DNA from: Octopus bimaculoides | Taxonomy: Eukaryota | Reading direction: 5' to 3' | Assembly (NCBI RefSeq): GCF_001194135.2 | Contig: NC_068988.1 | Span: 43,696,891 to 43,760,890, forward strand | DNA length: 64,000 bases | In this document: piece by piece, positions 1 through 64,000 of the stretch | How positions within the stretch are numbered: position 1 is the first letter of the stretch | Layout of the letters: every line of letters begins with the position of its first letter | The notes under the pieces: model-generated | What the model saw: the letters and a program-made list of their open reading frames with translations, nothing else | Told to the model about the DNA's origin: nothing | The model's database searches: none | Translations under genes and position numbers: made by a program

Positions 1-739
1 TATGAGCAACATATATGTTAAATAAATATAGCTTCATACATCTAACTATATTTTTGACTCAAGTTTTACTTGGCTGCCAAAAATATTTTAACAACGGGGA
101 AAATACACATGGAATTTACTAGATTAGAACTAAAATAGAACTAAATTGGCTTTTGTTTGTGATGGGGAGGTGTGAGCGGAAAAGTTAGGGATTTTCTTGA
201 AGATCATGTAGTCAATTTTTGGAGTAGATGGTAATTATAAAGTCATAAATATTTCGTTAAGTTTAAGAGGTGTTGTATTTAATAAAGTGATAAGACTAAG
301 TTGTGCCAAGGACCTCACTGCTAACATGTATAGAGCGCATGGAAGTTAGTCGTTAAAACAACAGTTAGTTTGTGAGTGGACATAAAATTTGAACGAGCAA
401 GTAAATCAGTTAATTCTTTAATTCTTTAAATTGTTTCAACTTTAAACCTTCGGTCATGCTGGGTCAACACTGTTAGTTTATATACAAAAAAGAAAAAGAG
501 GGAAAACTGTAATGTGTGGACAGAAGGAAGGTATATTTTTTTTAACTGAAGAGGAGTCATGGAATGACAATTTGTGTGTATGTGTAGATGTATACACACA
601 CAAACACACACATATATATAGATTCATACATGGGCACGCGCGCTTACACACATCACACATCACACATATAATGCTAGAAAGGACCTATCGGGCAGAAACG
701 ATCATAGTGTAATATCAAACTCGAAATTTGTATCAGGTC

Positions 740-1217
740 TTAATATATATTAGTAATTATGTATGTCTGCATGCCTGTCTGTATGTATATATATGTATGC
801 CATTGTTCAGTTTTATTTCAAGATTACTTGCCCATAGAAAAAAAGCCGGTTTCTAACATAAACCCAAAGCTCTTTCATTGGAATTTCATCATCAACAACA
901 GGGTATTTTTTGTATGTATGTATGTATGTATGTATGTATGTATGTATGTATATATGTATGTATGTATGTATGTATGCAGATTTGTATGTTTTTTTTTGTG
1001 TATGTATGTTCCAGTGATGGATTGATCTGTAGTCTTCGAATTAGCTTTCTCCATTCTGGTTTTGAGAAGCCTAATGTATGTATGTATGTATGTATGTATG
1101 TATGCATGCATGTATGTATGTATGTATGTATGTATGCATGCATGTATGTATGTATGTATGTATGTATGTATGTATGTATGTATGCATGTCTGTATGTCTG
1201 TATGTATGTACGTACGT

Positions 1218-1281
<64 letters not shown>
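740..1281. repeat. Compound microsatellite (TATG)n then (GATA)n, hosting a retrotransposon 3' end
   Basis: Direct reading of long TATG and GATA tracts. Similar CA, TA, CATA, GATA and GA tracts recur throughout the window and explain most ORF-track entries. Confidence 0.95.
800..1075 (-). mobile_element. R4/Dong-like non-LTR retrotransposon, (CATA)n family, short 3' end (copy E)
   Basis: Reverse complement aligns to 12410-12708 and 47840-48214 (LGFSKPE..KLIRRLQI C-terminus plus 3' UTR). It has an internal (CATA)n tract and (CATA)n at both junctions. Confidence 0.85.
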
Positions 1282-1819
1282 GTCAACAAAAATATTTATA
1301 TATTTTCATATAGAATAAGACAGGAAGATATTTATACAAAGTCAACTATAATAATTACACATTCAAAGAGCAGGTAAAAGAATTCAAAAAAAAGACAAAG
1401 GATTTTATGTTAGCGATGACAGTTAAAACAATATTATCTTAATCGATTTGCGAACCATACAAAATACAAAATGCTTGTATGTATGTATGTATGTATGTAT
1501 TTATGTATGTATGTATGTATGTATGTATGTATGTATGTATGTATGTATGTATGTATGTATGAATGAATGCATGTACGTATGTATTGTATGTATATATGTA
1601 CTGCATCCTTTACATGTGTGTATATTTGTTGTTATCGTTGAATGTGGGAGACACCATCTCTGTTATGTCAGACAGTCGGATAATAAAGCTACAAATGAAC
1701 AGACTATTTTATATTCAACAGACAAATCTCTTACACAAATGTTTTGCAGTTGTTTAAATATTATATTAGGAAATGGCGCAGAAGCATTTTACCAATGAAT
1801 GCAACTGGACTCATGTTTG

Positions 1820-2045
1820 CCATCACATGTGCATAAAATGATGAGCCATTTGGTGAGTTTGTGCATAACCGCCTGACCTGCTAGAGATAGTAGTCAAGCA
1901 TTTTGTCGAATTACACTCTACTATCTTTAAAAGGAAGGGACACATAGAATAATCGATACCCGTAGTAAGACTCGGATGGTCATGGCTGGAACGCTTGATT
2001 TCAACGACAGATCTGCTCAGTCAGGTCCGACTCAGGGTTTAAAGT
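1820..2045 (+). mobile_element. Interspersed repeat 3' part (family E, SINE/LINE-tail-like)
   Basis: tagagatagtagtcaag...aattacactctactatc matches reverse copies at 37515-37715, with related pieces near 32925-33030 and 46150-46230. Confidence 0.55.
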
Positions 2046-2059
2046 ACAGCAGCTTCATG

Positions 2060-2253
2060 CCTCCTCCCCCACCTCAACATCATCGTTGTCATCATCATTG
2101 TCGTCATCATCATCGTCAACATCATCGGCGTCATCATCATCATTATCATCGTCATCACCACCACCACCACCACCAGCACCACCACCACCACCACCAGCAC
2201 CACCAGCAGCAGCAGCACCACTAGCACCACCACCACTAGCATCACCCCCATCA
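2060..2253. repeat. Cryptic trinucleotide repeat (CAT/CAC/CAG)n running into a gap
   Basis: Direct reading; source of the poly-His/Pro/Ser ORF artefacts. Confidence 0.9.
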
Positions 2254-2776
2254 NNNNNNNNNNNNNNNNNNNNNNNNNNNNNNNNNNNNNNNNNNNNNNN
2301 NNNNNNNNNNNNNNNNNNNNNNNNNNNNNNNNNNNNNNNNNNNNNNNNNNNNNNNNNNNNNNNNNNNNNNNNNNNNNNNNNNNNNNNNNNNNNNNNNNNN
2401 NNNNNNNNNNNNNNNNNNNNNNNNNNNNNNNNNNNNNNNNNNNNNNNNNNNNNNNNNNNNNNNNNNNNNNNNNNNNNNNNNNNNNNNNNNNNNNNNNNNN
2501 NNNNNNNNNNNNNNNNNNNNNNNNNNNNNNNNNNNNNNNNNNNNNNNNNNNNNNNNNNNNNNNNNNNNNNNNNNNNNNNNNNNNNNNNNNNNNNNNNNNN
2601 NNNNNNNNNNNNNNNNNNNNNNNNNNNNNNNNNNNNNNNNNNNNNNNNNNNNNNNNNNNNNNNNNNNNNNNNNNNNNAAAATTGCATAACGTGTATGTAG
2701 TATCTTCATTTGTATTCCACACTTTAACACACACCACGCTCACACGCACGCACACACACACAGACACACACAGACA

Positions 2777-2816
<40 letters not shown>

Positions 2817-3304
2817 GACATGCACACTCATGCACACACACACTCGTACATCCCTCTCACATTTCTGTCTACATGTCTGTACATCTGAATATGTTCTGTA
2901 CGTACATATATGTGTACAGTGCATGTGTGCCTATGTGTATGTATGTGTGTATACACACACACACACATATCTATATATATGTATGCATATATATGCACAT
3001 ACATACGTACGTATGTATATGTATGAATGTATGACGGTGCTCCAGCATGACCACGGCCTTAGGGCTGAAACGTATAAAAGAATAAAAAAAAGAATATATA
3101 TGTGTGTGTGTGTATGTACGTATCTATATGGTAAAAATTGTTAATTGTTAATTGATTTATTAATTAATAAATTGATAATCNNNNNNNNNNCACATATACT
3201 TTATATATACATATATTTTTAGTATGTTAGTAAACAGAAACATTTCATAATCCCGATAGGTTTCGTATTATTGTCTTTCGTGTCAACTGTAATCATGATT
3301 GAAC

Positions 3305-3770
3305 CGAAAGGATGCCTTTGAGTACTCATGAATTAAATAATATCGATTGCATTTCATCAAGCATGTGATGGTCCAACTTTAAAGTTAATCACCATGAAGG
3401 TTGGTATATAGAGGTTCTTATAAATTCGGTTTTGTTCAAGATTGGAGTGGCAGGCAGATGTCGTGGAGCTTCTTTGAAATTGAATAACTTTCTATGTAAT
3501 GTTGGTACTTTTGATTTCCAAATGTGCTGAGGTAGTGATGTAAGTGTTTTCCAAATGGCGGACGCAAAATTAGTTGTTGTGTTGGTACAGACAAATTATG
3601 AATGTGTTCTTTGACAACACTATGTAGTAAATGGAATCATCATTGTCGTTAAAGGATACTTTGGTGCGCTACACGATGCTGTTTTCTGGGCATTTGATTT
3701 TCAAAGACTTGACTCTTGTGCCATACCATAGCAAACACATTTAGATTTTTGCCATTGTTGACGAGGCCAC
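3305..3770 (-). mobile_element. Penelope-like element, decayed GIY-YIG endonuclease region
   Basis: Manual translation KCPENSIV*RTKVSF...YYIVLSKNTF...TTSAHLEIK...FMSTQRHP follows the Penelope GIY-YIG pattern (CP..C...VY.A.V...YIG.T...F...T.LS.H.W..K...EL.S.CRH), with stops. Confidence 0.6.
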
Positions 3771-4559
3771 AGAACGCCTGCCTTACGGCAATCTATGACG
3801 CTCATTACATAGCAAAAATTAACCTTTACGTTTTACTTGCTGAAAAGCTGTGAGATTATGTGACGCCTTGGAAAATGTTTTGCTGATTAGAGGGATAAAT
3901 CTTTTTCTGTAGTATTTGTTTTTCGTAGCTAGTATTGCATGGTGGATTGTACTATAAAAGAAATTTATTTATTGTACGACAGGGGTAGTAATTGTTTTAT
4001 AATACATTGCTGTAGAACAAGCAGCAAGAAAGAGAACTCTCAAATAAACAGTTTATGTTTAATTATTCATATGTTAAACTTCACATCAGTATCAACTGGA
4101 TTACAAGCCAACTAATAGCAAAATCAATTTTTTTATGTTGTTTTATTTTGTAATCGTTTCTAATAATATAAAAAAAAATTATTTAGTTTCGAATTTTCTT
4201 GTTAATAAGCACAACTAATCTACTTAATAGAATTTAATACGTTCTATGGTATACATTCTGTTTAATAAACAATACTGCATATATTCTTAACGGCGATGCA
4301 TGGAAACAAAATAGAGGGTGCAAGTCAGATTTGTTTGAGCAAATTTATAACCAATAACATTCTATTTGTCAAAAATCCGCCTTACTTTCAGTATGAGACT
4401 AGATTCTCTAATGCATTTTCCATTTTTGTCAACTCGCTCGAAATTTGATCGGCTAGTAACATAGAGAATGCTAAAATAGTCATCTGCATTTGATAAAGCG
4501 AAGTTCTTTAATAGCTTAACCGGGTGACATGTCGAACGATGTGCCAAATATGTGTAACA

Positions 4560-6420
4560 GAAATATCTCCTGGTAAAATATGAAAGCCTTCCTGCAAGCC
4601 TCTACGTGGTTTCTCGATCTTTTGAAATAAGTCAAATCTTTCTTGAATCGCACCCTGTCCTGTTTAATGTGAGCTGGCGTAGGGCTGACCAAAAGCATTC
4701 TCAAAATATTAAGATTTTGCCCTTAATTAATGATTTAAAGGAATACCAATATCAGAAAATGAGTATAGTGATGTATCAGATGAAAACTTTTAACTTTTTA
4801 AAGTGCCAATTAGTTTGGGTAGGGATGTAGGCGGTGGTAATGATGTGGGTAGTGGTGATGGTACGGGTGGTAGAAGTTGTGGTGATGCCGTAAACTGCAA
4901 CAAAAGCAATCTATGCCTCTTTTTCAATGCCAGGCATGGTCCCCAAAAATAGCTCGCCCTGCGATAGTCACCTAATATGTGGCCCATTAAGCACTCCAAC
5001 CTTATTTTTATCACAAGACAAAACTGGAAAGTTTCTGATAATGTATTCGAAGCAGTTACTGTCTCAGTGTTTCAACACATGTTTTGCACAGTAAATGGGA
5101 TGCCCAAGCTTTGTCTTGTCACCCAGTTTCATACTAAAGTAAGTAAGGTAAGCTTTCTTCACAAAATCTGTGATTTTACTTCACTGCCTAATCTAGAAAT
5201 AAGCAGAAGACATCGGGACTGTTTTTACATTCTCTTCTCTCACAACCGACCATATTTCTGAGATACAAATCATGTTGAAGCCAGTTGACAGCTGGGAAAG
5301 CATTTTCAGAATAGTCAACAGTTATAAAGTAAGCAAATGCAGATTTGCGATGGCAAAGTTCCATAAAGAGCATACATACCATGAAGTTCTTTTTGCAGTT
5401 CTTTGACCATGCTTAACGAAAAGTAACCTTGACCCATGTGACCTCACAATCTAAACATTAAGAGCACATTCAAAATATCAATTTTCATAAAAGACAGTTA
5501 AAAGTTCAACAAAACATATCTCATCTAGTTTGCAATGTTAGTCACACTAAATTAAGCAAAGCGTGGGCATATTTGCAGATAAATTCCGCAAATATGAGAC
5601 TATGTTGTCAAGGGCCTCCAAAATATGTTGTTTCTTAACATCTAATAGTATAAAGGACATTTCTGTTATCATCATGACATTTGAAAGCGGTTAGGTTGAA
5701 AGACTGAAGGTTGCTGAAGTTTGATACTTTTTATTTACTAAAGATACTTAAATCATAACTTTTGTTTTCATTTTTGTAGTTGTATTTACTTTAAATGACA
5801 TTGAAAATCTATGTTTTCAAAGTTATGCTCAGCTCCATACATGGGTTCGCATTTGAGGAAGTCAAATCTATCCTTAGTAATGGTGACAATACCAGAAATG
5901 TTGAAAAATGGACATCTCAGTTTGTGAAAAATCTTGACGTGATAGAGCAAAATGGGTTTCATTTTTGAAATCAGCACCCCTGAATTAGTAGGAAGCATGT
6001 TTCCAACATCAGGCAACAAAAACCCTGTTCCTCAGTGTTATCAAATGGCAGTGACATTCCTATCCATTTTTCTCATATCATAATATTACGTCAGAATGGA
6101 TTTTAATATGATACCAAAAAGTTTACCAGAATTATTTTTGACCATGTGAGCACCACATTAAAATATAACCATTCTTCCAAAAATTGAGATTGCGGAGCTC
6201 AAAGTATCATAGATATCATTAACGGTATTCGGGGCACATTGTAAAATCTTTCCATCTGTAAAATTTCCTTTCTGTTAAAACAAGAAACCATTTCTGTTAA
6301 ATGAGCTAAAACCTCATATCTTTAACTAAGCCAGAAAGAGTTCATTCCCTATATAGTACTCGGAGCTTTTCAGTAAAAATAGTACTTGATATTATACACT
6401 TTTTTTAGTTGGGATACAGG
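4560..6420. mobile_element. Possible decayed DNA transposon (unclassified)
   Basis: About 2 kb free of microsatellites, with a transposase-like stretch FEISQIFLESHPVLF...KILPLINDLKE and subterminal-type words (ttttgaaatcagcacccctgaatt, aatcataactttg). No TIR pair found. Confidence 0.25.
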
Positions 6421-6444
6421 AAAGAAAGTAAGACTGTTCCTTAA

Positions 6445-6688
6445 TTCTTTCTCTCTTTTATTCTTTCACTTGTTTCAGTCATGTGACTGCGACCATACAG
6501 GAGCACCGTCCTGAGGGATTTTAGTCGAATAAATTGACTCCAGGACTTATGTTTTAAGCATAATACTTATTCGATCAGTCTCTTTTGCTGAAGCGCTAAG
6601 TTACGGGGACTTAAGCACACCAGCATCGGTTGTCAAGCAGTAATGAGGTGGGGGGAAAATACAGACACAAAGATACACACACTCATAA

Positions 6689-6766
<78 letters not shown>

Positions 6767-6925
6767 GACGGGCTTCTTTCAGTTTCTATCCACCAAATCC
6801 ACTTGCGAGGCTTTGGTCGGCCCGAGGCTATAGCGTAAGGTATTTGTCCGAGGTGCCACGCAGTGGAACTGAACCCGGAATCATGTGGTTTGGAAGCAAG
6901 CTTCTTACCAGAAAGCCACGCCTTT
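6445..6925 (-). mobile_element. tRNA-derived SINE, family A, near full length, with internal (CA)n(TA)n microsatellite
   Basis: Minus-strand head ggcgtggct..tggtaagaagcttgcttccaaaccacatgattccgggttcagttcc carries pol III A/B-box-like motifs. Body shared with 31370-31712, 37741-38110 and 51805-51970. Confidence 0.85.
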
Positions 6926-8502
6926 GCTTACATTTTCTGAGAAAAAAAACAAAAACAAAAAAAACTTTGTTTTTTAACTTTTTTTATATTTACTTTCGTA
7001 CTTTTCACACCCATAGATAACCGGTCTTGTGTCTAGCTCCAAGAAGCCATTATTTGCATGGACAAAATAGGCCATACACATGAAATATGATGTAGCACCA
7101 AGGAAAGAAAACACGTTTCTTTCTCATGCTGTGATAGCACATAGAAAATATATTTACAAACAATCTTTTCAAAATAGTACATCTTACGCTTCAGTTAACA
7201 CATGCGCACAATATTTTCCGTTAAGTGAAATGAACTAATGAAATGAACTTACGCTTTACACACTTACACTCGAGAAAACTAAATACACAGTGGTTCATTC
7301 ATTATAATGTTTTTAAGGAAGTATACGAAGCAATGTATATATGTGTATTTTTGTATATGAGAGAATATACATACAGACATACATACACACATATGCATAT
7401 ATATATGTATATATGTATGTATGTATGTATGTGTATATATATATATATATTATATATATATATTTGAAAATTAGCGCTTTCAAATGCATAGAAAAACAAC
7501 GTACATTCACTAAATAAAGGAAGGGATGCATATGCAGATTCTAATATTTACAATAATTAATTGACCGTGATTTCGACGTATTAAGGTCACTGTGCACAAA
7601 TTATAGATATGTATATATATATCGTGAAGTATATTTGCCGCCTAAATGTGGCTGACCCATATGGGACGATGCTACTGTAGTTTATTGCCCCAGGGAGACA
7701 TCTCCAGCTGGCTAACGACACACTGTCTGCTCCTGATCAGTATTTGCGAAGGGATGTATGCATGTATGTATGTATACCCCCCCCCCACGCATATATATAT
7801 ATATATANNNNNNNNNNNNNNNNNNNNNNNNNNNNNNNNNNNNNNNNNNNNNNNNNNNNNNNNNNNNNNNNNNNNNNNNNNNNNNNNNNNNNNNNNNNNN
7901 NNNNNNNNNNNNNNNNNNNNNNNNNNNNNNNNNNNNNNNNNNNNNNNNNNNNNNNNNNNNNNNNNNNNNNNNNNNNNNNNNNNNNNNNNNNNNNNNNNNN
8001 NNNNNNNNNNNNNNNNNNNNNNNNNNNNNNNNNNNNNNNNNNNNNNNNNNNNNNNNNNNNNNNNNNNNNNNNNNNNNNNNNNNNNNNNNNNNNNNNNNNN
8101 NNNNNNNNNNNNNNNNNNNNNNNNNNNNNNNNNNNNNNNNNNNNNNNNNNNNNNNNNNNNNNNNNNNNNNNNNNNNNNNNNNNNNNNNNNNNNNNNNNNN
8201 NNNNNNNNNNNNNNNNNNNNNNNNNNNNNNNNNNNNNNNNNNNNNNNNNNNNNNNNNNNNNNNNNNNNNNNNNNNNNNNNNNNNNNNNNNNNNNNNNNNN
8301 NNNNNNNNNNNNNNNNNNNNNNNNNNNNNNNNNNNNNNNNNNNNNNNNNNNNNNNNNNNNNNNNNNNNNNNNNNNNNNNNNNNNNNNNNNNNNNNNNNNN
8401 NNNNNNNNNNNNNNNNNNNNNNNNNNNNNNNNNNNNNNNNNNNNNNNNNNNNNNNNNNNNNNNNNNNNNNNNNNNNNNNNNNNNNNNNNNNNNNNNNNNN
8501 NN

Positions 8503-8599
8503 CTAGGCTTACAAAGAATAAGTCCTGGGGTCGATTTTCTCGACTAAAGGCGGTGCTCCAGCATGGCTGCAGTCAACTGACAGAAAAAAGTAAAAGCGT

Positions 8600-8600
<1 letters not shown>
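8503..8600 (+). mobile_element. Family A SINE 3' part, after a gap
   Basis: aagaataagtcctggggtcgat...ggcggtgctccagcatggctgcagtc matches the family A tail. Confidence 0.75.
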
Positions 8601-8647
<47 letters not shown>

Positions 8648-8664
8648 CAAAAAAACACGCACAC

Positions 8665-8775
8665 ATCATGCGTGTCTGTGGAGTACTCAGCCACTTGCAC
8701 GTTAATTTCATGAACAGACTGTTCTGCTGATTAGATCAACTGAAACACTCGTCGTCGTAACCGCCGGTGTTCCAG
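8665..8775 (+). mobile_element. Family B SINE 3' fragment
   Basis: gtgtctgtggagtactcagccacttgcacgttaatttc matches the reverse complement of 13930-14040. Confidence 0.75.
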
Positions 8776-8959
8776 AATATGCATATTCTACACCACCCTA
8801 TAGGTACATATGGCTTTTAGGGTTTTGCATCACATCAGTTCTGTGAGTTTCATGAGCAGTTTCTTTATTATGCTAACCTTAAAATTGAAGACTTTTATAT
8901 AAGGTGGAAATTTTTAACTAAAACCATAAATGGACCGATTACAAGCCGCAGTACATATT

Positions 8960-9140
8960 GTCCATCGCTGTAATCAATGTGTCAATCCACACCGCAGGAA
9001 TGATACTGAATTTATGGATGTTAAATGGATGAAAGGAATAACTGCCCTCAGCGGTATACGAAACTCAAAAGCGCATAGAAGTGGGGAAAATACTCCAATT
9101 CATTCTATTCGACATTCTAACACCTCAGCCAATCCGCCTC
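8960..9140 (-). mobile_element. Old, diverged family D SINE
   Basis: Reverse complement gaggcggattggctgaggtgttag...ttttgagtttcgtataccgctgagg...cctttcatcc follows the family D layout. Confidence 0.45.
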
Positions 9141-11348
9141 ACACACACACATACACGTTTATTCATGCATACATGTATACACATAGAGACCGTTAAACAA
9201 ACAACCAACAGACAGACAGAGACACACGTACGCACATAAAATTTTGTATTGTATTGTAAGTATTGTTTTGAGATTCTTCGTTTGCTTGAGATTTTATAGC
9301 GAATGATATAATCATATATAGTTATAATTATATACATATAATGTGTGTCTGTGTTATTTCTGTTCTATTGTATTAAGTCTCTTCGTCTGCTTAGACTTTT
9401 ATGGCATTCGGAATAATTATATATACTTATAATTACATACATACTTATTTATATACATGCGTGTGTGTGAGTAGGTATATATGTATGTATGTTTGTGAAT
9501 GTGTGTGTTTGTGTTTTTGTTTTAATTTGGGTATTTGTAAGTTCGTACTTTTACGAGTCCATGTGTTTGTGTGTTTTATGACAGGTCGTGAACAGAATGA
9601 ACACAAAAGAATAAAAGGATTTTCTATTACCGTCGTGCAATATCAAAAGGGTCACGAACAAAAAAAAAAAGAGAAAAGAAAGAAATTAGGAAAACAATTG
9701 TATCTCAGTGACCCTCTTTTGTGAGAAATTGTCAATTTTACACGGAGCTTTACATAATTTACTGCCGTTCTTTTATATATGTCGGGTTCTTAGGCACGTG
9801 TTTCAACATCCACGTGATAAATTAGTCACTTGGAGATTCTGATGAAAATGTTCCTCTAATATTCCTTGTGTTGATACGTATTCAATAACAGTAGCATTAA
9901 TTTCTTTATGTATCCCAAGGGCAGTCTTTTCTACATTGATTTAGCCTGTAACACATATGTATGTGAGTCCAGCTTGTATGTATTTGTACCAGGAGAGTAA
10001 GACCAAGCAATTTGGCGGTGAGCTTAAAAGAAACAGAGATATATCTTCTCTCAATCACTAGTTTATTTCCTTTAGCGACACCAGTGATCTGTAAGATTCT
10101 TTATCTCTGCAAAGCTTCATTTCTCTCTCTATCTCCCATCACCATTCTGTCTTACCTTTGTCTGCCAATTTCGTCTATCAACCTTTTTTTTTTTTATCCT
10201 TTCTTCTTCACAGCATTGAAAGCTGATTTTGTTGTATCCATTTCTCAACACTTTTCTCAACTGGAGGCATTTCTGAAGAAGCTTTTTGTTAACTTGAAAA
10301 TCAGAAATGGTCGATTTCTCATAGATGCGCCAGAACCAATAATAAACGTATTGTTAATAAATTCCCGTTACACACACACAGACACACACACATACCATAC
10401 ACACAAACATACATACACACACACAAATATACATATATACATTCATGCATGAATGCACGCATACATACATACATTCATACGTATATGCATGCATGAATAC
10501 ATACACACATGTGTATGTATGTATGTATGTATGTATGTATGTATGTATGTATCAAACACATTTTATTAAATAGTGTAATACCTGCGTACTTATTTTTTGC
10601 ATTTATTATTATACTTTTTATAAATCCCAAAATACATCAATTAATGTAAAAAAGAGAAAACACGTTCCAAACAATGACTGTTTTTATTTTTTCCTCTTTC
10701 CTATAAAGTAAGAAAACACAAAGTACGTCAATAGACCAACCGACATATGACTCAATATCTCTTCATGTTTCCTTTCTCCGGGTATGACAAAACTCGTGTA
10801 TGTGAAAATAATTGCAACTGGAAATCAAAACTGGTTTTCGTTGACTAAGTTTTCAACACACCTTTTACGAGATCAAATACTCCCTTCTTCGATGGAAAAT
10901 TATTAAAAATTTCCAGCATACGAAAAAAAAAGAAGATTTTTCGTAAAGTCGTACCACAGCAAAAGTCAAATGCGCGAGACGGTTTCTAAACCACTTTTCT
11001 CCACTTATACTGATAATAATCTTAATAAATGCATAAGCACCTAAAAATATCGTCTTACACATTATAAATACAAACCTGGTATCTAAATTAGAATTAACAT
11101 ATGTGTACGTCATAAGATTGTCCAGAGACTACCAGAAGATGAGAATTCACAATCATCTGACCAGCTACCTAAACACTTAAACGAAATGGTCAGCCGTAGT
11201 TCTCTTCTCATCAGCACATATAGAAACCTATGTACATACATAATCATACACACACGCACGCACACACACACACACACACACACACAAATACACATGCGTA
11301 CACACACACATGCACACGCATGCATACATACATACATACATACATACA

Positions 11349-12708
11349 TACAATGTATTTGCAGTGCCAGTACTCTTACCAACATTTGGGCTACTTGATT
11401 GGACGCTTGATGAGGTCCGAGCTTTTTATATGAAATCGCAGAAGATACTAACCAGCACACATAATTTCTACACCAGCAGTGACGTAGATTGTCTCTACCT
11501 AAAACGAAAACAAGGGGGCATAGATTCAACATCGATCCAGACTCCCTTTGAATGTCGTATCATATCCGTTCGGCAACATCTTTTTACCACCAAGTGTCGA
11601 AGTGCATCCTTGACCAAGTTTGCATACATAAGACTTGGAAAGCAGCTCCTTGAGTAGCATTCCTTGTCTGATAACCTTAAATACATGCCCAAAGAAGTCG
11701 CACTACTTTACTGCAATGTATCATCACATGAAAGGATGAGCGTATATTAGCAGAAAACTATGCCTGGATATGTTAGTGGAAACATCCGGGATGGTAGTAA
11801 CATTGATCTTCAAAGTAGTCTCTCTTGGACCAACAACCGGATTATTAACTCCCTCTTTGAAGGTATGCGTTTGCAATCCAGGAACAGGAAATACCAACCA
11901 AATATCTGATGCACAAAAGGGACAGAGACGCAGGAAAAGTGGCAAAATGTGATAACCAATACAGACTTTGTGGAGTTAACACCGAAAGTATTACCTACAT
12001 CATAAGCAGTTGTCTGAATATATTCTCACGATATTGTCTACCGATGAGACATGATGATGTAGCTAGGACACTGTTTAATGAGATACATCGGAAGGATAAC
12101 GCCCATGACCAAAGAAATAAGAACCCACAGTGTGGTAGAAACTATAGCTACTCATAATAAAAAGGAGTACTGGTGGAATGTCCCAGAGAAAACCTCAGTA
12201 AAATGTAAACGTAAAGACCTGATACTATAATCTAAGACAGAAAAGAGAAAATGTGTAAGGTTGTGGAAATCAGCTGCCAACCGGATTTCAAGCATAAAGC
12301 TGAAGATCAGTGAAAAAAGAATATCTACGCTGAAGTAGAGAAATTTGCAATCACTCTATCCAGATTACAAGTGTTACATATTCCAGTGCTCCATTAATTA
12401 CAGGTATAAATTAGGTTTCCCCAAACCAGAAAGGATAAAACTGATTCGAAGCCTACAGATCCAAGCTGGAAGTGTAAAAATCTGTAGAGCATGTCTAGAC
12501 ATGCAACCATATGCATGAGAATGTATACATAAAACAAAACATACACATCTGCACATATACACACATACATATATACATACATACATACATACATACATAC
12601 AAAAATACCAAGCTGATGTTGAAATTCCAGTGAAGGAGCCTTGGATTTAGGTGAGAAATCGGCTCTTTCTCTGTTAGCAAGAATTCTTGAAATAAAATTG
12701 AAAAATTA
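11349..12708 (+). mobile_element. R4/Dong-like RLE non-LTR retrotransposon, 5'-truncated, (CATA)n family (copy A)
   Basis: Decayed ORF with the RT thumb (NVFAVPVLLPTFGLLDWTLDE...DVDCLYLKRKQGG), CCHC/RHD (RLCGVNTESITYIISSC...MRHDDVAR), the endonuclease region and the 3' UTR. Starts directly after (CATA)n and ends in (CATA)n. Confidence 0.9.
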
Positions 12709-12782
12709 CATACATACATATATACATACATACATACGTACATACATGCATGCATACATGCATGCATGCATAATACATACAT

Positions 12783-13650
12783 ATTTCCCCTGTATCTAAC
12801 GAGGAATGCTACAGGTACCGAGGGGTGGATGAAAATATATCTTACAATGACACCTGTAACAAAACACGTGTCACTAAAGAATATTACGGCCGAATAAAGA
12901 TAATTTGGACCTCAGAACTCTCTGCATTCAACAAAACAGTGGCTCACAATGTGTTTGTAGTGCCAATACTTATAGCAACATTTGGGCTGCTTGATTGGAC
13001 GCTTGATGAGATCCGAACCATTGATGCGAAAACCCGAAAAATACTAACAAGCACACATAATTTCCACATAAACAGTGACGTAGACCACCTCTACCTAAAT
13101 CGAAAACAAGGCGGTAGAGGCTTAACATCGATCCAAAATGCCTTTGAATGTAACATCATATCCCTTCGGCAACATCTTTTAACCACGAAGTGTCGAAGTG
13201 CATCCCTTGACCAAGTTTGTATACATGAAGGTGATAACATCATAAGATTTGGAAGGCAGCTCCGAGCAACACTCTTTGTCTGATAACCTAGAATACATGC
13301 CCAAAGAAGTCGCACGACTCTACCGCAACATATTATCAGATGAAAAGATGAGCCTACATGAGCAGAAGACTATGCATGGATATGTTAGTAGAAAGCTCCG
13401 TGATGATAGAAACATCGATCCTCAAAGTAGTTTATTATGGACCAATAGCCGGATTATTACCTCCCACTTTGAAGGGTATGCGTTTGCAATCCAAGAACAG
13501 GAAATATCAACCAAGTACCTGATGCACAAAAAGGATGCAGAAAAAGCCGTAAAATGTGACATCCAATACAGACATTAAGGAGTTCACACTGAAGATATCA
13601 CCCACATCATAAGCAGTTGTCCGAAAATGTCATCACAGTATTATCTACCT
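12783..13650 (+). mobile_element. R4/Dong-like RLE retrotransposon, (CATA)n family (copy B), 3' part cut at a SINE
   Basis: ISPVSNEECYRYRGVDENISY...KEYYGRIKIIWTSELSAFNK...DVDHLYLNRKQGGRGL...HFEGYAFAIQEQEISTKYL...THIISSC. Begins immediately in the (CATA)n tail of copy A. Confidence 0.9.
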
Positions 13651-13846
13651 ATTCAGCGTGACAGAATGTAACAAGGCTGGCTCTTAAAATTAATTACAAG
13701 TACAACTCATATTTTGCTGGATGTGTGGACTGAAGTAACATGATATAAAGTGTCTTGCTCAAGGACACAACACGCCGCCTGGGATCGAACTCACGACGTT
13801 ACAACCATGAGCCTAATACCTTAACCACTTAGCCAGGCGCTTTCAC
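13651..13846 (-). mobile_element. tRNA-derived SINE (family B/C head), 3'-truncated
   Basis: Minus-strand head ggctaagtggttaagg...gagttcgatccc (A and B boxes). Body shared with 62803-63113. Confidence 0.75.
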
Positions 13847-13902
13847 GGAAGAAAACACGCGCGTACGCACTCACACACGCACATACACACATACATATAT
13901 AC

Positions 13903-14297
13903 GTTGTTGTTGTTGTTGTTGTTGTTGGCACTCCGTCGCTTACGACGTCGAGGGTTCCAGTTGATCCGATCAACGGAACAGCCTGCTCGTGAAATTAACG
14001 TGCAAGTGGCTGAACACTCCACAGACACGTGTACCCTTAACGTAGTTCTCAGGGATATTCAGCGTGACGCAGTGTGACAAGGCTGGCTCTTTGAATTACA
14101 GGCACAACAGGAAGTAAGAGTGAGAGAAAGTTGTGGCGAAAGAGTACAGCAGGGTTCGCCACCATCCCCTGCCGGAGCCTCGTGGAGCTTTAAGTGTTTT
14201 CGCTCAATAAACACTCACAACGCCCGGTCTGGGAATCGAAACCGCGATCCTATGACCGCGAGTCCGCTGCCCTAACCACTGGGCCATTGCGCCTCCA
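13903..14297 (-). mobile_element. tRNA-derived SINE, family B, full length with (CAA)n tail
   Basis: Head tggcccagtggttagg...ggtttcgattccc and 3' end gatcggatcaactggaaccctcgacgtcgtaagcgacggagtgcca(aca)n. Second copy at 21431-21737. Confidence 0.9.
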
Positions 14298-15659
14298 CAT
14301 ATATATATATACATACACAAAAATACAGACATACATAAAACACACTGAGACATGCATACACACAAAAAGACAGTAAAAAATTTTAATATTCGTTTGTATA
14401 ATTGTAGTTCACTATCTTGATTTATTAAATAATAAATACAATCAGTTCTCTGTTGTTGTTATCGTGAAATCAAGCTATTCGCCTAAATTAACTATTCGTT
14501 TCATCAAACGTACAGATATGTGTTTGAAGCAATATGAAAGCGAGACTCTTTAATAACAGAAATGAACTAACTTCAATGTCACTTACACCATGGACAAAAA
14601 CGACATGTTAAATCATAAAACATGGGATGATTTTCGACATAATAATGTAGTAATACTTGGTTTGGAGTGCTGTAAATAGATTAAAATAAAATAAAGATGA
14701 ACCGTGTGAAAGAAAATAGATTAATAGAAGATGGAAATAAACTGTCTTACACACAGAATTGAAATTGAAAAAAATAATAAAATAAAATACATAGAAATGC
14801 AAAACAATGAAAGAGAATGGAAAATGGATGCTGGTAATTGAATTCTAATTGAAAAATAAGCAAATAACAACTAAATGAAGCAGACGAGAGAGAAATTACT
14901 CTGCTAAACTTGACACTTGTCAAAACAAATTTTGTTGAAAGATCTCCAAAACCAGCCAGTTTCTCATTTACAGAGACATTGGTACATCTCTCTCTCTCTC
15001 TCTTCCTCTCTCTCCCACTCTCACTCACTCACTCACTCACTCACTAATTCACTCACTCACTCACTCACTCAATCATTCATTCACTCACTCATTCTCCTCT
15101 CTCTCTCTTTCTCTGAATTTACGCACGCACACATATATGTATGTTTTATGCAATTGGCTCATTAACTGAATGGCTATAGGTGCTTGTTATATGCGTACAT
15201 ACATACACACACGCAAACACGTATTCACATATATACGGACATGTGTGTGCATGTGCACACACTCACACACATATATATCCTCGCGCGCGCGCACATACAC
15301 ACAGACAGAAAGAAAGAAAAGGGAGGACGAATAAAAATGCATGTGTGTGTGTGTGTGTGTATCTGTGTGTATGAATGAAGGAAGGTGGGAGAGAAGGGAG
15401 AGTGAGAGGGGAGAGGGGGAAGGAGATCCCCGTTTCTGTATGTAAGTCTAATACTATGACCTTCTACCAAAATATCAATCGACTGCAACATTATTAAATG
15501 GATGTAACGAACAGTGTTTCTCTCAGCTCCAAAGATGCGATTAAAGACATATCCTTGGAGAAACAGCACCAGTCAAATGGTTACTAATAAACTAAAGCAA
15601 TCTGCACACAAAGAGTTCATTAACCGGTTACTTTTGTCAATATTTAGTAAGAAAACGAC

Positions 15660-15880
15660 GGAAAGCTGGCAGAATCGTTAGCATGCCCAACAAAATGCTT
15701 AGCGGCACTTCATCCGTCTTTACGTTCTGCGTTCGAAGGCTAACGAGGTTGACTTTGCCTTTCATCCTTTCTGAGTTGATAAAATAAGTACCAGTTGAGC
15801 ACTGGAGTCGATGTAATCTTGACTACATCATCTCCCGAACTTACTTGCCTTGTGTCAAAAATTGAAAGTAATATTTAATA
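15660..15880 (+). mobile_element. Family D SINE (tRNA-like head, ATT tail)
   Basis: agctggcagaatcgttagc...gactttgcctttcatcc...agtaccagttgagcactgg is shared by more than 15 copies or fragments in the window. Confidence 0.85.
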
Positions 15881-15959
15881 AGAAAATGTGCGATGGTTTT
15901 TATCGACTGATGAGCTGTGGGAAAAACTCAGGAAAGAGAACACCAACTTATTGTGATAT

Positions 15960-16480
15960 CATCTTCATCATTATCATGTTCGTTGCTCAAACGAGGAGCA
16001 TCTAGTCATCCTTAATAATGGCTGATGACTTGTGCGGTGACTTTGTTCAGAGTGAAGTAGATTTGCGTGCCATCAGCCTCAATCTCTCGTCCGCAACAAT
16101 CTTCAATCCAGTGGTAAAATCAGGTCACGATGACAGGGGATGGATTTGGATGCAGTAGATGACCAGGATGTTTTACTTGCATCACCTTGCTCTCTGCATT
16201 CCACAGAGCGTTGCTGCAGCTGTCTTTTTGTCTGTTGAACTGTGAAGGTTTCTTCCACATTGTCCGCTGGATTCAGTCCTCACATACATTACTCCGTGTC
16301 AGAGTAGACGTGGAAACAAAGTAGCTAAGAGGTGGTCCCATGCAGCTGAAAACTGTGATATTACAGACTGGATGATTGACCCTGTGACTTGCTAGTCAAC
16401 TCAGTGATCCAGAAGATCTCGATGTCGCATCTATTGTATTTCGTTAGGAGGTTCGTTTTAAACCTAGATGGTCAAGTGTC
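15960..16480 (-). mobile_element. RTE-like LINE 3' end (decayed ORF end and 3' UTR)
   Basis: Homologous to 32400-32672 (aaaatcaggtcacga...ttgctctctgcattccacag...gaaggtttcttcc). Minus frame reads SRFKTNLL...CDIEI.W, then QCGRNLHS, then a short GAT-type tail. Confidence 0.5.
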
Positions 16481-16554
16481 TACTAACAGCACTTCGAGCA
16501 GAACTAAATCTTGTGTGTAAAATTTAGCAAAAGGAGACAATAGAACCCGATTCA

Positions 16555-16710
16555 TCGTAGTGGTTAAGAAGCTCGCTGTGCAATTGCATTGTTTCGGGTT
16601 CAGTTCCACCGCGCGACGTCTTGGCAACTGCCTTCTGACATAGCCCCAGGCTTACCAATACTTTCTGAACTTATTTGGTCGAGGGAAAATATATGGACGC
16701 CCTAAGTACT
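16555..16710 (+). mobile_element. Diverged family A SINE head
   Basis: gtggttaagaagctcgct...gggttcagttccac matches the family A head. Confidence 0.55.
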
Positions 16711-17044
16711 CTACTGGTACCAGCCGAGTACCGCTTAAGCGCTCTCTCTCACTCTGTATGTATGTATGTATGTATGTATGTATGTATGTAGATGGATTGA
16801 TAGATATTTACTTATATAATTGTAAGTGCCACACTCTAGATATTCTGTTGGGTCAAGTGTTGGACAGCTGAAAGAGTGTTTATGCCTGCTTACAACTACT
16901 TAGGTACATAAAACAATTATGAAATGCATGGTAGGTGCCACTAAATCATACTCGCTTGCAAGTGACGGCTGTAGTTTAGTGTATTATCTATGCCACAGCG
17001 AAAATATTTATAATTATAATTAAACGTTGAAATGTTTTATGAGT

Positions 17045-17096
<52 letters not shown>

Positions 17097-17505
17097 GTGA
17101 CATACACACACATACATACACACACATACATATACACACATACATACACACACATACATACACACACATACATACACACACACACATATAAAATTATTTC
17201 AACGCTTTTAAATCATGCTGCGCTGTGCAATATGCTGTTTAATAAGAAACCAACAAAAGAACAAATATGCACATACAGATAACAGTGATAGTCTAATTTA
17301 TGATTGCTTTGTATAATAGATAAACATTGTATACTGAAGAAAGACACCACGGACAACTCTGTTAAAGAGTGGTGAACAAGCTGTGAAACAGTCCGTCAGA
17401 AGGCTTTCCCTTTTCCTTGAATGTAGTATCGTATTCCTTTTCGCTTATTAACTATGATGACAGCATATATACATACATACACAAATGTGTGTGCGCGCGC
17501 GCGCG

Positions 17506-17548
<43 letters not shown>

Positions 17549-18119
17549 AAACTATGTGTACTAATTACACTATTTAGCGTTTGCATATGTTCTTATTAGC
17601 TTTAAGTATCATGTTATTGCATTAAATATTTATCCATATGATTATTTTAACAGCTTATTCCATAAGATAATCATCAATTCTATTTCTAATGTTGATATCA
17701 GTGACTACAACAAACTAGCAAAGTTTTTGCGCAGCAAACTGTACATAATCTTGGTCATAACTATTTCAGTACCACACCGTTTTCTACTGTACAAAAACAC
17801 ACTTAGGTTTCTCTGTAAGGCCGTTTTGGGAATATCTTATAATTATTCACTATACCCCTAATAGATTGGATTTGGAAAATTTGTGCTTGCATCTTTTACA
17901 CTTTCTTCGAAAAAGCTATGATGTATGTACGAATGTATGTATGTATGCATGCATAACACTCATATATACATATGTATGTAGGTGTGTAATATTGATCTAC
18001 AATGTGCGGGAAATTACCAAACGAAGTAGCGCTTGATGATCAATCTAGGTAAACGTCCATGCTTGCAAATACGCACATGTGTGTGTGTGTAGGGGTGGGG
18101 GGTGCGTGTGTGTGTGTGT

Positions 18120-18185
<66 letters not shown>

Positions 18186-18871
18186 CTGTGTGTGTGCAGG
18201 ATGTGTCGTGTGAAGTTCGCAATTATTTGCAAGAGTCTTTCTGTTATTCCTCTTATATATCATTGTATCAATTATGGCTCGAAATCTGATTCTTTACCCT
18301 TTTATTGAACTCTCTTCCTCAAATCATTATCTTCATAGTAACCATACAAATAATTAATATATACGCTTACAAACATACAAACATATGTACACACACACAC
18401 GGACGCTTGCGCGTGCGTACTCCAGTTCGCATATAAATGAATATATAAATGCACACGCATGTATATAAGTATGTATAGGATGGGATAGTTAATTGGACAA
18501 AAATATATGTAACTGCGTTTTCAGTTAAACTCCACAGTGTGTTCACTGAAACCCACGCCCTTCTCTTTTGATAAAAACACTAAACCCACTCTAAACTTAG
18601 TTGTCAAAGGTGTTAATTAGTCCTAGTTAATCCTTAAGATCAAATGAATTTTAGTTATAATTATGCTGATATTTTTCTGCTTTTTTATTGACATATAATT
18701 CAGATTGATATCAAATATATACTTCCTTTCGTAAAAGTCATCTCATGTGAGTATTTATATCTGTTTTGTGTGGCTATGCATTGTTTTTGAGTGGCTTCGG
18801 GTCAGCCTAAATAAATATATTATTGGTTTCAAATTTAGGCTCAAGGTTGGCAATTTCGAAGAAGGAGATAA

Positions 18872-19313
18872 CTCGAACAGCCACACGAGTTAAATTTTGG
18901 CTCTCATTTCTTGCAATTGTAGGTGCTATTTTGCGTAGTCATTTATTAATTTTACCTTTCTGGTAATATATTTAATAATATATTTAATATATCTTAATAT
19001 CTTAATATATTAATATAATATCTTATCGTATGTTACTATAAACTTTAACCATTTTGAATTTTAGAACTCGCTTTTCAACGGTTTTTTTTTCTCGTGGACG
19101 AATGGGAGGTAGGCTATCTCTTTTAACCCGGAGTAATCGTGGAAAATTCTGACGAGAAATAAGATCATACTGATCAAATTTCGAGATCATGCGATAAGAT
19201 TTTATCAAACTATTTTAGTCTGTGAGTGTATCTCACCAAAGAAGGATGTTCTGGCTTACTGCTCGCAGTCCCGAATATTTCATGAGGTTAGTGCTTTTGC
19301 GTGGCTGTTCGAG
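18872..19313. mobile_element. piggyBac-like MITE
   Basis: Perfect 13-bp TIR CTCGAACAGCCAC (18872-18884) and GTGGCTGTTCGAG (19301-19313). Flanks are ATAA and TTAA. Confidence 0.55.
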
Positions 19314-19399
19314 TTAAATTTCAACTTCGTTTAAATGAAGTTGAGCCAATTTTAATAAACTGACAGAATTTTATGTTTATTACCAGAACAAATGGAGTT

Positions 19400-19774
19400 A
19401 TAAATCTTCCGTCAAACTTTTATTGAAAATTTTCAGTATCTCTGCATTCTTCAAATCTCTCCTTACCATTGTGAAACGCGTATTAAAACATTTCAGGAGT
19501 TAGCTCTTGCACTGCTAACAGAATGTGTTCTTTAAGCTCAGCTAAATGATTGTTCCATCTTGGGGATGGGGGTAAAAAAAAAATGAGTGCTACCAAATTT
19601 AAAAAAAAAACTGTCATGAACAAATAAGAGGGGTCCAAACGAAATGAAAATAAACAAAATTCTAAATTTATACAATTTTAACACATATTAAACGGGATAA
19701 ACATGAATAAAAGAGAGTTTTTAAAAAATGCATGCGATTTCACTCAAATCATCATTAACTCTGAGACACCCTGT
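19400..19774 (-). mobile_element. Tc1/mariner-superfamily element, internally deleted
   Basis: Minus-strand end TA|CAGGGTGTCTCAGAG, typical of maT/rosa-type TIRs. Transposase C-terminus LAELKEHILLAVQELTPEMF*YAFHNGKERFEECR. Confidence 0.55.
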
Positions 19775-19809
19775 ATCTATTTGTCCGACTAAATGTGGGA
19801 AGGAACACA

Positions 19810-19887
19810 GGGCGGGGACTAATTGCAGGTGGCGAGCGTAGCTTTCGGAAGTGGTCACGCGGCTAAACTCAAATGACTGTGAGTCAT
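19810..19887. promoter_or_regulatory. Promoter-like motif cluster (GC box, ETS site, AP-1 site)
   Basis: GGGCGGGG at 19810-19817, CGGAAGTG at 19846-19853 and TGAGTCA at 19880-19886. Motif match only. Confidence 0.3.
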
Positions 19888-20429
19888 AACGGAATTTGTT
19901 TTGTTTTTTTCACATGAACATATTACATTATATAATTCAGACATGGATGACATAGAAAGCAGATATGCTGCAGGGTCATGCTGCGTTGCGCAGGATTGGA
20001 AATGTGAAACATCAACAGAGCACTTCTGGAGAATGGATGGATGGGTTTGCTATGTCTTTACCCAGCTGCACACGCGCACATGGCCCGGTGGTGCGCGTGA
20101 TGGTAACATGAAGCATCAGCAGGGCGCCGACAAACATTTTAATCTTCTCATTTCCTCTGCCAAATTGGACAAAAAGATTTTCATGAAATATTATACGCTA
20201 CTTATAATGCATAAGTAGTGTCAATATTTTATCGTCAGAAAAATAGCCTAAAACAAAGATAAAACCCAGTGCAGTATATTCAAATCTGATTAATCTGAAT
20301 TTTGGGGGCGTCGGAAATTTTTTTTAGTCAACAGCAATTCGTGGAGTCTGATTAATGTTTGTTGAAAATTTGGAGGAAAGCGACTGGATACTCTTCAAGT
20401 TATGGTCTTTAACGGTGCAAAAATGCTTT

Positions 20430-20630
20430 TAAAATGCAGTTTATCTGCCTCTGGGCCCGCATTAAGCAAAAAAGTTGAAAATATTTTTGGCCCATGACAC
20501 TCCATTGACTCAATGTAATGGATGTGTAAAATTTTATTAAAATCGGTTGGTGGATCTCGAGTTATAATGACATGACAAACACACACACCCAAACACACTC
20601 ACACACACACACTCACACACACACACACGC

Positions 20631-20662
<32 letters not shown>
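20430..20662 (+). mobile_element. Helitron/Helentron-type non-autonomous element core running into (CA)n
   Basis: aaattttattaaaatcggttggtggatctcgagttataatgacatgacaaacacacac resembles the aaatttcatcaaaatcggtt...microsatellite core of DINE-1/Lep1/MINE-like elements. Confidence 0.35.
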
Positions 20663-21430
20663 NNNNNNNNNNNNNNNNNNNNNNNNNNNNNNNNNNNNNN
20701 NNNNNNNNNNNNNNNNNNNNNNNNNNNNNNNNNNNNNNNNNNNNNNNNNNNNNNNNNNNNNNNNNNNNNNNNNNNNNNNNNNNNNNNNNNNNNNNNNNNN
20801 NNNNNNNNNNNNNNNNNNNNNNNNNNNNNNNNNNNNNNNNNNNNNNNNNNNNNNNNNNNNNNNNNNNNNNNNNNNNNNNNNNNNNNNNNNNNNNNNNNNN
20901 NNNNNNNNNNNNNNNNNNNNNNNNNNNNNNNNNNNNNNNNNNNNNNNNNNNNNNNNNNNNNNNNNNNNNNNNNNNNNNNNNNNNNNNNNNNNNNNNNNNN
21001 NNNNNNNNNNNNNNNNNNNNNNNNNNNNNNNNNNNNNNNNNNNNNNNNNNNNNNNNNNNNNNNNNNNNNNNNNNNNNNNNNNNNNNNNNNNNNNNNNNNN
21101 NNNNNNNNNNNNNNNNNNNNNNNNNNNNNNNNNNNNNNNNNNNNNNNNNNNNNNNNNNNNNNNNNNNNNNNNNNNNNNNNNNNNNNNNNNNNNNNNNNNN
21201 NNNNNNNNNNNNNNNNNNNNNNNNNNNNNNNNNNNNNNNNNNNNNNNNNNNNNNNNNNNNNNNNNNNNNNNNNNNNNNNNNNNNNNNNNNNNNNNNNNNN
21301 NNNNNNNNNNNNNNNNNNNNNNNNNNNNATATATGGGTACTATACATATAGATGTTACGTTGTTATTCCATCTTTTTATTTATATATACATATAGCGGCG
21401 TACGTACACTTTTTGCTCACCTTGTAAGTA

Positions 21431-21737
21431 TGTCGTGGCACTCCGTCGTTTACGACGATGAAGGTTCCAGTTGATCCGATCAACGTAACAGCCTACTCGT
21501 GAAATTAACGTGCAAGTGGATGAGCACTCCACAGACACGTATACACTTAACGTAGTTCTCGGGGAGATTCAGCGTGACACGGAGTGCGACAAGGCTGACC
21601 CTTTGAAATACAGGTACAACCCTGCCGGAATCCCGTGGAGCTTTAGGTATTTTCGCTCAATAAACGCACACAACGCCCGGTCTGCGAAACGAAATCGCGA
21701 TCCTATGACAGCGAGTCCATTGGGTCATTGGACCTCA
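21431..21737 (-). mobile_element. Family B SINE with internal deletion
   Basis: Colinear with 13903-14297 (ggcactccgtcg...tcgctcaataaacgcacacaacgcccggtc). Confidence 0.85.
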
Positions 21738-21779
21738 CAAGTAAGTATATATCAAAGTTCTGTACGACTTTTTTACTCC

Positions 21780-22022
21780 TTCTTTTAGTCCCCCTTTCTT
21801 TCCTCTTCTTTTTCTCGCTTTCTTTCTCTCGCATTTCTTGAAATTCTCTTTAATCTCTCTTCTTTCCTTCGTCATTTACCTTGTACCCTTCCCTCAGATC
21901 CTTCCCCTCTTTCTCTAGTTCCTTCCCTAATTCTTCAATTCCTCTGCCCCTACCCCTCTCTTTTCCTTCTACCTGACCGGTGTTCGGCCAAGCATGATCT
22001 CTCATTGTATCGTATATGCATG

Positions 22023-22113
<91 letters not shown>

Positions 22114-22790
22114 ATGATTATCTATATTGCAAAATATCAACCACATTCCGCGCTGTCGTATATATATCCCAAAAATGGAGCTTGAACACAACAGACAATA
22201 AAACACCCTGACAGATAGACGATACGAAGACAGACAAGAAAAACAATAAAAAGACGGACAGGACAAAACAAGGACGGGCCATTCATGACCTTCTCTCATC
22301 AGTCAAGTTTCGAGATTTTCCTTTCAGTTTAAAATTTGGCTGGTCCAAAAAATCTAAGCTAAGAGCATTTAGTATTTTGGGAAATAGCAAGCGAATTTGT
22401 ACGACAACAAAGACAACTTCACCCCATCCAAAACACCAAGGAAACGGAGAAAATGTTACTCAATTACAAAAACAAATAACAAGAAAATGACAGGTGTCTT
22501 TCGACTAATAGAGACGAATCGAGTTGAGCTGGCGAGTGTGGAGTGAAAGCCTTCAGGCAGGAACGTAGATAAACATAAAAGATGAACGTCAGGTAGTCGG
22601 GTCAAGAAAGAAAGATCATGCTTGGCCGAACACCAGTCATGTGGAAAGAAAGGTGAGAAGTAGGAGCAGAGGGATTTATGAATTAAGGGAGAAAGAAAGG
22701 GACAGAGAGAAGGTACAAGGGAGATAAACGATGAAAAATAAGTAGGTTAAAGAAAGAGAAGGTTAAGAAATGTGAGAGAGAGGGAGCGAG
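21780..22790. repeat. Diverged inverted repeat, about 200-bp arms around a roughly 600-bp spacer
   Basis: 21974-22000 and 22613-22639 are 26/27 reverse complementary. The outer CT-rich and GA-rich tracts also align (ccttgtacc / ggtacaagg). Confidence 0.7.
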
Positions 22791-23147
22791 AACCAAGCTC
22801 TAAATTTAAAATGAAGCTCGTTTCAATTGTTAACATTGTTTAATAATTTAAAAGATTGGGATTAATTTCTCTCGCTTTTTACTCGTGGAATTTCATTTTG
22901 CGCACGCAAATACAAACAGAAACACGTGCACGGACAATCACATGTGTGTGTGGGCGTGTTGTGTTTATAAAGTAGCTGATAAATTTTGTAATAATTGAAT
23001 CCTTGAGAAAGTGTACTTATATTGAAACAACTTTACGTCTTTAAGGTAATGCGTAATACAAAATTATATTTCGTAAATTTTAAAGTATTGAGTTGAATTT
23101 TTTAATTTTATCCATATACATGTACATATATACATACGTACATACAT

Positions 23148-23178
<31 letters not shown>

Positions 23179-23564
23179 NNNNNNNNNNNNNNNNNNNNNN
23201 NNNNNNNNNNNNNNNNNNNNNNNNNNNNNNNNNNNNNNNNNNNNNNNNNNNNNNNNNNNNNNNNNNNNNNNNNNNNNNNNNNNNNNNNNNNNNNNNNNNN
23301 NNNNNNNNNNNNNNNNNNNNNNNNNNNNNNNNNNNNNNNNNNNNNNNNNNNNNNNNNNNNNNNNNNNNNNNNNNNNNNNNNNNNNNNNNNNNNNNNNNNN
23401 NNNNNNNNNNNNNNNNNNNNNNNNNNNNNNNNNNNNNNNNNNNNNNNNNNNNNNNNNNNNNNNNNNNNNNNNNNNNNNNNNNNATATATACATACATACA
23501 TACATGCATACATATATACGTGCATACATATATACGTGCATGCATACATATACATACACACATA

Positions 23565-23990
23565 CAGCGCTGGATTAACCATTAAGCAAAATAAGCACGT
23601 GCTTAGGGCATCAAGGGAAGGAGAGGACACTACAGAAATGGTAAATGGTTTACGGCACAAAAGAAATCACTTAAAGTTTGCTAAAATTATATACGGGATG
23701 TTTTTATCTCTACTAAGTATAAATGCAAATGTGTTACTTAAGATTAATTTTGAGGATCTGATCAAAGACTTTGCAATTCAAGAAAGTAGGAGGAAACTTT
23801 TCAAATATAAATAAAGTGGAAGTATACAAAAATAAACATTGTTTTCCCTCTTACTGTTTTGTTTCCTTTTGAAAAATAAAAATTTATTAAATGGTTTATT
23901 ATTGTTTATATTTTGAATTACATAATCTTTTATGGGGGCACCAAAATCTTTAAAGTGCTTAGGGCCTTAATGGGTCTTAATCCGGCACTG
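23565..23990 (+). mobile_element. hAT-superfamily internally deleted element (MITE)
   Basis: TIRs CAGCGCTGGATTAA and TTAATCCGGCACTG; 8-bp flanks cacacata/cacacaca. Internal remnant of the hAT dimerisation C-terminus, LSLLSINANVLLKINFEDLIKDFAIQESRRK. Confidence 0.8.
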
Positions 23991-24992
23991 CACACACACA
24001 CACACACACACACACNNNNNNNNNNNNNNNNNNNNNNNNNNNNNNNNNNNNNNNNNNNNNNNNNNNNNNNNNNNNNNNNNNNNNNNNNNNNNNNNNNNNN
24101 NNNNNNNNNNNNNNNNNNNNNNNNNNNNNNNNNNNNNNNNNNNNNNNNNNNNNNNNNNNNNNNNNNNNNNNNNNNNNNNNNNNNNNNNNNNNNNNNNNNN
24201 NNNNNNNNNNNNNNNNNNNNNNNNNNNNNNNNNNNNNNNNNNNNNNNNNNNNNNNNNNNNNNNNNNNNNNNNNNNNNNNNNNNNNNNNNNNNNNNNNNNN
24301 NNNNNNNNNNNNNNNNNNNNNNNNNNNNNNNNNNNNNNNNNNNNNNNNNNNNNNNNNNNNNNNNNNNNNNNNNNNNNNNNNNNNNNNNNNNNNNNNNNNN
24401 NNNNNNNNNNNNNNNNNNNNNNNNNNNNNNNNNNNNNNNNNNNNNNNNNNNNNNNNNNNNNNNNNNNNNNNNNGAGAGAGAGAGAGAGAGAGAGAGGGAG
24501 AATTATACGTACACAGATACTCACATTCACGCTCACACACATATTTTGTATATATATACAAATTTGTTTACAAATTTATAAATATATATATATATATATA
24601 AATATATAAGTGCAGATGAATGTGCGTGTGCGCATGTGCCTGCATCTGCTTCTACGTTGCATTTGTGTATGTATACATCGCCGTATCTGTTTACGGCAGT
24701 ATAGAACAGATAAGGGATGAGTCGATGGCGGCGTGCTGTACGCAGAAAGAAAAGTTGTTTAAGGAACGGCCTTGATGGTTAATATTGAAGTAATTGGTTC
24801 TTTCAGTATTTGCTCTAATTTCACTTCCTCATCTAAATGACTGCTGTACAAAACTGTTTCAATTACATCTGTTTTCATACTTTGACACTATATCTACGTC
24901 CTTTATAACCATCTTGTTTTTGTATTTGAACATCCATAAACGCATGTATGTATGTATGTATGTATGTATGTATGTATATACATATGTATTCA

Positions 24993-25049
<57 letters not shown>

Positions 25050-26573
25050 GTATGTATATATACACGAAAGAAACTAGATTCAAGAAGCTAAGTCAATCAA
25101 CTAATCCATATCCACTTTCTAAATAGCACCTCAAAGTGTATAAATATGTATTATTTGTAAGAAACACGAGGACGGATATACATATTTAACCATGTAATTA
25201 TGTGTTAGATGATCTTAATCATGTGAATGAAGACAGTCGCTGTCGACCTTTGAGGATCTGGTTACTAAGTAACCGCATTGAATTTCATATTATATCGTAT
25301 ACAAGTCTTTGTGCGCGTGTATATACATCTCTGTATATATAAGTATATGTATGTATATATATATATGCGTGCATATGTATACATAACAAATATACACGTT
25401 ATAGTATTTGTACGTGTATATACATGTGTTACATATATGTATATGTGTGTGTTTTGTGTGTGTTTATACATAGGCATAAACGTATTTATGCATGCATGCA
25501 TGTGTGCAGACACATATGCATGTAGTTTAATGTTTGTTCGTAAAAGAGAGTTGAACGGTATATAATTAAGAACTCAATGCTGTTAATGCAGAATAATTTC
25601 TGTGTTAGGCTACTGATTACTATTTTCAGAATAGTTTTAGTTTTTATAACCTCGTCCTTTGTAATGATACGAAAATAATTCTATTAACTTTGCATCATTA
25701 GATGAGTTTATTAGAATACAAAAATCTATTCGCCAATTGTAAGCTGTAAGGGAATATATGCATATATACACATACATACGTATGTATATATGTATATACA
25801 TATATACATACATACGTACAATTCTATATATATNNNNNNNNNNNNNNNNNNNNNNNNNNNNNNNNNNNNNNNNNNNNNNNNNNNNNNNNNNNNNNNNNNN
25901 NNNNNNNNNNNNNNNNNNNNNNNNNNNNNNNNNNNNNNNNNNNNNNNNNNNNNNNNNNNNNNNNNNNNNNNNNNNNNNNNNNNNNNNNNNNNNNNNNNNN
26001 NNNNNNNNNNNNNNNNNNNNNNNNNNNNNNNNNNNNNNNNNNNNNNNNNNNNNNNNNNNNNNNNNNNNNNNNNNNNNNNNNNNNNNNNNNNNNNNNNNNN
26101 NNNNNNNNNNNNNNNNNNNNNNNNNNNNNNNNNNNNNNNNNNNNNNNNNATATATATATGTATGTATGTATGTATATATGTTTGTATATATGTGTGTGTG
26201 TGTGTTTATGTATATGCTTATGTGTGCGTCTGTGAGTTATACATGTGTATAGACATATTTTTCTAAACACGCACACATACACACAGACACATACATACAT
26301 AAGCTTACACACACACATACATACATATGCTCACATACACAAACATACATTCATATATATATACATACATGCATACATGCATACATACATGCATACATGC
26401 ATACATACATACATGCATACATGCATACATACATTTCGTCCTACATACAATGTTACCTTCATTCCACCGTAGGAGCTTTGTATCTTTATTAGAAATTAGC
26501 ACTTTCCTATGTACATATATGTATGCGCTTGTAACATACATAATATATAGTGTATGTGTATATATAAATATAC

Positions 26574-26574
<1 letters not shown>

Positions 26575-26623
<49 letters not shown>

Positions 26624-26665
26624 TAATAATAATAATAATGATTATAATAATAATAATGATAATAA
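26575..26665. repeat. (TAA)n microsatellite
   Basis: Direct reading; source of the poly-Ile/Tyr ORFs. Confidence 0.95.
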
Positions 26666-27264
26666 AATATCCAGTGGTTAAGCAAGCTGGTTGCCGATCA
26701 TATGTTTGTGGAGGAGTATCGCAATCTGGAAAGTACGTTATCTGAGCCACTAACTCTTCCCGTAACAAGTTTTCAGGCCTTGTACCTAAATGAAAACGCA
26801 ATAAGAGCGGCGTATAACTACTGGGCTATTTGTTCCGTTGCTCTACATTCTGAGTTTGGACCTCGTTGAAGAAAACTTTGCCTTCCAGCCTGTAAGGGTT
26901 GAATAAACAAAGAACAAATCGATATAATTGAGTAACCCCTCACCTCAAAAAATACTGCTCATATCACGCGAGGTAGGATCTCTGCCTGTCTGAACCAGAA
27001 TATATTAAGTCTATTAGTATTCGCTATGTTAGCAATCCAATTTGCGATTGATTTATTGTGCAGCAGTTCTCTCTGAGTGTTTCCCTCAATCATTTTCATG
27101 TGTATCAGTGTGTCATGTGTATGTATGTATGTATGTATGTATGTATGTATGTATGTATGTATGTATACACACATATTTCAAGTACTAGTGACTGATTGTC
27201 ACTTATTCTTTTTTTGTATATTACGAGCTGGAGCGAATCACTGCTATCTCTAACGATCAGGTAT

Positions 27265-27313
27265 CCATCACTGAGGATGTGCACAAATAGCCCGAAACCG
27301 TACGGTCTGGTGG
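27265..27313 (+). ncRNA. Minimal type I hammerhead ribozyme motif (Penelope-type)
   Basis: ccatca-CTGAGGA-t-gtgc-acaaata-gccc-GAA-accgtacggt-C-tggtgg. Stem I is ccauca/uggugg, the core is conserved, stem III is palindromic, the GUC cleavage triplet is at 27305-27307, and stem II has one mismatch. Confidence 0.7.
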
Positions 27314-27961
27314 TCCCGTCGTCTACTAGAAGATGGTAGAGTTTTGCTCCCCTGCTTGCAATATATATTAGGTGCAGACCCCATCGATAACCAGCTGGAG
27401 GAGGCTCCTTTTGCCGTTATAAACGATAGTAAAATCGGTTCCTGCGGGACAGCTATATTGATGTAGCGATAAACATATCTTCTCAGTATAGTTACTACTT
27501 TCATCTCTTACAGAGATTTTCTGACTTGCTACTTTACTTAATATATACCGTTTTCAATAAACATACAATTTTAGAAATCAAAGTGGCGACACTACCACTT
27601 TTATTCTCTCAGTGAGCAGAAAAAATGCGGTTCCTTGGCTTGTTGGACTATAATCATAGAAATAATCCCCATTACCTGGTAACGGAGCGATTATTAGCTT
27701 AAAGCTACTTATTATTATTTTTATTGTATACATATTTTATTTGCTTAGAAAGCCAGGCTAACATTGCATGGTTTATAAGAGAGAAATATCATATATGTAA
27801 GCACAAACACACACACACACACACACGCGCACACACACACACACACACACATACACACACACACACACACACATACACTCTCTCTCACTTTCTCTCTCTC
27901 ACCCTCTCTCTTTCTCTTTCTCACATATACACATGCACANNNNNNNNNNTATCTATATCTA

Positions 27962-27996
<35 letters not shown>

Positions 27997-28699
27997 ATAT
28001 ATATATATATATATATATAAGTATCACATAGACACTCACACACACATGCGCGCACACTCACGACAAAATATAAATAACAAATGGCATGACAGGCCTTGAT
28101 TACTGGTGTTGCCTTAGAGCTCGAAGACATATTTTCTCCAATGGCCATTCGGTTCACTAAATGTATCTATGATTTACTTTGACTTGCATGTGTGTGTGTA
28201 TGTGTATGTATTTGTGTGTATATATATGTGCTTGTGTGTGTATCTGTGTGTATATATGTGTGTGTGTGTGTATCTGTATGTATATATGCGTGCGCGCGCG
28301 CGTGTATGTGTCTAGGTGTGCATGTATGAATGTATGTACATATCTGCGCGTGTTAGTGTAAATATATGAGTGCCCAAATCGTAATCCAAATGGCATTTCA
28401 GTTGACTCGGTCTGACAGCTCGGACTGGTCTGAGATGTGACTAGATAACAGTAATTTATTCTTATCTCATGCAAAATAACAACAACTTCTACTAGTACGA
28501 CTGTACTAACAGCTGGGAGAAATTCATATACCTGGCGTTACGACGTTGGGCGGACGTTTTTGTTTACAATGTCTGATTAAAATATCTTACGGTGGAATTT
28601 AATACACACATTCGGTAATGCACAGATACACAGACACAGGCACACACACACACACACACAGAGAATATTTTCTTTCTAATTTTAGCTGAAGGCTGGCAG

Positions 28700-28880
28700 T
28701 ATTAAGGGATGGGGCAGGTCGGTTATATCGACTTGACTGATACTTTATTTTGTCGACCCCGAGCAGATAAAGGGTAAGGCTGATCTCGGAATGGATTCGA
28801 ACTCAGAACGCAAGAAGCCTGAGGAAATGCCACAAAACATTTACTCCGACGCCATAACGATTCTGCTAGCTCGCCACCTT
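28700..28880 (-). mobile_element. Family D SINE
   Basis: tactttattttgtcgacccc...actcagaacg...gattctgctagctcgccacc is the reverse complement of family D. Confidence 0.8.
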
Positions 28881-29530
28881 TCACACACATGCATATAGAC
28901 ACACATAAACACACATACACACACACACACACGCATGCACGTACGTACGCACAAAACCAGCAGACAGTAGCAAAGCCAGCAGCCGGGCAGAGCACTGTAA
29001 TAAAACAAAACGATGGACGGTCGACGACAGCAATACACAATGATCAGCTAACATCAAGAAACACACGACAGTGACCACTACCATACCTAATCCAAGAACA
29101 ATATGCTTCGAGCTATCTCTGTGTTTATCGTTCGGAGTAACAATATTTTTACCTTTTTTCCGTTTACGATAAAAAACAACTATCAAAATTCTCAAGCAGA
29201 TTTCCGTCTTCTTTAACGTAACGTAAACCTCATATATTTCACCTTATATTCACCAACACAAACTTGGTACACCGCATCAAAATAAATCCCTTTCTCTCAC
29301 ACCATAAAATCATTGAATTCTGAACAGACCGAAAATGATTTACTGACCAGATACCACAATTCGCACAAACTGTGACTGAGAGGCTCTTGAAACTCTTGAA
29401 AAGGAGATTAATAAATAATTTTGAAGAACTCAATCTGGAGAACAAAGTTGAATTTTGTTTACAACATAGAGATAGTGAAAACTATAAAGTTTCGTGTTGC
29501 TATAATAATAATAATAATAATAATAATAAT

Positions 29531-29832
29531 TTATATGAGAAGTATCGAAAAAATAGCAAAGTACCAGGACCTAGCTATTGAATTACCTTGACTATGGAAA
29601 GTGCAGATAAAATGTATCCCAGTAGTTATAGGTGCATTGGGAACTATCCCCAAAGATCTGAACAGATGGACAGAGGAAATAGGCATAAAACTCAGTTTAG
29701 TACAGCTCCAGAAAACAATGTTATTAGGGACAGCTAGGATACTTAGGAGGGTTCTTGACATCTAAGGTTACTTGTTGTAGCCCGATGCTAGGATTTTTTT
29801 CCAATAGTCTAATCTGTTGAGTATATGTGAAA
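29531..29832 (+). mobile_element. R4/Dong-like retrotransposon 3' end, (TAA)n family
   Basis: EKIAKYQDLAIELP*LWKVQIKCIPVVIGALGTIPKDL...LQKTMLLGTARILRRVLDI* (stop at 29763-29765). (TAA)n at the 5' junction and a TAA/TGA tail. Confidence 0.9.
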
Positions 29833-29852
29833 ATGATAATAATGATAATAAT

Positions 29853-30595
29853 TTCTGGCAAAAGGCCAGCAATTTTGATGGGAAGCGGGAAGTCATTTGC
29901 ATCGATCCAAGTGCTCAACTGGTATTTATTATATTATTTAATCGACTCCGAAATAATTCTTTTTACTTTAGTCTCAAGGTCTGAAATTTAGTGCGAAGTG
30001 GGCTAGTCGATTTCATCGAGCCTTGTGCTCGAATGGTACTTATTTTATCAAATCTGAAAGGATGAAAGGCAAAGTCGACCTCAGCGGAATTTAAAATTCA
30101 GAACGAAAAGACAGACGAAAAACTGCTAAACATTTTGAAAAGAGCTTCAAATTTTCAATCTAAACAATTCTAGCGAAGAGGTTAGTCAATTACATCAACC
30201 ACTGGTCTTGGCTGGTGTTTTATTTTATCGACTCGGAAGGATGAAAGGTAAAGCTGATTATGACGGGATGTGAACTTGGAACATAAAAAGCCGTAAGAAA
30301 TGTCACAAGGTGTTTTGATGGACGCTGTAATGATTCCACTAAAAGAGACATCAGAATACTTATGAAAAAGAGCTGAAATACTGGCTTCAAACTTTGACAC
30401 AGGGCCAGTAATTTCGGGGCAGACGGTTAAGTCGATTACATCTTTTCCAGTACGCAACCGGTACTTAATTTATCAGCCTCGTGTGGATGAAAGATAAAGT
30501 CGACCTCGGTGAAATTTGAACTCAGAACGTAAAGACGAACGAAATGCCGCTAGATATTTTGTCCGGCGTGCTCACGACCCTGTCAGCTCGCCGTT
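29853..30595 (-). mobile_element. Cluster of four family D SINE copies or fragments in the same orientation
   Basis: Repeated gatgaaaggcaaagtcgacctc...tcagaacg motifs near 30060, 30240 and 30490, plus a tail fragment at 29853-29950. Confidence 0.8.
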
Positions 30596-30773
30596 TCAAA
30601 AGGAGATCCAGGTTTGGCTTGAAAAAGTCTACATCCACGCCGCGCAGGTCTCTCAGACTTTTACATTCCACTGCTCACATTAATTAGAATTCTAAAAGTA
30701 GGTTATTCAGTTGCCCGAATAACTCGAATACTCGTCATCGAAATCGACGGAGAATCATTTACTTTAAGTGTGT

Positions 30774-30826
<53 letters not shown>

Positions 30827-31369
30827 AATGTGTGAGTGTGTGAGTGCGTGTGTGTGTGAGAGAGAGAGTATAAATTTCCAGATTTACAAATACGTACATA
30901 CGTATCCAAGGACACATACACACAAATATACACTAAAGTACATCTTATTCATTGTAGACATACATGTATAGAAACACAGATGAACACTTACATATACACA
31001 CACGCACTCGCCCTCACACATATACTTCGACCCTTTTTGCTATCTTAAAGCACTCAAAACCACCGCACTATTTACTTTGTGTAATATATATGCCTAAGTC
31101 CGCGTGTAACGACAATCTTTGCGTGCTCGTGCTTGCACATCATGCTAACAGCCTTCATTCTAAAACGAAGTCTATGAAATTAAAGACTTGAAAAGAGATT
31201 TTATCAAAGAACTTTTTCACCAAGATGTACACTGGTTATTCTTATTATTTTTTAGATTTTAGATTTGTATTTTTCTATATTTAGCTGTTGTGTAATTACT
31301 CTCTCCCTGAGCTACATATGTATATCATAACTAGTTGCATATGTATGCATACATATGTATACTTTTGTT

Positions 31370-31712
31370 TAATCTTTTCTTTTTTTTTTTTTGTTTCAAC
31401 CATTGGATTTCAGCCATGGTGGGGCACCATCTTGAAGTGTTTTAGTCGGACAAATCGGCTCCTATACTTATGTTTAAAATCTGGTGCTTAATTTGTTCTC
31501 TTATTACAAACCGCTAAGTTACGATGATGCAATCAAAGTAACATCGGTTGTGAAGTGCTGGTGGTGGACAAACAGAAACATACATACATACATACATACA
31601 TACATATGTGACGGGTTAGTTTCATTTTGTCTACCAAATCTACTCACAAGGCTTTAGTTGGCCCGGAGCTATTGTAGAAGACACTTGACCAAAGTTTTAC
31701 GCTGTGGGACTC
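31370..31712 (-). mobile_element. Family A SINE with internal (CATA)n
   Basis: Colinear with 6445-6925 (ccgctaagttacg...gacggg...aaggcttt..ggccc). Confidence 0.75.
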
Positions 31713-31715
31713 AAT

Positions 31716-32335
31716 ATCGAATGCTAACAGCTGTAACTGTTCTATGTCCCGAAGACTGCTAAAATCTTTTGTCACTCCAGATTTACACACAACATCAACG
31801 TATGCAATATTTTCGTCCGTTCCGACATACTTGTAACATTCACGGTCGGTGACAGGGGAGATAGGTCGTCCATTGATATCTGTATTCCCCATCTGCTTAA
31901 TAATCACTCCTGAACTGACGGCCAAATACGAACACTAATCCTGACCAAATTCTATTCCTCTGTCTCGTGACAATATTCTATCCAGGTCTAACAGTCCCTT
32001 AATGTCGTGAACGTTAACTGAAAACAGCATGAGATCACTAGTATCAACTGTTTGGAAGACATTTATAATAATATCTTCTGCAGATCCTAACGTGACTGAC
32101 GAAGAGTTTTCTTTTAGAATGAATGGAATTTCAGGCAATTTATCGCCCTGGAATATTCCTGTTGATAACCTAATTTTGCTTATGACCATAGGAGGTTTTT
32201 CCGTTGATAGTGATAGCTGTGTGGAGTATATTGCGATTAGTTTCAGTAGCATACTCTATAAAGGAAGGAACCTTGGCCGTCGTAATGACTTTAGTATGTA
32301 TAAGTGGAAAATAGTCACATGTACATATGTTCGTT
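31716..32335 (-). mobile_element. R4/Dong-like retrotransposon RT core fragment, (CATA)n family (copy D)
   Basis: KIRLSTGIFQGDKLP (RT motif 4), ILSRDRGIEFGQD, and ISPVTDRECYKYVGTDENIAY, which overlaps the start of copy B. The 5' side abuts an imperfect (CATA)n tract at 32335-32395. Confidence 0.8.
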
Positions 32336-32399
32336 TTTATGTATGTATATATATATATGTATGTGCGTATGTATGTACATATATATATGTATACATGGG

Positions 32400-32672
32400 C
32401 TTGCTTACCTATACATGTGAAGTCTAGATTTGGAGGACTCAGCGGAAGAAACCTTCGTGATTCGACAGAGGATAAAGTGGCTGTAGCAACACACTGTGGA
32501 ATGCAGAGAGCAAAATAAGGTAAGACATCTTGCTCATCCAGTGCATCCGTCTCCATCTCAATCGTCGTGACCTGATCTTCGCCCCTAGACTGGACATGGC
32601 CACGGGCGAGAGAGGTTTACGGTGCACAAGTTATCAGTGACTAGATGGTCCTTGTCACTCCGACGGATGAAC
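32400..32672 (+). mobile_element. RTE-like LINE 3' end
   Basis: Homologous to 15960-16480; ends gactagatggtccttgtcactccgacggatgaac followed by (TA)n. Confidence 0.5.
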
Positions 32673-33359
32673 ATATATATATATATGTGTGTGTATGAAA
32701 GTATTTATGTATGTATGTATGTATGTATGTATGAACGTATGTATGCATGTATGCATGTATGTGTGTACGTACGTATGAGTTTGTATAAACGTATGTGTGT
32801 ATACATGTATGAAGTATGTATGTGTGTATGTACGTACGTACGTATGTATGTGTGTATGCATGTATGGATGTATGTATGTATGTATGCGTGTATGCATGTA
32901 TGCTGAACACAAGGTCCGCACTGATATGTGTGCCTATGATCAAAGATGTTCCAGACCTGATCATTCAGTCAGTTCATTTAACAATGGCCTTATTTCGCTA
33001 TCATTTGGTTTTCATTTCTAGCAAGCCGAGAAACAGCATGCAGACTTCTTCTTGAGTACGTTGTCAGTATATCATCACATGTAATATGTATTGATGTTGC
33101 ATAATCACAGAATGCGAAGATTATGCTCTTGATATTGTAGCATTCGCAGAGAAGAAATAAAAACGGTTGAAATGAATTACTTCAAATTCAATTAAGCGCA
33201 GGAACTGAAATGGGCGAACATTTATTAAAGTTTGAAGTTTGAATAAATGGAAGGCTTATAATATCATGAAGTGTGAGAAGTAGACAGACGAATAAGTATT
33301 ATTAGGCACACAAAGAAATAGCTAGCTACATAGATAGACAGAAAGACAGACAGACAGAC

Positions 33360-33432
<73 letters not shown>

Positions 33433-33746
33433 GATAGATAGATAGGATTAAGGAGATAAACGTCTAGGTAAGTTGCTTAGTTAATACATACATAAATACA
33501 TAATACACACATACATACACATATATTTTGCGTTTACAGTGAGATATATGACTACTACTGTATGAGGTAGAGATCTACATAGATTATCATTATCTAGTCA
33601 GTTTTCGGTATAGAGATTAGTCCAACACTGTATTTAGCAGTATTGTCAGTTATGATATACCGAAAATATGTAGCAAAAAATGACGATAAACACGAGTGAG
33701 TATAAATTACTAATAATTTACACGTATACTTGCCGTAATTTACCAC

Positions 33747-33821
<75 letters not shown>

Positions 33822-33926
33822 TTTCATGCGTACCTGTTGAACCACTTGTCTGTTCGCGTGCTTGATCTCTATTTGTTTACCCTTATTTCTGTGTGTGCAT
33901 ATGTGTAAGGGGGTTTACACATACAC

Positions 33927-33961
<35 letters not shown>

Positions 33962-34088
33962 TGCACACATATATTCACACACATACCTACGTACATACGT
34001 TTATCTAATATCTTTATATCGCCTTATCTACGTATATTTTAGGAAAAAGCACACGCACACAGATAGACAGATAGACAAACAGACAGAC

Positions 34089-34155
<67 letters not shown>

Positions 34156-34466
34156 CAGGTAGACAAACAGACAGACAGACATATAGATCGTTATATTACC
34201 AACAAATATACCTAATACAATTAATTTACTACCATTAGGCACAAATTAGCAATCCTGCCAACTGAAGTAAAAAGGTTAAAAATAGAGTGTTGCACAATGA
34301 GGATCATTCGGTAAGAAACCCTATATCACGTAGTTTACGGTAATGCAATAATACCGCGTCTATCTCTATTTGTGTTAAAGCTGCCTGCATGTCCTCACGT
34401 AATTTTATGCTTAATATCGCCAGATTTTAGCGTCTTATAACGTTGGTTGAGAAAGAAAGCGAGAGA

Positions 34467-34501
<35 letters not shown>

Positions 34502-34642
34502 GAATAAGAGAGAGAGAGAGGAATAAGAGAGAGAGAGAGGAATAAGAGAGAGAGAGAGGAATAAGAGACAGAGAGAGAGAGATAGAGAGAAGGAGAGGGA
34601 GACTGCGTATGAAGACAAGCAGGGTGTCTGAAAAATATACTC

Positions 34643-34686
<44 letters not shown>

Positions 34687-34929
34687 GTGTGCGTGCGCAT
34701 ACCTCCACATACATATACGTAGGGATGAGCATTTAGAATTTAACAAAGACTTTCTTTCACCTGAGGACGTAGTTTAACTTCTACATTATTTTGAAGGACT
34801 TTTGCATCTTGCATTAATGCAGGCATGTAAATTATTTGCATGTTTTTAAGTTACGAAACAATTTGTCATGATAGAATGTTCTTGCTGTTAAATGAAATTT
34901 CATCAAACTATTTCTCTGTCATTTATGAC

Positions 34930-34970
<41 letters not shown>

Positions 34971-35278
34971 NNNNNNNNNNNNNNNNNNNNNNNNNNNNNN
35001 NNNNNNNNNNNNNNNNNNNNNNNNNNNNNNNNNNNNNNNNNNNNNNNNNNNNNNNNNNNNNNNNNNNNNNNNNNNNNNNNNNNNNNNNNNNNNNNNNNNN
35101 NNNNNNNNNNNNNNNNNNNNNNNNNNNNNNNNNNNNNNNNNNNNNNNNNNNNNNNNGTAAGCAAGGTTTTGAACCATGAAGAATTTGTACAGGATTTTGC
35201 AGGGTTTGGAATTGTTTTAAAACTTGCCCAAAATAAATTAATATTGATATTTTTTCACCGTTCTTACAATCATCTGAA

Positions 35279-35355
35279 ATGGAACTGTCAAAGCGCGATA
35301 TTCGAGCAATCTTGTTATTCAACTTCAAAAGGGACGTAAAGCAGCTGAAACTACA
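35279..35355 (+). mobile_element. Mariner transposase N-terminal fragment
   Basis: MELSKRDIRAILLFNFKR followed, after a frameshift, by RKAAET. This matches the mariner N-terminus IRAI.LFEFK.GRKAAET. Confidence 0.8.
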
Positions 35356-35766
35356 TATATATATCAGACAAGCTAGAAATGTTGGCCATTGCATATTTTT
35401 CCTTTATCAGAGCAATTTTGGCTTACAGCTGTTTTCAGTAGTCATTATAGGTACGTTATTGATAAGTTTACTCAATCGGTGTATCGATTAGTTGAGAAAA
35501 ATTGAACTCCCTAAAAAAATTAATGCTACTTTCGCCAGAACCATTTCTAGCGCGCGTGCGTGTGCGTGCACATGTATATATATATATTGTGTATTTGTGT
35601 TTGTATGTTTATTGATCACTTTAAGTCGGGATCAACTTTGCCATTCATCTTTCCACGTTCGATGAATTGAAGAACCTGTCAAGTACTGGCGTTTATTTCA
35701 CTGACTGACTTCTCCCTCAAGTTTCTAATCCTGTTTATATACTAGAAACTATTGTCATTATTACTA

Positions 35767-35967
35767 CAATCTTTCTATCTTTTCGCCTTCTTTCTTGACC
35801 ATTCGTGGGACAAAATGGCATGCCACATCAACTATATAGCATATGTGATGCACCCTGTCCACCATCACTAGGTCCGGTCTGTTATGCGCTAGCACGTGAT
35901 CTGTTTGGATTGGGAAATCCCAGAGGATTTTGCTAGTCTCCGACTCCGCCACTCTCTGCGGTTTGCG
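35767..35967 (-). mobile_element. R4/Dong-like RLE endonuclease fragment (TAA/TAG-associated)
   Basis: KILWDFPIQTDHVLAHNRPDLVMVDR...IVDVAC...KKEGEKIER contains the PD-D catalytic motif. It follows (TAG)n on its sense strand and runs into tagtaataatga. Confidence 0.85.
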
Positions 35968-36294
35968 CTACTACTACTACTACTACAATTAAGGTAACTA
36001 GCTGGCTGAACTATTGTTGATATAATAAGCACCAATTGAGCATCGGGGTCGATGTAATCGATTGGTTCCCTCCAACAATTTCAGACCTGGTGTTTATGGC
36101 AGAAGGGATTATTATTTTCATAATCATTATAAGCACCATTGTATCTCTTAAGACTGGGATTTTGGATTTACAGGGTCATATACCTGATAATAACACCTTT
36201 TGATTCCTTTTCAACCCCTTTTTTTTTACTGTAGTTAACTCTCGTTAAATAATATTTTTTGTCATTTATTGCAGAATTCGAAAAAAAAAGAAAA

Positions 36295-36397
36295 AAGATG
36301 TGTCAGCCATCTCAACCGAGCACGACATTAAGATGTGTCAGCCATTTCAACCGACCACGACATTAAGATGTGTCAGCCATCTCAACCAACCACGACG
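36295..36397. repeat. 35-bp minisatellite, about three units
   Basis: aagatgtgtcagccatctcaaccgagcacgacatt at 36295, 36330 and 36365. Confidence 0.9.
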
Positions 36398-36641
36398 CTT
36401 GTCAAAGAACGAAATACAAATGAAACATTACCTAATAGAACTTAGATAAATCCGTATCTAGTTTCTCACTGGATGTCTTACACCCAGATTTTATAGTATG
36501 TTGCCACGTAATATGTCTGTCTAAACAATAGATTAGAATGTGTCCTTCGCTTGTCAAAATGCCATTTCTCTGAAATACACCCACGCTCATTTGTTTAGTA
36601 TCATCATCCTACCTACAACATAAAAGTATATAACCTAAATA

Positions 36642-36754
<113 letters not shown>

Positions 36755-37039
36755 TGTATGTATGTATGTATACATGTATGTATGTGTATCCGGTCATATC
36801 CGTCCGAAGGCAAATATATAAATACATATCTATACATGCATACGTATAAATGTTTACATACTTATAAACGTTAAATATAATTGTACGAAAGATCGGGGGA
36901 GCTTGTGAAAAACAAGAATGTTGAAAGTCAACTAACATAAAGAAGAGGAGAAGCTAATGTCAAAAATAGAGAAAATGAAGCACAGGAGTGGGAAAAATTG
37001 TATAGAAGTTTGGAAAGTTGTAACGATTCTTTTAGTCTA

Positions 37040-37400
37040 GTCATAAGTGGAGGGACAGCGCATATGACTTTTTCATTTCTTCCCAGGCCAACGAGATTGG
37101 TGCGGTTGATGTTCAGCTGAAACATTTATAGTTCAATGTTTGTAGAAGGACTATTGTTGGAAAAGAACTTCTAGAATTGCCCAAACTCACGAAGGAAAGA
37201 ATGAGTGTTGTGTTTATCGCGAAGTCTGAGATGTGTGGTACAGTAAAGTTGGCGGGAGTTGGAGAGGGTATGGCTGGATGGACAGAGTACACAGTTTGCT
37301 AATTCAGGAGGAAGTAAAGCCTTTTTAAAAAAAAGAATAGAAGAGAAAAGCCAAAATCTGCACGTCTGTTCATGGATGCAGGTTTTTGGGTATGTTAATC
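37040..37400 (-). mobile_element. CR1/L2/Jockey-group LINE 3' coding end, decayed
   Basis: Minus frame HPAIP...FTVPH...SFVSLGNS...SSFP...NYKMFQLNINRTNL resembles the HP..V.IP..RT..SF...LWNSLP..FP..YNL..FK.NINR..L terminus. Confidence 0.55.
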
Positions 37401-37514
37401 AATGTTAATTTAATGGCCTTGTGTGAGGAGTAGTCTAGAGTGACTGCGTTTGCAACATTCGCACCGTTCAGAAACGAACAGTACTTAAGCATGCATGTTA
37501 CACGATTTGACGTT

Positions 37515-37715
37515 GTTACTGCTGCTGTTGCTGTATAGCCTCATTTCCACTCTGACTGAGCAGAGCTATGAGGAAAAGTGGCTCACTATCATCATCTAGG
37601 TATTTTTCCACCACATATTACATTTAAGACTACATTATCCAATCTTCAGGCCTTTCAACATAGTAGGGTGTAATTAGAGAGCTAATTGGTTGCTATTTCT
37701 AACTAAATGCAACGC
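37515..37715 (-). mobile_element. Family E repeat 3' part with CAG/CAA tail
   Basis: Reverse complement tagaaatagcaacc...aattacaccctactatg...ctctgctcagtcag matches 1820-2045. Confidence 0.55.
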
Positions 37716-37740
37716 AGCATATCAGCTCTCATTATGTCTT

Positions 37741-38110
37741 AATTCTTCTTTTACTTGTTTCGGTCATTTTGACTGCAGCCATGCTGGAGCACCGCCTTTA
37801 GTCGAGCAAATCGACCTGAGGACTTATTCTTCGAAAGCCTAGTACTTATTCTAACGGTCTGTTTTGCCGAAACGCTAGCATACGGGGACGTAAACACACA
37901 AACATCGGTTATCAAGCGATGGTGGGGGACAAACACAGATAATATATATATATATATACGACGGGCTTCTTTCAGTTTCCACTCAGAAGGCTTTGGTCGG
38001 CCCGAGGCTATAGTAGAAGACATTTGCCCAAGGTGCCACATAGTGGGACTGAACCCAGCACTATGAGGTTGGGAAGCAAGTTTCTTACCACACAGCCACA
38101 CCTGCGCCTA
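37741..38110 (-). mobile_element. Family A SINE, near full length, with internal (TA)n
   Basis: Head taggcgcaggtgtggctgtgtggtaagaa...gggttcagtccc and tail ggcggtgctccagcatggctgcagtc. Confidence 0.9.
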
Positions 38111-38243
38111 CATAAAAACGTTTTTGTCGTTGTTTATCCTCAGGTTAGCTTTGATATATTAGAGAATTCATAAAAAACAACTTTGGTGCCGTATTTTTGT
38201 TAATATCTTTTTACTGATTTAGAGACAGACAGACAGACAGCTT

Positions 38244-38308
<65 letters not shown>

Positions 38309-39639
38309 GTAGATAGTATCTGAGATAATATTATTTAAACTGTCCTCCCCTTTTTGAAAATGGAAGTATATGATTTGATAAAGAAACTTGTTTGCTATCT
38401 CTTATTGGTTAAATGATCCCGGAGGGGCTTAACTCATTAACTTATCAGGAGATTTGGTAATTAGCTCTCTTATATAATTTTTTAAATCATTCAGTTATGT
38501 TATGGTGCTAAGTGGGAGTATTTCATCAATAAATACGGAAACCTGGCAAAAACAGGTGAATGTACAAATTTCGCACAGTTTTTAGTTTAGTATCTCTAGT
38601 TTCTAAGTTCAAATTACATTAGTGTACTTTTTCTTTTCTTTTCCGCTAATACTTGTAGAAAAGTATCAGAAATATACTACGGTCAATTCTACTTATATAC
38701 CCAATTTGGTATACTACTTCAGCAAAATATATCGTTATTTCCAGTCACCAAATAAATTAAACAGTTCTTGTCTTTGCTCTAGTATTTTGCTAATCTGTAT
38801 TTAAATCTTCCGTTCTCGCACTCATATTAAACTTTTCTTTATTCTTCCATCCATTCGTAGATTCGTTGATTTATTTATTTCTCAATTCCCTTATTCGTGT
38901 ATTCAATCTTTTTTTCATTCATTCACTCCGCGATTCCTTTAATCGTAAACTCACCCATTCCTTTATCCGTTTCTTTGTTCATCATTTCTTTTATTCGTTC
39001 CGTTGTTCAATCGTTCGTCCATTTATTCATTCATTCATTCATTCATTCATTCATACATTCCACCATTCTTTCAATCGTAATTTGTTCGCTCTTTCCTTCA
39101 TTTGTCCATTTGTTCGCATGAGATAAAGTTATTGTGTTTATTTTCATTAATTTCATAACGCTGTCATGCACGGAACGTAAAAATGAAAGAAAAAAAAAGC
39201 GAGGCAATATCTCCAGCAATACTGGTTTTGCTCCTATCGAGATCTGCTATCAAATAATGAAATAACTAAACAAACGGCAGGGGTGTTTGCATAAGAATCA
39301 GAGTATTCAATTCTATCTGGCAATATTTCTGAATAAAGACGATATCAGTTGTAATAAAACATCTCGTAACAATTTCAGATTGACGGTTAGAAAATCTATA
39401 TATTTATAATTGAATCGTGGCGATATTAATTCAGTAACATTTCTCTTGATCTACTGCTAATAGATCAATCGTGTTGAGATTAAACACTTTGATATAGATT
39501 TATTTATTTGTTTGACTCACACTGCTGACCATCTATATTATATCATAAGTTTATTTCAGTGGAATACAATTATTATATCCGACTTCGTTTTGCCAGTTTT
39601 ACAGTCGTACATCGAAAGGCTTCAAATCGTTTTCTAGAG

Positions 39640-39812
39640 CAGGGTTTTTCAAATTTTTTTGTACTCAGGGAACCCGTAGGCTGGAAGAAAATTATTTTAA
39701 CCTAAAAATGATATTTGGGAAAATATTATTATAGATGTGCTGCAAACGGGCAAATGAACTTTGTATTAGCATAATTCTGTTACCTTTCTTATATTAGTAC
39801 TTTGGAAAATCC
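39640..39812 (+). mobile_element. hAT/Charlie-like end
   Basis: CAGGGTTTTTCAAA preceded by TTCTAGAG, matching the Charlie NTCTAGAN target. The second end is degraded. Confidence 0.4.
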
Positions 39813-39854
39813 AACTTCACAACAAAGACATTAAGACATATATAATTCTGAATA

Positions 39855-40405
39855 TCGGTTTCAAATTTTGGTACAAAGCCAGCAATTTCGGTGGAGAAGG
39901 TAAGTCGATTATGTCGGCCGCATTGCTCAACTGGTACTTGTTTTATGGGCTTCGAAAGGATAGACGGCAAAATTAACTCTAGAGCATTAGAACTCAGGAT
40001 GTAAAGTCGGAAGAAATGCCGCTAAGCTTTTGTCCGGCACGGAAGCGATCTTGCCAACTCGCCGCCTTACTATAGTCCTAAATATTAAGACACACTCGAA
40101 GTCTTGATACTTGAAATGACAGATATTACCAGTAACCGTAAGTCAACTAGTATACTCAGTCTATTTTTAAATCTGCTTTTGGTATCTTCTTCTTTCCTAC
40201 TCAAGGCACAAGGCCCAAAATTTTTGAGGAGGGGGCCAGTCGCTTAGATCGATCCCAGCACGCAACTGATACTTAATTTATCGAACCCGAAAGGATAAAA
40301 GCCAAAGTCGACCTCGGCGGAATTTGAACTCAGAACGTAAAGACAGACGAAATACCGCTAAGCATTTCGCCCGGCGTGCTAACGTTTCTTCCAGCTCGCC
40401 GCCTT
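39855..40405 (-). mobile_element. Two family D SINEs (39855-40050 and 40200-40405)
   Basis: Reverse complements of the family D head and body; the second copy is well preserved. Confidence 0.85.
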
Positions 40406-40777
40406 CTGCCTTTGGTATCTTACGTAATATATGTTGTTGCATATCGCTTTAACACTTTTCAAGCTTCTGCACTTATAGTAGGTAGATGAAAAACTTAGGT
40501 ACAGTAGGCAAGATACTCTATTAACTATGCAATCCGAACATTCTCAGTTTCACTCGTCAAAATCCTGCTTGGAAGTAAAATCTGATGTAATGTGTATCCA
40601 CCTTAAATTTTCTTACCGTTTAATGAGTTTATAAATGGATTTGCAGCTTAAAATTGGTTTTCTGTTTCGGTTAGAAAATGGTCTGTTATATGATTTACAA
40701 ATAACAATTATGGCAGAATAGGACCTTTTATAATTTAACCAACGCCTCTAGTGTTACTGGTGCCATGCATTGCAATA

Positions 40778-40985
40778 GAGGTGCATGGCTTAGTGGTTAT
40801 GGTATTAGACACATGATCGTAAGTTTGTAGTTCCGATTTCTGGAGCGAGTGATGCGTTATGTTCTCGAGCAAAACACTTCATTTCAAATTTCACGTTGCT
40901 CCAGTTCACTCAACTGATAAAACACATTCCAGGGAGGAATATATATACATCGGAGAAACCGAGAATCCGGCCCTAGGCTCCTTAC
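40778..40985 (+). mobile_element. tRNA-derived SINE head and body (family B/C type)
   Basis: tggcttagtggtt...gcaaaacacttcatttc...cacgttgctccagttcactc matches the reverse complement of 62980-63110. Confidence 0.65.
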
Positions 40986-41924
40986 GGAGTTTAGACTAAC
41001 CACCATGTATTGCAACATTAACCGCATTGAAATGAACATATCAGAAAAATATGTCATTTTTCCTTCCCACGCATCCAATACTGAATTTCAGTTTCGCTGG
41101 AAATTCTGAAATAATCAAATTTCTTTACGTAATTCGAAAAATCACGCCAACACATACAGACTTCCTACATTTTCACATAATAAGCAGAATATCTTTGCAT
41201 GTAATGGATTTGACTGAATATAATTGATCATTTCTACAGCGTCATTTTCAACTAATTTCAAATCTTGAAGCATACGTTACACTGCTACCATAATGAAGAG
41301 AATAGTTGATACTTTCAAATTTCTATATATGTTGTTTGTTGTTTTTTTTCCTTCTTTTTTATTATTGCAAGAAAACCATAAATTTCCCTGCCGTATCTGC
41401 AGCTCCATCAGTGCAAATACTTGAACAAAATATTCACGAAATTAAATTTTTCCTGTAAATGAATTATATGAAATATTGCTTCTCTGAAACAAGACTCTCC
41501 AAAAAAATGGCAGATTAATATGTTGTCTTCAATACTATTCATAAATACAGCGTACAAACAGAAGCAACATCCATGGATTCATTCATACGAAGAGAAAATG
41601 TTGATCTCACTTTAACCTGTCTTATCAACGCAGTTACACAAAATTTTCACATTTCATGAACACACCATAAAACTGTTTTATTTGAAAGTGGCGATCTTTT
41701 TATCTATTTTCAATGTTTTTGAGATATTATCTCCAATACATTCCTATATACCTATACATAGTTGTTTTCTGAAATTTTGCCAACTTCACCTGCATTCGCT
41801 ATTCGATAATCAATGCAGTATAAGACCAAAAAGTAAATAAATAAATAAACAGAAAATGAAAAAGGCGAAAATTTAGCTTTCCTTTAATTCAGTTCCAAGC
41901 ACATTCTTTGATAATATTTCTTAC

Positions 41925-41997
41925 TCGATTTAAAAAAAAAATCCGAATACGTTATCACAACCAGTCCGAGTGAAACCATAAGCAATAAAAGTTTCAT
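41925..41997 (-). CDS. Candidate first coding exon encoding a signal peptide (unverified)
   Basis: acgATGA context, MKLLLLMVSLGLVVITYSDFFFKS, then an A|GTAAGA donor. No downstream exon identified. Confidence 0.2.
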
Positions 41998-42486
41998 CGT
42001 ACATTTATCTTGTTTTGATGTGGCCTTTGAAGATGAACTTACTGTTGACTCAAACTGAGCAACACTTCTTTCGTTCACATTGCTTGAGTTCTGCCTATTA
42101 ATACTTGACTTATTATTGATTTTTTAAAACAATTTATCAATTGGCGATGTACAGAGAGTGTAATTATAATTACCCAAAGCATTTATCTTCACTATGCATA
42201 CATCGAAAAAGTTACTAAACTATTTAACGCCAATACTGCGCACTATTTTTAATAACCAATTAACATTTATTATTGCTTAAATTGAAAGCGAGTGAAAATT
42301 ATCTTGCAGTATAAACTTGACTTGCCAAATTCTATCAGTTCAGTTGAATATATCTAAAATTAATATTCTTACATCAAAACTAATTATTATTCAAGCAGAA
42401 GTTACTGTGAAAATCCTATATAAATTTACATTAAGTTTGTGTATTTGTCCTTGGCAGTTTTACTGCGCAATTGCATTTGTTGACGC

Positions 42487-42539
<53 letters not shown>

Positions 42540-42947
42540 CTGTATAATGATTGATGTGGATGCATGTGGGTGTGGTAAGTGACTGACCGCTGGCTGAGTG
42601 TAAAACACTGAATATGATGGTGGTGGTGGTGGTGGTGTGAGTAGGGGAAAAAGAGAGAAACAGAAGTTACTGGGAAGAAAATGGCATACCTTATACCTGT
42701 GTATATGTATATATTTATGTGCCTCTGTATGTGTGCGTGCGTGTGTGTACGTTGATTGCGTTAACAGTGTGAAGTGTGTTTATCTGTTTGAATATTTTTG
42801 TGTTTTCATTGCTTTAACGGTAGTTTATGTATAATTATTGCGTTGTAAGAGCACTAAACTGTTTTCATTTGTTTATTCTTTTAAGATTAGTGATGAAGAT
42901 AAACGTAAAGACAATTTTAAAAAAAAACCGTTTCATTACAATTATCT

Positions 42948-43077
42948 ACAGGCGCAGACATGGTTGTGTCATTTAGAAGCACACTTTGCAATCACGTAGT
43001 TTCGGTTTCAATCCATCTATGAAGTACCAATGCCTTGTGAGTGAATTTGATAGGCGAAAACTGTGGAAGCCCGTCGC

Positions 43078-43137
<60 letters not shown>
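42948..43137 (+). mobile_element. Family A SINE 5' half, internally deleted, running into (TG)n and a gap
   Basis: aggcgcagacatggttgtg...gccttgtgagtgaattt...gaagcccgtcg. Confidence 0.65.
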
Positions 43138-43499
43138 NNNNNNNNNNNNNNNNNNNNNNNNNNNNNNNNNNNNNNNNNNNNNNNNNNNNNNNNNNNNNNN
43201 NNNNNNNNNNNNNNNNNNNNNNNNNNNNNNNNNNNNNNNNNNNNNAAAAAAAAAAAAAAAAAATACGTCGCTCAAACCACCGATACACCGTAGGCTCATT
43301 TCTCTACAATCGGTGATATCTAATGTGGGATCCATTTTATCAAACCCTTTCTAGAAAGTAGTCTTAACGTTTACAGTCACTGTTATTGCTGTGGATTCTG
43401 TTGTTTAGCCCTCGGTCTTAGACTCAAATAATGAAATCTAGAAGAAATCCCATAATTTTTCTTTCTTTCTTTTCAATCACTCTCCACCTATGACTACAA

Positions 43500-43851
43500 T
43501 GTGTTCAACACCATCATCATCGTCATCATCACCGATGAAACAAGTAGCAACACCACCACCACCATCACCACCACCACAATCACCAGCATCCTAATCAGCT
43601 GCATCATCATCATCACCATCATCACCATCATCATCCTCATCATCATCAGTAACCGACAGAGGGTTACCAGCGAAATTTTCTACTCTCTTGAAGGGACATT
43701 GTATAATCATAATCAAAGTCCGAAAAACTTTAGGCATGAAATATATATATATACANNNNNNNNNNNNNNNNNNNNNNNNNNNNNNNNNNNNNNNNNNNNN
43801 NNNNNNNNNNNNNNNNNNNNNNNNNNNNNNNNNNNNNNNNNNNNNNNNNNN

Positions 43852-43940
<89 letters not shown>

Positions 43941-44310
43941 TGTATATATAAGTGGTGTTTATCGTTGAAAAATTTGTTCATCTTTGGTCTGCTCTGTCAG
44001 GTCTGATTGGAGGCTAAGCAACAAGAACAACACCATCAAGACTGGCAAGATTCTTGCCACCACTACTGCCATTCTTATCACCACCACGACGACCACCACC
44101 ACCACCACCATCGTCTCAATCATCATCATCACGATCATTATTTTCATTCCCGTACTCACTATCTTCTTCCTCAGCCCCATTATCGTCATCATCATCATCA
44201 GCAGCAGCAGCAGCAGCATCTCCATCAACACAATCATCACAATCATCTTTCTCGTCCTCACCTTCCTCATCGCCAGCTCCATCGTCATCATCATTCGCAC
44301 CGTCATGAGC
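43500..44310. repeat. Two cryptic (CAT/CAC/CAG)n tracts (43500-43650 and 44030-44310) separated by dinucleotide repeats and a gap
   Basis: Direct reading; the Ile/Thr/His/Ser-rich ORFs occur in all frames. Confidence 0.85.
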
Positions 44311-45324
44311 GTAGACACTTAAATACTTAACATCCCGGAAATATGTGATTAAGTGTTAGCGAATATGACATCCCTTTATACCCGGTCTCACTCACGTATA
44401 CACATGGACACATAATCTCACACACACACGCTCGCATAGACAAATATTCGCAAACACGCACGCACATACTCACATACATGCCTCCATACGCATAAAAAAA
44501 TACAGAAGATAACCAAATAACAAAAAATAAACATACACACAGCACACATAAGAAGCAACAAAATTCAGACATTTTCTGTGTAATATCCTTTCAACAGTGT
44601 TCTACAACTTTTATCATTATTATTATTCTTTTTGTACCGAAGACCACCAACGTGGCCTCGTTACCAATGTTAAAGACCGCCCCCAATTCCTGAACTAACT
44701 CGACCTGTTCAAATATACTAATCAATGTTTTATTTTTGCTTTTTGTTTTGTTTTTTGTTTTTGTTTTTCTTTTTTTTTTACGAATTCCCTGCCGTTTTGA
44801 AAACGGAGACAATTGCAGATGTTTAGGTGTGTTTCTTGTAAGAATTATTTTTTATCTTCCCTTACCCTACGTAGCTGTCAGGAATAGATACAAGATTAAT
44901 CTGGGAATTTTCAGTCTTAGGCCAGAGACTGCAATTTTTCATTTATTTCTCAGTTATACATACCAAAATAATGAGAAAATGTTCAATCTCAGATAGTTAG
45001 TACCCATCAGTCAGTCAACCTAGCTGTTAAGAAAAAATTACCAGAACCAGTCGGGAATGTTCAACTTCATTCGGCAACTAGCTATCAAGAATATGTGCCA
45101 GAGAGATCTATCTAAAACTAAAGTCCAGCAGTCTAGATTCGTCTTGTCATGGTTAAACTGGATGACGGATTATGTCTAAAACGCATGGAAAGGATTGGTC
45201 GTTTATTTATAAAGCTACAATATTCTTCAAATAAATTTCACTAACGATTTGTGCGAACCGATGTTATAGTAGAGAGAGAGAGACAATGTAATGACTGATC
45301 TGCTATTACTATTCATCTTGTCCA

Positions 45325-45990
45325 GACGGCGAACTGGCAGAGTGTTAGCACGCCGGGAAAATTGCTTAGCGGTATGACATCCGTCTTTACGTTCTGAGTT
45401 CAAATTCCGCCAAGGTCGTCTTTGCCTTTTATCCTTTCGGGGGCCGGGTGAAATACGTACCAGTTGAGCCCTGGGGACGAAGTAATCGGCTTATTCCAAC
45501 CCTACCCTCGGAAATTACTAGCCTTGCGACAAAATTTAAAACTATTATTAATAAACGGCGAGCTGGCAGAATCGTTAGGACGCAGGGAAAATTGCTTAGC
45601 GGCATTTTTTCAGGTTTTATGTTCTGAGATCCAATAACGACGATGTTGACTTTGCCTTTCAACCTCTCAGAATCGATAAAATAACTATCAGTTGAGTATT
45701 CAGGTTGATGTAATTGCCCAGCGCCTCCTCGCAAAATTTTCAGGACTTGTGCTAATTGTAGAAAGGATTATGAAGAAGGCAGTGAGCTGGAACAATCATG
45801 AGAACGCCGGATAACATGCTTTGCAACGTTTCTTTCTGCTTCTAACGTTCTTAGTTCAAACGCCGCTGTGGTCGACTTTGCTCTTCATCTTTTCAGCGTC
45901 GATAAAATAGTACCATTTGAGCACTGGGATCGATGTAATCAACTAACGACTTTCCACAAATTTCAGGCTTTATGTTTATAGTAGAAAGAA
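45325..45990 (+). mobile_element. Three family D SINEs head-to-tail
   Basis: Heads near 45325, 45555 and 45777, each about 215 bp and separated by short ATT-rich tails. Confidence 0.9.
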
Positions 45991-47726
45991 TTATTATTAT
46001 TATTGTTGTAGTAGTTGTTATAAAGATCTTAGTAAGCATTGATTGACCAAGACATATGTAAGAAAGTATTTAAGCAGTGACTGTTGGGTCTTTTTTGTAA
46101 GCCATACTGTAATTCAGAATTACGTTGTCCAATATGTGTCGTTCCCTTTTTAAGACAGTAGGATGAGATTTGAATTAGATTTGTCTGCTATTTATAGCAC
46201 ATCAAGTGGCTATATACAGGCTCGCTGGATGTCTCAGTGGAGAGGAGATCACCGTAGATGTTTTGTTGTGTTTACAAGAAAGATAACTAAAACATCTGTG
46301 GTGGTCTCTGTATGGAAAAATGGGAGGGAAGTTGTTGAGGAAATACCCGAAGGTAAATTCAGATGAAGGAGTTTCCATATAGACACTTGACTTCTTCAGT
46401 AAATAAATGTTTATGTCAACAAACTCCCTGTAGCTCTTCGAATGAGAACCACATGATTTTGTTTTGTTTTATTTTTATAGTCTATTAGTCAGAGACGGAA
46501 GATAAGTACCCATGACCCTTTTCAGACTCTTTGAGGCTGACGGAAGAAAGTGGGGAAACTATTTTTAAAGCGGAAACCTAGCCCAAATACTTGCAAAAGA
46601 TAGGCCTTTCTAAAAGAGATCTAAGGACTGGCGGTGTCACTAAACCATTAATTGGATTAATTGAACCACCTAACAACAAAAGCAATCTTATCGATAGGCT
46701 TTCACTTATCATATTTTACTTTCACAATGATTTAATCCGTTCGAGACTAGAGTAGAAGAAACTTTTCTAAAGTGGCAGATACTGGGATCGATTTCAAAAC
46801 TACATAGTTGTCTCCATTTCCAATAAAGATACATAGTGTACGGCTAAACTATATGACTAATTTGTTTCTTTACTAGCTACCTTGAGCCGATTGTTGTGCA
46901 ACAATTTGTACTGGGATTCGTAAACTATGAAACTGAAGCAACTGATATCCAATCTCAGTATCAACAAATCAATTAATGTCAGCAGAAATAACGTTGAATG
47001 GAAGGAAACCGAAGTTCTGGTTTTAGTAAACTCCACAAAAGCCAATGGAGCATACCTCAACTTACGTCGTTTCGAGTTACGTCTTCTTCGATGTTACGTT
47101 GTTTTTTTAAAGAAATTAATGGAAAAAAATAAACCTCAATTTATTCGATTTTATGCCGGTCTCAGCAGCGTAAAGATATTTTTTTAAAAATGATATTTAA
47201 AAGCATAAAAATTTTAAACATTTCAATACTGAAGTGGAAAATCAAATACAAGACGTGAAAATATGTACGAACCATTTATTAAAACAGATACAAACTAATA
47301 ATTTTTTTATCAGGTTAACCCATAAGTTCTATCCGAATTTTGAATAAAGAAAACAAGTGATCAAATGTTATATTTAATTGAAATTTAATCATCAATGTAC
47401 TTTCCCTGATTATCTATGACTTCCTTCCATCTATTTACAAGCTTTTTAATCCTGTCTGTCGTTCTCGTGAGTTACTGCAGCAACGATGTTCATCTCGCTC
47501 CGATATTTATTGCGTTTCCTATATAAGTCTATGAAGAAGTTTTATCGCAGACATCTCCAAAGCTTCAGGCCTTCAAACAGTGTGTGTGCATTTAGTATGA
47601 TATACGCATGGATCTTTACCTGTCTGTCTGTCTATCTATCTATCAATCAACTTGTGTATGTGTGTGTGTGTGTGTGTATAATATATGTATGTTCATATGT
47701 ATACATACATGCATACACACATACAT

Positions 47727-48214
47727 GAACTATTGAGGAATCTATAGCTACTCTATCCAGATTACAAGTTCAGGTTTATACCTGTAACTATCGGGGTACT
47801 GGGATATGTAACACACTGCCTAAATACCAATCTTGAGAAATTAAGCTTCTCAAAACCAGAAAAGCCAAAGCTGATTTGAAGACTATAGATCCAAGCCATT
47901 AGTGGAACTGTAAAAATCTGTGAAACTTTCCAGAAGTTTATCATTTCAATAGACATGAGCGTCTACATATGCAACTATATGCATAAGAATACATGCATAA
48001 AACAAAACATACAGATCTGGACATATACATACACACATGCATGCATACATACATCCATACATACATACATACATACATACATACATACATACATACATAC
48101 ATACATACCCTGCTGATGTTGATGAAATTTCTGTGAAGGAGCTTTGGATCTAAGTTAAGAATTGACCCTTTCTCTATTAGCAAAAAATCTTGAAATATAA
48201 CCGAATAATGACAA
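47727..48214 (+). mobile_element. R4/Dong-like retrotransposon 3' end, (CATA)n family (copy C)
   Basis: ELLRNL*LLYPDYKFRFIPVTIGVLGYV...FSKPEKPKLI*RL*IQAISGTVKICETF plus a 3' UTR with internal (CATA)n. CATA-type repeat at both junctions. Confidence 0.9.
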
Positions 48215-48235
48215 ACATACATACATACATACATA

Positions 48236-48340
48236 CACTTTGTACATACATGCATACATACACTTTGTACATACATGNNNNNNNNNNCTTTGTACATACA
48301 TGCATACATACACTTTGTACATACATGCATACATACATGC
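48236..48340. repeat. 25-bp minisatellite derived from the (CATA)n tail
   Basis: cactttgtacatacatgcatacata at 48236 and 48261, continuing beyond the 10-N gap. Confidence 0.8.
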
Positions 48341-49299
48341 ACTTTGAACATACACACACATGCGAAAACATGCTGTCACTCTTTTCCGAAAGATTGGATT
48401 CTTTCATTTATAAAACTGACTTCCTTTTTGTATGTAAGAACTATTTTTTATTAGTTCATCCGTTAAATTAAAAATATTATCCTCAACGACCTTCATTTTG
48501 TCTTTTCGGTTTTTTCTCTTCCTTTTTAACTACCCTTTTATCACTGTTTTTCATTTTTATATTCTTGATTTATATATTTATTAGATAATCAAACATGTAT
48601 GTCGAGTGTTTGCTGTTTTTTATTACATGAATGTAACCACTTAAAAATATTATTCTTTTTAAGAGATGTCAAACTAACATAATCTTGAATCATCTGTACT
48701 ATAACATATGAAATGGAAGAAAATGTGGACTGAATTTTCATAAATTGCTATTTGTTTTAAAGAGAGGATTTTTTCTTCTTCAGTTTCATTAGAGGTGTCA
48801 TTTAATTATTATTTCCTTGTTAGGCATTTTTCTTAAATATACATTTCATATATTTTTATACATTTATTTCGCGTCAACTGGTTTAAACTGTATGCCCTTT
48901 TAATTAGAAATTGATTTATCAAAACCTAAAGAAGTTTGGATATACTAAGTTAGGATGTCAGGAAGTCTCTCTTTAGTAGAACCGCCATACCAAATGTAAT
49001 CTGTCAAAGTTGATGACATCAACATCTTCAAGAATACCGAGAATTTCTTGTAACAAATAATTAAAAATAAATAAATAAAACTGATGGGGGATTTACATAA
49101 GACGAAAATACTTCTTTTTCGCAGTTTTTTTTATTTTAATAATGGAATTGTAGCTTAGCAATATCTTCTTAATTTAAATCATAGTCTTATAGCTGACACA
49201 TCAATTACTGGGTTAGTAAGTGTACAAACCGAACGATCAGTGGTTCACATCAAATTCCATGCTCTTAATAGATACACTTAACTTTTTTTCCTTCTGCTA

Positions 49300-49500
49300 G
49301 AAGCACAAGGCCGGAATTTTGAGGAGAAGCAAATTACTGCATCGACCCATTTTAAAACTGATACTTATTTTATCGACCCCGAAAGGATGAAAGGCGAAGT
49401 CGACCTAAGTGGATTTTGTCCTCAAAACGTAAATAGCCGGAAGAAATTTCACTAAGCATGTTGCCCGGCATGATAGCCATTCAGCCAGCTCGCTACCATT
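49300..49500 (-). mobile_element. Family D SINE
   Basis: tttatcgaccccgaaaggatgaaaggcgaagtcgacc...gccagctcgc. Confidence 0.85.
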
Positions 49501-49973
49501 ATAGCCATAAATAAATACCATAGTATTGGTATATGTAACAACACGACAGTCATGCTACAGAGCTGGAGCGTGTAAAAGGAATCTATTGAAATGTGACATT
49601 TGCTACTCAAATATTCTAGATTTTATACTTTCTCATATCCGTGTGAGTAGATGAAATTCATTCAGCAGCACATAGCAATTTGTAGTAACAAAGCTGCAAC
49701 ATTAATTTTCTTTCCACTCACCCTCTCAATTACGCTGCTTTCATAACGGCTTCTCCCTGAAATAATACAGTTGCCTGCCACGTTTGAACCAATATCCACC
49801 CAGTTCTCCCAATTCATGTTCCCTACTACAACACATGTTCCCTAATACAACACATCCATCAAAATTTGAACGAAACATTTTGCCTGAGTTTTGCCTCTGG
49901 TAATCCCTCCCTACCGATAGTTTATTTTCTCTATAAAACACTTGCAGAATTCAAATTCAACATAAACCACATT

Positions 49974-50058
49974 GACATCGTATATCTGATACGACATCGT
50001 ATATCATATCAGCATGATATGATATGACATCGTATATCATATCAGTATGATATGATAT
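49974..50058. repeat. 33-bp tandem units, each a perfect hairpin
   Basis: atatcatatca-gca-tgatatgatat (50001-50025), repeated with a gta loop at 50034-50058. Confidence 0.85.
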
Positions 50059-50639
50059 CTGGTATGGAGATTGCCTCGATTCCTTGCTTAAATGGTTTCT
50101 AATACAGCTTTACAATCAGAAAGTTTTTTTTATGAGAGGGTAAGGTGGATTAAATCGATCGCAATACTCAGCTTATACTTTATTTTATCCACTCCAAAAG
50201 GAAAAAGTCAAACTCGACATTGGTGGTATTTTAACTTAGAAACGTAAGTCAAAACCGCAAAACTTTTTGCCCGTTCCTCAAACTGTTTTGAACTGTTCAC
50301 CTTTTCTTTAGACTACGTGTTTAAAAAGTAATCTATAAAACCACCACCAGTCACTTAACTGGAGCCCAATATTGAATTATCCAGAATATTTCAACAATTT
50401 TCTGTTTTATATATTGACCTGTTTTTAGAAGAAATTTTGTATGGTTTTGTGCAAAACTTTTTCTGTCTGAGCGATCAACGCTTGACTGTTTTGCTGAAGA
50501 TGCCATTTGTTCTCAGAAATTTAACTCTCCAATTTAGTTATACGGAGAAAAGACACAAGCCTTTTAATTACATGATAAGGAAAAATTCTTGCCGGATCTA
50601 ACATCGAATAGAAATTTCGAAATTATTTCAATTCATTGA

Positions 50640-50900
50640 TTATGTGACTACGCATCTTATTACGTTATAATTCCTCGGTTTCCAAGACGAATTGGCGACA
50701 AAGATTATATTATTATATCGGTATTTTAATTGCTATTGCATGCTTTCTAAACACAACCGCTCCCAGCTTGCGTCTCCTTCAAGTATGTGCAGAATCTTTG
50801 TGTTGTTTTGTAGTTTTCTGCTGTATTGATATATTATGTGCTATAGGTGCGGTATAGATGTGTATAAGTCATGCAGTCTTGTTTACATTTTGTTGCCGAA
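50640..50900 (-). mobile_element. Possible Penelope GIY-YIG C-terminal remnant
   Basis: Minus frame NNTKILHILEGDASWERLCLESMQ resembles N.KILH...G..L..LE..EI. Short and diverged. Confidence 0.3.
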
Positions 50901-51804
50901 TTTTTCTAATTAAGCTCTTTATATTTGCATTGCTTCTTCATTTCAGTCTCCATTATAGTCGCTTTGTGAATGTTAAAGGATATTGGCAAAACCTGAATAT
51001 TTACACACATAAAAAATTTACATCCATAGAGTAGCTATATATAACACAACGCAAATACACGTAAAATTATCTTTTTGTTTGAATGTATCAGTATGTCTTA
51101 CTGTGTGTTCAATTTTTCGTTTTCTGAGCCCTTTTGTGCGTTGTGTGTGCGTTGTGTGTGTGTGTGTGTGTGTGTGTGTAGTTGTGTGAGAAATCTTTTT
51201 CTGTGCACACTATATTATGGTGGTATTATCCGAAGACTTTAACCCTGTCAATTATGTAATTTTGTTTATAGTCTCCGTTTTAACTAAAACTAATCAAAAG
51301 TTCTTGTTTTCCTGTTTAGTCTTGTTAATTAAATTAGTATCTAGTTGAGCGTATAATGGCTTATAAATGGAACAGCTAGAGAATTGCGATCTCTTGTCTA
51401 AGATTATGCATTTATCTATTTTAAGTATTAATGTAATTCATCTAAAATATTCCTTCCTAAAATGATCTTTCATTTATATGTGTTGAACTATGTCTAGTTA
51501 GTTGCTTCCAAAGTATTTTAAGTCTGTGCTTTATAATTTTGTCTTATCTCTGTTTATCTTACATGACTTTGCTGTTGCTTATTCATATCTCTGGGTTAAA
51601 TTTCATATTAATTCCACTAGTAAATCCAGGCACTCTGTCGCAGAGATTCTAGTTGCTTATAATCTACAGTATACATCTTGAGTTTATCCATATGCAAAGG
51701 ACGATTAATTGTGCTCCAGCACAATTTGTATCCTAGATCAGCATGGTTTAACACGTTACTTAAATAAGGAATGGAGAAATGTTCCCTTAGAATATTTAAA
51801 TATA

Positions 51805-51970
51805 TAGGCGTGGCTGTGTGGTAAGAAGTTTGCTTCACAACCACATGATTCCGGATTCAGTCCTACTGCGTAATACCGAGAGCAAGTGTCTCCTACTATA
51901 GTCTCAGGCCGGCCAAAGCCTTGAGGGTGAATTTAGTCGATGGAAACTTAGAGAAACCCATCATATATAT
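51805..51970 (+). mobile_element. Family A SINE 5' half, ending in its internal (TA)n
   Basis: ggcgtggctgtgtggtaagaagtttgcttc...gccaaagccttgag...gaaacccatcatatatat. Confidence 0.85.
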
Positions 51971-52848
51971 ATTACGTGGAAAAATGCGAGTAAGAGAAAT
52001 AATATTCTTAAGATTATAAACCTAGAAAAGTACAGGGCAAATTATTACACTTGGAAAAGTTCAGGACAACTTATTACATCTGGTAAAGTAGAGAACAAAA
52101 AAAAATTTTCTTAAAATATTGCAGCTAAGGATAAAATTTCAAATAAAATATTTAGATTTAGAAAATATTAGCTTTTACTAAAACTAAAAGTTGCATCACA
52201 AGTTATTACTTCTATTTGTTATTACTTGTTACATCTATCAAAAATAAAAGATAACTCAAAATGTGTTTGCACTTTAAAAAACTATTTTAAAAAATTATTA
52301 ATTAATAATTATTAATTAATAATTAGAAATTTTAAAAATTATTAATTAACTATTAGAAAATAGGTTATAAAAATAATAGTAGTACATAATTAGTTAGTAC
52401 AAAAATTAGTTATATATTATAGTAAAATCTACCTATAACAGCAAACCCACAGTAAAAAGCTATTGCCAAGTCTTGACTCAATGCCTGTTTTACATAATGA
52501 ACTTGCCTACCATATATACTATTCTACTTTGCATAAAACTTTTGCTATATTCGTATTTGCTCTCATTTTTTAAGTATATCAATTTTTAAGTGTATCAATA
52601 TTTTAACAAAATGACGGTACCTTTTTTTTAAATTTTAATGTTGCTTTGTAAATTAAAATCAAAGGATTTTTAAAAATTTAAATTCTATCCTTAGCTGCAA
52701 TATTTTAAGTGAAAATTTTCTTCTTCTGTACTTTACCTGATGTAATAAGTTGTCCTGAATTTTTCCAAGTGTAATAACTTGTTCTGTACATTTCCAAGTT
52801 TACAATCTTAAGAATATTATTTCTCTTGCTCGCATTTTTCCAAGTAAT
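51971..52848. mobile_element. Foldback-type non-autonomous DNA element with about 170-bp modular TIRs
   Basis: 51971-52140 is the reverse complement of 52682-52848 (attac.tggaaaaatgcgag.aagagaaataatattcttaagatt...aatattgcagctaaggata). The TIRs contain 29-bp subrepeats; the spacer is very AT-rich. Confidence 0.9.
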
Positions 52849-52917
52849 CCATGTTTTTTCCAGGCTACGCTATATGTCAATTAATAATTTAAGATTTTAT
52901 CTTATTGAAAATTATTT

Positions 52918-53284
52918 CAATGATGCTGGTGACATATATTAAAAGTCCCCTTGTAGAACTGTATTCATAAAAAAGCATAGAACTATATTATCACCCTTCA
53001 AATTTGAGAATCAAACACTCATAACATTTTCTTTTAAAACTCCTTTCTTGTCTCAGATATTGCGGGACTGTGTTTACATGATATAATTGCATTAACTAAT
53101 ACAGATGACGTAATTAGACTAATTGCAAATTAGCGGTGTCGTTGATAATGTTTTCCTTACCTCAATGATGCCGGTGACATATATTAAAAGTCCCCTTATA
53201 GAACTATATTCATAAAAAAGTATACAACTATATTATCACCCTCAAAATTGAGAAACAAACATTCATATTTTTTTCTTTTAAAAT
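52918..53284. repeat. About 125-bp direct repeat at 245-bp spacing
   Basis: caatgatgc.ggtgacatatattaaaagtcccctt.tagaact...aactatattatcaccc at 52918 and 53163. Confidence 0.9.
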
Positions 53285-53796
53285 TTCATTGCATGAGAGT
53301 AATACCACAAAATTCCTCGAATTGAGCTCTATCATTTAAGCTTAATTAAAACATAGTTTGTTTTTAAAACGAAAAAGTTAATTATACTTAAATCCAATTT
53401 TTTGCCTTACTTATATACTTTTCATGATATTTTACCTCACAAATTTTTTGATACAAATTTTTGTTGCATGGCACCAAAACTATATAATTCCTCATGCTTT
53501 CTTCTATCATTGAAGCTAAGATAAATATATTTTGCTTTTAAAATAATAAAAAAAAATTTTTAGATCTAAACTTGATTAGAGGTGTTTCTTACTCTCGTAT
53601 AACGTTGCTACAAATTTTGACGTAAACTTTTTTCTACTGGACCAAATCTCAATTTTGTTATGCCAAAATGTAGCTAGGGACCAATCCTCTTCAAAACTGT
53701 TAACAGTTTTTAATTTGGTTAAGAAATGAATTAGCGACAAAGCTCTTAATCTGCGGCGTGTGAGTAAATTGCGGCCTTAAGAATATTATTCAACTG

Positions 53797-54644
53797 NNNN
53801 NNNNNNNNNNNNNNNNNNNNNNNNNNNNNNNNNNNNNNNNNNNNNNNNNNNNNNNNNNNNNNNNNNNNNNNNNNNNNNNNNNNNNNNNNNNNNNNNNNNN
53901 NNNNNNNNNNNNNNNNNNNNNNNNNNNNNNNNNNNNNNNNNNNNNNNNNNNNNNNNNNNNNNNNNNNNNNNNNNNNNNNNNNNNNNNNNNNNNNNNNNNN
54001 NNNNNNNNNNNNNNNNNNNNNNNNNNNNNNNNNNNNNNNNNNNNNNNNNNNNNNNNNNNNNNNNNNNNNNNNNNNNNNNNNNNNNNNNNNNNNNNNNNNN
54101 NNNNNNNNNNNNNNNNNNNNNNNNNNNNNNNNNNNNNNNNNNNNNNNNNNNNNNNNNNNNNNNNNNNNNNNNNNNNNNNNNNNNNNNNNNNNNNNNNNNN
54201 NNNNNNNNNNNNNNNNNNNNNNNNNNNNNNNNNNNNNNNNNNNNNNNNNNNNNNNNNNNNNNNNNNNNNNNNNNNNNNNNNNNNNNNNNNNNNNNNNNNN
54301 NNNNNNNNNNNNNNNNNNNNNNNNNNNNNNNNNNNNNNNNNNNNNNNNNNNNNNNNNNNNNNNNNNNNNNNNNNNNNNNNNNNNNNNNNNNNNNNNNNNN
54401 NNNNNNNNNNNNNNNNNNNNNNNNNNNNNNNNNNNNNNNNNNNNNNNNNNNNNNNNNNNNNNNNNNNNNNNNNNNNNNNNNNNNNNNNNNNNNNNNNNNN
54501 NNNNNNNNNNNNNNNNNNNNNNNNNNNNNNNNNNNNNNNNNNNNNNNNNNNNNNNNNNNNNNNNNNNNNNNNNNNNNNNNNNNNNNNNNNNNNNNNNNNN
54601 NNNNNNNNNNNNNNNNNNNNNNNNNNNNNNNNNNNNNNNNNNNN
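53797..54644. other. Assembly gap (largest of 16 N-runs)
   Basis: Other gaps: 2254-2678, 3181-3190, 7808-8502, 20663-21328, 23179-23483, 24016-24473, 25834-26149, 27940-27949, 34971-35156, 43138-43245, 43756-43850, 48278-48287, 58066-58606, 60246-60435, 61499-61692. Confidence 0.98.
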
Positions 54645-54677
<33 letters not shown>

Positions 54678-55241
54678 ATACATATATATATATATATGCA
54701 AACAAATACATATATACATACATTCTTCCATACATATGTGGTGTTCAAAATAAAACTTTTTTTTATTTTGAAACCTGCTTATTTTTATTTTCCTTCAACC
54801 AAACAGAACGTTCTCTCTTCGTGCAGAAACCCGCTTATAAATTCTCTTAGCACTTCTTTTCATTTCTACCAATTAAATTTAGCATTTCCAAAATGTCTTA
54901 CAAATTACAACCACCAAAATTGTATGCTCTGGTTTCTAAATACCAGGTTGGATATAATTTGCATATATCGGTGCAAATTAAAGACAACATTAAACATTAG
55001 ATTTGGAAATGGGATAGGAATGGCTTGCACTCATATCAATGTCACGATTTTGCATAAGACCTGGTTAAGGAAAGAGCGTAACGGCTTGCACAATATTTCT
55101 GTTGATTATTTAGTTGAAATTTTTCTTTCTTTCTTAATTTTTTCTTTTACATGAAGAGCATTTATACATTGATTTAATACAGTTGAAAAGTCTGCGATTA
55201 TAAATCAGTGTGTTTGAACTTCTTCTTTTTTTCAAGATTAC

Positions 55242-55312
<71 letters not shown>

Positions 55313-55315
<3 letters not shown>

Positions 55316-55550
55316 TAGTTTTATTTTTATAGCATGCTCTCACTTCACTACTGAGCGCAGCTCTGTGTGCCTTGGGTATGTGCTGTGGTTTGCTGTGATG
55401 CTCTTATGGTTACTGTATTGAAAGAGTTTTGCGTAGGATGTGTGCAGTGCCCAGTAGTGCAATTTTCTGTATGTTATATATACTTGGAAGTCCTGGTGTT
55501 TTTGTTATGTATTTGTCTGAATATTTTTTTATCATACTTAATGCGCCTAT
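55313..55550 (-). mobile_element. R4/Dong-like retrotransposon 3' end, (TAA)n family, second subfamily
   Basis: IIGALSMIKKYSDKYITKTPGLPSIYNIQKIALLGTAHILRKTLSIQ* plus a 3' UTR, with pure (TAA)n on both sides on its sense strand. Confidence 0.9.
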
Positions 55551-55576
55551 TATTATTATTATTATTATTATTATGG

Positions 55577-55790
55577 CGGTGAGCTGGCGGAATCGTTAGC
55601 ACGCCTGTCGAAATGCTCAGCAGTATTTCGTCTGCCACTACGTTCTGAATTCAGATTCCGCCGAAGTCAACTTTGCCTTTCATCCTTTCGGGGTCGATAA
55701 ATTAAGTGTCTGTAAAACACTGGGGTCGATGTAATCGACTTATCCCCTCCCTCAAAATGGTTGCCCTTGTGACAAAATTGGAAACCATTA
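55577..55790 (+). mobile_element. Family D SINE flanked by (ATT)n on both sides
   Basis: ggcggtgagctggcggaatcgttagc...gacaaaattggaaacc(att)n. Confidence 0.9.
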
Positions 55791-55820
55791 TTATTATTAT
55801 CATCATCATCATCATCATCA

Positions 55821-55899
<79 letters not shown>

Positions 55900-56370
55900 C
55901 GCGTGAGAGAGCAGCGCATGCCATCAAAGTGACACTGGGGTACAAGCATACGAAGCCCAATATACCCATCATGACTACCCCTCTGATAAGGGTACACCAG
56001 GCACATGCATCACAACCATATGTACGCGACATGGTGATCTCATATCAAGATAAACAGCACATGGCCTAACAGGTGGGGGCATATAAGAATTTTCTTCTGG
56101 TCGAGTCGCCCATCCCACTCAAAAAGTCTCTGAATAAGGATTGTGTAAGGATGATAAATGAAACACCCATGTTTCTAGAGATGAATTTTTCAGACCCCAA
56201 AGAATTCCTTTCAACACATGGCTATGATGCTCCCCCACCACTTCTGCTCATGATCAGAGATGCTCATATCGGCAGTCACAAAGGGATATGCTCAACTGGA
56301 TAAGGTCAAGCAACTGACAAGCAAATCTGTGATATTAAGTAGAATATTTGTTGTAGCCCATCTTTTACAC
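55900..56370. mobile_element. Unclassified putative interspersed repeat abutting (TTA)n
   Basis: GC-richer, non-coding block starting exactly at the end of the (TTA)n tract. Only one copy in this window, so repeat status is inferred. Confidence 0.4.
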
Positions 56371-56644
56371 TAAGACAAAAGATGTAACAGATTAACGGAA
56401 ACAGTAAACAGGTAGACAAACTACACTGTGCTATAATTAACTATGCACCTCCTTCCATCCATACACTTACTCGAACCTAAACCGTGATCAATTTCGCTTT
56501 TAATCCATCTGAGTGATTACACAAGTATCATTGAAGAAAGGAAAAGAAAAAACATTAATCTTGATACAATCGCCCAAATCCTTCCCAAAACTATCGTGGT
56601 ACTTCGCCCTACGTTCGAAGTAATTCTGATTACTATTATTATTT

Positions 56645-57200
56645 GGCCGAGGTCGACTTTGCCTGTCATCCTTTCAGGGTCGGTAAATTAAGTACCAGTG
56701 AAACACTGGGGTCGATGGAACCGACTAGTTCCCTCCTACTCCCAGCCACCACCACCACCACTACCACCAAATTTTAGGTCTTGTGCCCATAGTAGAATCG
56801 TTAGCACGCCGGGTAAAATGCTTAGTGGCATTTCATCTGTCTTCGTGTTCTGAGTTCAAATTCCACCGAGGTCAACCTTGCCTTTTATCCATTCGGGATC
56901 GATAAAATAGGTAACAGTCGAGCACTGGGGTTGATGTAATCGACTAGCCTCTACCACAAAATTTCCGGTACTGTCCTATACTGAAAAGGTGCCAAGCTGT
57001 CAGAGTCGTTAGCACGCCGGACGAATTGTTCATCGACATTTAGTCTTTAAGTTTTGGGTTCAAATTCCGTCGAGGTCGACTTTACTTTTCATCCTTTCGG
57101 GATCGATGAGATAAGTACATGGGATCACTGTAATAGACTATCTTACTCCCCTAACAAATTTCAGGCATTGTGTTCTATAACAGAAAGGACTGTTATTATT
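56645..57200 (+). mobile_element. Three family D SINEs head-to-tail (first one 5'-truncated)
   Basis: gaggtc.ac.ttgcc/actttt..atcc motifs near 56650, 56870 and 57070. Confidence 0.85.
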
Positions 57201-57782
57201 ATTATTATCATGTGGTATGAGGCCTTGTGCCCAGAGTAGAAATAATTATTATTATGAGGTTGGTGAAAGGAAGAGATAGCAGAGCCAGCAGATAGAAAAC
57301 CAAAACTAGTGAGTGAGAGACGTGGTGAATGGAAGAATATGGAGAAGGAAAGGCCAGCAGACGGAAGCGATGATAGAAGAAGAAGAGCCAATGAAAGTTG
57401 AATGATGGAATAACCCTGGATAGAGACAACGGATGGAAGCGCCAGCGAAACATCGTAAAAAATATCTCACTATACTTAGTGACGCTACATCTGCCGAGTA
57501 AATGCCGCTGCGGTCAACGTCGTTTTTTACACACTTACATTCCTCGCAACCCAAACAAATTATATCGACTTTCCAAAACTTGTTGCCGTTGTTGGTTTCT
57601 TAGCAACTGATCGGTCTTGATTAAACAGATGAACGTTCAAGTCAAGTCCATCTCGTTTTTTTTTCTTTCTTCTTCAAACATAGTATATCTAGGATTACAA
57701 TTTTCCGCATGACAGTGTAGTCTTAAGCCATTCCCGATCGTGAATGCAACACCCTAATCAGTAGGCCACACGCCTTCACACA

Positions 57783-57881
<99 letters not shown>

Positions 57882-57889
57882 AAATATAC

Positions 57890-58065
57890 TTTCTTTTATT
57901 CTTTAACTTGTTTCAGTCATTTGACTGCGGCCATGCTGGAGTACCACTTTTATTTGATTAAATCGACCCCAGAACTTATTCTTTGTAAGCCTAGTACTTA
58001 TTCTATCGGTCTATTTTGCTGAACCGCTAAGTTACGGAGGCATAATCACACTAACATCGGTTGTG
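57890..58065 (-). mobile_element. Family A SINE 3' half, with a gap where the internal microsatellite lies
   Basis: ttgtttcagtcatttgactgcggccatgctggag...ccgctaagttacgg...catcggttgt, then N. Confidence 0.85.
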
Positions 58066-59509
58066 NNNNNNNNNNNNNNNNNNNNNNNNNNNNNNNNNNN
58101 NNNNNNNNNNNNNNNNNNNNNNNNNNNNNNNNNNNNNNNNNNNNNNNNNNNNNNNNNNNNNNNNNNNNNNNNNNNNNNNNNNNNNNNNNNNNNNNNNNNN
58201 NNNNNNNNNNNNNNNNNNNNNNNNNNNNNNNNNNNNNNNNNNNNNNNNNNNNNNNNNNNNNNNNNNNNNNNNNNNNNNNNNNNNNNNNNNNNNNNNNNNN
58301 NNNNNNNNNNNNNNNNNNNNNNNNNNNNNNNNNNNNNNNNNNNNNNNNNNNNNNNNNNNNNNNNNNNNNNNNNNNNNNNNNNNNNNNNNNNNNNNNNNNN
58401 NNNNNNNNNNNNNNNNNNNNNNNNNNNNNNNNNNNNNNNNNNNNNNNNNNNNNNNNNNNNNNNNNNNNNNNNNNNNNNNNNNNNNNNNNNNNNNNNNNNN
58501 NNNNNNNNNNNNNNNNNNNNNNNNNNNNNNNNNNNNNNNNNNNNNNNNNNNNNNNNNNNNNNNNNNNNNNNNNNNNNNNNNNNNNNNNNNNNNNNNNNNN
58601 NNNNNNGAGAGGTGACATTTCATAATACTGCTATTTTCTACGAGTGTTTATGTACTATAAACAGTCTTAACTTTTAAGAGATCCTTAATTACCCGAAGAC
58701 ATCTAAATATTATTACAGCTGAAGCGTAGGCAGCTTGTGAATGATATTGTGTATATTATTTTGTTTTACTCCTCTACTTATGAGTTCAATTCTTGCCAGG
58801 ATCGATGGGAAAAAAATACACATTTCTCTATCTCCCACTCAATTTCCTGACCACGAACCTAAGTTAGAAATCAATATTAGAAAACCGCCGGAATAAATGG
58901 CTGCAATATAAAAATGGCTTCAACATTTATCAACACAAAGCAAAGACAGAAAGAATCGGTAGAACATCGGTTAAAACACTAGTTCGAATTATGCCGAAGT
59001 CGACATCGTCTTTTAATTTTTCGGGGTCGATAAGATAAATACTGATCAATTACTAGCGTTAATATATTGGAATATACTCTCCCTCAAAATGTGTGCCCTT
59101 AAGTCTAAATTACTATTATTTCAATTAAATATGTTTCTATTATAGCGACTCAACGAAAAAATCTTTTTAGCTCAAGTGCAAAAGAGCAGCTCTTAAAATT
59201 CTAAAATGTTATCGATTGCAATCTACAGGTATTTTAAAATGCACATTTATTCTTTATATATTTTAAACTTTCATGAGTAACTAGAACATCTGATCGTAAT
59301 CCAAACTGTGGTTTCCGCCCTAGTAGAGAAGAATTTGTAAACTGGTACTCTAGAATAGGGCTTCACAACCATAGATATGAGGCTTGGTCTCTAATATCGT
59401 TTTTCTTTAAATGAATATGACAGAACCTTGTGATTTTCTTACCTGTTCTGTTTCTGGTTATACATATGTAAAATCAAGCTATTGATATATTTTAAACATA
59501 CTGATATCT

Positions 59510-59866
59510 AGTAAGACTGGTGATGATTCGACTGTCTGGTGCAGTGGGTATGACCATGGGATTGCACCTAGAAAGTTTCTCTCGGATGCTCCAGTCCGGG
59601 CAAAGTTGTTTATAGAAGACCAGTAGTCGCCCATGCATACTAGCGTCCCCTCTCCACGCCACAAATGTTATCCAAGGAAAAGGCAAAGGCCAATACAGCT
59701 TGGCATCAGTGACGTCGCAGCTCATATCCCCAGATGAATGAACTGGAAGAACGTGAAATAAAGTATATTGCTTAAGAACACAACACACGGCCCGATCCGG
59801 GAATCGAACTCACTGCCTCATGATTGTGAGCCCAACGCTCTAACCACTGAGCCAGGCACCTTCACA
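59510..59866 (-). mobile_element. tRNA-derived SINE, family C (family B-like head, different body)
   Basis: Minus-strand head tggctcagtggttagagcg...gagttcgattccc; body gacgtcactgatgccaagctg...gcaatcccatggtca. Confidence 0.75.
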
Positions 59867-60014
59867 TGTGCAAACATAAGGTTGCAGAAAATGCTATATT
59901 AGTATGCAGATTGGGTCTGCATCTATATGTCACAGCACTGATGTGCTTGTGTACACAAAATAGTCTGTTAGTGTATAGACAGCATGATTACTGTGTCTGT
60001 ATATAGAACAGTCG

Positions 60015-60049
<35 letters not shown>

Positions 60050-61344
60050 GGAGAGAGAGAGAGAGAGAGATAGAGAGAGAGAGAGTGCATATGCGTCTAC
60101 TTGTATTTGTATTTGGTGCAAGAGGGAGAGAGAGAGAGACCGTGGTGTTTTTGTATTTGAGTTCGACACTCTTTTTATACTTACTTAGCATTTACTACTC
60201 GTCGTCTCAAACAAACACAAATTGGTCATAATAGTGTGTGTGTGTNNNNNNNNNNNNNNNNNNNNNNNNNNNNNNNNNNNNNNNNNNNNNNNNNNNNNNN
60301 NNNNNNNNNNNNNNNNNNNNNNNNNNNNNNNNNNNNNNNNNNNNNNNNNNNNNNNNNNNNNNNNNNNNNNNNNNNNNNNNNNNNNNNNNNNNNNNNNNNN
60401 NNNNNNNNNNNNNNNNNNNNNNNNNNNNNNNNNNNGGGGGGGGGGGGTAATGTATGGAGTGTGTATAGCCCGTTGTGTGCATGTGTGTGTGAGTGCGCGT
60501 GTATGACACGCACATCTACACGTATCTACGCACACACACGGAGTACAAACCTGACTTTACACTAATTACAGACGAATGAAAAAAAAAAAGAATGTATCGC
60601 GAGCAATTAGATTCAGCGGTTTTCTCAATGACTAAATGTTATATTGAGGTCAGCAGGTCATTCATTAACTACCCTGGACACCACCTTAAGTGATAGTAGT
60701 TGAGTTTAGAACCTTGAAGCTTAATTGTTCTAGTTTAGTAGCCTTGAGGTCAATAGTTATTAGTATACGACTAACATAAGAAAGAAAATGTTGCGCAGTT
60801 ATGCCTGACTAATAGTAGTTGCCATCCATTCAACCTATATTATTTTCTACTTCTTAATAGTAACATTCCTTGCTTAGATATATATTCCAGTCAAGGCTAT
60901 TACTTGCATTGACCCGAAACTTTTTTCGTGCGCAAAAACGAACTTGTTAATTTAAAGGAGCAGTTTATAGCCTTCATTCAGTATGACTATCTTTTTAAAA
61001 GCTTGTTTTGATTATTTTGTCAGATATCTAATCACATTCTTTGAATTTTTTTCTATTATTAACTCTTTCAACTCAACAGGTACCGCCTGAAGAAAACTAT
61101 AATTTCCTCTATATTGATGATAAGCTTAATCGGTCGGCCAGTTTAAACAACCACCTGGTCGGTCCTTAGACGTCCTTAGTAGGGTGCAGTGTGTTTTGAT
61201 CGGTCAGTTAAAAGTACCCACCTAACCCGCGAATATCTTTAACAGAGTCCACTGTGTTTCATGCATTGGAGGCTTAGGAAACCTTACGTTTGTTTCGGAA
61301 GTTCTGAGACAGTCATGGATATTATACTTCCACCGCTGAATATT

Positions 61345-61498
61345 GCTGTCATTAGACTGCGGCCATGCTGGGACACAACCTTGAAGAATGTTAGTCGGAC
61401 GAATTATTTTTTAAAACTTGGTACTTATTCTATCAATCTCTTTGGTCGAATCACTAAGTTACAGAGACGTAAACATACCAACATCGATTGTGACACAC
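61345..61498 (-). mobile_element. Family A SINE 3' half, with a gap at the internal microsatellite
   Basis: gactgcggccatgctggg...ctaagttacagagacgtaaac...aacatcgattgt, then N. Confidence 0.75.
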
Positions 61499-61734
61499 NN
61501 NNNNNNNNNNNNNNNNNNNNNNNNNNNNNNNNNNNNNNNNNNNNNNNNNNNNNNNNNNNNNNNNNNNNNNNNNNNNNNNNNNNNNNNNNNNNNNNNNNNN
61601 NNNNNNNNNNNNNNNNNNNNNNNNNNNNNNNNNNNNNNNNNNNNNNNNNNNNNNNNNNNNNNNNNNNNNNNNNNNNNNNNNNNNNNNNNNNNTATATATA
61701 TATATATATTCGGTATCTAGTAATACGGTATCTA

Positions 61735-62098
61735 GTCATCATCAAGATTTCTTTACTGATGCAGCCAGTCTGAAGCGTCACTCTAGACGCTTTTGTAGTC
61801 CTCCGTCGCCTCTGGTCTGTTCTCTGTCATGCGTAGCAGGCCCGCTGTCCAGTCCATGATGTCAAACAGGATTTTCTGTTTCGCCCTCCCTCAGTTGTAC
61901 GCTGAAAAATAGTTTTAGACAGGGAGTTGTGCCAGGATATATGATCATACCAGGCAAACTTTCGTCTTCTTAACTGCATCAGGGGTGGTTCCTGCCTGCC
62001 AGTGTATTTGTTGACTTATTACCTGACAAAGCTGTTCGCTTCGTGCTCTGTGAACGGGATGTGTAGCAGCCTTCTGAAGCACTTGTGCTCCATCCTTT
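61735..62098 (-). mobile_element. RTE-clade LINE 3' end
   Basis: EHKCFRRLLHIPFTEHEANSFVR**VNKYTGRQEPPLMQLRRRKFAWYDHISWHNSLSKTIFQRTTEGGR matches the RTE C-terminal domain; short GAT tail. Confidence 0.85.
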
Positions 62099-62802
62099 AA
62101 CTTATTATTCAAATTCATTCCCTTAGTCTCTTTGAGTTGTACTTTTTAAATATTTTTAATTATGCTATTCTTAACAGTTAATTAAATTGGTGCTACATTT
62201 CTGTAGAAATTCTCTGTGTCTAACAGCACCGAAACTCCAGCAACGAATTTGAAATCACAGCTCCCAATCTGATGTTTTACCCGATGTATTAGTAATCAGT
62301 CAGGCCTTTTAACTGACAATTAACCTATTAATTCGAAGTGAAACAATTTTAAAATTAGTCACTTTGAACCTAGATGACTTCCACAACTGCTTCTTCTCAA
62401 TCGTTATCCTGATGGTTGGTAATTAAACTTTATTTTCTTTTTCCTGAATGATTCAATCTTACAATAGATTTCCAACCGTCTACAGCACAACCACAGCAGC
62501 ACTAATATTATAGAATCGATAAGTTACACATAAAGAATTGAGTGACTCACTTCACTCATTTAACGTTTCTACATTCGCAGCCATAGTCGTTTTATATCAG
62601 TTCGCACTTGAAGATTTGTTTGCTTCATCCCAACTTCACACATTCTTTCATGCTCCTCTCAATACACTTTTTTAAATCTATATTTCGTTGTCTATAATTT
62701 CTCTTGTTCATAGCATATCATCCTTCAAATAATTGTTACATCTAGAACCTATTCCCTGTATCAAAATATTTCTTTTGCCGAAGTGCTTCCCCTATTATAA
62801 CT

Positions 62803-63113
62803 GGCACTCCGTCCATTACGACGACGAGCGTTCCAGTTGATCCGATCAACGGAACGGCCTGCTCGTGAAATTGACGTGCTACTGACTGAGCACCCCAGAG
62901 ACACTCGGACATTTAACGTAGTTCTCAGGAGATTTAGCGTAACACAGAATGCGACATGACAGGTCATTTGAAATTCAGGTACTACTCATTTTTGGCAGCT
63001 GAGTGGATTGGAGCAACGTGAAATAAAGCATCTTTCTTAAGGACACAGCGTGCCGCCGGGAATCGAACTCACGATCGCGAGCCGAATACCCCGACAATTG
63101 AGCCACGCATCTT
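62803..63113 (-). mobile_element. tRNA-derived SINE with the family B 3' tail
   Basis: ggcactccgtc..ttacgacga..cgttccagttgatccgatcaacgg tail and gagttcgattccc B box. Confidence 0.85.
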
Positions 63114-63501
63114 TACGCGCTTTCCGTTTAGAAAAGATATGAAAATGGCAGTAAAATTAACAAATTACATAGTTTCAGATCCAGTACCACTGCATAACAC
63201 CTTAAGTAAATGTCATCTACATTCTCTGGTGATCAAAAGCCTTTTAATGTAATTCAGTACGGCCCGTCGGAAGGGTCACTCTTGTCCTCAGATGGTAGAT
63301 TTCATTCATTGTCTGGTTTGATACTACTACATGGCATGTGGATGGCCTTTAGCAGAGTCCATTCTGAAACAAACATTCAAACTAAGTCACCGGTCCGAAC
63401 ATAATTTCTTTCCTTCCTGTCAATAGACTCGGAAGTCTGGAAAAATGTCATGGGCAGTGACATAAAAGAAATCATGGGAAAATCGAGTCGATCCGCCAGA
63501 G

Positions 63502-63921
63502 TTTTTTTTTTGTTGTTGTGTTGATTGCTATTTCTTGTCAGAAGAGTGTTGTCTCTTCATCGAACATTGCACGATCATGTGCACGCAGATGGCTTTTAAG
63601 CCCAACTTTTGTTCTGCAGGAATATACACGGTTATGACATTTGAAGAATACTCATTTGTTTTTCTTTTCAGTACGAATGTATCGTGGTGCGTGTGACAGT
63701 ACAACCATCACACAAGCAACTCGATTTCTCCCTGGGTCACTTGACTTTAAATAGCTAGGAAACCCGGCCCTTGAGAAAAGAAATCGTTCACACATATTGC
63801 AACTCAATTCTTACTGGGTTTGTGCAAACACTGTACTTGGGTCCCACTTACAGAGCGAAAGCTTCAAAGCGGCATGCTCTACTCGCTTTTGTTCAAAGAC
63901 GCCTATACCTGTACTTGATAG

Positions 63922-63927
<6 letters not shown>
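63502..63927 (-). mobile_element. RTE-like LINE 3' end with two tandem C2H2-like zinc-finger remnants
   Basis: One frame reads TGIGVFEQKRVEHAALK...*ELSCNMCERFLFSRAGFPSYLKS...*VFFKCHNRVYSCRTKVGLKSHLRAHD...*, then a CAA/A tail. Confidence 0.65.
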
Positions 63928-63967
<40 letters not shown>

Positions 63968-64000
63968 TTTGTATATAGTCATGGACAGGTTATTCAATTT

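Follow-up and report, generated by a model that had tools for sequence, protein, structure and literature searches.

The 64,000-nucleotide stretch of Octopus bimaculoides DNA considered here (the window) harbors four 5'-truncated copies (A–D) of one non-LTR retrotransposon family together with a fragment (E) of a related family. The old, mostly 5'-truncated copies A–D probably represent an octopod LINE family of the restriction-like endonuclease (RLE) type, R4/Dong-like, that uses target-primed reverse transcription to integrate with fixed orientation into (ACAT)n.(ATGT)n microsatellites. Homing to a four-letter repeat, and not to the (TAA)n of Dong, genuinely extends the behaviour known so far, though only modestly. 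A preliminary description of this DNA had assigned the five fragments to a single family; blastn, tblastn and reading of the letters recover all five (Table 1), although only A–D form one family and E belongs to a sister family.

Table 1. Retrotransposon copies, flanking repeats and other RLE fragments in the window
Feature	Coordinates	Strand	Description
5' flank of C	1076..1219	-	144-nt sense (ACAT)n, then (CTAT)n 1218-1281
Copy C	800..1075	-	last ~30 codons and 3' UTR; internal (CATA)n 907-979; intact 3' end at 800
3' tail of C	758-799	-	short
5' flank of A	11318..11348	+	(ACAT)n; AC-rich microsatellite before it, from 11233
Copy A	11349..12708	+	5'-truncated at ~residue 745 of 1152-aa relative; 3' end intact
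3' region of A	12555-12601; 12602-12708	+	internal (CATA)n; unique 3' tail
Tract between A and B	12709..12782	+	(ACAT/GCAT)n; TRF 12707-12783, period 4, 19.5 copies
Copy B	12783..13665	+	5'-truncated at ~residue 690; 3'-truncated within CCHC/RLE region
Third RLE lineage	29531..29831	+	C-terminal fragment; protein match 29547-29762
Fragment E	31716..32335	-	RT core (GIFQGD ... FGQDKC); family related to but distinct from A–D
Sense 5' flank of E	32336-32392	-	ACAT/AT-rich
Fourth RLE lineage	35773..35964	-	RLE-domain fragment
5' flank of D	47700-47727	+	ACAT-type
Copy D	47728..48214	+	last ~72 codons and 3' UTR; internal (CATA)n 48023-48110
3' flank of D	48215-48341	+	(ACAT)n

The copies have diverged by 20–30% and are old; identity is 80.6% between A and B (~715 nt) and 80.7% between C and D, and B is 87% identical to another O. 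bimaculoides copy (L001). The decayed open reading frame of copy A extends to ~12500 and covers the thumb, linker, CCHC knuckle and RLE, with the CCHC KCDNQYRLCGVNTESITYIISSC and the RLE remnants RHDDV ... RPDTII ... VVEISC in frame 2. A single 3' UTR layout recurs in copies C and D and in the 3' portion of A, consisting of the end of the reading frame, internal (CATA)n, a unique tail of ~105 nt and terminal (ACAT)n, and an O. sinensis copy (L002) is arranged in the same way; the terminal repeat of D is interspersed with CTTTGT and spans a 10-N gap. In the ~105-nt tail no conserved RNA structure was found, the four available sequences giving a weak 7-bp stem and no compensatory changes. Fragment E, whose exact 5' end carries ~20 nt of uncertainty, shows no similarity at the nucleotide level to the O. 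sinensis copy covering the same reverse-transcriptase region, and its amino-acid identity to that copy is ~34% versus 57% for B. SINE-like repeats adjoin the 3' end of B (13666-13860) and cut the 3' end of E (31610-31716); no tRNA-like heads were found in either by ARAGORN.

The evidence for a microsatellite target lies in the junctions. Within 24 nt of sense-strand 5' flank, the match to (ACAT)n is 24/24 for A, 24/24 for C, 21/24 for D and 19/24 for E, and B is flanked by the (ACAT/GCAT)n that ends A, a 76-nt tract that serves as 3' tail of one copy and 5' flank of the next, so that this junction does not count as independent. Each of the three intact 3' ends continues into (ACAT)n (A, 23/24; C, 18/24; D, 23/24). 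Resemblance to (ATGT)n is lacking, with only 10–14 matches in 24, and the polarity is that of the sense strand throughout. At random oriented positions in the window, by comparison, a score of at least 20/24 has a probability of 1.06% and one of at least 18/24 a probability of 2.9%; from the junction scores and a background of 1–3% per junction, the combined probability by chance comes to about 1e-6 to 1e-8. The observations of the preliminary description that the 5' junctions abut CATA-type repeat on the sense strand and that the intact 3' ends pass into (CATA)n are thus borne out, in excess over background and with CATA favored over TATG, on a same-family sample that is small (four window copies and two elsewhere).

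The window contains 53 merged ACAT tracts, one per ~1.1 kb, covering 1.9% and 2.2% of it in the two orientations, and the background therefore has no orientation bias. The tracts were also considered as tails of this or another repeat family, but clustering of the 120 nt upstream of all 53 joined only the known copies; the other ~45 tracts are free-standing. Since no element 3' UTR lies upstream of the 144-nt tract before C, that tract is target DNA and not the tail of another copy. The (ACAT)n preceding A is the upstream half of the target, kept beside the copy, and at the junction itself (...CATACATACA|ATGTATTTGCAG) the letters ACA are common to the element sequence in copy B, a microhomology.

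Relatives in other genomes display the same relation between tail and flank. Full-length relatives carry sense-orientation (ACAT)n, (ACTT/ACTC)n or (AATAT)n on both sides, the same repeat as their own tail, and tail equals flank in relatives with ACAT, ACTT/ACTC, AATAT and TAA repeats. Six loci are bracketed by their own tail tetranucleotide: L012, with (TACA)22 before and (ACAT)23 after the element; L007, with (TACA)5 and (CATA)12; L005, with (CTTA)17 and (CTTA)75; L006, with (TTAC)83 and ACTTACTTA; L003, where two elements (e1 and e2) lie among three ACTC/ACTT tracts; and L011, where (ACTT)n separates six copies in the same orientation and an ACTG core within ACTT forms a compound array. A pentanucleotide is found at L009, with (AATAT)63 before the element and (TAATA)49 after it. 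In L006 the repeat extends for 332 nt upstream and two units downstream, and hence the upstream repeat is a pre-existing target. The full-length 5' ends in L003 and L011 read CGTGTAATGG..., and the tail in Argonauta (L010) is ACAT-type. ACAT tails are present on three or more separate branches, and sister families ~61.5% identical differ in tail, ACAT in one and ACTT in the other. These sequences suggest that R4/Dong-like elements have switched repeatedly among repeats of 3, 4 and 5 nt.

The protein follows the order reverse transcriptase, CCHC knuckle, restriction-like endonuclease (RT-CCHC-RLE). The window copies retain remnants of the diagnostic motifs (CX2CX8HX4C, RHD, (K/R)PD and E-x-S-C), which are intact in the intact relatives. 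Pfam returns nothing significant for conceptual translations of the window copies because they are too decayed; in an intact relative of 1152 aa it detects RVT_1 and a weak zf-RVT, and no AP-endonuclease domain (Exo_endo_phos) was found. The best PDB matches are R2 proteins, at 88 bits. The nearest named relative is an R4-like nematode element, P0069 of Ostertagia, which adjoins 28S rDNA (181 bits, 24% identity, E 1e-47); an R4 site at that rDNA locus was not confirmed, the contig being rearranged and the canonical 28S motifs absent. Placement of the family in the R4/Dong-like group is a putative label taken from the architecture, the R4-like nematode match and published RepeatMasker-type labels; the neighbor-joining tree has no support values, and Dong, HERO, NeSL and CRE are not represented in it. 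Together with this architecture, the junction excess, the polarity and the bracketed relatives support the central claim of the preliminary description, an RLE non-LTR retrotransposon of R4/Dong type whose (CATA)n target is strand-specific.

All window copies, being 5'-truncated, lack the N-terminus. In the relatives it contains a conserved block of ~65 aa (W..EL..D.Y.CY...GYM.R.K.LWD..HPE....LR.QA) that is predicted to fold as a three-helix bundle (pLDDT 81) and in which no Cys/His finger is visible. The N-terminus of R4 and Dong is described as lacking zinc fingers and bearing a divergent Myb/SANT-like domain (PMC7998251); for the block of the relatives, a Myb identity was not supported, as neither a PDB profile search nor Foldseek against PDB gave a significant match. 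R4 and Dong also carry an HDV-like self-cleaving ribozyme at the 5' end (PMC3774820). No Rfam match to such a ribozyme was obtained at the gathering threshold for seven loci with full-length relatives, or at E<=10 in the 5' UTRs of two relatives, a result to be read with the poor detection of these ribozymes by sequence models.

The proposed mechanism begins with a single large open reading frame that encodes the reverse transcriptase, the CCHC knuckle and a C-terminal PD-(D/E)xK restriction-like endonuclease, on a transcript whose 3' end would consist of a short conserved box followed by (ACAU)n. The endonuclease would nick the (ATGT)n strand, a choice of strand that is inferred, and the freed 3' end would pair with the (ACAU)n RNA tail and prime cDNA synthesis. 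Frequent abort of this synthesis would account for 5' truncation at many points, after which the cDNA end would be joined to the upstream half of the same microsatellite through 2–3 nt of microhomology. The outcome would be sense-strand (ACAT)n at both sides of every copy, and a later copy landing in the tail of an earlier one would generate a head-to-tail pair, as with A then B.

Candidate readers of the target are pairing of the RNA tail, the N-terminal three-helix domain and the endonuclease, and tail pairing combined with a loose preference of the protein is judged the likeliest combination. The preliminary description regarded it as established that R4-clade specificity resides in a sequence-specific endonuclease. 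This overstates the case: in R2, the one relative with structural studies, recognition of the target is shared by the N-terminal ZnF/Myb domains and the RLE, and priming is helped by homology of the 3' RNA (PMC10499050). A further and more tentative possibility is that the target is set largely by the RNA tail of the element, in which case mutation of the tail (ACAU to ACUU/ACUC; UAA to AAUAU) might redirect integration, making it partly RNA-guided and easily re-programmed. Such tail-set targeting is consistent with the ~61.5% identical sisters with different tails, with the presence of ACAT in several branches and with the predicted third helix of the N-terminal domain, which is near identical in an ACAT element (KNLREQATRVEKRKVVMATEY) and an ACTC/ACTT element (KNLRDQASRVEKSKVVMETEY).

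Many LINEs end in microsatellite tails, and the junction pattern might arise with no target preference at all if the (ACAT)n tail were carried by the element or synthesised by the reverse transcriptase and the 5' association merely reflected the high ACAT density of octopus DNA. The tract density given above suits this account, as do three copies elsewhere: L004 has an (ACAT)31 tail and lacks ACAT 5' of the element, the O. sinensis copy (L002), which is near full length, has only (AT)n and no clear ACAT at its 5' end, and L001, of the same family, has its 5' junction in ACA-rich, zinc-finger-like sequence with no microsatellite, so that specificity on the 5' side is not absolute. The account is nevertheless very improbable, given that all four independent 5' junctions in the window are flanked as only 1–3% of oriented positions are, that every flank has sense polarity when both polarities are equally common in the background, and that long upstream tracts of the own tail unit precede the full-length elements of L005, L006, L012 and L003. 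Alternatively, the upstream repeats could be the tails of other copies, reached either by homing to tails of the element's own kind only or by template jumping of the reverse transcriptase, which would produce head-to-tail arrays in one event. Same-orientation tandems are indeed common (A–B, e1–e2 in L003, L007, L009 and the six copies in L011), and the R2 reverse transcriptase jumps between templates at a low level in vitro (PMC10499050). No element 3' UTR, however, precedes the upstream tracts of A, C, D, L005, L006 or L012, and e1 and e2 of L003 are only 46% identical and belong to different families, so that their array needs independent events or heterologous jumps; an origin from other copies' tails is accordingly very unlikely. 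The bracketing is least likely of all to have arisen after insertion, through deletion or unequal exchange between genomic and element-internal ACAT or through repeat expansion at the element ends. The 3' UTR does contain internal (CATA)n, the age of the copies would allow it, and microsatellites mutate to compound arrays such as that of L011, but all five truncations lie within coding sequence, where intact relatives show no run of ACAT, and L005 and L012, young and intact, are already bracketed by repeat.

A different kind of alternative retains the same biology and assigns the family to the HERO clade or to an unnamed RLE clade in place of R4/Dong. Microsatellite targeting has been reported for some HERO families (PMC4640811), and O. 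vulgaris has HERO elements of about 4.2 kb (PMC13282606). Octopus genomes are rich in Dong-R4 LINEs, however, and this is their abundant RLE class, with 1129 recent insertions versus 13 for HERO (PMC13282606); the nearest named relative is the nematode element adjoining 28S rDNA; and the N-terminus of the relatives, with no visible zinc finger and a predicted three-helix domain, resembles the description of R4/Dong (PMC7998251). This reassignment is unlikely, though less so than the other alternatives, and the R4/Dong-like placement is preferred.

R4/Dong elements insert in rDNA or in microsatellites, and Dong, that of a snail included, targets (TAA)n, as the preliminary description correctly stated (PMC3812793; PMC7998251). 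Dong (Bombyx mori; DongAg of Anopheles; DongBg of Biomphalaria) is, like the octopus family, a single-ORF RLE LINE with fixed-orientation insertion into microsatellites and a tail identical to the target repeat (PMC3812793; PMC7998251), and oriented insertion with a 3' tail of target repeat is found in the window copies and the relatives alike. What sets the octopus family apart by the description of Dong is the unit, a tetranucleotide (ACAT)n as opposed to the trinucleotide (TAA)n; the (TAA)n tail and target of Dong sensu stricto are not features of the family. R4 of Ascaris and other nematodes has the same RT-CCHC-RLE order and targets a unique 28S rDNA site, whereas the octopus family targets a simple repeat. 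R2 (Bombyx, birds), the best structural homologue, has the same RT-linker-CCHC-RLE order and employs target-primed reverse transcription with optional 3' homology of the RNA to the nicked strand (PMC10499050); it differs in its N-terminal C2H2 zinc finger(s) and Myb domain and its 28S rDNA target, the clade of the octopus family having no visible N-terminal zinc finger and a repeat tail. The closest target is that of Waldo (WaldoAg1/2, WaldoFs1) in the R1 clade, whose (ACAY)n is almost identical to that of the family (PMC3812793). In Waldo the endonuclease is AP-type and lies N-terminal to the reverse transcriptase, in contrast to the C-terminal RLE and missing AP domain of the octopus family's relative, and because the endonucleases differ in type the shared target is convergent. 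Homing to simple repeats with other units and in other clades is known for Togen ((TG)n, near NeSL/HERO), for Kibi ((TC)n) and Koshi ((TTC)n), which are fish APE-type elements, and for a microsatellite-specific HERO of leech (PMC4640811; PMC3812793). The novelty suggested in the preliminary description is accordingly partial: no published tetranucleotide target for R4/Dong was found in the searchable literature, with Repbase and Dfam outside its scope, but (ACAY)n was already known for Waldo (PMC3812793) and the trait is widespread in the relatives.

The family adds a tetranucleotide to the microsatellite targets of RLE LINEs, and its relatives provide a natural series for asking whether protein domains or RNA-tail pairing reads the target, a question relevant to current attempts at retargeting R2-type enzymes to insert genes. 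In octopus, a share of the abundant Dong-R4 elements is restricted to (ACAT)n tracts; such tracts are a safe haven, which may contribute to the number of copies that is tolerated. A practical corollary is that (ACAT)n-type microsatellite markers in octopus will often have flanking sequence in common.

Two other RLE lineages are represented in the window. The third-lineage fragment has (ATA)9.7 before it (29502-29530) and AATGATAATAAT repeats after it (29832-29852); this context is the classical Dong-type (TAA)n, and the protein match at 29547-29762 thus has the tail and target of Dong sensu stricto. The fourth-lineage fragment adjoins (GTA)6 at its sense 5' end (35965-35985) and GTAGTAATAATGAC on its 3' side.

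Octopus proteins, uncharacterised and belonging to O. bimaculoides (64% identity) and O. sinensis, are the best protein matches of the region, which marks the window as octopod DNA. Self-blastn of the window (5057 N in assembly gaps; 240 TRF rows of microsatellites), combined with tblastn using intact relatives, recovers all five fragments of the preliminary description. Copies A and B share 80.6% identity, C and D about 81%, and A and D about 68-70%, indicating that A-D are old copies from two subfamilies of one family. The description of five copies of a single family holds for A-D and fails for E. Fragment E spans the reverse-transcriptase core, has no nucleotide similarity to the O. sinensis copy over the same region and shares only ∼34% amino-acid identity with it, as against 57% for B; it belongs to a sister family. 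As described, the fragments begin at different points of the element, which on an intact 1152-aa relative lie at about residues 745, 690, 1115, 1080 and ∼530-590 for A to E. At their 3' ends, both B and E are cut short against sequences that recur in the window and are probably SINE insertions; ARAGORN detects no tRNA in them.

Elements, flanking repeats and associated features (copies A-E from self-blastn/tblastn; loci L003-L012 surround homologous proteins)
Feature	Location	Strand	Arrangement
Copy A	window 11349-12708	plus	
Copy B	window 12783-13665	plus	
Copy C	window 800-1075	minus	
Copy D	window 47728-48214	plus	
Fragment E	window 31716-32335	minus	
Sequences adjoining truncated B and E	window 13666-13860 (B), 31610-31716 (E)		recur at 59733-59865, 62972-63074; 37978-38053, 51855-51940
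Third RLE lineage, C-terminal fragment	window 29502-29852 (protein match 29547-29762)		between (ATA)9.7 and AATGATAATAAT repeats
Fourth lineage, RLE-domain fragment, ∼190 nt	window 35773-35964	minus	sense 5' end abuts (GTA)6 (to 35985); 3' side GTAGTAATAATGAC
Internal (CATA)n	window 12555-12601, 907-979, 48023-48110; L002 11320-11365		
AT-rich box	window 12680-12708, 800-830, 48185-48214; L005 8248-8268; L004 8340-8366; L006 6560-6590; L010 11585-11605		
Compound microsatellites	window 1218-1281, 17045-17188, 33318-33525; L012 4191-4426, 8770-8805		
MITE-like insertion	L007 3588-4083		
L012			(TACA)22, full-length element, (ACAT)23
L007			(TACA)5, element, (CATA)12, second 5'-truncated copy
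L004			(ACAT)31 tail only
L010 (Argonauta)			decayed ACAT/AC tail
L005			(CTTA)17, full-length element, (CTTA)75
L006			(TTAC)83, full-length element, only ACTTACTTA downstream
L003			two different full-length elements, one ACTC/ACTT tract between them and one on either outer side
L011	1500-14646		six copies of one family in one orientation, with (ACTT)n before each
L009 (butterfly Euphydryas editha)	3577-7830		(AATAT)63, element, (TAATA)49, second truncated copy

Translated sequences carry the reverse-transcriptase motifs GIFQGD and FGxDKC, a thumb/linker region, a CX2CX8HX4C knuckle and the restriction-like endonuclease (RLE) signature RHD ... (K/R)PD ... E-x-S-C-P-x-D. Intact relatives, 4.1-4.5 kb when full-length, encode a single ORF of 1120-1220 aa with Pfam RVT_1 and no Pfam AP-endonuclease domain. 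In the PDB, R2 proteins alone are matched. Cephalopods aside, the named proteins closest to the family are those of a butterfly element and a 'reverse transcriptase' of the nematode Ostertagia. The nematode gene sits immediately 5' of the 3' portion of a 28S rRNA gene (Rfam) on a rearranged contig, as would be expected for R4. The N-terminus of the relatives contains no zinc finger and has a conserved ∼65-residue block, a predicted three-helix bundle that would fit the divergent Myb/SANT-like domain which PMC7998251 reports in R4/Dong elements; profile search and Foldseek give no significant link between this block and Myb structures. Dong-R4 is the abundant RLE class in octopus repeat annotations (PMC13282606, PMC9115989, PMC8967140). 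In O. vulgaris it comprises five families with recent activity and 1129 insertions of ∼4.2 kb on average, compared with 13 HERO insertions (PMC13282606). On these motifs, matches, annotations and N-terminal features the family is provisionally termed R4/Dong-like.

The central inference of the preliminary description, a strand-specific (CATA)n target, is supported by the window flanks, their polarity and the bracketing of relatives. Scored as sense-strand matches to (ACAT)n in the 24 nt outside each element end, the 5' flanks reach 24 (A), 24 (C), 21 (D) and 19 (E), and the intact 3' ends 23 (A), 18 (C) and 23 (D); B begins against the 76-nt (ACAT/GCAT)n tail of A. ACAT-type tracts (53 after merging) are about equally common in the two orientations, at 1.9% and 2.2% of the window, and a random oriented position scores at least 20 of 24 with a probability of 1.06% and at least 18 with 2.9%. 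The 5' junctions thus far exceed background: three or four independent junctions with such scores would coincide by chance with a probability of about 1e-6 to 1e-8. None of the scored flanks resembles the opposite polarity; plus-strand copies lie in ACAT(+) tracts and minus-strand copies in ATGT(+) tracts, which bears out the claimed polarity. At junctions that can be compared with a homologous copy, repeat and element overlap by 2-3 nt ('ACA' in A, 'AT' in C), as expected if the 5' end was joined by microhomology.

The upstream repeats could alternatively be tails of other copies. When the 120 nt preceding each of the window's ACAT tracts are clustered, known copies alone are linked, the other ∼45 tracts being free-standing microsatellites, and no element 3' end precedes the flanking tracts of A, C (144 nt) or D, which rules out this alternative for the three and identifies their tracts as target DNA. 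B, inside the tail of A, departs from this pattern in a way that such a system predicts. L006 is particularly telling: with 332 nt of repeat before the element and just two units after it, the repeat on the upstream side cannot be the element's own tail. Target specificity is not absolute. The 5' end of the O. sinensis copy (L002) is ill-defined, L004 has no 5' tract, and the 5' junction of the O. bimaculoides copy at L001 (9600-9920) falls in ACA-rich C2H2 zinc-finger-like repeats, in which the codons for the HKRIHT linker (CATAAACGTATTCATACA) are similar to ACAT units; this junction may therefore be an off-target site.

Among twelve loci fetched around homologous proteins, relatives elsewhere obey the rule that tail matches flank. 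The three ACTC/ACTT tracts of L003 are the only such tracts in 22 kb. L009 points to more target diversity in lepidopteran Dong-like elements. The repeats around the third-lineage fragment form a classical Dong (TAA)n context, suggesting that the O. bimaculoides genome contains a classical Dong of the (TAA)n type alongside the ACAT family; the fourth-lineage fragment may represent a TAG/TAA-type target. In a neighbor-joining tree of the C-terminal ∼440 residues, which carries no support values, L004 (ACAT) is sister to L006 (ACTT) at 61.5% identity and ACAT tails occur on at least three branches. One of the L011 copies is full-length and five are 5'-truncated, two at residue 289 and two at 1013, with an (ACTG)29 core in one separating tract; that truncation points recur suggests that, besides serial insertion, array units were copied by segmental duplication. 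The MITE-like insertion, of ∼500 nt with ∼35-nt terminal inverted repeats (TGCATCAGTCAATTCCAAGCACCAACATCCCCCCC...), lies in the 5' region of an ACAT-flanked element.

Copies A, C and D and the O. sinensis copy have a common 3' layout of stop codon, ∼60 nt, internal (CATA)n, a ∼105-nt unique segment ending ...CTTGAAATA(A/T)AA..GAA.AAT.., and terminal (ACAT)n. The internal (CATA)n holds the same 3'-UTR position in all of them, ∼105 nt upstream of the terminal tail, and thus already belonged to the master element. It could be a relic of an earlier tail, with the 3' module behind it acquired later. A short AT-rich box (…CTTGAAATA…/GAAATAT.TTAT..GAA) immediately 5' of the repeat tail recurs in different hosts and in families with only 35-40% protein identity, and a GG(G/T)GGCCGG motif lies ∼60-100 nt upstream in L003, L005, L006 and L010. 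Both may be reverse-transcriptase recognition signals.

The simplest account is target-primed reverse transcription as established for R2 (PMC10499050), in which the (ATGT)n strand would be nicked, the freed 3' end would pair with the (ACAU)n RNA tail, cDNA synthesis would often terminate prematurely, and the cDNA would be joined to the upstream half of the tract. Such a mechanism would yield the polarity, double bracketing, varied truncation points and head-to-tail pairs. The initial premise of a sequence-specific endonuclease is too simple, since in R2 the N-terminal ZnF/Myb domains and the endonuclease both read DNA; 3' homology is dispensable there, yet improves initiation (PMC10499050). 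The predicted N-terminal recognition helix is nearly identical in ACAT and ACTC/ACTT elements and the repeat units of sister families differ by one base, so that pairing of the RNA tail may contribute substantially to target choice.

Microsatellite homing is known for Dong ((TAA)n, including a snail element), Kibi (TC)n, Koshi (TTC)n, Mino (AC)n, Togen (TG)n, some HERO families and Waldo, an AP-endonuclease element of the R1 clade with an (ACAY)n target (PMC3812793; PMC4640811). The target type of Waldo resembles (ACAT)n by convergence. No ACAT, ACTT or other tetranucleotide target for R4/Dong was found described in the literature searched, outside Repbase and Dfam, and octopus repeat papers do not discuss insertion targets; the family itself is very probably already in curated octopus repeat libraries. 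The finding is real and tidy, yet incremental, consisting of known machinery and strategy with a different repeat unit. Of most interest beyond this is that the clade apparently changes its repeat target with ease, together with the question of whether the RNA tail chooses. Tracts of (ACAT)n often run directly into (ATAG)n/(GATA)n and form compound microsatellites, in the octopus window as well as in a host unrelated to octopus.
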